From positions 124,001 through 177,105 of the forward strand of contig JBEWZL010000292.1 of assembly GCA_045837725.1 (NCBI GenBank): a stretch of 53,105 nucleotides of DNA, written 5' to 3'. The notes beneath the pieces are model-generated. The model saw only the letters and a list, made by a program, of their open reading frames with translations, had not been told where the DNA came from and ran no database searches. This DNA is from Vermamoeba vermiformis (lineage: Eukaryota). The translations under genes were made by a program, and so were the position numbers. How positions within the stretch are numbered: position 1 is the stretch's first letter; the number at the start of each line of letters is the position of its first letter. Below, in pieces: positions 1-53,105 of this stretch.

Positions 1-325
1 ATCCAGAAAATAATGTCCTGCGTACAGGAGAGGGACCCTTTGTCAATTTAAAACTAAGTCGAGCTCTACTCGGGTTATTTAAATTTTGTGGTGATTTTTG
101 GGCATCATTCTGCGACGTGGTGGTCGGTTCCACTTCCATTCGCTAAAATAAATCACGATCCAAGTTAATTTAGACATCCAAATTATTTCAGTAAGATTAG
201 GTGATATTATTGTATACCTCTTCGGCGGGCTGGGTGGCATTATTTTCATTTTCTGGTGGATCTTGATCATCCGCGCCATAATTAGCTGCGATGAGTGCCA
301 AGCCTCCAAGCTCGTTTTCAGCCAT
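1..325 (-). CDS. 5' part of a spliced gene running off the window; acidic, low-complexity N-terminus (MAENELGGLALIAANYGADDQDPPE...), function unknown
   Basis: ATG at 325. Exon 1 ends GAAGAG|gtatac. After the acceptor ttttag the frame (RMEVEPTTTSQ...RRTLFSG) stays open to position 1. Confidence 0.6.
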
Positions 326-392
326 AACAAATTATTTTGTAATTATAATTTAATTGCTTTCATGGCAATGAATTGTTGTGTCGCTGTGATAT

Positions 393-1121
393 TGGGGATG
401 GTTAAATTTTTCGCACGCGCCAAATTTTGTTCGTTTTTTTCGTTTCTTAACGTTAGCGCGTTCGGGAGGCACAACGCCCGCCAAACAAACGTATATTTTT
501 ACGTATATCAACGTATACAAACGTATAAAAACGTATAAAAACGTATAAAACGTGACAAAACGTAAAAAAACGTAAGTCTTACGCGGATCTGAATCTGAAA
601 ACAAAAAAAACAGATTCAGTTTAAGTGCTTAAATATCATCACTATACTTCTAAGTTTAAGTAGAAATTAGTAATTTGGTCAACCAATTTTTAAACCAAAT
701 CCGACCGAATCCGCTTCAAAAAACTAGTTTACAATATCTTGCTGGGTGGGCAAAACATCTAATATATATGTGCCAGCCACTTTAAGCACTGACACCCCAG
801 CAAAACAATTTTAAGCGAAGATCCGCTGGTTTTTCCTTCCGAGCTTTTTGAATTGTATCAAATAACCAATTTACTATTTTTTGCTATTCTTTTTGCTTCA
901 ATTGATACTTCGAACAAGTAGCTTGAATTTGCGTAATGAAAACGTAAAATAACGCAAGAAAACGTGAAAAACGCATCGCAACGTAACGCAACGCCAGGTT
1001 TACGTGAGTATACGTTACTTTGGCGGGTTTTTGTTTTGGCGCCAAACTTGGGAGAAACGAAAACGTCGCGCAATGCCGTGCAACGTGAAATTCAGTCGTA
1101 CGAAAAATTTAACCATCCCCA
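393..1121. mobile_element. MITE-like non-autonomous DNA transposon
   Basis: Terminal inverted repeats TGGGGATGGTTAAATTTTTCGCACG (393-417) and CGTACGAAAAATTTAACCATCCCCA (1097-1121), one mismatch. Subterminal arrays of AACG(T) motifs at both ends. No credible ORF and no clean TSD. Confidence 0.7.
488..575 (+). repeat. Tandem ~10-bp repeat (ACGTATAAAA-like) inside the left subterminal region of the MITE
   Basis: acgtatatca acgtatacaa acgtataaaa acgtataaaa acgtataaaa is directly visible. Confidence 0.85.
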
Positions 1122-1198
1122 CTTGGTAAAAAATTGGAGGGAATTTTAATTATAACTATTTACACTTTACTAACTAATGTTTCTGTACAATATTCCTA

Positions 1199-1968
1199 TT
1201 ATTGACTCTCCACGCGCTTTTTCAACGCTTCGTTGAAGTTATTGAATCCTTGAGTAGTTTTAGTAAAAATGGATCCGAGAAGTGGACAGGCGAGGCCACC
1301 GAACTTTTCTCCGTGTACTAAGCGAGTCTTATTGTTGTTACCATCAACCGGCTCGAATTTAAAGTAGTGCTCGCCGGTGAAAACAAAATTGAACCCGAAT
1401 ACTCCTCTCCATCTGAATTCATTCGCGTCGTTCTTCAACAACTACTTGAAATCAGTACTCATCGTCATATGTATATTAATAGTACATACCACAGGGCTAA
1501 ATGTCGACTCTTTCGTGTCACCAGGAGGCAACAGAGCTACTGAAAATTTAGATCCGGGCACGAAGCTATCTCCTTTGATCGTCTTTACAAACGAGCTCCA
1601 TTCGTTGTACTGTAAATCATTTGTGAATAATCAATAATAATAAGAATCAATAATAATTATTTTAATCAAAGTAAAGGCAGAAAGATTTTTTGAAACAATT
1701 CAATGTAATTTGCACGTTGGCGTGGCCTCAAAAATGCTTACTTTGCCAAAATCAGAGAAAACATCTTTCACTTTGCTTGGCGGAGCGTTTATTTCAATGC
1801 TAGTTTCGATTACGAGGGCCTGATCGAAAGAAATGTTAAGCAAACATTCGAACATTTAGCAAATTAGTTAGTATTGCATAATTCTTTCGACGTTGAAGAA
1901 AGTATATTGTATACACTTACAGGCTCGGTGCTCCAAAGGGATTTGACAGAGTTCCAAAAAGTAGCCAT
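1199..1968 (-). CDS. SRPBCC / polyketide cyclase-dehydrase (START-like) family protein, 4 exons
   Basis: Spliced product MATFWNSVKSLWSTEP|ALVIETSIEINAPPSKVKDVFSDFGK|YNEWSSFVK...|...EFRWRG...FTGEHYFKFEP...TRLVHGEKFGG...FNEALKKRVE shows typical SRPBCC motifs. Confidence 0.8.
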
Positions 1969-2589
1969 GTCGGAAAGAAAGAGAAAGATAATAATTAATT
2001 GTTTCGAGTGATGCGTTGCGCTTTGCTTGATTGTTTAAAGTATAATCAACCCTTGCCAGATTTTATCTTTTTCACGGAGCCGGCGTTTCGATCCATAAAA
2101 GGAAGTCCGTAATTTTTTTCTTCCGCACCTACCTCCGTCTTTGTTACAGAGGTCCTTTTGTTACCTGCCTCCGTACCGCTGATCCACGTCATCAAAGTAC
2201 GACCTATTATGCAGGTATGTTCTGACTCCGGACGACGCGTGGCCAATCAAACCATGGATTGTGCCGACATCTGTTTGCGCACCAAGAGCTCCGGTTCGGC
2301 ATTTGTAAATTATTTATAATTTTTGCATTGTGAAAAGACCTTATCTTACAACAAAAGTTGTTTATTAAATGGTTTATTCGGACAGATCAACAGCAGAAAT
2401 ACTTAAATTGTTGTAAGAACACTTAGATATTAATAAGCCGGACAAACTTAATTGCCAAAATTATTATCCAAATAAATTCAAAACTAATCCGATGCCATTA
2501 CTTGAAAAACAACCCTGTAAATTGACATTCAGAATGACCAACAAATCGCACAATGGACACCGTTTACTGCAATCAACCAAACACGTGCA

Positions 2590-5009
2590 TTATTTCGAGC
2601 CTTGATCTTCGTCCTTGTTCTCATCGAACATGCGTGGTTTGTCTTTGTAAGCGCGGAACCAGAACGGATTCTTCTCTGCATCGTCTGCGTACTTGGCCAG
2701 TGCTTCGCGCGGGTCCTCAGCTAATCATACAAGTCAATAAAGGGAACAAATAAGAAGTCAATGAATACGTACTGATTTTATCCTTCTGCACGAGGTCCTT
2801 CATAATGTAAGCAGTCAATGACGAGCCCAATCGACCACCGCTGCCAGCACCCAATGCAGGGACTTCAGGCTTGTGTGACTTGGCTGGATCTCGTCGTGCT
2901 TTTTCTCGTTGTCTGCGTGCTGATGGCGCAGGTTTGAACATATCTAACGAGTTCGGTGTTTGAATTGGTCTCGATGTCTCGTAATCGTCGATACGAAGCT
3001 TCTTCGGTGCTTTTTGTACGCAATACAATGCACCCTTCTTGCTCCATTCGGGGTTGAAAAAGACGTGCGTGGAGCCGTCAGAACAACCAGCAATGATTTG
3101 ATTCAATTCTTCGTGCCACAACAAGCTGATGACACTCGCGGGAGATGCAGCTGCAAATGAGTTAGTTAGAGTTGTGCACGTGATTATCGATGAGGTACTT
3201 ACGCAGTGTCTTGATGATCTCCAATTTCTTTCTATCAATGAATACTAAATTGCCGACACCTTCGTTCTTGAAGACTGAAGTGCCTGTGTAAATAATGTTT
3301 TCATCGGGGCTGAACTTTGCATCAGTTTCGAGGTACTTGTTGGGCAAGTTGTTGAACGACTTGATTGGACTGTTGAACTTGCGAATGTCCCACACTAGCA
3401 CACGTTAGAATAATGCACCAAATGCATGTCGCTTTTATAATTTCTGCGTACCTTTCAATGTATCATCACCACCACGCGTAATGACGGTGTGAAAATCTCT
3501 TGAAATTTCAATTGATGACGTTTCAGAGCCCATCATGTGTGCTTGACTGATGCGGGCAGTAGGTCGGTTGTACGGACCATCAGCGGCCCACTGTTGCAAC
3601 GAGCCATCATTTGATGCTACAGAGGCGTTAATATGAGCTAGAGTTACAATAGGTGTCCACGAACAACGTACCAATCAGCAAGTACTTGCCATCACCACCA
3701 ATAGCAATGGCAGTGGGCGTGACTTTAGCCTGCCCCTTGTCGTTCTTGACTTTAACGAGTGCTTTGTGCTCTTTGTCTTTGTTCACGTCCCAAAATCTGA
3801 CGGAGCTGTCTTGTGCTGCTGTCACAATCACTTCGCTGTCACACGGATGCCACATGCTCGTTGTGATGTTTGATGTGTGACCCCTGCAACGCGTTAGTAT
3901 AATCTCCCTTAATAAAATACAAGGCAGTGCTAGCACTTACTTGGTATGAGAAACATCAGTCAAATATTGATAACCCTTGACAAATGTAACTCTAAGAGGA
4001 GGTTAGGTCGATTGCCATATATCGTATAAACATTACTACTACGTACTTCATGACGCCATCACGATCAAAGATCTTTGCTTGAGGTGAGGCACTCGTGACT
4101 AAAATTCTGTCGCCGCTGTTGCTGTATTCTAATGTGTTGATGTTGTAGTTGCCATTGGGCTCGGGCTCGACTTCTCTGAACGAGCGGAAGTTCATGTCCA
4201 TTGCATTGAAGTCCCAGAATTTCATCTTAAAGTCGTAACCACCGCTCACAAGGCGAGATCCACTCGGGTCCAAACCTAACGCTGACACAGCCTTCTTATG
4301 GCCTCGCATAATAACTTCGTGTGTATATGGGATTTTGAATGGGTTAGGATCGCTCGACAAATCATCGAATTCAATGTGATCGTCGTCTGATTTCTTTGGT
4401 GGTGGTTTGTTGTCGGGCATGTTCACGCCAAATATGTACACGGGATCTGGTCTCTTTTCAAGTGGTGGCTTTTCTTTTGTTTCAGCGGGAATCTTACCGA
4501 CGTTAATAATATATCTCAATAATATCAATGATATAAGGCTACTTACAACTTTGCGTTTTTTGACTTTTGACCACGTGTCGAACGGATCCTCGTTCTTGGG
4601 TGCCGGTTCAGATTTACCAAAAGAAGTAGGCACAACATCTTCTTCACTTGGTGGTCGTTCGGGTCCATAATCATCATCGTTGTCTTCAGTCACTGGCTCT
4701 GGTTCTTTTCGCTTTCGTGATCCTTTATGTTACGATCAGCATTTTGTGGATAAATAAATTTAGGAAAACAATAGCAGTATTTTAGTTGCACTTACCATAT
4801 ATAGTTGTGAAGTCTGCATAAGCCTTCGATTGTTGGCGAATTTCTCTCTACAAATTGAATATTAATCAAAAATTCAATAATGGCCAATCGATTAAATTAG
4901 TTAATACAAAGTGATTTAAATGCCATTAATTGATCGAGGAAAATATTAAATTTTTTTGCTGATAAAGTTTCAACGTGGTACGCACCATCTCATCTTCGTC
5001 ATCTGACAT
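2590..5009 (-). CDS. WDR70: WD repeat-containing protein 70 (GAD-1 homolog), multi-exon
   Basis: GHKKAVSALGLDPSGSRLVSGGYDFKMKFWDF..MD..FRSFR, TRGGDDTLK, and a C-terminal REKARRDPAKSHKPE..GSGGRLG; ATG at 5009, TAA at 2590. Confidence 0.92.
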
Positions 5010-5285
5010 TTTCGTGCTGTGTAATGTGTTATAACAGCAAGTATCTACAATATCAAGTTGTGTTATCTATATAAAGAAGTAAGACGAAAAATTCTTGCTT
5101 TGCGCGTGCATTTACTTTTCAGCGATTAAGCCATTCTTCACCGTTAAGTCCAGATGATTTTTGCAGCCGTTCGAAATAAGTGCTTAGTTGGCATATTGAG
5201 AAATTTACTAGAATCACGACAACACCTAATTTTGTATTTACTTCCTTGCAGGTGTTCTCGGTGATCGTTAAACAAATCCACCAAG

Positions 5286-7875
5286 ATGTCGGAAAAAAAC
5301 GTTGATGGAGACATTAAAATGGAGGATATTAGGTAAATATCATAAATATCATAGCACGTCGCAGCTAAACCACTACCTCCATTTTATTTATTCGGGATCT
5401 GTTAAAATAAAATTATTTGCTTACCTGCCTAATCTTTAAAATTATCGCCAATATATTCTCGTTGATAGAATTACTTTTTCCTTATTTGTTACTAATATTA
5501 TTATAAATTTAGTGAGGACCATGCAAACGGCCAAAACAACAATAACACTAATATCCGTCGTTCCACTAATACAAATACGAACGCAAATGCACAATCGAGC
5601 AGCAATATTATAGACGTTGAAGATGAAGTTGTTCGAGAAATACCAGTCATTTTATCGCAGGATCTCAATGGTCGATTATATTTAATTCAACACCCGCTCA
5701 GACCACCATGGCGCACACTCGATACTGATCAACTAACAGAGGTATATTTATAAAATAATATTGATATTATTTGAATCGCCTGTACCTAAGATCTTGTTTC
5801 AGATCCGCTTTAAGTCAAAGCGCCAGTTGCTCGAGATGGATTTTGAAACCCCTAATGAACAACTGAATCACAACCATCCTGTAAGTCATTTAAGCTTATA
5901 TTATCTCATTGTCCAATTGTAACCCTGCATCCAGAACTTGGATGATGCCAACAATGCCAATCGAACATACAGCATTCGCTCATCGAGTGTAGCACTCAAA
6001 GCTAATTACGCCATCGGTCTCTATCGCGGCAACGAGATGTATTTGACGCCGCTGCAAGGTGTACTGCAAATGAAGCCGAGCTTCAAGCGCATTGACGAGG
6101 CATTCGAGAAGAAGAAAAAGAAAGAAGAAGAGGCACAGCCAGCAGCAGTCGAAGAGAACGACATGGAAGATGAGGCCAAACCACTGCAATTCCGCGTCAA
6201 AAAGCGCGAAACTGAACGACAAGTGGCCATGCGCCAACAACAGTTCCAACACTTGAAAAAATTGGAAGATGACGAGAACTGGGTCAAGTTAGAATATATG
6301 CACAAAGACGTGAGTCTCGGATATGTAATATTACTATTTTTTGTTTGACTAATGGTGCATTTAGAGTACCGAATCATTGGACCAAATGGAGAAGATGACC
6401 TCGTCTGTTCGCACCAAAATTCCGTTCGATGTCAAGCGCAGCGAGTACTTGAACTTGATTAATCCACCTTCAGAAGAGTCGACTAAGAATATTTCGGTTG
6501 TTACTAAGAACAAAAAGTACGTCATTGAGTGCACGTGTATCAATTACTGATCGATGTTGCAGGGTCATTGAAGGTTTGTCCAACGAAAAGATTATGAAGC
6601 TGCCAATCGATAAACAAATACCCGCTTTATTGGCTAATGGTAGGAATAATATGCGATTCATTTACAGGGGCTAATGGTTTGTCTTATTAGTCCACATTAT
6701 CACCTTCCAAAAAATCAGTGAAATTTTACTGTCAGCGAAAGAAGACCAAATCTTGGCAGAGTTACAAAAGTGGGGTATTTTGGTGCAAGGCTGTTGGATG
6801 TTGCGCAGTGATTGCTGCTTGAGCGGTCGCATGGTCTACGTGCGCAATTACGTCTTGCAACAGTTTGCACTAGGCAATCCTGGCGAGGGCTTCTCACGAA
6901 AGGTAACAACAGTAGCTATCTTATACGATTCAACTTAATAACGTCATGCACAGCACTTCTCGGAGCGTACTAAGGCCAACAAAGAAGCACTCAAAGACTT
7001 GTTGTCAAAGGTCGCTGTTCTCGATCCAACCACGCGTCAGTGGAAGCTGAAAATTGCACCCGATCAAGAGTTCATTGCTAAATACCCTGATGTCGTGAAG
7101 AAATATCACGATTTCTGGGAGAGCAGCGTGGCCACGTAAGTGAACTATGCAACTATATTGATGCAAACCTACTCACTGGCACATCCATGCAGTATCTTGC
7201 AAGCCTTGAGCGGTGAACTACCCGAACAAATGGAGACTGAAAAACCAGCCCCAAAGACAAAGCGCGTTGCCAAGGCTCGTGCCAAGGACAAAGAAGCTGG
7301 CGCAACCGAGGCCACCAATGACGTGGCAACAGGTGTCGCAGCTATTAGTCTTGAAGCCCCCGTGGCCCTCACTGATGACGCAAAAGAGCTGCGCGAGTTC
7401 TTGATTGGCAAATTCAAACAGTACGGCGTGTGCACGGCCTCATTCTTGAAACAACATTTGAACAAAGATTTGAAAGAAAACAAGTTCAAGCACCTCACTC
7501 GCGTGCCTGAGAATGAGTTCATGGCTGCCATTACCTCCATTGCCGACAACATCAAGACCGCTTTTGTGTTGAAGACCAGTGGAGATCCAGCACTCGATAT
7601 GGTACGTCAAACAGCCCCTGATAATACCCCCCTAATACCTGTTCTAATCGTACCATATATAGTACCGCACTGCTATTCTTGGATTGTTCCGCAATCAAGT
7701 GTCAGTGAAGCGAGCAGAAGTCAATTCGTTGTTCCGTCAAAACAAACAACTCGGCGGCAAAAGTGTGCCCAATGACATCTTCACGCGCGTGATGGAAGAG
7801 TTTGCAGAGCTCAAGGGCGCGACTTGGATTTTCAAGTCTGGCAACGGACCGTCTGATGAGCCTGGTATCAGTTAG
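5286..7875 (+). CDS. POLR3E: DNA-directed RNA polymerase III subunit RPC5 (Sin-like), multi-exon
   Basis: EDEVVREIPVILSQ..LYLIQHPLRP, NYAIGLYRGNEMYLTPLQGVLQMKPSF, LVQGCWMLRS, PDQEFIAKYPDVV. Confidence 0.88.
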
Positions 7876-8019
7876 TATAACTATGGATCTGTTAAGTAAA
7901 AGCACATTAATGGTTCAATCTTTCATATTTAAATGTGCAGCGCAAATTCTTGCAATTTAAAAACGGTTATTTTAAAGGGGCCCTGTAAAAGATTTTCAAA
8001 TTTTACTCAATTTCCAAAC

Positions 8020-8911
8020 ATGTCCAGCACATCAACTGCATTCGTAGTATTGTTATGTGCAGTACTTGGCTGCACTTTAGCGGCAATGACGCAAGCGGAT
8101 CGAGACACCGCTTTGAACAACCACAACGCCGAAAGAAAGGCAATCGGAATTCCATTATTATCATATAACATGACCATCGAGGCCAGTGCACAAGCTGTAG
8201 CTGATACTTGCGTATTCAAACACAGCGGAAGGTAATTCTATTTTTCAATTCAAAGATTCTGACAAACTGCGGAACCAAATAATAAATTCAATTGCCTAAT
8301 ATTATTATTAAAATGTTTTGTCGTCAGCGACTATGGTGAGAATATTTATGCTGGCGGTGGATCGTTCGGGACAATGGCTTCAGCTGTTTCAGCTTGGATG
8401 AGCGAAAAAAGCGATTGGACGTGCAGCACTAACAAGTAAAAAATGCTTTATTGCCATATAATATATTAATATAATTTTAATTCTAATCAGGTGCTCAGCA
8501 ACGTGTGGCCATTACGTAAGTGTCAATGTCGCTTGACAGTTGAAATTGATCCGCAAAATCTTTGCAAAATCTACTTACAGTTGTAATTTTACGTGCAAAA
8601 TGAATACTGATTTCGAAACATTTAGACGCAAATTGTTTGGGCGAACTCACTCAGACTCGGATGTGGTCTAACGAACTGTGGTGGCTCACTTGGAGTGTTT
8701 ATTGTCTGTCAATATGATCCCCCTGGCAATTATGTGGGCGAAAATCCATTCGATAGTAAGTAGAGCGTATGTCTAGCCATTATTGCGTACTGATAGATCT
8801 GTCTTGGCAGCTGCTTTGTGTGGCAAAACTCAAACAAGTGCCGCAAGTACTACATACACTACTGCCGCTTCAGTATGCAGCGCACTATCGCTTATGGGCC
8901 TTGTTTTCTAA
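8020..8911 (+). CDS. Secreted CAP/SCP/PR-1 family protein, copy 1 (5 exons, hydrophobic GPI-like tail)
   Basis: Signal peptide; HNAER, C.FKHS, YGENIY, CGHYTQIVWANS.RLGCG, VCQYDPPGNYVGE.PF; S/T-rich then hydrophobic C-terminus. Confidence 0.9.
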
Positions 8912-9140
8912 AGCTAAGTAAATTTCAATTTCGAATTCGTAATCATTCAGTGCTTTGTGAAGTGGCGAACGGTGTCATGCTTTCACTAACGATGCAATAA
9001 TAATATTCTTAGAGTGATTTTTGTTAGAGGAAAAGATTTGAAAGCGAGACGTTTGATTGATTTGACCGTTAATTTTTATTTTTTTGGAAATGATCAGGTG
9101 ATTTTACGATTGATTGCAAATCAACAGAGTAACAACCACA

Positions 9141-9977
9141 ATGGCTCGAGTAACTCTTATTACTATTATTTCGTGCGCGATTATTGCTTGTGCAATGGCA
9201 GCAATGACGCAACAAGATCGCGACACTGCTCTCGCGGGCCACAACGCCGAACGCGCAGTTTATGGTCTTCCTAATCTCACCTACAACATGAGTATCGAAG
9301 CTAGCGCGCAAGCACACGCGGACAAATGCGTCTTCGAGCACAGTGGATCTCCGTAAATAATTAATTAATTTTTATCCAATTTTTCTGACTGTATCTCATC
9401 GTTCTAGAGACTTTGGAGAAAATATCTTCGCAGGCAGTGGTCCCTATGGAAATATGGAGACTGCCGACTCGAGCTGGGCGGGGGAAAAAAATGATTGGGA
9501 CTGTCAGGCCAATACGTAAGTCTTACCTATTCAGCTGCGAGAATGATATAATTCTTTTGAAAGTTGCTCTGCCGTTTGCGGTCACTACGTAAGTCTTTGG
9601 TTAAAATTTACATCCAAAATCAGTTCTGATTTTCAACAATAGACTCAAATGGTCTGGGAATCATCCACTCAAATTGGTTGCGGTTTAACTAACTGTGGCG
9701 GTAATGTCGGTGTATTTATTGTGTGCCAATTCTATCCTCCTGGCAATTATGTTGGTGAACGTCCATTCGCTAGTAAGTTCAGCCGTTCTTGAACCAATTC
9801 ACGTGCTGTAATTCTAATTGACAATTTTTAACGGTAGGCTCGAAATGCAGCATGAGCCAAGCCCCTAAAAGCTCTACTTCCCCTCAATCCACTACTAGCA
9901 AGACACCCGTCAAGGCCTCGTCTGCAGCCGTTGTGTCAGTGAGTGCCTTGTCGCTCGTCACTTTGTCCATGTTGTAA
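9141..9977 (+). CDS. Secreted CAP/SCP/PR-1 family protein, copy 2 (tandem paralog)
   Basis: Signal peptide; HNAER, FGENIF, CGHYTQMVWESSTQIGCG, CQFYPPGNYVGERPF; same intron positions as copy 1. Confidence 0.9.
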
Positions 9978-10085
9978 GGATTGGCCGAACAGTCTCGGTA
10001 CATTTTACTTCGAAAATTTATTATTGGCAAGGCTATGTACAAGAAATTTAATAAAACAATCAGTATTGAATTTGATCAACTAATT

Positions 10086-11455
10086 TCAATCATCGTCCTC
10101 GTCTTTGAGCTCTTTGATCAGCGCGTTGATTGTCTTGTGCAGTCCGCCGCTCATGTTGATGGACACCTCGACTAACTTCTTGGACTTGGCGCCAATGTCC
10201 TCGCCACTCACAGGACTCGTCAACGGTGAGGCCCTGATAGCCTCAACGACCTTATTAATACCTGCAATCAGTTCGTCGACTGCACGCTGCATGCCAGACT
10301 TGGCAATGGGCGGTTGAGCAGCCATAATCACTTCGTCCACGTGCGCGGTCAGTTCGTTGACTTGCGCGGCCAGTTCTTCGAGCCAAGGACCACTGCTGGA
10401 CTCGAGCAAAGTAACGCTAATGTCCAGCACGCGTGCAATGTTGCCTGCAAAGCCGTGGCACAAGTTCGCAAGGCGCACGAGCTCTTTCACGAGTGCTCGT
10501 TCCGCGTCACTCAGCTTCTCATCGCCGCCAAAGAAATCATCAAATCCATCGTCACTGCCCTCACTCTCGTCATCTTCGTCATTTTTGTTGTTATCCGCTG
10601 TCACACAGTCAATATTAATCTACGCACGAGATATTATTGATTAATTTTACCTTCATCAGCTGCTTCGAGAATTTCTTTCAGTTCACTGATAGCATCTTGC
10701 ATAGTGGTAGAATTCTTTTTAATTGCTTCAGCAGTAAATGCCTAAAGAATTAATGTTAATTACATGGTAATTGGAGCTCGAATAAATAACGTACAATATT
10801 GCTGAGTTTTCCTTCTTCGATCGCTGTACAAAAGTGCCAAACTAGACCTGTTAATGTCGGCAAATTGTTGTTTTGTTTCTCTTTCTGTAATATACGCGAT
10901 TAATAATTGATTTTTAAAGTCAGATCAGGACTTACTTTTATGATCGCGGTTGTCAGTTGAGCGAGAGCGTCAAGTGTGTTGGTCATAACTGCACTTAAAT
11001 ATTTTTTCAGGTTTATTACTGTGGTAGGATGCACCATTAAGGCATAACCAGCGTAAATAAGGTTTGTGATCGACTGCCAAAAAACTGATCAGATCTTGGA
11101 TCGCATAACTAATTAATTATTAATATTCTAAATAATATTACCTTATCCATGAGCTCAACAAAATCTTTAACTTGAGCTCCTGTAGTCGCTTCTCCCGTGC
11201 CCAAATAAACTGTAATTAAATAAATTAAAAATTGAATTATTTCTCGACTAACAATTGTTATATAAACTTACATTTAGTAACAGTATTATGAACATGCTTT
11301 GCTGCTTCGACAAAAATTACGCGCAGATCGCCTTCCTTGGCATCTGAGGGAATGACCGTCGTTGAAGCTTGAGTGAGATCTACAACCTTCTCCAAGACAT
11401 TAGTAGTCTCGAGTAACTTGCTCAATTCAGCCACACGACTTTGCTCGGGATCCAT
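10086..11455 (-). CDS. Cyclin-D1-binding protein 1 / GCIP-like helical protein, multi-exon
   Basis: LPTLTGLVWHFC, DAISELKE, an acidic DDDESEGSDDGFDD linker, then LEELAAQVNELTAHVDEV...QPP; layout resembles the GCIP family. Confidence 0.65.
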
Positions 11456-11667
11456 TGCCTTCAACGATTGGGAATATCGATAGAATAAATTTCTACGAGC
11501 GAACTGAGAATTTATGGATAATCAGAAAGACCTATCTGAGAATTGCTGCAGTATAATAATGCCTATAAGTGTACGTATTCTTTAACCTTATAACTGCTGA
11601 TTTCTCTCTCGGTCGTGTCCACATTTTTTGTGCTCCATCCGTAAAATGATTTTTATTTCTGTTTACA

Positions 11668-14202
11668 ATGGCGCAACAACAAGTCCAAGGCCAGTCCATA
11701 ATTAAGTCGTGTCCTTGGGACCAGTTCTTGGACAGCAAACGGTTCAAGATCCCGCCTCATTTTGCAGATGTCAAACCCAGAGCGATTGCTAATTTAAAAG
11801 AAAATAATTTTAATTATATCCTGATCTCAACTGGTATATTGGCATCTGGATGGTAAGTAAATAAATTAAACGAACAAAATCCAAGTGAAATTGAATTTTT
11901 AAATTAATTTTAATTGATTCTCCGGAGGTATTTTTTCCCTATCCTCTCTAACAATATTCTATACTACAGTTTATTCCATAAAGCATTTGCGATCGCTATT
12001 TTCCTCACTGTAGCGTTATCTTTTGTATTATTTTATTTGGATAAACAACTGTCCACGCTTGTGAAGCGAGAATTAGATATTAAGCATAAATTGGCTGCGT
12101 TAGTGCTAGGTACGTTAAAAATAATAAGAAACAACTCCTGTACCATTACTAATTTGAATCTTTTAGGTATCTTATTTTTCTTGCTCGTTACACACAGCTT
12201 TCCCGTGTTCAAATGGTGCGCTATATTAATTGGATTAAGTACGTAATAATATGATATCAATACGACTCAAACTAATAATTCCCCAGTTGTATTGACGCAT
12301 CTGACCATTTTCGAACCTGTAACGACCTCACAACAAGTAATAACATAACACTAAATATCATGCTATAAGTTTTATTTACGCCTTGTATTTTTAGGTGAAT
12401 TTCCCTTCGCTGTTCGGAGGAGTCAAAAATGTGTTCGTGCCGCGCGGTCAAATTGCCACCACGCCCACCACAGCCACGAAGACTGAGACGAACAAGACTA
12501 ATACTCTGCGCAACACACCGACAGTGCCAGACTATCCCAAGACTGTCACAGCCACCACTACCCCTCCAGTCCCTACAAGAGAGTCTAAAACGTCCTTCCC
12601 GAACAAGCCTTTGCCTGAAGTTCCTCCCCGAAATCTCACCGGCAAAGCACAATTCGAAGCAGTCATTCAACAAAATTTGCAGCAGAAGTTATCAGAGCCC
12701 GCAACCAGTCCAAAAATGTTTCACCCGAGTCCAACAGTGACACCTGTCACTTCAGCACAGACCGGATCTGGCCCTGAAAGTCTCAAAGGTGTCAAAAGTG
12801 ATAAGCCAGACAAACGATTTTACATTGTGAAGGAGATGGTCGACACTGAGGACACGTACTGTCAGAACTTGTCGGTGATGCGTGACGTGTACATGACACC
12901 GCTGCTCGTGCTGGCCAATCAGCTGCCGAGCATTAGACCTGAAGACCTTAAAATCGTTTTCTCCAGCAGTGAAGTCATCAGCAATTACAGCGTAAAGCTC
13001 TTGGAAGAATTGCGTGAACGATTGAACGCGTGGAACAACGACAGAACTAAAGTTGGTGACATTTTCTTGCGCATGGCCGCGTTCTTGAAGACCTATCACA
13101 CGTACATTACCAACTACGCCAACGCCATCAGAACACTGCAAAAGATTCAAAAGATCCCTGAAGTCCAGGTGTGGATGGAGGTACGTTCAAAGTGCATGTC
13201 ACACGCAATAATTTTGACCCTTATTCAATCTTTCCATAACAGGAAAGAGATCGTGACCCTCGCAACAAGAACTTAGATCTCAGCAGCTATCTGATCATGC
13301 CTGTGCAACGCATCCCTCGCTACATGTTGTTGATTGAACAGTTGATCAAAAACACTGACAAGAATCATCCTGATTACCACGACCTCGTCGAGGCCAAGCA
13401 AAAGATTGACGTAAGAGTGCATAGTATTGAGACTTGCATAATTAACTAACACTTGACAGGTCGTGGCGCAACAATTGAACGAGGCTGAACGCGATGCTGA
13501 AAACATGAACAAAACTTTCAAGATCCAAGAGAAGTTGTCAGGTGACTTCGAGGTACTTAGAATAAGACATAATAACTGCTATTGAATCTTTGTCTAATTA
13601 TTCTTATTCAGACCCTTGTTGAGCCTTCACGTCGTCTGATCAAAGAAGGTGCCTTGCAATACTACAAGCCCAAAGATGTGACTAAGCCACACGTGAGCCA
13701 TACAATCAATATAGTTCGCGTGTCAGTAGCTAATTGCCGATTGTTTAGGGTGACCGTTACTTCTACCTCTTCAACGACGTCTTGTTGCATGTCAAGCTGT
13801 CAAAGAAGATCCAAAAGAAGAATTCTATCAGCGGTGCAGTGACACCTCAAGAATTGACCGCAACAGCCGCACCCAAACTGCAATTCAAAGAACAGTTCAC
13901 TTTAGGCAAAGAAGTCGCGCTGTCAGACATGGACGGACAACAGTTTGCACTCGTCGACGGCGCTGATTGGACCAAACGTCTTATCGTTCTTGAAGCCAAG
14001 TACGTTTCATGAACGACACGGCACTCACAAGCCCTTATTAATCTCGCTAATTAGGAACTCGACTGAAAAGAAGGAGTGGGTCAAGGCCATCGAAGATTGC
14101 ATTGCAGAGACCAGCAAGAAGAAGCGATTCTTCGAAGACAACATTAACAAGGTCGAAAAGCGACGTGTCAGCGGTGGCATCAATGTAAATCAGAACAATT
14201 AA
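11668..14202 (+). CDS. PRA1-like membrane domain fused to a RhoGEF (DH-PH), multi-exon
   Basis: N-terminal PWDQFLD..RFKIP....RAIANL..N..NY plus hydrophobic hairpins and a VLTHL motif (PRA1-like). DH domain: IVKEMVDTEDTY, YLIMPVQRIPRY. PH domain: RRLIKEG, YFYLFNDVLL, EKKEWVKAI. Confidence 0.8.
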
Positions 14203-14253
14203 TTTATTATTACAACATTTACAACTATTAGGCTAGACTTGTATATTACACAT

Positions 14254-15457
14254 TCAATCGATTTCCACTTCGTCGATCAAATCAGGAGGCAGTTGTGCCT
14301 CGTTGTTGATAGTAAAACTCGTATTATGACATAATTCGACTGCCGGGTACACTTTGCTGACCCCTTTTAAGTTCGTGAAGGCCACGCCTAGTGACTTCCT
14401 GTCGCAATAATATGTCACTGTGCCTTCGTCCAAGTCCACTAGCAGGCCTACACGAGCACCAACTTCCCATTTCTTGTAGTACTTGCGGTACTCTTTGTTA
14501 TGCACGAGACCACTGAAAAACGTCGAGTCGTTGTTGTAGAGCCTCAAAGTCCAGCTGTGTGGACTTTCACCGAGTCTCTCGAGCGTGTAATCATGTTGCG
14601 GTGCTGCAAGGCCAATGCTGGAGAAACATCCTAGCACGTGAAAGTGAGTAATAATGTGACCCGATGACACGTGTCACTTTTCGTACCTGGTGACTTGTTC
14701 AGAAATATCTCAAAGTAATGCCGACCACTAGAAAATGACATAGTCGTCCGTACAAACAACTGGCTTTGGCAAGGTCCTATTAAAAATGTTAGTACGTAGC
14801 GAGTTTAAGTCGACAAGTGCGATCCTTACCTTCGTATGTTGCCGTGATATTGTTGGGAATTGGAACTAACGGCGACTTATGACCAGTGTCCCAATGTAAT
14901 TTATCAATATGCACCTTGGACTTTTTCGTTGTTTTTTGCAATAATTTTAGCAGTGAAGGGATCTGATAAAATTCGGCTTCCAGAAGCAACTCTTTGTACA
15001 GATCAGGGTTCGTTGGCGGTATTAAAATTCCAGTCCGTAAATAATTTAATATCGTTCGAAAATGCAAGCCTATTATTTTGTTAATAGAGCTCCAAAGCTT
15101 CGGATTTTCAAACATACCGTCACGATCGATGAAATAATTTCCATCCTTATCCGGAGTGAGCTTATAACGTCCACTGAACATAGCTGCTAGCATGCTCTCT
15201 TCTTTTACCAGTGTTTGTAAAGACGTAGTGTACACTTGGCCTCCGACATTTAACGTGACGACTGATTCGATCGGCTTGATCACGTCCTTCATTTTTTCAA
15301 TTTCTTCCTCTAAATTATGTTTTTTATTTTGTAAATCTGTAATTTCTCGCTCTTGATTTGCCTTCCATTCGAGCAGCTCTGTTTCAAAAGATTTAATTTC
15401 TCCCAGCCATTTATCGTATAATTTATCCAATTTCCCTCGTAGGGTTTGTTGCTCCAT
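14254..15457 (-). CDS. Coiled-coil + KCTD-type BTB/POZ + SPRY domain protein
   Basis: VTLNVGGQVYTTSLQTL..SMLAAMFSG..YFIDRDG..FRTILNYLR..EAEFYQI; C-terminal VGLLVDLDEGTVTYY....LGVAF....YPAV (SPRY). Confidence 0.88.
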
Positions 15458-15591
15458 ACTTGCTGACTAAATAAACCATAACTCACCAAAAAAATCTGCT
15501 TCTGGATCCACCGAAAATTGCCCCATAAATTCCCCGACAAAATTTCAGCCAAAATGTTTTCGAGTATTCCAACTGATTATTGAATCGCAGT

Positions 15592-18500
15592 TTAATTTTT
15601 ATTAGGGTGCTTTGAAATTTGTGCAGCATCGACAGACGCTAGTTGCTTAAGATACTCTTGAGCCTCTTCGCGGGATGTCTTTCCGGTGTTAATCTGCCAC
15701 ATGACCAGTTTGCCCATGTAATAACCAATCTTAGGAGAAGAGGGCAGCTCCAATAATGCCATGATGTCGTGGCCTGTTAATATGGGACGCATAGAGATGG
15801 TTCTGAAGGCAAAGTCGTTCTCGTTCAATCGTCGCATTAAGGCCTCTTCTTGCGCGTACAAATTGGGGTCGTTGAATTGACCGATCCTAATTCGATACTG
15901 TTAGGCACCTACTACATGGCCACTCTATAACAACTTACTGGTCCATAGACTCGACGCGCAACAGTCGTGACAAGTACATGACGAGCTGTGAAAGGCAAGT
16001 TAAGGAATGAAAAATGTCTGTAGTCTAATGTGTCAAACAGTAAAGAACATGTTAAAAGGATACGGCCCAAGCTTGCGAAGACACTTTACGAAGCCACAAG
16101 CCCAATGCCTCAATGGACACGGTGCTGTACTTCGCGGCGAGCTCCTCTGCAGTGTACTTCTGAGTAGCGACGATACCAGCCTCCTTGTTGACATTGTCCA
16201 ACAGTGGCATGAACTCCAAAGCCATTTGCAGCACGTGCAATACTGAGTCTCGACGGCCACTGCGAATCTATCGAACGAATGAGTCAGTTGTCAAACATGA
16301 AGGCGCACGCGTACCGCTAACTTGGTGCACAAGTCACGTGCCAAGCGGTAGCCGTTCTTTTTGTCGACAACAGGGGACACAAAGGCACCCAACAATAGAT
16401 CGTTGTACACTTCTAATTCGGGTGTGTTCAAAAATATTCTAGAATCATAAGTTTAGCTGAAGTAATGTAAACTATGTCCGTGACGTACTCTGCAAACTTT
16501 TTGGTGCGTTCAACGGCCAAATCTAAGGAGAATTTGTTATCCTTATTGAAGGCCAGGACGGGATAAAAGACGTTATCGATCAATCCGCATTCGTGGAAGT
16601 AAGCCACGCCACGCACAATCTTCGGGGTTGGCAGGTCAAAGATCTTATCGACTTCAATGCCGATGCGTTCCGGAGACACGAGCTGTCGCAACGCCCTTTT
16701 AGTGTCCTCGTGCCTGAGTGATTTCAAGAGCAGCTCGTCAATCTTAAAGTCAAACTTGCTTGCGAATCTGACTACACGCACAGCACGCAAAGGATCTTCG
16801 AGAATAGTGGGGTCAACTTGAGCATCTAATAAGAGTCTTAATATTTGTCCGCACGAGGTGCTAATAGTGCATTACCCTTGAGCTTGTCAGCGTGCACAAC
16901 TGAGTAAGTGGTGCGCAACAAACCAGCCTTCAGATCGGCAAGAGCTTGGCCGGAAAAGTCTTCAACGGCCTCAGTGGTCAAATTGTAGTACAGACTGTTC
17001 ACTGTCAAATCACGTCGAGTGATGTCTTCAAGAGGTGTGCCGAAGGGCTTGAAAAGAGAATTAGATCAAATATTAAGACAAATATTATTTGTACGTACAG
17101 TGGCTGTCGGAATTCTGCTGTTGGTGTCGTATTCCTCGGAACGCAAATGATTGAAATTGACTTCAAAGTCGTTGAGGTGCATAATGGCAGTTTCCAAGTG
17201 TTTTGACTTGCTAGGATTAACCTTGACAATGTCTACAACAATCTATTAATATCATGCAAAACACCAACACGAGCGTGTCGCTTACGAAGGTTCTGTTCGT
17301 CGCCGTGGCTCTTCAAATAAGTTTGCACGAGTGTCGCAAAGTCAACGCCAGTCAAATTATCGACGGCAATGTCAATGTCGCCAGCATCATTGCCCAACAT
17401 TTTGTCGCGGACCCAGCCTCCAGCCACACGCAAGACAGTGTCCAATTTGAAGTGCTTGACAGTTTCTTTCAAAATGTCAAAAACTTTCTTCTCCGCGCTG
17501 GTGATGGTGATGTTGGCAGGCTTGACGACCACAGGTGCCTCGGGGTGTTGGACTTTCAATTGCTTTTTGACAATCTCTTCAGTGTTGGCCTTGTTGCGGT
17601 GCGGGTTCAAGAGCTTGGCACGAGGCGCAGATTCACCAGTATTGTTAGTGTTAGCGTTAGGGTTGTTGTTCCTCGGCTGTTGGTTTCTCGTGCGCTGTTG
17701 GAAGGGCTTTCTATTGTCGCCTTGTCGGGGTCCATTGTTGTAGTTAGATCTGTTCTGAACATTATTTTGTTGGCCAGATCCGACTTGTTGATTATTCTCA
17801 TAACTTCGTTGTCTATTGGCTACATAATTATTTCTTTGTCGTTCACCGACGGCACCCAAATAGCTATTATTAGTCTTATTCTCGCCGCTTGGAGTTGCTT
17901 GTGGTTGCTGAGTTCCTTGTTCAGTAGGCTGATTATTATTGCTAGTGTTGGGTCTATTATTATTTTCGTTGCGGTTATTGTTATAATTGTTGTTGTTATT
18001 GAACTTCTTCACAAAATTAGGGTTGCGTTCCCCGTTGTTGAAGCGCTTTTGCTGATCTGGGTTTCTATTTTGATAAGGTCTGTCATTTCGATTAAATTGA
18101 CGTCTATTGTTATCCCTGTTATTAAATTGAGGCTTATTGTTGGTATCTTGCTTTGCCTCTGCGCTGGGTGGCTGAGCAGCGTCAGCAGATGTCGAATATT
18201 TGTTTCGGCTCAGCTTGGCGCCCAAAAGTGACGTGATGGGTGCTAAAAAATTAAATCATTAGATAATTTACTGAACGATGTTTTCTAGAATTTTATAGAA
18301 TATTCTAAAATTATTTGGGATCAAGATCGCATTAGATCGACCTATTATCAATTAAATATTAGCGCTACACTATGTATTTTAATTTTTCGATATTTATTAT
18401 AGCCAAGAAAACAGCAGATCTTGGATTTACCTTGGATGCTGCGAGATCCGGCCACAGACTTTTGAAGTCCTTGCAAACAACTTTTAACTCGCAAAAACAT
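15592..18500 (-). CDS. Class II tRNA nucleotidyltransferase (CCA-adding enzyme) with a likely mitochondrial presequence and an N/Q/R-rich extension
   Basis: LRVAGGWVRDK..G....DIDIAVD, NPSKSKHLETA, SRIP loop, EDITRRDLTVNSLYYN, EDPLRAVR..RFA, VSPERIGIE. Exon 1 (ATG 18500, MFLRVKSCLQGLQK...) splices in frame. Confidence 0.88.
15986..16063 (-). other. U12-type (minor spliceosome) GT-AG intron in the CCA-adding enzyme gene
   Basis: Donor GTATCCTTT, branch site TTCCTTAAC 13 nt before the exon boundary (acceptor CAG); splicing gives an open frame QAWA|LVMYLSRLL. Confidence 0.85.
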
Positions 18501-18576
18501 TTGAATTATGTTGATGCTACGAAATATTGAACAGAACAAATAACACAGACGCAGCGTAAATTTTTATTATACAATT

Positions 18577-19209
18577 TCAGCGTTGTTTGTGTTTTATTAA
18601 ATATTTAAATTTTTTTTTTTTTTTTTTTTTTGAAAAGATCCGAAAAAAAAAATGGTCTTCTTGCTCCGAACCATAAGTCCAAGAATTCGTTTTGTCAATT
18701 ATTGACCACCCGCCTTCATTACTCAAATGGGCGGAAATTGACCAAGCTGGCCAGCCTACGTGTAGAAACTTGTCTTCAGAGGTAGGTTTAACGTCATCAG
18801 GGGCATCACAAGCAAGTCTAAACACTGGTGGAAGAAGATCCTCTTTTTTCAGCACCAACAACAAGCTCCACGCACGCACAGTGAAAAGCTCAGGTAAGGA
18901 TTTGACTTCATCATCCTCCAAGACTCGTTTGTAATAATCTAAATTGGTGAGTAAGTCTGCTTTCGTGGATAAAAGCATTTTTTCGCTTTGGGTCGGGGAT
19001 TTCATGTCTTTGCTGTCACTTGGAAAAGCTAATTCATAAAGGCGCTCAATTACAGCAACAACATATTTGCGGTCAGCGACGTTTAAGTAAGGTCTCGTAT
19101 CAGTTGGTTGTGCAAGAAGCCCTTTTGCTACTGATTCAGAAAAATTAGAACAGGTCTGAAAGAAAGAGGAGAACTTACGGTGCACAGAATCATGAATGTT
19201 TTTGTCCAT
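18577..19209 (-). CDS. Hypothetical protein, apparently intronless; C-terminus uncertain because of homopolymer runs
   Basis: ATG at 19209 (MDKNIHDSV...), about 210-codon ORF with globular-looking composition; no recognised domain. Confidence 0.55.
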   Translation of the reverse strand: MDKNIHDSVHRKFSSFFQTCSNFSESVAKGLLAQPTDTRPYLNVADRKYVVAVIERLYELAFPSDSKDMKSPTQSEKMLLSTKADLLTNLDYYKRVLEDDEVKSLPELFTVRAWSLLLVLKKEDLLPPVFRLACDAPDDVKPTSEDKFLHVGWPAWSISAHLSNEGGWSIIDKTNSWTYGSEQEDHFFFRIFSKKKKKKKFKYLIKHKQR

Positions 19210-19466
19210 CTGTGGTTGTTGTGTGGTTACGGAAATTGAGAATGGCAGAATTACCGACAGAAACTTTTGTTTCCTTGCAGCCGCAAAAACTCCAGCCAAT
19301 CATGGCAGAGATTAAACGCGAAAGAACTACCGAAAGTCGAACTCGTGGTCAACAGCTAGCCGATTTTGCTTTCCACAATGGCGAGGTGCCTGCTTTTGAG
19401 ATTATTTCACAATTTTGACGCCATTTTATAATTTTCCAACCACAAAACCACAGACCTCGCAGCACA

Positions 19467-21018
19467 ATGGCCGATAATTCTTATCCCAACCACAATGAAC
19501 AAAAATACGTTGCTTCGATGCTGTTAGGTACTTAATTAAGCTCAGCACAACGGAATTCCGAAAGTTGATGATTTATTTTTAATTACAGCGGCTGTCGGCG
19601 ATGCTATTGGCTATAAAAACGGTTCATGGGAGTTCTGTAAAAGCGGTAAATAATATATAATAATTATTTTGAATAAATTGTTGAAATACTTGTCAGGATC
19701 TGTCCTGCACCAGGAAGCTGAAGCTCTGGGCGGAGTTAGCGCTATTAAAGTCGATCCCAAAAATTGGATTGTTAGTGACGATACGGTCATGCACATTGCG
19801 ACCGCTAAAGCTCTTCTCGCGATTTCTACAGTAAGTTCGGAATCCAAACTCGAATTCTTTAATTTCAAACAACAATTAATTCCATCCTCACGGTATTGCA
19901 GGACAAAAAAGAATTATATAACCATATTTGCGAAGAATATGTCGAGTGTTGGAAAGACATGAGCGGTCGCGCTCCTGGCGTACAATGTGCTGACGCCATG
20001 CCTTATTTGAAGAGAGGCAAGCATTAAACTCTTATTATAATTTATAATTAGTACTAATGATCGTTTCGACAGGTCGATGGGAAGCAGTACCTTTCTCCGG
20101 TCGTGCCGGTGGATGTGGTGCTTGTAAGTTGGTCCTAACAGCTACATTCACAATACACGTACTGATAGCACGTGCACAGCTATGAGGTCAATGTGTATCG
20201 GCCTTGTTTACTACAAACCCGAACAATTGGACGACTTGATCGCCGTGTCAATCGAGGCAGGTCGTATGACACACAATCACCCGACTGGCTTCTTAGGCTC
20301 AGTAGCTGCTGCACTCTTCACGAGCTACGCTGTGCAAGGCGTGCCTGTCGATGATTGGGGTCGATTGCTCGTCACTGACGCACTGCCGAAGTGTTACGAG
20401 TACTTGAAGACTTCGAAGCGAGACTACGACTCATATACAGCTAAAGAGGAGGCCTTTAAATACTTTGAAAAGCACTGGTGCGTCACTGCTTAAAGCACGC
20501 GTTAATAGGCTCCAAACTAACGGTTACTCGTGCCTCCTGTAGGCAAGATTACATCACCCTCAGAGGCATTGCAGAGCCAGGACACGGGCCTGCCAAGTTC
20601 CCCGAGACTTACGGTGTCAAAGAGCGCGATCAATATTACAAGAGCATTTCATTCTCGGGCTGGGGAGGCAGTTCAGGACATGACAGCGTCATCATTGCCT
20701 ACGATGCCTTGTTGGGCAGTGGCGATGACTGGATTGAGTTCGTGAAGCGCGGAGGTACGTGCCTCGAGTCTAGATGATACATACGTCTAATTGTCGCTAC
20801 AGCTCTCCACGGAGGAGATTCAGACTCGACCGGATCCATCGGTGCCGCGTGGTGGGGAGTGCTCTACGGCTTACAGTAAGTACTTGACTTCACTCAGAAC
20901 CTCACATATTGATTGTATCCACTACAGTAACGTGCCTTTTAACCACTACAAAGAGCTAGAATACCGAGACGTTGTAGAAAAGTTGGGCAAACAGTTGTTC
21001 GCGAAATCGAAAAATTAA
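19467..21018 (+). CDS. ADPRH: ADP-ribosylarginine hydrolase (ARH1-like), multi-exon
   Basis: [76 protein letters not shown]. Confidence 0.92.
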
Positions 21019-21182
21019 CAACTAGCCGTTAGCCGTTGTGAATATGCGAAAAATTAAATAGGGTTGTTTATTAATGTAACAATTTTGAATGGAAGGTCCA
21101 TTTCATTTTTAAATTAAATAAGGGTTGAAGTCCAGGTATTTACAAAGCTGAGATCAAACGAAATTGGGCGCGAAACCGCGTT

Positions 21183-22591
21183 TTAGTTCGATCCAGACTG
21201 CTCTTGGCCGCTAGATTGCTCACCACTGCCCGACTGCTCCTCGGCACTACCGGACTGTTCTTCGCCGCTGCCAGACTGTTCTTGACCGCTGCCCGACTGT
21301 TCCTCGCCGCTGCCAGATTGCTCCTCGGCACTGCCTGATTGCTCTTCACCGCTGCCTGATTGCTCTTGGCTGCCTGATTGTTCCTGGCTTCCGGATTGCT
21401 CCTCGCTACCGGATTGTTCTTGGCTTCCAGACTGCTCTTGGCTGCCAGATCCCTCCTCGTCCGACTCTTCATCCGAGCCAGAGACCTCTGACATCTCGAT
21501 TTGGGCAGGGACTTGTTGGATAATGACGATGGGTGCAGGTGCGGCCATTTGGGGCTGAGCGTTGATGGTCTGAGGCGAGGCAGTGTTGCGCTTCTTGTCC
21601 TTCTCGTCACTTTCGGATGAACTCGAAGACGACGAGTCCTTGGTCTGAAGAATTGCCTCGAGGTTAGTACCTTGCATAATAGTGCTACCACGATAGATAG
21701 TTACGCACCTTGCGCTTTTGTCTGCGCTTGTAAGCAGTGCCTCCGCCTTCAGGGCAGCACTTGGTTCTGAAGCACGAGTTTCTGCAAGCACAGCAGAGGA
21801 TCAAGAAAATGATGACGACCAATGCGCAGATAACACCCCAGATGATGGCGACAAGAATAATAACGAAGGAATAGCTCGTCGCCAACTCTTCACCAGAGTC
21901 TGACAAAGGTGAACGTTAGATCGATCAGACAGAAACTTTACATCGGATGGAATAAAAAGAGCTGGCGAATATTATTTTGATTAAATAATGGAATCAAAAA
22001 ACTTACTTCTGCATTGAAGCCAGTACCAGTATAAGGGGCAGTCGTCTGCCGTGTTGGGACCCACGATCGAGCCATCCAAGCATAGTTTGCTAGTATCGCA
22101 CCAAACGCACGCGCTTTCAGTAGTACATGATGCGCAATCGGTCTTCGCGGCACAATCTGCATAAATATGAGTTGAGATACTGATCCAGATAATCGACCGT
22201 AAATTAAAGTTAAGAAACTGAAATCTTATAAATTGGAATACGAAGCACGTCGTTTGTGTATATTTGAATCTGCATAATTGTATCGTGTGCAAAATAATGC
22301 ATTGATGATGAGCTGGAGTCACATTCGCAACCGAAAGTCAGTATTACCTTGTGCCAAACCTAAGTGAATAATATTGTTAGAATACAATATTTATTATAAT
22401 TAAGTAACAATAAATTACTCGAGTGTTATTCAAATTTTGTAATTATTTCGCGTTTGTAACGTTTACATCTATCAAGATTTTGTTGCTTTATCAGTATTAT
22501 ATTTAATTGTATTGAGCAATATATCAATATAATAGCACGTACCAATGCTAATAATACTAAGTAAAGCTGCTGTCGCTAATAACCACCGCAT
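21183..22591 (-). CDS. Type I membrane protein with a PSI-like Cys-rich ectodomain (PTTG1IP-like) and an S/G/E/Q repeat tail
   Basis: Signal peptide MRWLLATAALLSIISIG, 12-nt micro-exon, CAAKTDCASCT..SACVWC....C...C...WYWLQC, a TM helix, Cys-rich juxtamembrane region, repeat tail. Confidence 0.8.
21190..21452 (-). repeat. Coding minisatellite of 18/21-nt units encoding (SGS[Q/E/G/A]E[E]Q)n
   Basis: Translation SGSQEQSGSQEQSGSEEQ...SGSGEEQSGSAEEQ... Confidence 0.9.
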
Positions 22592-22787
22592 GATTTGTCA
22601 ACGATATTGTATGCTTGCTTTGAATGCACGTAGTAGACAGCAGGGACTATATGAGCTGTTTACACACGTTTAAAGTATAAAAATAAAATAGAATGAAATA
22701 TTTTGAAACTCGTTGCCAATAAACAGCCCAAATTTCCAACCAGGGAAAAATCTCGAGATCGGTCTCGGGCCATTTTCGAACATCGAG

Positions 22788-24626
22788 ATGGAGAAAGAAA
22801 CAACTGATATCGATCAATTAAAGCTCGAAAACGAGCGTCTAAGGGCCGAGGTTGCAGCACTGAAGGAACAATTGAAGAGAAGCCAATCTGGGCTGGATCC
22901 GAGAAAGGTCGAAGAAAGCGTCTATAAATGCCCTCCTTTTCCTACATTAGAACCACTGCACGAGCGAAATTTAACCAATGAGGAAATTGCACGATACGGA
23001 CGTCAGCTAATCTTGAACGAGATCGGGATCGAAGGTAGAAAAATTACTGAGTTTCGAATAATATTATTTTCATTATGATTAAATCAAAGGTAATTTACTA
23101 ACAATATTTTTATGTTTTATAAAGGCCAGAAAAAATTAGCAAAGACATCTATGTTGTTGGTCGGCGGTGGAGGTCTTTGCTCGTCAGCTGCGTTATATTT
23201 GGCAGGCGCAGGCGTTGGTAAATACAATGGCAACATTTTTAATGCTCTAACTTGTCCTTAAATAATGCACCATAGGTCGGATCGGAATAGTTGATTACGA
23301 CACTGTAGAGACGAATAATTTGCACCGTCAAATCATTCACAACGAAGAAAGCGTTGGAAATAATATGTCTAAGGCCGCTTCGGCATTATTAGCAGTCAAG
23401 AGGTTCGTAGAAGCTTCCATCCGATCCCAGATCACGCTTCTAACGCACCATTTCTAGATTTAACTCTATGGTAGATTGCGTTGCGTACAATACTCTTTTT
23501 AACAGCCAGAATGCTCATGAGATTATCAAACCATATCCTTAAAAACTAATTAATGTGTCGATCTACATCCCGATCCTCGTTACAAATCCTTAACTACAGC
23601 ACACATATGATATCGTATTGGACTGTTCAGACAATGCTGTCACGCGCTACTTAATCAACGACGCGTGCGTGCTCAACAACAAAGTGCTCGTGTCAGGCAG
23701 TGCTGTGCGCATGGAAGGACAAGTGACCGTGTACCACTACAACAACGGACCGTGCTACCGCTGCTTATTCCCACAGCCCCCGCCACCTACCACTGTTATC
23801 AACTGCTCTGACGGCGGTGTGTTGGGCGTGGTCCCTGGAATCATTGGCTGTATCCAAGCTCTCGAGGCAGTTAAAATAGCCATTGGTGCTGAATGTACGT
23901 AACATTTATATCGACACTATTGCCTTTATTTTATAACACTATCATATGTAGCGGTGTTATCAGCCAAGCTACTGTTGTTCGATGCGATGGGACCGACATT
24001 CCGCACTGTCAAGTTGCGCGGTCAAAACCCAAAGTGTGCGGTGTGTGGCACTGAGCCAACAATCAAAGAGCTCATTGATTATGAAGTGTTCTGCTCAGCC
24101 ACTGCAACGGACAAAGTTGTGATGAAGAAAATCCTCGAGGATCAGTTGTGCATCTCAGTACAGGTGCGTAATTGACACGTGTCATTTCACTTTGATGAAC
24201 TAATCACTTGACTAGGACTACAAGAAAATCAAAGACAGCGGCGATAAGCACTTGTTACTAGATGTCAGGGAGCCCGTGCAGTTCAAGATCTGTGCCTTAG
24301 ACGGGTCGTTAAGTACGAGCTATCCTTCATATTAATATTCTTATTAATCCAAACGCAGACATCCCTTTGAATAAAATAAACGAGCGCATGGAGGAGATAA
24401 AGAAATTGATTGATGAAAATACGCCAGGTAAACTTACAGATTCACTCAATTCAAAGTTTCATAACTAATCCTCGTTGCAGTTTACACCGTGTGCCGACGA
24501 GGCATTGACTCACAAGAGGCTGTTAAAGTGTTGAAGAACAATGGCATTACGAACACAGTGAAGAATATCGACGGCGGATTGTTAGCGTGGAGCGATGTCA
24601 TTGACAAGAACTTCCCGGTCTATTAA
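22788..24626 (+). CDS. MOCS3: Adenylyltransferase and sulfurtransferase UBA4/MOCS3 (ThiF + rhodanese), multi-exon
   Basis: [60 protein letters not shown], rhodanese CRRGIDSQ and IDKNFPVY*. Confidence 0.95.
23533..23604 (+). other. U12-type AT-AC intron in MOCS3/UBA4
   Basis: Donor ATATCCTT, branch site TCCTTAAC, terminal AC; removal restores the conserved [15 protein letters not shown]. Confidence 0.92.
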
Positions 24627-24670
24627 ACAATAGCTTGTTCTCAATGAGCACATCTTTATACGTAAGTCAA

Positions 24671-27111
24671 CTACACAATGTCTTTCATTTTGGCACCGCC
24701 ATCGGCTTTGAACTGAGCTGCAGGGTGATCACGCAACTCGGGTGGCACAGTGTTGTTTGACTTGACCAGTGCCTGTTTGAGATCGTACAAGATGTGTGAG
24801 TCTTCGTTGGTCACTAGCGAGGTCGCCAAGCCCTTTTGCCCTGCACGGCCCGTGCGGCCAATGCGGTGAGTGTAATCAGTGATCTTTTGCGGCATTTCAT
24901 AGTTGATCACGTGCTGTACATTGGGCACGTCTAAGCCTCTGCGTGCCACGTCAGTTGCGACTAAGATCTGAAACTGGCCTTCTTTGAAGCTGTCCAATGA
25001 GTACAACCGACTGTCCAAGTTCTTGTTCGAGTGCAAGCTGGTAGCTTTGTGCTGCAGCGACAAGAGGTTAGTATTAAGCATTTGAACGAAGGTCTATTTG
25101 TACGTACTCCTGCGCCTGTGAGAAATTTCATGATTGACTCGCACGTTGCTTTTTGATTCACGAACACAATCACTGGTGGTTGCGTCTCTGTCACTAACTC
25201 TTCCAGCTTCCTGCGCTTCTCGGCATCATTCTTGCAGAACATGACCCGTTGAGTGATGCGATCTACGACCACACCAATCTCTCCGATATGCACATACGCA
25301 GGCTTTCTCAGGTAACTACATATCAAAGTTAATTATTAAGGGCTATAACGACTTAATGCTATTCTTGTACCTGCGTGCTAATCGTTCAATCGAAGGCGGC
25401 ATCGTAGCGGAGAACATGACAGTAATCAGCTCGTAATCTGAATGGACTTCAGGTTCAAGGGGAGTTCCATCTTCGCGCTTCTTTCTGTTTCTGTTTGCAG
25501 GAATAGCATCCAAGACACTTAAAATCTGTGGCTCAAAGTTCATGTCAATCATCACGTCTGCTTCGTCCAGCACGACAAAGTGACACGACGTCAGAATGAG
25601 CATTTGTTTTTCAATGCACTCGTTAATTCTGCCAGGCGTGCCTACAACTATTTCAACTCCTTTTGACAAGTGGAAGGCTTGCGTGTCGATCGGATCCTGA
25701 TACAAAAAGTTAGACACTTTGACACCTGTCAAAAGGAGACTTACACCACCAATTAAGCACGCTGTTCTGATTGTAGTCGGGGCGTATTTGGCGAAGTCAA
25801 TGATCTTGTCTTCAATTTGCACCGCTAATTCTCTCGTAGGTGCCATGATCACTGCGTAGGGCCCGTCATCGCCGGTAGTTGGTGGCAACTTACTAAATAA
25901 GGAAAGTGTAAGAACGTGTGGGCTATAGTGCAATTAATACGGCCGTACCTGACGTGCACTAAGATTGGCAATGAAAAAGCAGCTGTTTTGCCGCTGCCTG
26001 TTTCAGCGGTGCCCATTAAATCACGTTTTTGCAGACCTGCTGGGATGGCTTGCATTTGAATAGGAGACGGCGACTTGAACTTCAGGTCGGCAATGCCTAA
26101 TAAGGAAATTAATAACTGTCGGAGATTTGGGTCTGAAAAGTGAGTACCTTTCAACAACCAGCTGGGCAAGCCAGATTCTTCCCAGTTTCGAATTGGATTT
26201 GGAATATTGCCTCCCTTAGTCGTGATATTATGATCCTCGCGAAATATCCGCCAATCTCTCGTCGTCATTTCTTTCAAACTTTTTTCTTTCCAATGTTTTT
26301 CGTCGTCCTTTGCAGCACCTTTTTCAACCTTTTCCAACCTTTTTTGTGCCTTTTCTAATTGTAGCAATTGTAATCGATGCAATTCTTCTCTGCGGGACTC
26401 AGCCGGATCTGGTGAACTGTCACGTGATTTTTTTGGCTCCTCTTTGTGTCTATCATCTCTTGATCTATCATGATCACGATCTCGATGGCTTCTATCATCC
26501 CTTCGATCTCTATCATCTCTTCTAGAATCTCGTCGATCAGAATTATCGCGGTGTCGAGATCTATCGCGTTCGTCGTCTCTCGATCTGCGATCTTCATCTC
26601 GTCTTCGATCGTCACGACGATCAGGCTTATCTTTGTCTCTATTATAGTCTTTGCGATCTTTGTCGTAGTCTTTTTTATCATCGCGAGAAGTGCGTTCGGA
26701 GGTGGAACGGTCGCTGGTTTTTTGACTTAAAACGTAGTTAGTAAATTAATAATAATATGATCTTTATTAAATATGTACCTTATAGTCGTATTAGGGGATT
26801 TAGAACCGATTACTATTTTCTTCTTTGCTCCGCTGACCTCTGAAAAAAACAGATCAATAATTAATTATGAAAAAAATTGCTTAAATTGCGTAACGAGCTG
26901 TACCTGCTAGTGCCTTTTGAAAGAAGTCATTTTGTAGCTTCTTTTGTTGAGAAATCTTATTATCTGAATCGGACGAGAATAATTTTTGCTTTTTCGGATC
27001 TCTTGTGTCTTCAAGATCTAACGAAATAATGGTCATTAATATCGCCAATATTACCATAAATTGTATTTTATTGTATCTACCTTCTCCAGGACGTTTCTTG
27101 TCAGCACTCAT
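24671..27111 (-). CDS. DDX23: Pre-mRNA splicing DEAD-box helicase PRP28/DDX23-like, with an RD/RS-rich N-terminus
   Basis: [35 protein letters not shown] (Prp28 signature), [31 protein letters not shown]. Confidence 0.9.
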
Positions 27112-27305
27112 GGTTCAATTCGGTTTCAACTTCAACGGTCTTGGCAGGGATCTTATGCTCCCTGAGTTGCTGATCACTTAAAGATTATAATTTGAAAAAA
27201 GGTTGGTCGCTGCGACGGCCAGTTTGACGGTCTGAAGGCACGTGATCATAAAAGAAATTCCGTGGTCTTTCATTTTGTACGAGGTTTTTTATTTTCGCTG
27301 TTACT

Positions 27306-30300
27306 TCAACTAAAAAAGAACTCAGTCCTGAATTTAAGTAGCCTATTCGCGTTCACTCGCTCGAGCATTAGCGTCAATTGTGCTTGATCGTAAGAACCAA
27401 ACGATTCCAATTTTGGAAATCTCGTAGTCAAGATGTGCTCAGCAGCTGAAAAGACGATCGTTATTCAATAGTCGTAGTAATATATATGGCGTCAAGAACG
27501 TACCATTAGTCATAAAAAAATGAGTACTTGTACGTAAATAAGTCAAGTTAGGACAACATTCGCTCAAGTAGAACAGCGGCAAGTCCGAATGAAAATCTTT
27601 CGTGGAACTCATTCCCTCGATCATTCTCAGCGAGGTGGAGACCACGGGATTACTATTAATAACAGAATGTGAATTAGGCATCGATCAATTCTTATTCATG
27701 AAAATCTTACTTGAAACTTTTTTCAGTGAATAGAGCTCTATAGATGAGGAGTTTGGTGAGATTGGTACAGCACTCTAATAGCCTGCCCATATTGAACACA
27801 TGAGCCACTTCAGGTTCGTCATCAACAAAGCCCCATCCAAGTTCCTCAGGCACATAGCACTCAAATATCAGCTCGCGTAACTTGCGGCATTTGTCGGTAA
27901 TGTTGTGCAGTTTATCAGCAGTGATCTGATTCAATGAGTATCATGACAATGTACTTTCTAATATAACAACGGTACTTACACCGTTTAGATTTAGGCTCGT
28001 CAAATTCGTGCACGCTGATAACGGAGAGTAGTCTATTTCGTGATTGTACGAGAGCACTAACGTCCATTAGCTTAATATTAATCTGATCCAGTGCCACTAC
28101 TTACTGAGGGATTGTAGTTGAGTGCCATATAAGGCAATAGTTCTGATGAGTTCATCGCTCGTGGGTCTCACGCTCAGTTTGAGATTAGTAATATTTCTGC
28201 ACGATCTAATCATGTCATACAAGCACGGGTGACCTAAAGAATTGAAGTGTCAAAAGTGTCAAAAGTGTCAAACTGTTCAATTGGCTTGTCATCAACATAC
28301 CGAGTTCAAGGTCAGCGTTGATGAGATGAAACTGTCGTAATTGCGTCATTCTCGCGAAGGGATATTCTTGGCCAAGAATCATGTGCAAGCCTTCCAAAGA
28401 TTCGATTTTGAGCGCCGTTAACTTGGTACAGTAATCAGCGAGATAATGTAACATGTCGCGGTCAAAGTTGTTCAATTCTTGGCCTCTCAGATTTAGTTTT
28501 TTCAACTGACCGAATCTTCTGAATAACTGATCGTACTCATTATTCGATAATCTTCCGAGCTGGAAAAATCCGTCCAGCTGTAGTTTTGTAATTTTCGGAC
28601 AAATTTCAAGTGCTCCAATGACAATATGTCGGTATAGCTGGGGCGTTGCGACAGTAGGCCCAACATCGGTATCATGTTCGGATCCGATATATAATTTGAG
28701 GTGCTTAACATTGGGCCAGTGTTTAAACAGTCCAAAGTAGAACTCCATGTACTGTTCGGGCGTAATTTTTGGCTCGTTGAACTTGAGCGTCATTTCCAAG
28801 TGTTCTAATTTATGCGCGGCTGCAGGCATGTTCGTGTTAAAATCGACCAGCCAATCAGCTACTTTTGGTCCAGTTGGAGTCTTTTTGACTTTCCACGGCT
28901 TTTTCGGATTGACCACTAGCTGTTGTTCGATATCAAGTTCACCGTTCATAACGGCACTGATCTTGGATGGTTTGTACGGCCAAATCGAGTTCATTTTGAG
29001 AACTTTCAAGTTCGGACAGTTCTCGAACAAGTGATTCAAGAACGAGATTGGCAATCGATTTGTAGTTTCATTTCGCAAGTCCAACGACTCCAATTGTCTG
29101 CATTCACGCGGAATAGCAAATAAAGATGAGTATAGATCTGCACAGTGACTATTGGTCCTCACGTAGATGATTTCTTTTGCTTTTGGTAAATGGCGCATCA
29201 CGTCTTCAAACACATTAGATGTCCCATTAGCCACTCGTTGTCTGTTTTTTGTTGAAGGCCATAGGACGAGACGTCGCCAACATACTCCGTGTTTGTCTAC
29301 GAGCAATTTCATGCTCTTGCAAGTCGCGGAGAGTTGTCGCAAGTCAATGACTTCCAACCGATTGAACACTTCGAAAAAAAGATCTGCAAATATAGGTACT
29401 GGCAAGTGTTCCGCCAGTCCCTTCAATTCTTTCTGTTTCTGTTCGAGAGCTTCTGGTGTCGTCTTTAACTCATTTTGTTTTCGAATCTGTTTCAAGTGAC
29501 CTTTTGATTTGAGGTGCGCTTGCAAACTGACTTCGGACGTGAATTTTTTGTTGCACAGGTGACACTTGACTGCTTTCCTCTTCGGTGGCGTGTTTTTCGA
29601 GGGCGATGAACTGAGCGTGATGTCTTCAGTGTCAGGCAACAACAATTCTTCTGGCTCTTCGTCAATAATCTTAACCTCGTCATGCACCTCTTGTACGAGT
29701 TGTGCTGCAACACAGAAGTTAATGCAAATAGCTACGTACGATCTATTACCCTTGGCTTGCTGTCTTTGTTTCAAATTGCCGTACATGTACGCTAGTTGTT
29801 CCGCGGTCAACAAGTCGGTTGCAGCACCAAGATTCAGTAGCAATAACACAATCTTGTCGCGCACAAATTTATCTTTCGAAACGAATTCTTCTCGCAGTTG
29901 GCAGTCCCTAATCACTTGTTTAATGTCGGTTACTTAAATCTATTACTAAGTACGACACTTACCTCGAAAGCACGAGTTGAAGCGGAGTTAACTTTTTGAC
30001 GCCCTGTTCACTGAACGAGAAGTGAGTTGAATTCCAATTAGACGCTTATAATCTTACGCGTTAACCTTAGCACCGGCCTCTAATAACTCTTTGACAGCAT
30101 CGGAATGCAAGAAATTGACTGCCAGGCCCAGTGCAGTCATCTCACTGTGGACTTCTCGTTCCTCGATGACGGATTTGTACGTGTTCATCCCAGACTCTGC
30201 AACAAGGACCTTGACGACCTTATCAAATCCAAATCGTGCTGCTATATGCAGCGCATTACCAAGGTCACATTGATGCGCCAAAGTTGACTTCTGAAATTTC

Positions 30301-31064
30301 GTTAAACTTAGCTTGCAGCAATAATCGAATACTTCATACTTTAAGCTTATAACTTAGCAGTAGTTTGCACATATCATAATGGTTATATAGTGCGGCAATT
30401 TCAATTGGCATGCGAGAACACGGAGCTGTTTCCTTATCGAGTTCGGCAGGGTTCTCTCGCAGTACAAATTCAGCCACCTGCTCTATTGTCAGATTATACG
30501 GTACGAAAGTCTTGGTAATTAAAGGACATACATGAATATGCCCAAACATGCAGGCCAATGACAATTTTTCGTAACTTTGAGGGAGGAATGGAACTAGGTG
30601 GGCTAGGAATTGATTTTTAACTTTAAAAACGCCGTCGTTCCGGAGAACCTTTTCCTTAAAGCTTGTATTATGAAGAATTGCGAGATATCCAGGTGAGCTG
30701 ATGAGGAATGGTAAATCAAATTCAGAATCCGACTAAGACTTACAAGCCGTGGTTATTTTCAGCAGTGAATCCATTGCTGTATGGAAATAAACACCAAATA
30801 GCATCATATAGTCGCACATGGTCAAAGATTATGGCCGCTTCAAGCGCAGATAACTTTCCGTAAAGTGGATGCGGAATCACCATCGCGTCTAAACTCCCCC
30901 AATTATTAGATTAATTTTTAAAATGCAATTCCGTTCTTACGGTTCCTTTTTCTTCCTTTATGAGCTAAAATCAATTCAGATGCGCCAGTCCAGTCATGTC
31001 CGAGCAAATACTCTTCCAATTTTTTCGCAAATGCTATTTGTTCTGGAGTTTCTTCGTATTCCAT
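27306..31064 (-). CDS. Ankyrin repeat + C2H2 zinc finger + F-box + LRR protein, multi-exon
   Basis: Ankyrin: NALHIAARFGFDKVVKVLV, TALGLAV. ZnF: CHLCNKKFTSEVSLQAHLKSKGH. F-box: LPVPIFADLFFEVF..L...DL..LSATCK. LRR: CPNLKVL, CTKLTAL. The start at 31064 was found by splicing upstream exons in frame. Confidence 0.8.
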
Positions 31065-31322
31065 ATTTTATTATTATTATTATTCTCTAATATCAAAGAC
31101 CGCAAGTTCTTAAATAATATTTTTAGTGTCGAATTAAGAGATTAGAGATTAGAAGATTAAGGTCGTTGAGAGTTAACCCTCGAGCATTGTTAATAGTGCG
31201 ATACGATTTTAAAAATGGGTTGGGGCAAGCTTCCATGCATTTTTAACCACGTGCTTGGGATTTCGTCAGAAGTAAGCAACTCCAATTTTATTACAATAGA
31301 AGCACGTCAATGGTCTATCATT

Positions 31323-32775
31323 CTATTTATCAACGTCAATAGCGACCTTAATAGCACCACCAGCACCAGACTCAGCCAATTCAAAGGCGTCCTTCGACTT
31401 GGACAAGGGGAATCTGTGCGTGATCAAAGGCTTGACATTAACAGCACCTGCATTGCTTCGTTAATAAAGGTATCGTATGCGGCACCTAGAGTGCATTCGT
31501 ACCTGAGGCAACGAGGGCAAGGGCCTTGGGGTAGCAGTCGTGATATCTGAACGAGCCGATGATGTCAATCTCGTTGTCAGCAGCCTCAAACAAAGGAATG
31601 CTCAAGTTGTTCTTGGCACCACGACCAATTGACACGAGCTTTCCACCGCGGTCAGTGCCGCGAATAGCCAAAGCAATGGCGGGCTCAGCACCAGAGCTTC
31701 AAAGGACGTGTCAATCTCACTGCTGGTACTAATATTTAAAGCTTGTATAATGCGTACCACTCCATAGAGACGTTCAAAGGGGCGTGTTTGCGGACATTTT
31801 GAACGACATTGGGGTCATCAGCGCGGTACACTGCAGTGGCACCGAGCTTCTTGGCCAATTCCAAACGGTCTTCTTTGACATCTGTCACAACAATAGTAGT
31901 GGCACCGCAGGCACGTGCGACCAACAAGCAAACCAAGCCGATGGGGCCTATGCATGGGTTAAATATGAAACGAATTACAGCATTACTAAGCGTGCGACTG
32001 ACGTACCAGCACCAGTGATCAAAACGCCAGTACCGGGACCAACGTGTGAGCGAGTGCAGGCGTGAACGGCGACGGATAAAGGCTCCAACAAAGCACCTTC
32101 GTCCAGGGAGACGTTGTCGGGCAATTTCTTAAAAGGGAAAATAATTATTACTTTGCAACTACAAGATCTGACTTACGTAGCAGAAGTCAGCGGCGTGTTC
32201 CATATAACGAGTCAATGAGCCGTTGACGGGAGGAGTGGCCAAGAATTGAACATCAGGGCACAAGTTGTATCTGCGTATCACAATTAGAAAAACTAGTTCA
32301 CATTGGGATTATGAGTGCATTTAGCTTTCACGTACTTTCCACTACGGCAAAAATTGCAATATCGGCAAGGAACACCAGGTTCAATAGCGACGCGATCGCC
32401 GACTAAAAATAGCGAGCATTAATTTCGATCGAGTTTTGAAATATTTTTAAAATTCAATCAGACCTTTAAGATGAGTAACGCCTTCACCAACCTCTTCAAC
32501 TACACCGGAGCTCTCGTGGCCCAAAACGAGGGGACCTTTAACTTCGAAGGGACCGCATTTTCCGTGGGCGAAGTAGTGAACATCCGAACCACAAATTCCA
32601 ACAGTAGCCATGCGAATTACAACATTGCGAGGACCAGGCTTGGGATAAGGTACAGTCTCGAGCTCAAAGTTACGTAAGTCTGTACAGCAGAAAATAAATC
32701 AAATTTGCTAGATCTACAGATCAAGTTATTAATCTTACTCTTGAGAACAACTGCGACGTTTTCTTTATTTGCCAT
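31323..32775 (-). CDS. SORD: Sorbitol/xylitol dehydrogenase (zinc-dependent MDR), multi-exon
   Basis: [62 protein letters not shown]. Confidence 0.93.
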
Positions 32776-32932
32776 TGCTATGTGGTGTAAAGATTTCACT
32801 AAAAAAAGATCTGATTCGCACGAAGAGGTGGTTTTGCCCAGCAAAAAGATTTTTGACGGTCAAAATTTTGGTCGTTTCTGAGAAGTTTTCGCGCCTTATT
32901 TTCAATCAGCTATTTTACGATACAAAACCACA

Positions 32933-34100
32933 ATGAATACGCAAGCTACCGGTCCTCAAGGCACCGACAATACTGGCAAGGAACATGTTGAGTTCATTTT
33001 TCTGGCTAAAATCGATAACGCCCGAGTCATCAGCTCAATTCTACAAACTTTAAATACTAAGAAAGACCAAGTAAGAATTATTAAAAATATTCTAGTGAAT
33101 TTTAATAATTATTTTCGTAATTTAGCTTGCCACCGTAACGATTTCAAAACTTGGAATTAAATTTACCATCGAGATCGCGCAATCGTTGCAAGGATCAGCT
33201 CTTCTGCAGCAAGAATTATTCCAAGAATATAATTTTACCGAAGTTGAAGCACAAAAAGAACAGTTCCAAGTCAATCTGTCAAGTAAGTTGCTAAAAATTA
33301 ATAAAAAAAATTCCTAAAAATATTCTAACGATTAATTATAGTCCTCCTCGATTGCTTAAACATTTACGGAATCAGCACAACGTTTCCAGCTCTTCAGATC
33401 GCGTACAAAGGCTACGGCCATCCTTTACTTTTGATGTATGTCGCTCAAGCGTGATTGGCCTGCCTTATTTATCAAACACTAATATGAACTATACTTTAGG
33501 CTTGAAGAGAACGATGTGCTCACCGATTGTGGTATTAGAACGTTGGATGCCGAGCCGTTGATGAACTTCAACTTGCGCGGGGCTCCTATTATTAGTAAAG
33601 TTATTATGAACGTAAGTCGCGTACAAAATTGATAGGGGACTACAATTATAACAATAATTATTCAGGCCGAGAGTTTGAAAGACGCCTTTGGTGAATTGGA
33701 CTGGAACAACACATCCGTCAATTGGTCCATCTCGCCGAACATCCCTTATTTCCGCTTGACGACTGATGGTGTCGGTGGCAGCTGTCAAGTAGACTACCCG
33801 AAGGACTCTGAAGTGTTTGAAGTGTACGAGTGCCAGCAAGCCCAAGAGTTCGTGTACAAGATGAAGATCTTGCAGCCGTGCATTAAAGCCTTGGCCAACG
33901 CGAAGAAAACTCTCATTCGCATTAATCAGGTACGCGATACACCTACTACTAGAATTGTACTGGTGGATTTGTGTGAGCTAATGTTGCTTAAACAGGACGG
34001 TTTGTTGGCGTTCCAACACATGATCCAAGCCGAGGACGGAGCAACGAGCTTTGTTGATTTCTATGTCGTGCCACTCGAAGGCGACGACGAAGAGAATTGA
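32933..34100 (+). CDS. RAD1: Cell-cycle checkpoint clamp subunit RAD1 (9-1-1 complex), multi-exon
   Basis: FLAKIDNAR..SSILQTL, QGSALLQQELFQEY, LLDCLNIYG, YKGYGHPLLLMLEE, LKDAFGELD, QHMI....SFVDFY. Confidence 0.88.
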
Positions 34101-34366
34101 GACACAATACTAGCGGTATAATACGAGAAAGGTGCCTTGCCTTGCTAATTAATAGTTAAATATTATATTATTGTAAATATCTAATTTTATGCTGATTAAA
34201 TGTAAATAAAGCAAAGGATCGATGCGCCTCCTTACCTCCTAATTTTCGGGAACTCATTTCCGGGAAATTCCTGATCCACGTGCGTCATCAGACACAACGA
34301 TAAAAATCTGACGGCCAACAACAACATTTACACGTAAATCAAAACAACCAACCCCAACATTAAACA

Positions 34367-35012
34367 ATGCAAGATTGCGAAACACAAACCAAAACTTGGG
34401 TTTCATACGGCCTTTGGGGCGTCAAGCCGACTGAAATGTTTGTCACGTATTGTCTCAGCAACGTTCTACCGCCAATTGTATCTCCAAAATTAGTCGACCT
34501 CGATTCAATTGGTTCTGTCACAGCTTGTTACTTGGGTGGAGGAGATGTGATCACTGAAAACGATAAAACTTACACCCCTTTCTATCATGACCAACAAGAC
34601 TGCGTTATATGGTATCAAGGATCAGATAAGAAGATTTATTTCCGTAAGTAACACGAAGGCCTGGTTTTCCGATCTGAGAAAAAATATCTGCAGCCAATTC
34701 TTTCTGCTTCCAAGTCAAACGGCCATATTATTAAAATTAAATAATAATTGCAGTAATTTTCTGACGTAATTATACGCTGTAGCGTCATGGAGTGATGGAA
34801 AAATGACACTCACCGCGGATTCGATGGAAGAGTTCACGTCGCGCATTGCCATCGAAACCTCACTATGGCACAAACTGAATGCCGTTCGTGAAGCAGAAAA
34901 GGGAGATTACTTTGCTACCACGATCCAAAAAGATCCGATCTTGAAACATTGGAACAAGTTCACACCAGAAGAGCAAAATTACATCACTTATTTCTTTGAG
35001 AATACTAAATAA
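34367..35012 (+). CDS. Hypothetical protein (2 exons)
   Basis: ATG in an ACAATG context; intron 34644-34782 (gtaagt...tag) joins the two ORFs in frame (IYFP|SWSDGKMTL). Confidence 0.65.
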
Positions 35013-35149
35013 ATATACATATATTTATTTTAGGTTTGAACCAATCAGCTTTATTTATGGATCGGCTATTTGTTTCAATCGTTCATTGTTTTTCTAAACC
35101 AATCAGGCATGTGAATACAAGCAAGTACGTCAACTATTTATTTTCAGCC

Positions 35150-37146
35150 TCATATTTGTTTGATCTCGTATTCATCGGTATAAGCATCGACTTTGTTTAT
35201 CGGTACGAATGACTGCGGATCTGAAGCACCGTAGCTGATGAACAGTTGTGAAATGCGAGTAGTGCTGTGTTTAGGATGCGAGTGAGTCTTTTCGACGAAT
35301 AGGCGCTCGAGCTGCGGACAATCAATGCGCAGATCTTCATTGCAGTAACGGATGTCGAGCACTTTCAGGTTGACATTGGCAATGACACTACCGCTCGGTT
35401 GAATGCGTCCCGCCATATTTAACTGCTTCAACTCTTTCAATTGGTCGATGCGGCCAATAGGCCCTGCGTCAATTGTAAGTCACCAATACGCCAAATTTAT
35501 TAATAAGTCCAAAAAAAAACCGTGCACGAAAAGGCATGGATCGGGCGAATTTTTTTGACGGCCAAATGGCTCTAGCATACTATTTTAAGCATCTCTATTG
35601 ATCACATGGGAAGATCCGGCCTAGAGTCGTTCATGCAATGTTATGGACATTTTAAGTACTTACTGCTCGTTGGATCTGTCGTACAACTCAAATTAATTAC
35701 TCGTAGCTGGAGTGCCTTTGAAAACACCGCGTTTTGCTCGTCTTCCTCGAACAAATGATTGTCGGCAGCGTTCAGTACGTGCAAGTTGGGGCACTTGGCA
35801 CCAATTAATTTTAAACTAAAAATAAAAGACGTTAATCGATTGATTAATACTTCGTAATATTATTTTACCTTTCGCTCGTCAATTTTACGCATTTTTGAAT
35901 ACTGAGCGCGTGAATGCAATGGCCGTACTGATTTAAAATGTTGATAAAATTTTTGTTGGTGATCCGTCTTCTGTCGTGCAACAAGCACAAATATTTCCAG
36001 ACGACCGGCTGTCGCGCCATCTTATTGAAATGTTTGCACGTCAAACTGAAGTTCATTCTGTCGACCAACGAAAAGTACGGAAAAACACTGCCCAGCACCA
36101 CCTGCGATCTGTCAGCAAGCATTAGATCAAGCATTTTAAACGTACATCGTGATGATGAATAAATAGTGGTGTCAGTTCTGAAGTCGGTTTGATGAGTTCT
36201 ATTCGTTTTTGCTTGATGTGTTGAATCGCATCCACAACATCAAATATTTTCGTGCCCTGAATGAATTGAATCTCTGCCATATTGAAGCCACATTTTTCCA
36301 ACACTGCCGGCAGTACTTTTCTTGCAGTTTTCTTCCACTGAGATAGGCAAAAAATTCTAAGGTCAAAACTTTAAGGTTGATGATCAATTAACTGGCCGTA
36401 CCCCTTTTGGTGGCGGGTCATAAACCTGATAGCGCTTGTTGCGCACTGCGTTCTCTATTAATCTTTGATATTTCAGTTCGCGCGCGGATCTTTTCTTCGC
36501 TGGAGGGTTTGTGTCGCGTTCGCAGGCCTCGCCCCAGACATTTAAATACATTTCTTGGTAATTAGAGCTATTGGATAAATATGTATCGGTTCTAGATTTT
36601 CCGCGAGATCTTTCCGGTGATGGGGCGGCATTATACTGAAGTTCAATCGGATTTGCCCTCTCTAAAAATGGATCAACAACAAAATAACTCATAGACAATA
36701 GTTACCAATAATCTGCGTTGCACTGTATGAATTAAACACTACGTGTGTCAAAGATGCAGCTATTATCAGGTGAAAGGTGCATTCTAGCGCGAGAATTAAG
36801 TTTGATCCGATCGGTAAAAGTCTTCATACCACTCTCCACGTTCTATATCATATTAGTTTGCATATATTTGCTTAAAAAATAGTCTTACATAGTCATACAG
36901 AGTTCGTTGATTTTCTAGGGCCCTCCCTGAAAAGAATAAGTTTTAATAAACAAAATGCCAATAATTTAAAATTAAAAAAATATCGTGGGGATTCTATTGA
37001 ATACCTGCGAATATCAATCTCTGAATTCCTATTGGAATATCAGTTTGTTCATAAACTCTCCGTTTTAGCTCCCAGATCGTTTCAGAGCCTTCAATGTCAC
37101 GAATGATAATTACGGTGCCATTGAGCGTTTTGATGTAAAATCTCAT
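35150..37146 (-). CDS. Ubiquitin-like + UBA-like + F-box + LRR protein, multi-exon
   Basis: Exons 37146-36700 give MRFYIKTLNG...ETIWELKRRV....IP..[32 protein letters not shown] (ubiquitin fold). A 44-nt intron links these in frame to the downstream exons with an F-box (VVLGSVFPYFSLVDRMNFSLTCKHF) and LRRs. Confidence 0.7.
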
Positions 37147-38027
37147 TTATAAACAAGGCCTTGTTGTAACGTCTAACTGTTAATAATAAAAATCTTTTGT
37201 GAGTGTAACAGTGTAATTTTTAAACGGCACGGCAGTATAAATTAAGAAGCTTACTTTAATATACCCTAATACCCTAATACACCCGCAACAAATCTTGCGC
37301 GCTTTCGTTTTAAAGCTTAGCTGGCGACACTATGTCAACTTGTGCCTGTTCTTGCTCTAAAATTAAATACTAACTTTAGAAATACGCAAGGTTTTTTTGT
37401 TGGACGGCGGAGGTGGCGAGTTAAGTCAGGACACCCTGGTGTGTTGACTTAACTGCTAGTTTGGGATCGGTGGATAAGTGGTTGTGAATCACCGTCATTG
37501 GCCGGACACAAGTAACCCATTGCAGTTGATTCGGGAACATGCGCACCTTCCTCGACTGTCATTAAGAAACTAGATATTGTACGATAATTAATGATCACGA
37601 TATATGTGCATTACTTGCAACTAGGCCTGTACCGTCCTATTTCGTTGCCTCTGTTGTTCATCTTAGCACCCGTCATTTGTGGACTAAGGATCCGGAACTG
37701 AAAATTCCATTATACCTGTAAGTAAACAAATAGATTATTAATCGAAATTGGTCAATATACCACCCAATTAATGACGTTTAGGTAAGGATGGAGCTTAGCA
37801 ATACACACTTTGGACTTAAAGTCCAACAAGCATCCGCAAGTAATTAACGAGAGAGCAGTAGACCAAAGCGGTACAATTGGATTATTTATACTTGGTGTAT
37901 ATTAACTACCGAAACACAAAGGGTGAGTCCATTTTTAGTGCAAGACACAAAATCTAATTACCCGATAAACAATCAAAGGCCTGTCAATTTTTCATTCTAG
38001 AATCGAATTACCAGGATAGCACCACAA

Positions 38028-39926
38028 ATGAACACTCTTTCGGTTGTAATCTGTCTTTTGCTCGTCTCAGCATGTGCTGCCGTACCCAGCGATTCCACGG
38101 GCGTCCAGGCTTGGCGAGCTCAGGATTTCATCAATGCCTACGGAATGAACACGCATCTTGGAGGCTGTTGCACGGCACAGTACAACAACCTCACCGCTGT
38201 CGCCCAAAATCTACGCTTTATCGGGATTCAATGGCTACGAGATTCTCCGGGCAACGCTGGCGAGATTTCGATCTGGCAACGATTAGCAAACGCGACAGGC
38301 GTGACTTACCAGGCGTACATTGGTGAGGTGGGTCAAAGCTACTATGCTACTCAGCTTGGCTTCATGGGGCAGATGGTGCAGCTCGGTATTATCAACGCCA
38401 TTGAAGGTCCCAACGAAGCTGATGATAGCTACGCTGTAAGCCAGACGCAAGGTGCGACAGTGCAGAGCAATTTGGCAGCTGCTTCAGCTTTTCAAGCGAA
38501 TTCGATTTTTCCTTCGAGCCGTCAATGGGGAGTTCCGGCCATTCAAATCAGCTTCGGAAATGTGTATCCATACCCTGGTGACTTCAATGCTACAGGTGAT
38601 CAAAGTGCTTATGCCGATTATGGCAACGCTCATTCTTACCCTGAACCCAATGGTCCCAACTACGGTGGCGTTTTTGGCACTGGTCTTATCGACTGGCTCA
38701 ACCGCGTGTCACAATTGACAACGACGCCTGGCAGACCAATGACACACAGTGAGTTTGGCTACACTACTGGCTCTGGATCTCTTACTCAAACTACACACGC
38801 CAAGTACATTCTCAACTTCGGCTTCGCTGCTTGGAACTGGGGAGTGCGACGAATGGCGTACTATGCATTGTACGATGATGGATCTGGCAAATGGGGATGG
38901 TTCAATAGCGATTACACTCCTCGTCCGATTGCCACCGCTGTTAGTACCTTGTTCAGCACACTGACCGACACTGCTACTGACGCAACTTGCTTCACTCCTG
39001 GACAACTAAATGTCACATTTACTGGCTTGCCCGCAGGTCCAAAAGGTGGCGTTAACATGGGTGGACAATACGTGTTGTTCCAGCGGTCGAGCGATGGTCA
39101 TTTTATCCTTGCCATATGGAACGATCAGCAACTGGTAGATAGCTCTCACAACGACTTAAATATTCCCACCGTCCCCGTCACCGTCAGCTTCGGCTCATCG
39201 GTCTCTGTCAAGGTCACTGATCCACTCACTAATACAATCACCTCCTCAACTGGTTCTTCGATTCAAATTAACTTGCCGACCTATCCTTTGCTGTTGGAGA
39301 TCACACTAAGCAACACGGCCACTCCGCGATCAACTCCATTTATCTTTGGAAGTCAAACAATGGGCACTGCTGATCCAATATTTAAGGGCCCTTATCAAGC
39401 TTTCGTCTCTGTTGGTCAAACCCTTGCTATACAAGGAATTACGATTTCCGACAGCAGTGCTGCAACAAATCAAGGCAAAGGTTTGGTGACTATAAAATGC
39501 AATCACGGAACATTGTCAACTACCGTTGGCGGTCAAACAGTCACCGGCTCTGGTACTCAATCGATCAATTATGCTTCAACGTTATCGGGAATGCAAGAAG
39601 CTCTCGCAAATGTAGTCTACACGGCTGCGAACAACAATCTGGCAGATGCCATCTACATATCATTAACTGATCCTCTCGGCCAATCGATCTCAGCAGCGAT
39701 CTCGGTGTTTATCGTCAATTCGACAAGCTCTTGCCCACCGTCTTCGACACCCGATGCTGGTACCTCTCCAACTGGTTCATCCCCTTCTGCTGCACCTCTT
39801 GAATCTCCCTCAACTGTACCGCACGTCAACAGCCCTGGGGGTGTTTCATTCGCTGAAACTTCAGTGATTGCCGTTGGACATTTAGTTTTACTATCTTTCT
39901 TCAACATTGTTGTTTCTTTATTTTGA
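38028..39926 (+). CDS. Intronless secreted or GPI-anchored glycoside hydrolase-like protein (clan GH-A-like TIM barrel + beta-sandwich + cadherin/Ig-like domain)
   Basis: Signal peptide; GMNTH, IEGPNE (candidate acid/base), GNAHSY, HSEFGY (candidate nucleophile), YALYDD..WGWF..D.TPRP; S/P-rich stalk and hydrophobic C-terminus; 632 aa with no introns. Confidence 0.8.
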   Translation: MNTLSVVICLLLVSACAAVPSDSTGVQAWRAQDFINAYGMNTHLGGCCTAQYNNLTAVAQNLRFIGIQWLRDSPGNAGEISIWQRLANATGVTYQAYIGEVGQSYYATQLGFMGQMVQLGIINAIEGPNEADDSYAVSQTQGATVQSNLAAASAFQANSIFPSSRQWGVPAIQISFGNVYPYPGDFNATGDQSAYADYGNAHSYPEPNGPNYGGVFGTGLIDWLNRVSQLTTTPGRPMTHSEFGYTTGSGSLTQTTHAKYILNFGFAAWNWGVRRMAYYALYDDGSGKWGWFNSDYTPRPIATAVSTLFSTLTDTATDATCFTPGQLNVTFTGLPAGPKGGVNMGGQYVLFQRSSDGHFILAIWNDQQLVDSSHNDLNIPTVPVTVSFGSSVSVKVTDPLTNTITSSTGSSIQINLPTYPLLLEITLSNTATPRSTPFIFGSQTMGTADPIFKGPYQAFVSVGQTLAIQGITISDSSAATNQGKGLVTIKCNHGTLSTTVGGQTVTGSGTQSINYASTLSGMQEALANVVYTAANNNLADAIYISLTDPLGQSISAAISVFIVNSTSSCPPSSTPDAGTSPTGSSPSAAPLESPSTVPHVNSPGGVSFAETSVIAVGHLVLLSFFNIVVSLF

Positions 39927-40239
39927 GGTGTAATACTATAATAAACCCGATAGATTAGATTGGACTATATTTTTGTTGTGTGTTTAAATGTCGATCACGT
40001 GTATTTGTTCAAAAGGGCCTATCGTGAAATTTTTGGTTGATGAAATTTGGCAGGGCTACGTCCGTTTGACGTCTTTGAGAATTTTCAACAAATCTTCGCG
40101 GAGAGGCCACGCAGCACATTTGAGTTCGATGCGAAATAGACTTGCGTTGACTTATTTGATCACTCAGAGAAGGATTCGTGGTATTAAGTTAATGCAAAAA
40201 TCGGATCGGATCCACGTGCAATCAATTTAATTTTTTTAC

Positions 40240-42227
40240 TTAGTGATGCCTGTGCATGCACGCCAATGCCATGCGCAAATCATACAACGCTACGTGATTG
40301 TCTCGCACAATCGCCAATGTCTGCTCGTCTTCAGTCAACAACATGTCACATCTCTTGCCGGAAGATCTGATGTCACAGACACGCGTGATCAGGGCACCAG
40401 TCATCGCTGAGAATAGCAGTACTGTTGCTTGTCCATAATAAGAGCGTGGATCGCTTAAACCAACGAACAAAACGGGACTGGATCTGCTCGCTAAAAGTGT
40501 TTTGACAGTTTTCTTCTCTCCCCTAGTATCGCGTTCGTCCTTGGGATAAAACGACGATATAATTTTTCCAGCCTTAATATCGATTACTGTCACTTGATTG
40601 CCCTTTGCTAAGGCCAAATAACCTAATTAGGAAAAATAAATTAAGTAAATTATTTTTTTTCAGATCCAACAACGGTAATATGATACTATAATATACGTAC
40701 TAGTATTAGGTATCCAAGCATGAGTGGCCCAGCAGTTGACAGATGCCAGTACCGTCTTTGCTGTCACATTGTAAAAGCGATGTTGAGTCACGGATACCTC
40801 CGGCTTGACAATACAATGCACGATATGATGCTGTTCGCCGTCAATATCAACCATATGCTCGTCATAGATACGAGGGACGTCATCGCATTGCTCGGGCTCG
40901 AGACACTCTTCGAGATCCATTTGACACGTGTCATCGTACTGGATGTCAAAATTTGTTTTTTCAATTGGGGATATTACTCGCTGAGTTTAATGTTAGTATT
41001 TAGAGTATATATGCATAGTATTGACGAATTAATAACTTACGAGGCCATTATCGGACGGAATCAAGACCAATTTTTCGTCGATCTGAGAGCACCACGAACT
41101 ATTGGGATAATGCGGCTCTTTTTCTGGATCATATTCAATGGTGGTTATATGAGCACACCTATACATGTCGTAGTTATTACATAAATCCTACAGTGAATAG
41201 TGTTTAGATCCGCAAAGTACGTACTCGTTACAAAATTCTTCTTTTTTCGTTGATTTTTTTCGTAAAACCTCTTTAGTGTCCTTGCAAGCAGCAGATATTT
41301 TCCATATCGATAGACTATTCTGTTGGGTATGGACCTACCACAAAAATTAAACAACGATTTATTAAATATTATGATCCGGCAATGTACCAACAGGACCAAT
41401 GACTTATTAAATGATAGCAACGTCGATTTCATCGTAGGATATATTTTTAAGACTAATCTTAGCTCATTAGAAGTATAATCGTAGATCTGATGGCATTCCT
41501 TATTGGCCGCTTCAATCTGACCAACAAACGGGCCTAAAAAAGTTATTATTACTTAACATAATCACATATAAATTATTGTACCTATAAATCGATATCCTGG
41601 ATACTTGGATACGCATTGGAAGTTTTTCTTTTTCCATGACAAAGTTTTAGCTCTGGATCCCGATTAGCATCATCGTTAAGAGTCTGATGAACGTACGATA
41701 AGTCAAAGGGCTTGTATTCATTGATTATAAGGAAGTTCTGATACATTTTCACGCTTTGTATTTTGTCTGGTGGAGTTATTGCTCTGTTTGCCGCGCTGAT
41801 GATCCGGCTGCGTCACAAATAATTTATTAAATAAAATCAGTGTTTAATGTAGTAAATTAATATATTAACTTACGAATTTCTTTTAATCTTTTTCAGCCTA
41901 TTCATCTACAACGAAAGTGTCAAGATTTTTTTGGATTTGACGGAACTTACCTCGGCGGTCCAATTGATATCGCCAGAAATAAAATCTACGCAAATAATTA
42001 AGGATTTAAATCGATAATTGAACATTATCCGCCACGCAGTTGGATTATCCAGTGAACGATTCATCGCTTTTGAGCTCCGTTTCAAATTGCTCAATGCTAG
42101 GCCGTTGAGGTACCGCAAAATATGTTCTAATATTTCGGGTGGACATTGGTGCAGATAATCTGTTGGCCAATTAAATAATAAATAAAAATATTCAGATCGC
42201 TATTTTTTTTTTATTAGTACCTTCCAT
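40240..42227 (-). CDS. F-box protein with a beta-propeller-like C-terminus, multi-exon
   Basis: ME|DYLHQCPPEILEHILRYL....LSNL..SSK.......W (F-box); the C-terminal beta-rich segments (VTVIDIKAG, VALYDLR) are WD40-like. Internal exons were not fully resolved. Confidence 0.65.
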
Positions 42228-42509
42228 TCGTGATGGGCGATTGCCGCGATAGGCACTCTAACTTGTCGTAATTAAAAAATAACAATCTCCTGAGCAACAA
42301 AGCCTGTTTGTACATAAAGAAATTAGTCAGAAAAATAACTTCCAAAAGTACTTTGGGACCAATAGACTACAACAAGTCCCATTACTAATCATTGTCCTTA
42401 ATTGCACTTTTATGTTCCACGCGGCACAAGAAAGCTCACAAAGATCTTAGCGACTTCATAGAAATAATTCATGCCGTACTGTGTCACGCGAATTCAATTC
42501 ATCATTGGC

Positions 42510-45296
42510 CTATTCGATCTTCTTCTCTTGCTCATTGGCCCCGACAGAATCTTCAGTCTTTTGTTTCTTTTGGACAGGCTCAGCGCCACTTTCTTCGTTG
42601 TCTTCGCGCTGACGAACGTTGCGTTTTTGTTGGTTTGCCTGAGCGCTGGTCACGGCTAGTGGCTCGGTAATTTCATTTGCACGCGATGGGGTTGGAGAAT
42701 AAGGTGCCTCAACTACCATGCTAGCATGTTCGGGGCTTGCGCTCTTCTTTGGTGTCACTGTCAAATTCAACTTGATATCGATCTTGGTAAGACGTGCCTT
42801 TCTTTCCAAGATACTTACTAGCGTCTTCTGTACGTCTACCGCCAAACGCTCAAGTGCTATAATAAGGGGTGGAAGTATTAGTGCTACTAAGGTTTGATAG
42901 GTTGAATGATCACTAACCTCGAATTTGGCGCACTTTGTTTGCATGGTACTCCTTGATGAAATCGTAATTGTCAACGCCGAGCAAATTGACAAGTCCTGCT
43001 TCGAGCAGAATGATCACTTCAACATTTTCGGGAACTTTCTTGTACGACTCGTGCGTAATCCGCAACGCACCAAAACGACTGTTGCTGTCTTTGGCTAGGT
43101 AGGCTTTGTTCAATTGAAGCGGATGAGAAATGGCGCCAAAGACAAAAGTCAGCTTGAAGCCATGTTCTGCTGACTCTCGGTAAAGAATGTCGCGGTATGC
43201 TAAGGCCTAAAACCGTTACAAAGTTAATGCCATTTTTTGAAAGAACGAGAATGAACGTACTTTGTCTTCCACTCCCGGACTCTTCGCCATTTCATCAAGC
43301 AAGTGATCGATGGAGAGCTTTTCCTCCCCAATCTTAAGCTGAATAAAGAGCAAGTGCTCCTTGTCACCGTCAACCAGCTTGACCAAATAATCTGACGTCG
43401 AGCCTTTGTATCGACACACCATTGGTCGGTTAGGCAGCATCACGTGCTTGATGAACTCCCAAAAATCTTCGCGATTAACAGTGTCCTTTGCAAGGAACCG
43501 TTCCATTGACATTAGATATCTGCTTTGTGGCAGTCGCTGGGCTTGTGCACTGACTTGCGGTATGACTTCATACATGTATGTCACTTCGTGCTTAATGTGT
43601 GCGATGAAAGAAGTAGTGAGGAAGGTGAATCGTTGGCCGAGTGTCTGCGATACTGTGTACTGCTTCGTCATTTTGTCTACGGTGATTTGTTCGAGCAAAA
43701 ACCACCCTACGTCTGTGTCCTTCGGCTGCAGGTCTGTAACATCGTTCGCGCGTTCTAGCGTAAATCTTTTGAGCAAATGGTCTGGCCAGACAACAATTTT
43801 CGACGAGTATTGAAGCTGTAAAGTTGAGTCCGCTGACGCAAATGACGAGTTCGGTGTCTGAATGGACGCTATGTGAGGTTCAGTCACAAAGCACCCACAG
43901 GACCGAGCAAGGTCTAACACGTCGATACATCCGTACGTCCAATTAGTATTAATAGTTGCCAATGTGTGTTGGAAGACGAACAGCTGCATTGCGAGCACAC
44001 GAACGCGAAGATCTGGTGTGAGTTTCCAGAAGTAGATGGGATCGTCGCGTTCAGGGACTTTTTTATCGTGCAAGAGCTGTAAGACGAATGACGGAATTCC
44101 CGCTGATTGCACAAGATGACGCGTGGTGAGCTCTTCGAACAACTTGGATCTACTAAATTGGAGTTGAGTTAGTGAGGAGAAAAGTATAGAGGTATTGTAG
44201 TCTTACCTTTTGTCGTGCATTGTAACCAGACAGTACACTAGTGAGATTTTAGACCACACGGGCTGTGAACCGAGGTCGAGCATCAGCGACAGGTCACCCA
44301 CGATCATTAGCCGATGGGGCGAGTCATTGTGCTCAAATTCATCGAGAAGGGTCGTCAAGTACGGGTGGTCTAGTGGAGGGTTGCACAAGATGACCATTGT
44401 TGGTTCGCTCGGATCTAAAGTTGGCGCATCTGCTCCTTCCAAGAATTTGACTTTAAATTTAGTAAATTCCTCCAAGTAACTGCTCTCGTCTTCGGTAAGA
44501 TCTTCTGTAGGCCATTTCAACGACCAGAAGTATTCTAAGAACTCTTTTGTCACTCCAACCGAAAGTTGGCCAAGATCGGCGTCGGTTGCCAAAACATCGC
44601 TTGAAGGGCTTCAAGGTAAGCTATCTTGTTGACGTCGCCGAGACTGTCGATTATTCTTATAATTCGGTTCTCCTGATCAGTGCGTGGTTGCATGGTTGAT
44701 CGAATTGGAACTGAAACAAAAGTTAGCTCGGCGATCGAATTTAAGGTAACTTAAAATATAGTCAATGTGGGCAAGAAATTAGGAAAATATAGCTAGTTCA
44801 AATAATATTATGCTTATAGACTTACTTCTTCTCAGACGATTCTTCGTTAAAGTTGAAGGTCGATCAGGTTTCTCGACGATGAAATTGACTTTTTTGGTCT
44901 TCTTAGGTCCTTCCAATCCTTCTTGTAGATCGCTGTTGTCTAATAATTGGCGCTTCAGGCAGGATCTGTTGTGGTCTTCAGCGTCAGAGTTAAGCTACTG
45001 CTAGTACGTGTTTTGTACCAAAAATAGAACCGAGCTGTGATTGCACGTTTTTATCAATTTTATCTTCGAGATTATTGCGGAGATTGAATCGAGTTAACTG
45101 TCAGAACTTACTTTGGCAGCGATGAATTTTGGCGCGAACTTGCATATTCGGGATCCAACGTCTAAATTCGCCATATAATTAATAAATTGCATTTTCGCTC
45201 ATTGATGCAGGAAGATAACTTAAATTTAAGTACTTAAATCAATTTTCTAATTGAAAAAATAACCGAAATTACCTGTTGCGGGAAAGGAGTCGTCAT
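42510..45296 (-). CDS. Large hypothetical protein with a possible PD-(D/E)xK-type nuclease fold near the C-terminus; start uncertain
   Basis: Several long same-strand ORFs joined by GT-AG introns; motif STSDYLVKL...LLFIQLK. Confidence 0.55.
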
Positions 45297-45500
45297 TGCT
45301 CAAATTCTTCTATTGTATTTTGTGTTGCGTAAGCAATAAACCTCGCTCCATTATGAGATATCTGTTGGTTTGTACTAGGTACAAATATAATTGAAAATAA
45401 AGTTCGGAACAACAGAAACTGTTGCTAGAAATATCCTGAGAAAGTGATTGTAGCCAAAGGAAGGCAGTATCATTTATGCTCTACTTTTATTTGGCCTCAA

Positions 45501-47215
45501 CTAGTTTGACGCAAATTGTTGGATCAAAGGCCACCAAAAGTCAGGGACAGGAGACTACAAGAAGCTCGATTAATAATCATGGTCTTTACTATTATTAATA
45601 GCACTCTTACCTTCCAAATATCAATTTCTTGGACGTTAGCTTGATTAATCAAATCGAATCTCTTGGCCATTTCATCGGAGCTGATTCCGACATCGCATTC
45701 GAGACCAACACCCAGCACGTCAAGAGGAATCAACGACACGGCCTTGTTGAGCTTGGCGGTGAATGTCTCCAACTTCTTGGTGTACGTTGACATGACCCTG
45801 TGCGAGACACCATGTTAGCGAATATATGCAACTATTGTGTGCATATATATAGGTCCCAATATAATCTCAAAAGCATTAGATCGCCGAGTGGTATTTGAAA
45901 ATAGCTTTGTATGGCTATAAATGGATAACGGTAGAGCGCAACATATTGAGCAAGTAGCGTGTCCGATTGAATGACACGTGTCATTTTTTGCGTTCAAACA
46001 TCGTGTCTCATCGTATTATTAATATTCTAATATGAGTACTTACATGACTCTATCGACGGACGAATTACCGAACAAGGCCCAATCACACCACAGACCATTC
46101 CAGTCCGCAATATCAACCGTCACTTTGATGTTGTATTCGTGCATTGCATTTGAGAACTGGCATGGATATTAATACCACTTCACTTAATGTGATCATTGAG
46201 CTTACAGTATTCAAGAATTTGACGTAGCTGTGGCAGTCGGCGGGTGTCGAAGTGGATGTGGGCTCAAAATCAATATTGTAGCCAGTAAATCCGTACTTCT
46301 TGGCTCTAATTATCGTACATGTTAGTTTTAATAATAATTACATCGTAGTATATTCTCGTACTGTCTAATAGCTTCCTTAATAAAAGGATCTGGATTCGCC
46401 CACAATTGTCTTAACCAATCAATGAATTCTGGGGGATAGGGATATGACGAGACCTTTAAAAAAATTAGTGTAAATAAACAATAGAGATTGAATATTTAAC
46501 TGTTTTAAATCGAAATAACGCGACTCAAAGAATCATGATTCTTCAGGGTGTCGTTGGAACGCATATTTTTAAGCGATTAAAAATATTAAATATAATCTAT
46601 ATTACCATGGCATATGTATCAAGACCCCATTGCGAGATAATATTGTCAACACGAGTAAAATCGTTGACGATCAGTTGTGAGTGTGGGCCCAAGTTGAAAA
46701 GCTCGAAAGCTACAGCTGATAATACATTGGCATTATTTTTTATTTGCTATTTAATAATATATTAGCGATATTAGAAGGCTAAATATCACATTTGATTTCA
46801 TTTTTAGCGCAAGTTTATTTTTGGATGCACTTTCGTTTCAATAAAAAGCAAAATAATTACCTGCAAGTTTTTCTGAATATCAGCTGATGTTTCATTGCAA
46901 CGTTCTAAGCACATCCTAATGAATTTACGATTAATTGACCAGATCCGCAACGTGAAATGTCAAATAAAATATCTTTTCCTAACGGCGAGCAGATAACGCA
47001 GTCAAATTACTTGCATAATATTAATTAATATCGATCATATTTTTAGATAATATTTGTATCAGATTTTTGATTGCAGAAGCAGATCTGTCGTGAAGCAGAA
47101 AAAGTGATCGAAATGTGTGTACGCACCAAGGCATTACGCCCTTCTTGGCATATGACGAATATGCTTGAAGTACTAATAAGATACCAAATATAATATATAA
47201 AGAGTGTTTGTTCAT
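45501..47215 (-). CDS. Secreted GH18 (chitinase-like) family protein, multi-exon
   Basis: Signal peptide MNKHSLYIIFGILLVLQAYS; AKKYGFTGYNIDFEP (variant of DxxDxDxE), VDRVMVMSTY, LGVGL, IDIW. Confidence 0.75.
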
Positions 47216-47581
47216 CTTGTACAGATAATAATTGAAAAAGAAATTGCTGGAGAAAATATCCCTTGCTCGAGCACCGCCAATATTAAAATACTATGGAAGT
47301 CTCATTATTAATGAAGATCCTTCGGGATATTATTGTGCTGAGAAAAGTACTTTGAAATTAACCGAGCCCAAATTTTTCCCGTCAGATCCACGCAAAACTG
47401 CAATTCTGCACAAAGGTCTTTTTAAGGCAACACAACACTTGTTGTATTATCTGTTAACAAGTCAGTCAATTGACCACATAGAACGCACTAATATTGCTTT
47501 GAAAGTAAGTTTATTGAACCGGATCGAAAAAAGCTGGCAGAATAAATTTTAATTGTGAAAATTGTAGAAAAATCAAATAAT

Positions 47582-48169
47582 ATGGAACACAATGCTCCGA
47601 CTTGGTCTTATGACTGGCTGCCAGTAGAAATCCTCGAGATGGTGATAACTTACTTGCCCGATTTTACATCATTTCGGAACAGCCGCTTGGTGAATTGTTT
47701 ATGGTACAATGTGACGCACGAATTATCTGGAAGTTATTGGAAATTAAAATACCAATATTATTTCGGTGGTCCAAAAGAAGAAGGTCAATCTGACGAAGAA
47801 GCGTTTAGCAAGAGCCAAAAAGAGATTATTAAGCAATATAAGCAACTTACAAGCACAGGCCTTGGTGCGCGTATTATGGTCGAGCAAAGTTTGACGATCT
47901 GGGCCAGAAAACTCGGCCACGAAGGATTCATCCAGCACATCGTCTTACACGAGAAAAAGCTGAACGAGCTGTTATCATTACCAGATTATAGTCAAAAATC
48001 GCATTCACAATGGTTCTATAATACTAAAGACACTGAAGTGGCCCATCCAGTAGGCAAATCTGCTTCGCGAGAAAAACAACGAGCAGATTTAATAATGACG
48101 CGACAAGAAATGGCTGAACGCAAAAAGAAGATTGCCATTCATAATTATACAAAGAATAACTCTAAATAA
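47582..48169 (+). CDS. F-box protein (single exon)
   Basis: WLPVEILEMVITYLPD......RLVNCLWY......YWK is a typical F-box. Confidence 0.75.
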   Translation: MEHNAPTWSYDWLPVEILEMVITYLPDFTSFRNSRLVNCLWYNVTHELSGSYWKLKYQYYFGGPKEEGQSDEEAFSKSQKEIIKQYKQLTSTGLGARIMVEQSLTIWARKLGHEGFIQHIVLHEKKLNELLSLPDYSQKSHSQWFYNTKDTEVAHPVGKSASREKQRADLIMTRQEMAERKKKIAIHNYTKNNSK

Positions 48170-48342
48170 TGCACTCGGGCCAATACTAAGCATTTTTTTG
48201 TTATGGTAGTCAGATCCGCAATCAAAATTAGAAATAAAAGGTTACAAAATTGCATAAAAATGATTTTAATATTTAACACATTAATTACATTGTGCCGTAG
48301 TCTTATAACCAGGCTATTCTAATTTACAAAAATAATAATAAA

Positions 48343-48726
48343 TTATTTTCTAAATTTTTCTTGCCATTCTCGCCTCTTCGTCATCCAAAAATACTTTTGC
48401 ATTTGGACATATCTTGAAAAAGCACCTTGTTTTTTCTGCATAAACCATGGCACTTCATCTTTCGGTGGAGCCTTATTTTCAATTGTAGACGTGGATCCGG
48501 ATGTACCTTTTGAGCCAGGCTGAGGACCAGATTTCGCTTCAGAGCTCTTAAATAATTCTTCCGCTTGTTGTTTCAGTTTATCTGCACTTGGTTTGCCTAC
48601 ATCTTTCCACTTCTCCATGGCTCGTTTAACAGCCTCATCTACTTTCTGTTGTACGTGCGGATGCTTCATTGCCTCGCGAGCTATACGCGATACTATTAGC
48701 GCTAGTATTTGAAATATATTTGACAT
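48343..48726 (-). CDS. Small hypothetical protein (127 aa)
   Basis: Single ORF with an ACAGCCATG start, flanked by AT-rich spacers; no recognised domain. Confidence 0.55.
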   Translation of the reverse strand: MSNIFQILALIVSRIAREAMKHPHVQQKVDEAVKRAMEKWKDVGKPSADKLKQQAEELFKSSEAKSGPQPGSKGTSGSTSTIENKAPPKDEVPWFMQKKQGAFSRYVQMQKYFWMTKRREWQEKFRK

Positions 48727-49012
48727 GGCTGTAGTGTGTTGTTTAGGAGGCTAATTGAAATAAAATGAAAATCAATCCATACTGAACTCACTTCACCTAC
48801 TCGAGTGAGATGATTCTTCTATGTCAGATGATATTAAGTACCAATGTTATCATTACGTTGCGACGAGAGCTGGATCTAAAGAACGACAAGATCGAGATCA
48901 ACTATAGTTTCAGGGCTGGACTTAGTATTCACATTTCATTGCTTTATTTACAACCAAAATAAATATTTTTCGAGGAATTATTTGATATTACAGCGCTACA
49001 TCTGCAACATTC

Positions 49013-52000
49013 TTACTGATTGACAATCAGTTTGTTGAGCGCTAATGCGACAATGTCTTCTTGCTCTAATATGAAGAAATTTGATATTAATCCACTGTCT
49101 AATATCGCTTCATTGAGCTGCTGCTGGCTGATCTCGTCTGTGCTGGGCTGCAAATGACACCTGTCAAAAGTGTCATCGACAAACTTGGCCAGTTGTTCAG
49201 GCGGTCTTTCAAATACAATGCCTCGTGTATTATATACTTGATACAAGCTGTAATATTTTAATTAGATTAAGGTATTATTAATAGTCATGTCAAATATCGT
49301 ACCTTGTAAATAATGTCATCAAGTTCAAAAATTGTTGTCGGTCGATTTTGCCATCATTATTCTCGTCACAACAGCCATAACAAACTATAATTGGATTATA
49401 TGATTAGTAATATGGTATAATAATACTATAGTACCAATAACTTACAATCAAAGCGATCTTTCAGTGAACCTTTGTACAATTGTCCGAGGGTCAATACGAA
49501 CTCATTAATATCCAAGTGCTGATCTCCATTCTTATCGAAGTACTATTAAATAATAAGTAGGTGTTGGCTACTATCAGGGATATAAAGTGCAATTAATTTG
49601 AATGCTTGCGTACCTTGAAAATGTCATCGACAAAGTGCGTGTCAAGGAGGTGTTTCCAGAACGGGAAAAACTTGACAAAGCAAGCACGGAATGATTTTTC
49701 GCTCATTAATTGATCTTCTTCGCCTTTGAGACATGAAAAGAACTTGTCGTATAGAGATTCGACTTCGAGACCATCGACTTAAAGTAGATCAAGTTAGCAT
49801 CACTAATCAAATATATAATTCTTTTTCTTATTTCACTTACATCTTGTAGTGCTCGTCAAATGACTTATCTTTGACTTTTTAGCATCGCCTTTCATATTGA
49901 GAATCAGCTCAAACTTGTGTCTGTTGCGCAATTGTTCGATTTGTTGGGTGGGCAAGTCATTGAAATCTTCCAAGAAAGACTAAAAGAAATGTATTAGTAA
50001 TAATCAAAACGACGTTATATATTTAAAGATAGTGGTAAAATTTTCTACGGATCCGCTTTGTAGGCGCAACTTTGCAACGGATCCTCAAAGAGGTAAATAA
50101 GCCTTACCTTCAATAATACCTCAGGGTCGTATGAAGACGCGCTTCGCATCAATGATAAAATCTCTTCAACGCGGTCAGTCGCCAACAACCTCTGTCTGTT
50201 GGACTTGAACAGCGCGAGTCCCATGCGGAACAACACTTCACTGCCACTCAAGAAGAACCGATCCATCACTCTGAATGTGACTTCAAATGGGATGTAACCG
50301 ATGAATAGTGATAAGAACCACGGTGTTGAGATGAGTGATATTGGTGTGCCAAATTTGTCCAAGTGCGAGGGCAGATCCGGCATGTAATACTCCACCAAGA
50401 ACTCGAAGATCTTTATATCGATAATAGAACCCACCTACAACAAGATATTAGCCCCAATAGTCACCGAGGGCCTGTGCACAGACTAGTGCAGGGTGTGGAC
50501 TTACCATGGACGGGCGGTAGTACTCGGGCATGTAATCTTCACAGATCGTGCACAACGTCCAAAAAGCACTCTCTTCGTCCATAAATAACAATAAAGTGGC
50601 GGCAACAAAGTTCTAAGAATGATTAGACCGACGTCCTAGTTCGAACTATTTGTGACGTACCATCGCTTGACAATAACCAATGACGGGATTGTACCACGAG
50701 TAAACCTTCAGCACATTTTGCAACGCTTTAATGCCCTCGGGTGTTTGATAATAAGGGTGCTCTGGCAAGCTTCTATGCACATCCTACAAGACAATATAAG
50801 TCACAAGGTCATATGTCACACTTAATGTTGTTGGTACGTACCCTATCGATGGCTTCAGTGTGCGTAGAATGCTGATTATAGTATCGCTCTTTGAGCACGT
50901 GATAACTCTCAGGCGCGACTAATGCTCTATTAATAGCACCCGAATTGAGTTTCCAAATGTAGCCTCTGAATGAGTCCGGAACACCGCCTTTGACTAAATT
51001 GTTGAACTCATCTGTACGAATAATTGCAGCGCCAATGCCTAAAAATATCATTAGCACGGCGTATAAAACGTTAGATTTTGATGAGTCATATACCGTAGCC
51101 AGAAAAGTATTGAGCCCAACGTTCTTCCAATAGAAGTCTTTGGGCCACGTAATTAGCTGAAAATTGGAACGGCAGCTTGAGGAATTCTTCGCCGACTTTA
51201 ATATCCCGCGCCGAGTCGTCTAATATTCCGAGGTTGATCGGCAATGCAAACGAACTCTTCCACAAATAATTCAATTTGTTGAAAAACTCGTCTCGCTTGG
51301 GCAAAGTGAAGAAAAACTGACGATGAGGCGAGACGTTAGTATTAAGTACTCTTGTAGTATATGCTGGTGCTTACTCTAGGTCCCTGTGTGGTAACAACGA
51401 TGGCGTTGCCAGACCAACTCAAAGCCGTGCGATCAGTAGTCAACGAGACAATTGTCTGCAACGGAATGACGAGTCGGATCTGCCATCCAGCTTCAAAACA
51501 CAAGAAGTTCTGTGAGACGTATATTCTTCCTTTCTTATATCCACCAGAGTTTGTATGCATATTGACCACGTAGAAACTGCTCGTAGATTCTATCAAAAGA
51601 TTAGTCTTCGGACATAAGATGGCACGTGTCAAAATGTACCTTCTAACAATGTCTCAGAGGCAGGCAATCTGAATAACTTTTGATAGGTCTCGTTGCGAAT
51701 GTGTACGTCAAGAATAGCTTTTCTGGCCGTTGGTGCATTGCCAATCTCTTGTCTCATTTTGTCTTCTAGGGTTACTGGAATCGTCAATGGTGGCACGTTA
51801 GCGCCTGCACTGCTAGGTTGAGTCTTTGAAGGACTATCGGAGGGCGCCCCTGACTGCGATGAGGTACTATTTGTGTCGCTATCGGCATCGTTCTGATCGG
51901 GATCCGGCTGTGGAATTGCATCAATGTCACCTTCATCAAAGGACGCCTTTGGTGTTCGCGGTGTAATGAGAGGACTATCGGGCACACTTGACATCGATGA

Positions 52001-52973
52001 ATTCAATGACATGAACGCGTCTGAACCCTACAATGACACGTGTCAAAGGTTGTTCAGGAAAAAGCATTGATTGACTTACGTGAGATGAAGATAAAAATCC
52101 ACGGCTCTTTGACAGTACGTCTTCGTCAGCCATTGATGTAACAACAAAATTTTTCAACGAGTCATAGCTCTGGTCAGTTTGATTTTCAACTTCAGCCCAC
52201 TTCAATAGCCGAGCCATTGTTATCTTCCATAATCGTTCAATTAATTGGAAAGATTCGTCGCGCGTTCTGAACATCGAAAAAGTGTGCTGTATCATATAAG
52301 AATCATATTAGTTCCTCGTAAAGATTTAAAACTGCTGCGTATGTGTCACAGATCGCGATAATTTCAATCGAAATTTCTCCCTAGTTTCAAATGCTTATCA
52401 ACGTACTGTCTTGCCCTCGTTAGTCTCTACTTGTATAGAGTCGTTTAATAGCCAATTTGTGCGTGCTTTCTTGAGGGTAGTTACGGATTTGAAAGGAATG
52501 ACAATGGTTTCTCCAAGCATTCTTGATCCAAAGCACATAAACTAAATGCAATATTATGAATAAGTGGTTCGAATGATAGTATGAGTGATGCTTACATTTT
52601 CGGTGATATAGAGCCATCCATATCGGTAAAATGTTCTTCGTACGGCGCAGGAATAATCTAAATTAAGATATTATTGAGATATTCAATTTTAAAATATTTA
52701 GCTGTTGATAATATGCTCCTATTATATGTTATTGAGGTGCTGCAGTAATCCCTCAATTTTTTAATAATTTTCAAATAAAACCTCTGTCTACGTATGACTG
52801 GTCCTCTTACACGTCACTAGACTCTCTTCTTCAGGCAAACCGAACTTGGATAAGTCTACTCGTGACTGAGGTGGTGAATTAGACACTTGTGGTTGCTGGT
52901 TTTGAGCAGCTGGAGGATCTTTTTTGTCGATCGAAGTACGCGATCCTTCATCACTTGAAGTTCGTTTTTCCAT
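49013..52973 (-). CDS. TBC1D8/TBC1D9-like Rab GTPase-activating protein (two GRAM domains + TBC + EF-hands), multi-exon
   Basis: [76 protein letters not shown]-hand: [13 protein letters not shown]. Confidence 0.9.
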
Positions 52974-53105
52974 TGTATTAATTATGCTTAATTGTACAAT
53001 TACTATCAGTTGCTCATTGTAGTGGTAGTGGTGTTTAAGACAAAAAGAAGATTATTAATTTCGCCCAGGTCAACACAAAAACTTAATTTTTCCGTACGCG
53101 AACCC

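What the first reader, a model, noticed from the sequence alone, without database searches (positions are those of the whole stretch)
11668..14202. PRA1 (prenylated Rab acceptor)-RhoGEF fusion with a possible intron-retention switch
Seen: four exons encode a complete PRA1-like membrane domain. A GT-AG intron (~12337-12394) joins it in frame (TSQQ|VNFPS) to a Pro/Thr linker and a DH-PH RhoGEF. If that intron is retained, a stop follows within four codons (CAA GTA ATA ACA TAA), giving stand-alone PRA1. Known: PRA1 proteins are small Golgi/ER membrane proteins that bind prenylated GTPases and displace GDI; I do not recall a DH-PH fusion. Inference: one membrane protein could both capture a prenylated GTPase and load it with GTP.
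Basis: partly seen in the sequence, partly recalled or inferred. Interest (0 to 1): 0.75.

Follow-up and report, generated by a model that had tools for sequence, protein, structure and literature searches.

The report
Membrane-anchored RhoGEF with PRA1 domain
A protist gene really does join a PRA1-type membrane domain to a Rho-GTPase activator in one conserved, spliced protein, an unusual domain combination, while the proposed intron-retention switch has no support.

Summary
Window 11668-14202 (+) is one ten-exon gene with nine GT-AG introns. It encodes 657 aa: a PRA1-family membrane domain (exons 1-4), a 142-aa Thr/Pro-rich linker, then a DH-PH RhoGEF. An 88%-identical orthologue (P0001) scores PRA1 63 bits, RhoGEF 168 bits and SOS1/NGEF-PH 29.4 bits, all above Pfam cut-offs.

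The fusion is one mRNA. Five full-length and two partial uninterrupted ORFs of that orthologue exist in public assemblies, and six of the seven carry the TSQQ|VNFPS join. A near-identical run holds a contig joining exon 4 to exon 5. A third lineage (L001) keeps all nine intron positions and both neighbouring genes. dN/dS is 0.10 for PRA1 and 0.13 for the linker.

The only in-frame Met upstream of the DH domain is Val in L001, so the GEF has no conserved start of its own.

The intron-retention switch is unsupported. Four of nine introns give a stop within four codons if retained, and the intron sequence is not conserved. No other PRA1+DH protein turned up, though the searches have blind spots.

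Best reading: an endomembrane-anchored RhoGEF. GTPase capture by the PRA1 part is untested.

The parts
11668..11852 (+). Exon 1 (ATG at 11668): N-terminal cytosolic segment with the PRA1 motif, plus the first hydrophobic segment
   Evidence: Pfam PRA1 32.6 bits on this exon alone. RNA reads and an X4 contig cover 11677-11840, and 4 X23 reads continue from 11852 into exon-2-like sequence.
11970..12109 (+). Exon 2: second hydrophobic segment and the basic loop
   Evidence: An X4 contig joins 12106 to 12164, a GT..AG skip of 57.
12167..12238 (+). Exon 3: third hydrophobic segment
12287..12336 (+). Exon 4: end of the fourth hydrophobic segment; ends ...TSQQ with no stop codon
   Evidence: The last 10 letters of this exon directly precede 12395 in X4 contig record 3.
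11713..12300 (+). Extent of the PRA1 (PF03208) match, model residues 16-137, interrupted by introns 1-3
   Evidence: P0001 residues 14-135 match profile positions 8-129 of 143 at 63 bits. Mapped onto the window through the alignment.
12337..12394 (+). Intron 4 (58 nt, phase 0, GTAATA..TTTTAG): the fusion joint. Retention would read V-I-T-stop.
   Evidence: The same position holds an intron in L001 (3895-3950, 56 nt, unrelated sequence, stop after 11 codons).
12395..12823 (+). Linker (model residues 150-292 approx.): Thr/Pro/Lys-rich, with two conserved islands (150-170 and 216-256, the latter holding a PxxP-like stretch and a predicted helix)
   Evidence: Composition. Three-lineage identity is 0.95 and 0.85 in the islands against 0.56 between them. 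dN/dS 0.13. pLDDT about 25.
12824..13480 (+). DH (RhoGEF, PF00621) domain, model residues 293-474, interrupted by introns 5 and 6
   Evidence: P0001 288-469 matches profile 1-180 of 180 at 168 bits. Window exons 5 and 6 score 82.7 and 70.3 bits. Aligns to intersectin DH-PH at E 5.9e-27.
13627..14097 (+). PH domain, model residues 504-623, interrupted by introns 8 and 9
   Evidence: SOS1_NGEF_PH 29.4 bits against a cut-off of 27.7 on P0001. The phmmer alignment to intersectin runs through its PH domain: query 284-628 against chain 9-352. The AF2 model did not resolve it.
12395..13180 (+). Exon 5
   Evidence: Raw RNA reads join 13178/13180 to 13241/13243 across intron 5, 3 reads in each of 3 runs.
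13243..13410 (+). Exon 6
13460..13552 (+). Exon 7
13612..13692 (+). Exon 8
13749..13999 (+). Exon 9
14055..14202 (+). Exon 10, with stop codon TAA at 14200-14202

Best explanation
Window 11668-14202 (+) is a single ten-exon gene of a short-intron protist. Its normal, fully spliced mRNA encodes a 657-aa integral-membrane RhoGEF. The N-terminal 149 residues are a PRA1-family domain with two pairs of hydrophobic segments. Because the number of segments is even, the N-terminus and everything after residue 142 lie on the same, presumably cytosolic, side of the membrane. A 142-residue flexible linker with two conserved islands tethers a canonical DH-PH module.

Shown here: the gene structure, the domains, the single mRNA, and conservation under purifying selection in three lineages.

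Inferred: the PRA1 part inserts into an endomembrane (PRA1 proteins are ER/Golgi residents, from general knowledge). It thereby fixes the DH-PH module at that membrane, where the module catalyses GDP/GTP exchange on a prenylated Rho/Rac-family GTPase. The PRA1 part may add affinity for the prenylated substrate, but that is a possibility, not a finding. Intron 4 is an ordinary constitutive intron.
For: Gene model: all nine introns are GT..AG and the CDS of 1974 nt has no internal stop.

Domains on orthologue P0001: PRA1 63 bits (cut-off 30.1), RhoGEF 168 bits over the full profile, SOS1_NGEF_PH 29.4 bits (cut-off 27.7). Window exon 1 alone scores PRA1 32.6 bits. The DH-PH part aligns to intersectin DH-PH at E 5.9e-27 over query 284-628.

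Single mRNA: of the 14 members of P0001's 90% cluster, 5 are full-length 651-652-aa uninterrupted ORFs on contigs of 2.1-7 kb and 2 are 5'-truncated ones. Six of these seven contain the exon-4/exon-5 join. Four short members that I read run from exon 5 into intron 5, so the genomic copy in that lineage has introns and the long ORFs must come from spliced RNA. An X4 contig carries the last 10 letters of exon 4 directly before 12395.

Conservation: L001 keeps all nine intron positions, an intact 654-aa frame and both flanking genes. dN/dS between window and L001 is 0.10 for PRA1, 0.13 for the linker and 0.065 for DH. Model residues 143-169, which span the join, are identical in all three lineages.

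No independent GEF start: the only in-frame Met between residues 1 and 297 is Met257, and it is Val in L001.

Topology: hydropathy gives two hydrophobic pairs separated by 3-4-residue turns, with K/R-rich N-terminus (7 K/R in 47 residues) and central loop (5 K/R in 20).

The nearest relatives of the N-domain are stand-alone PRA1 proteins: 9 of 10 tested pass the PF03208 cut-off.
Against: No localisation, exchange-activity or binding data exist. The substrate GTPase is unknown, and the organism's genome is not held.

The AF2 model is poor (mean pLDDT 55, pTM 0.36). It draws each hydrophobic pair as one unbroken helix (45-89 and 95-138) and does not resolve the PH domain, so it neither confirms nor refutes the four-segment topology.

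RNA evidence from the window's own strain is thin. The raw RNA runs carrying the same species label are mostly only 90-95% alike (77 of 84 laid reads). Exon 4 itself received no laid reads. The direct exon 4-5 join in near-identical sequence rests on 10 letters of one contig from a run whose RNA nature is a guess.

The fused PRA1 domain scores lower against PF03208 (63 bits) than most stand-alone relatives (70-104 bits), so it is a divergent member and may have lost or changed the family's activity.
Confidence: 0.72

Rival explanations
1. Capture-and-load machine. The PRA1 module is an active acceptor or GDI-displacement module for prenylated Rho-family GTPases. It hands them to the tethered DH-PH, so membrane delivery and GTP loading are coupled in one polypeptide.
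For: PRA1 is reported to bind prenylated GTPases beyond Rabs, including RhoA, K-Ras and H-Ras (Figueroa et al. 2001, as cited in passages of PMC3576285 and PMC8242357). The PRA1 part is under purifying selection of similar strength to the rest of the protein (dN/dS 0.10), and its family motifs are kept (R36, N40, N47, Y48 nearly invariant in alignment A2). That is more than a bare hydrophobic anchor would need. A long flexible tether is compatible with hand-over.
Against: Nothing here tests binding. Purifying selection on a polytopic membrane domain is also expected for a mere anchor or targeting module. The domain is a divergent PRA1 (63 bits).
Confidence: 0.2
2. Intron-retention switch. Regulated retention of intron 4 produces a stand-alone 152-aa PRA1 protein alongside the fusion.
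For: Retention reads V-I-T-stop. The 152-aa product would be the size of the nearest stand-alone relatives, 146-168 aa in P0020's cluster. The intron 4 donor GTAATA departs more from the GTAAGT/GTACGT type than 5 of the other 8 donors in this gene.
Against: Early stops on retention are ordinary here: 4 of 9 introns stop within 4 codons and 7 of 9 within 31. In L001 the intron has a strong GTAAGC donor and an unrelated sequence, and the stop comes after 11 codons. Neither the weak donor nor the stop position is therefore conserved. No retained-intron read, contig or protein was seen. The lay and the library were both poorly suited to see one.
Confidence: 0.06
3. Two neighbouring genes (PRA1 and a RhoGEF) whose apparent fusion is a read-through or assembly chimera.
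For: PRA1 proteins are normally stand-alone and of about this size. The genome is compact, with about 50 nt between this gene's stop and the next gene's.
Against: Exon 4 has no stop codon. The linker is open, carries no ATG for 107 codons and is under purifying selection. Met257 is not conserved. The join is identical in three lineages and present in 6 independently listed spliced ORFs.
Confidence: 0.02

Closest known systems
PRA1 family (PF03208; PRA1/RABAC1, yeast Yip3, PRAF2, PRAF3/ARL6IP5)
   Same: The N-terminal 149 residues match the family profile over positions 8-129 of 143, above the curated cut-off. They have the two hydrophobic pairs and share nearly invariant residues with stand-alone members. 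The language-model search returns 30 of 30 PRA1-only clusters for this part.
   Different: Family members found here are 137-243 aa and carry no second domain. This one continues into a 500-residue linker plus DH-PH in place of a short C-terminal tail. Its score is at the low end of the family (63 bits against 70-104).
Stand-alone PRA1-like proteins of cluster P0020 (146-168 aa; unnamed environmental sequences)
   Same: This is the closest relative of the fused domain: 41% identity, E 5e-16. Subgroup motifs are shared around the first turn (LFHK) and before the fourth segment (VFKWC). It is likely the kind of gene from which the fusion arose (inference).
   Different: These proteins end about 25 residues after the fourth hydrophobic segment and have no linker or GEF.
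Dbl-family DH-PH RhoGEFs, nearest solved: intersectin-1 DH-PH (1ki1_B), FARP2, P-Rex1
   Same: Full-length DH followed directly by PH. The alignment keeps the conserved stretches of the first and third conserved DH regions (region names are recalled; the alignment is). Pfam RhoGEF scores 168 bits.
   Different: Those GEFs reach membranes through peripheral modules (SH3/EH, FERM, PH/DEP; recalled), not through an integral membrane domain. The 175-genome Dbl survey PMC5499878 has zero occurrences of 'PRA1' or 'transmembrane' in its main text. Its supplementary domain tables could not be seen.
Heterostelium album RhoGEF domain-containing protein (P0002, XP_020431451.1)
   Same: This is the nearest named DH relative: 41% identity over 45% of exon 5.
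   Different: Its architecture is CH + villin headpiece + RhoGEF (PF00307, PF02209, PF00621), with no PRA1 domain.

Membership tests
PRA1 family (PF03208) | Profile match above Pfam's gathering score | tested here: met
   P0001 scores 63.0 bits against a cut-off of 30.1, E 3e-17, residues 14-135 on profile 8-129 of 143. Window exon 1 alone scores 32.6 bits. The window's joined protein was not scanned as a whole.
PRA1 family (PF03208) | Two pairs of hydrophobic membrane segments with short turns, and both termini on one side | tested here: inconclusive
   Kyte-Doolittle hydropathy shows pairs at about 48-63/67-85 and 101-118/121-140 with 3-4-residue turns. The AF2 model (pTM 0.36) draws each pair as one long helix. 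All readings put both ends on the same side.
PRA1 family (PF03208) | Small stand-alone protein (about 150-250 aa) | tested here: not met
   The protein is 657 aa with a C-terminal DH-PH. All 17 relatives found are 91-243 aa.
PRA1 family (PF03208) | Binds prenylated small GTPases or displaces GDI | not testable with these tools
   Known for PRA1/Yip3 only from the literature (passages).
Dbl-family RhoGEF (DH-PH) | Full-length DH domain (PF00621) | tested here: met
   P0001 scores 168.2 bits, profile 1-180 of 180. Window exons 5 and 6 cover profile 1-114 and 120-172.
Dbl-family RhoGEF (DH-PH) | PH domain immediately C-terminal to the DH domain | tested here: met
   SOS1_NGEF_PH scores 29.4 bits against a cut-off of 27.7. 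PH_13 and PH fall just under their cut-offs. The phmmer alignment to intersectin DH-PH extends through its PH domain. The margin is narrow, and AF2 did not fold this part.
Dbl-family RhoGEF (DH-PH) | Conserved residues of the GTPase-contacting DH regions | tested here: met
   The alignment to 1ki1_B keeps the T-E..Y stretch near residue 290 and the L-S-S..(I/L)..P-(V/M)-Q-R..R-Y stretch near residue 420. That these are the catalytic contact regions is recalled, not tested.
Dbl-family RhoGEF (DH-PH) | Nucleotide-exchange activity on a Rho-family GTPase | not testable with these tools

The most novel reading that the evidence does not exclude
The PRA1 module is a working acceptor or GDI-displacement module for prenylated Rho/Rac GTPases, permanently tethered to their exchange factor. 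One membrane protein would then extract the GTPase from RhoGDI, seat its prenyl tail in an endomembrane and load it with GTP. Read as a Rosetta-stone fusion, it predicts that free PRA1 proteins and Dbl GEFs cooperate on Rho GTPases in other eukaryotes too. That would revive the old and little-followed observation that PRA1 binds RhoA.
Probability: 0.2. Interest if true: 0.7.

Novelty: new variant of a known kind. Interest (0 to 1): 0.45.

Why it matters
How Rho-family GTPases are released from RhoGDI and delivered to the right membrane before activation is still poorly understood. For Rabs, PRA1/Yip3 is the proposed displacement factor. A natural, conserved and expressed fusion of a PRA1 domain to a DH-PH exchange factor is genetic 'guilt by fusion' evidence that the two activities can act on the same substrate. 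It also offers a compact protein in which delivery and activation could be studied together.

On the modest reading it is a rare example of a Dbl-family GEF that is an integral membrane protein. That adds to the known inventiveness of RhoGEF architectures in amoeboid protists. It is also a clean case of how a phase-0 intron can weld two genes.

Tried and rejected
1. Own genome: none is held. I could not look for stand-alone PRA1 paralogues, Rho GTPases or RhoGDI in this organism.

2. Earlier scan notes: none by place, words or sequence.

3. Searches for the same architecture elsewhere all came back empty.
- Exon 5 against longer proteins gave 6 hits, and only P0001 has PF03208.
- The PRA1 part against proteins of 358-1140 aa gave only its own cluster, 1 hit among 1189 candidates.
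- phmmer of the PRA1 part against 1.84 billion representatives gave 17 hits, none longer than 243 aa.
- The Atlas returned PRA1-only clusters for the N-terminal part and RhoGEF/PH-only clusters for the whole protein.

Caveats on these searches: one search did not even return the query's own full-length family, so the representative of that family evidently lacks the N-terminus and other fusions could be hidden in the same way. A single-sequence phmmer search saw only 17 members of a very large family. The Atlas covers only clusters of 50 or more members.

4. Papers: 'PRA1'+'RhoGEF' gave 13 papers, seen as listing only, none about a fusion by title or abstract start. 'PF03208'+'PF00621' gave 0. 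'PRA1'/'Dbl homology'/'Amoebozoa' gave 14 papers, 12 listed. Passages of PMC5499878 hold no 'PRA1' or 'transmembrane', and its supplements are closed.

5. Taxonomy: a DDX23/Prp28 exon gave its best named hits at only 46-47% identity, scattered over eukaryotes. The organism has no close named relative in that collection. An Amoebozoa affinity is only suggested by the nearest named PRA1 hits (Cavostelium, Mastigella, Protostelium) and DH hit (Heterostelium).

6. Raw RNA reads under the same species label: too few (19, 18 and 47 laid) and too diverged to measure retention of intron 4.

8. The AF2 model of P0001 with a 34-row mixed alignment was too weak for fold searches or inter-domain contacts. 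No fold search or complex job was sent.

9. The script failed on an aligner setting. It was redone.
Full report
**Observation**

Window 11000-15000 reads as a compact eukaryotic locus of about 42% GC with short AT-rich introns. From ATG 11668, the first in-frame ATG after a stop at 11647-11649, I built a ten-exon model: 11668-11852, 11970-12109, 12167-12238, 12287-12336, 12395-13180, 13243-13410, 13460-13552, 13612-13692, 13749-13999 and 14055-14202. All nine introns are GT..AG and 48-117 nt long. The CDS is 1974 nt (657 aa) with a single terminal TAA.

Exons 1-4 give 149 codons. Intron 4 is 12337-12394, phase 0, and joins TSQQ to VNFPS. Retention would read V-I-T-stop.

**Domains**

I could not hand a joined protein to the family tools, so I searched with single exons and with a database orthologue.

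- Exon 5 as query against longer proteins returned 6 hits among 2924 candidates. The top one is P0001, 651 aa and 88% identical, precomputed as PF03208+PF00621+PF22697.
- hmmscan on P0001 gave RhoGEF 168.2 bits (residues 288-469, profile 1-180 of 180), PRA1 63.0 bits (14-135, profile 8-129 of 143, cut-off 30.1) and SOS1_NGEF_PH 29.4 bits (cut-off 27.7).
- Window exon 1 alone gave PRA1 32.6 bits. Exons 5 and 6 gave RhoGEF 82.7 and 70.3 bits.
- My spliced model aligns end to end with P0001 with no gap at any exon join.
- Against solved structures the C-terminal half aligns with intersectin DH-PH (1ki1_B, E 5.9e-27, query 284-628 against chain 9-352). The next hits are FARP2 and P-Rex1.

**Is the fusion one mRNA?**

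P0001's 90% cluster has 14 members. I read 11 of them.

- Five are full-length 651-652-aa ORFs (P0001, P0007, P0008, P0014, P0019) on contigs of 2.1-7 kb.
- Two are 5'-truncated (P0015 of 633 aa, P0011 of 492 aa).
- Six of these seven include the exon-4/exon-5 join.
- Four short members that I read (P0009, P0010, P0016, P0017) run from exon 5 straight into intron-5-like sequence, some on contigs of 56-589 kb. Three more members (P0012, P0013, P0018) have the same lengths and were not read.

So that lineage's genomic copy has introns, and the long uninterrupted ORFs must derive from spliced RNA.

For the window's own lineage I laid three raw RNA runs with the same species label, plus one contig run (X4), on 11525-13264. 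Bins were set so that one bin equals intron 4.

- The raw runs gave only 19, 18 and 47 reads, and 77 of the 84 were only 90-95% alike. They come from a diverged strain.
- They confirm splicing of intron 5 (3 reads in each run) and of intron 1 (4 X23 reads continue from 11852 into exon-2-like sequence).
- They say nothing reliable about intron 4.
- X4 (95-100% alike, RNA by guess only) holds a contig that skips intron 2.
- X4 also holds a contig whose 10 letters before 12395 equal the end of exon 4.

**Conservation**

A metagenome contig, L001, carries a third lineage. Mapping the window's exons onto it gives an intact gene with all nine introns at the same positions and a 654-aa product. One of its introns has a GC-AG donor. 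The flanking genes are the same on both sides: a GCIP-like gene upstream and a SPRY gene downstream.

Nei-Gojobori dN/dS between window and L001:

| Region | dN/dS | aa identity |
|---|---|---|
| PRA1 | 0.098 | 0.80 |
| Linker | 0.133 | 0.77 |
| DH | 0.065 | 0.89 |
| PH + tail | about 0.01 (dS saturated) | 0.93 |

In the three-way alignment, residues 143-169, which span the join, are invariant. The linker has two conserved islands: 150-170 at 0.95 identity and 216-256 at 0.85. A variable Thr/Pro stretch at 0.56 lies between them.

The only in-frame Met between residue 1 and residue 297 is Met257, and L001 has Val there. The linker and DH-PH therefore cannot be translated on their own in a conserved way. 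This, with the lack of a stop in exon 4, rules out two separate genes.

**The intron-retention switch**

An early stop on retention is not special here. Introns 1, 3, 4 and 9 stop after 1, 2, 3 and 4 codons. Introns 7, 6 and 5 stop after 10, 12 and 31 codons. Introns 2 and 8 have no stop within the intron plus 60 nt.

In L001 intron 4 is 56 nt with a GTAAGC donor and unrelated sequence, and its stop comes after 11 codons.

Two points favour the idea. The window's donor GTAATA is weak-looking, and the 152-aa product would match the size of the nearest stand-alone relatives, 146-168 aa. No data show retention. I rate it at 0.06.

**How it most likely works**

Hydropathy shows two hydrophobic pairs (about 48-63/67-85 and 101-118/121-140) with turns of 3-4 residues. 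The N-terminus and the central loop are rich in K/R. With an even number of segments, the N-terminus and the DH-PH lie on one side. By the positive-inside rule, and because Rho GTPases are cytosolic, that side is the cytosol (inference).

The AF2 model was weak: mean pLDDT 55 and pTM 0.36. The DH domain reached 80-92, the first PRA1 half about 80, and the linker and PH about 25. It drew each pair as one long helix, so it does not settle the topology.

I therefore read the protein as an integral endomembrane RhoGEF, with the PRA1 domain as anchor and address and the DH-PH on a roughly 140-residue tether.

The bolder reading is that the PRA1 part also captures the prenylated GTPase. It has a literature basis: PRA1 binds RhoA, K-Ras and H-Ras (Figueroa et al. 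2001, as cited in passages of PMC3576285 and PMC8242357). It is untested here, and I rate it at 0.2.

**Comparison with what is known, and novelty**

The nearest relatives of the N-domain are stand-alone PRA1 proteins. phmmer over 1.84 billion representatives gave 17 hits of 91-243 aa. Nine of the ten I scanned pass PF03208 with no second domain. The tenth, P0021, is an exon-2 fragment with intron read-through from what looks like a fourth lineage. The closest, P0020 at 41% identity, shares subgroup motifs.

No second PRA1+DH protein appeared. None of the paper searches turned up such a fusion. The main text of the 175-genome Dbl survey PMC5499878 never mentions PRA1 or transmembrane, and its supplements are closed.

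These negatives are limited. One search did not return the query's own full-length family, and I could not run an InterPro architecture query.

The nearest named relatives are amoebozoan, but a conserved helicase exon finds no close named organism.

**Verdict**

This is a real, expressed, conserved gene fusion and a new domain arrangement of two well-known families. Domain shuffling is common among protist RhoGEFs: PMC5499878 reports 46-108 Dbl genes in Amoebozoa with varied partner domains. The surprise is therefore moderate. The value lies in the mechanistic hint linking PRA1 to Rho activation.

Noticed in passing
window 7933-8760 and 9114-9780 (+); L001 749-1420: There are two tandem paralogues of a secreted CAP/PR-1-type gene. 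First exons score CAP 25.1 and 27.4 bits. The syntenic contig L001 has only one copy. The first window copy is the closer to it: 74-81% against 62-63% in tblastx segments.
   Followed up: partly
window 11525-13264 (lay): RNA-seq runs carrying the same species label as the window's likely source are mostly only 90-95% identical to the window in exons (77 of 84 laid reads). Three to four lineages of this gene at 78-97% identity exist in public data. The label seems to cover well-separated lineages.
   Followed up: partly
window 11677-13181 (X4 contigs): A run labelled with a different organism (coded B) holds spliced contigs 95-100% identical to this gene. Several other differently labelled runs share about 0.2 of the words. 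This protist or a near relative seems to turn up as a passenger in other organisms' data.
   Followed up: no
L001 3680-3725: Intron 2 of the orthologue has a GC-AG boundary (GCACGT donor), where the window has GT-AG (GTACGT) at the same position.
   Followed up: no
window 14254-15466 (-): A convergent neighbour encodes BTB_2 (58.7 bits) plus SPRY (55.4 bits). Its last coding ORF ends about 50 nt from the RhoGEF stop codon, so the 3' UTRs probably overlap.
   Followed up: no
window 10086-11460 (-): A divergent upstream neighbour has a weak GCIP_C match (27.6 bits, below the cut-off of 36.2). Its start lies about 210 nt from the PRA1-GEF ATG, so the two probably share a bidirectional promoter region.
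   Followed up: no
window 38001-39926 (+): This is a 641-aa uninterrupted ORF with a hydrophobic N-terminus, a Ser/Thr/Pro-rich C-terminal part and a hydrophobic tail. It looks like a secreted or GPI-anchored surface protein by eye. It has no Pfam family at E<=0.001.
   Followed up: no
window 17233-18255 (-): A long Asn/Gln-rich low-complexity ORF ends in the start of a PolyA_pol head (nucleotidyltransferase) domain at 28 bits. The opposite strand is open over the same span, probably a composition artefact.
   Followed up: no
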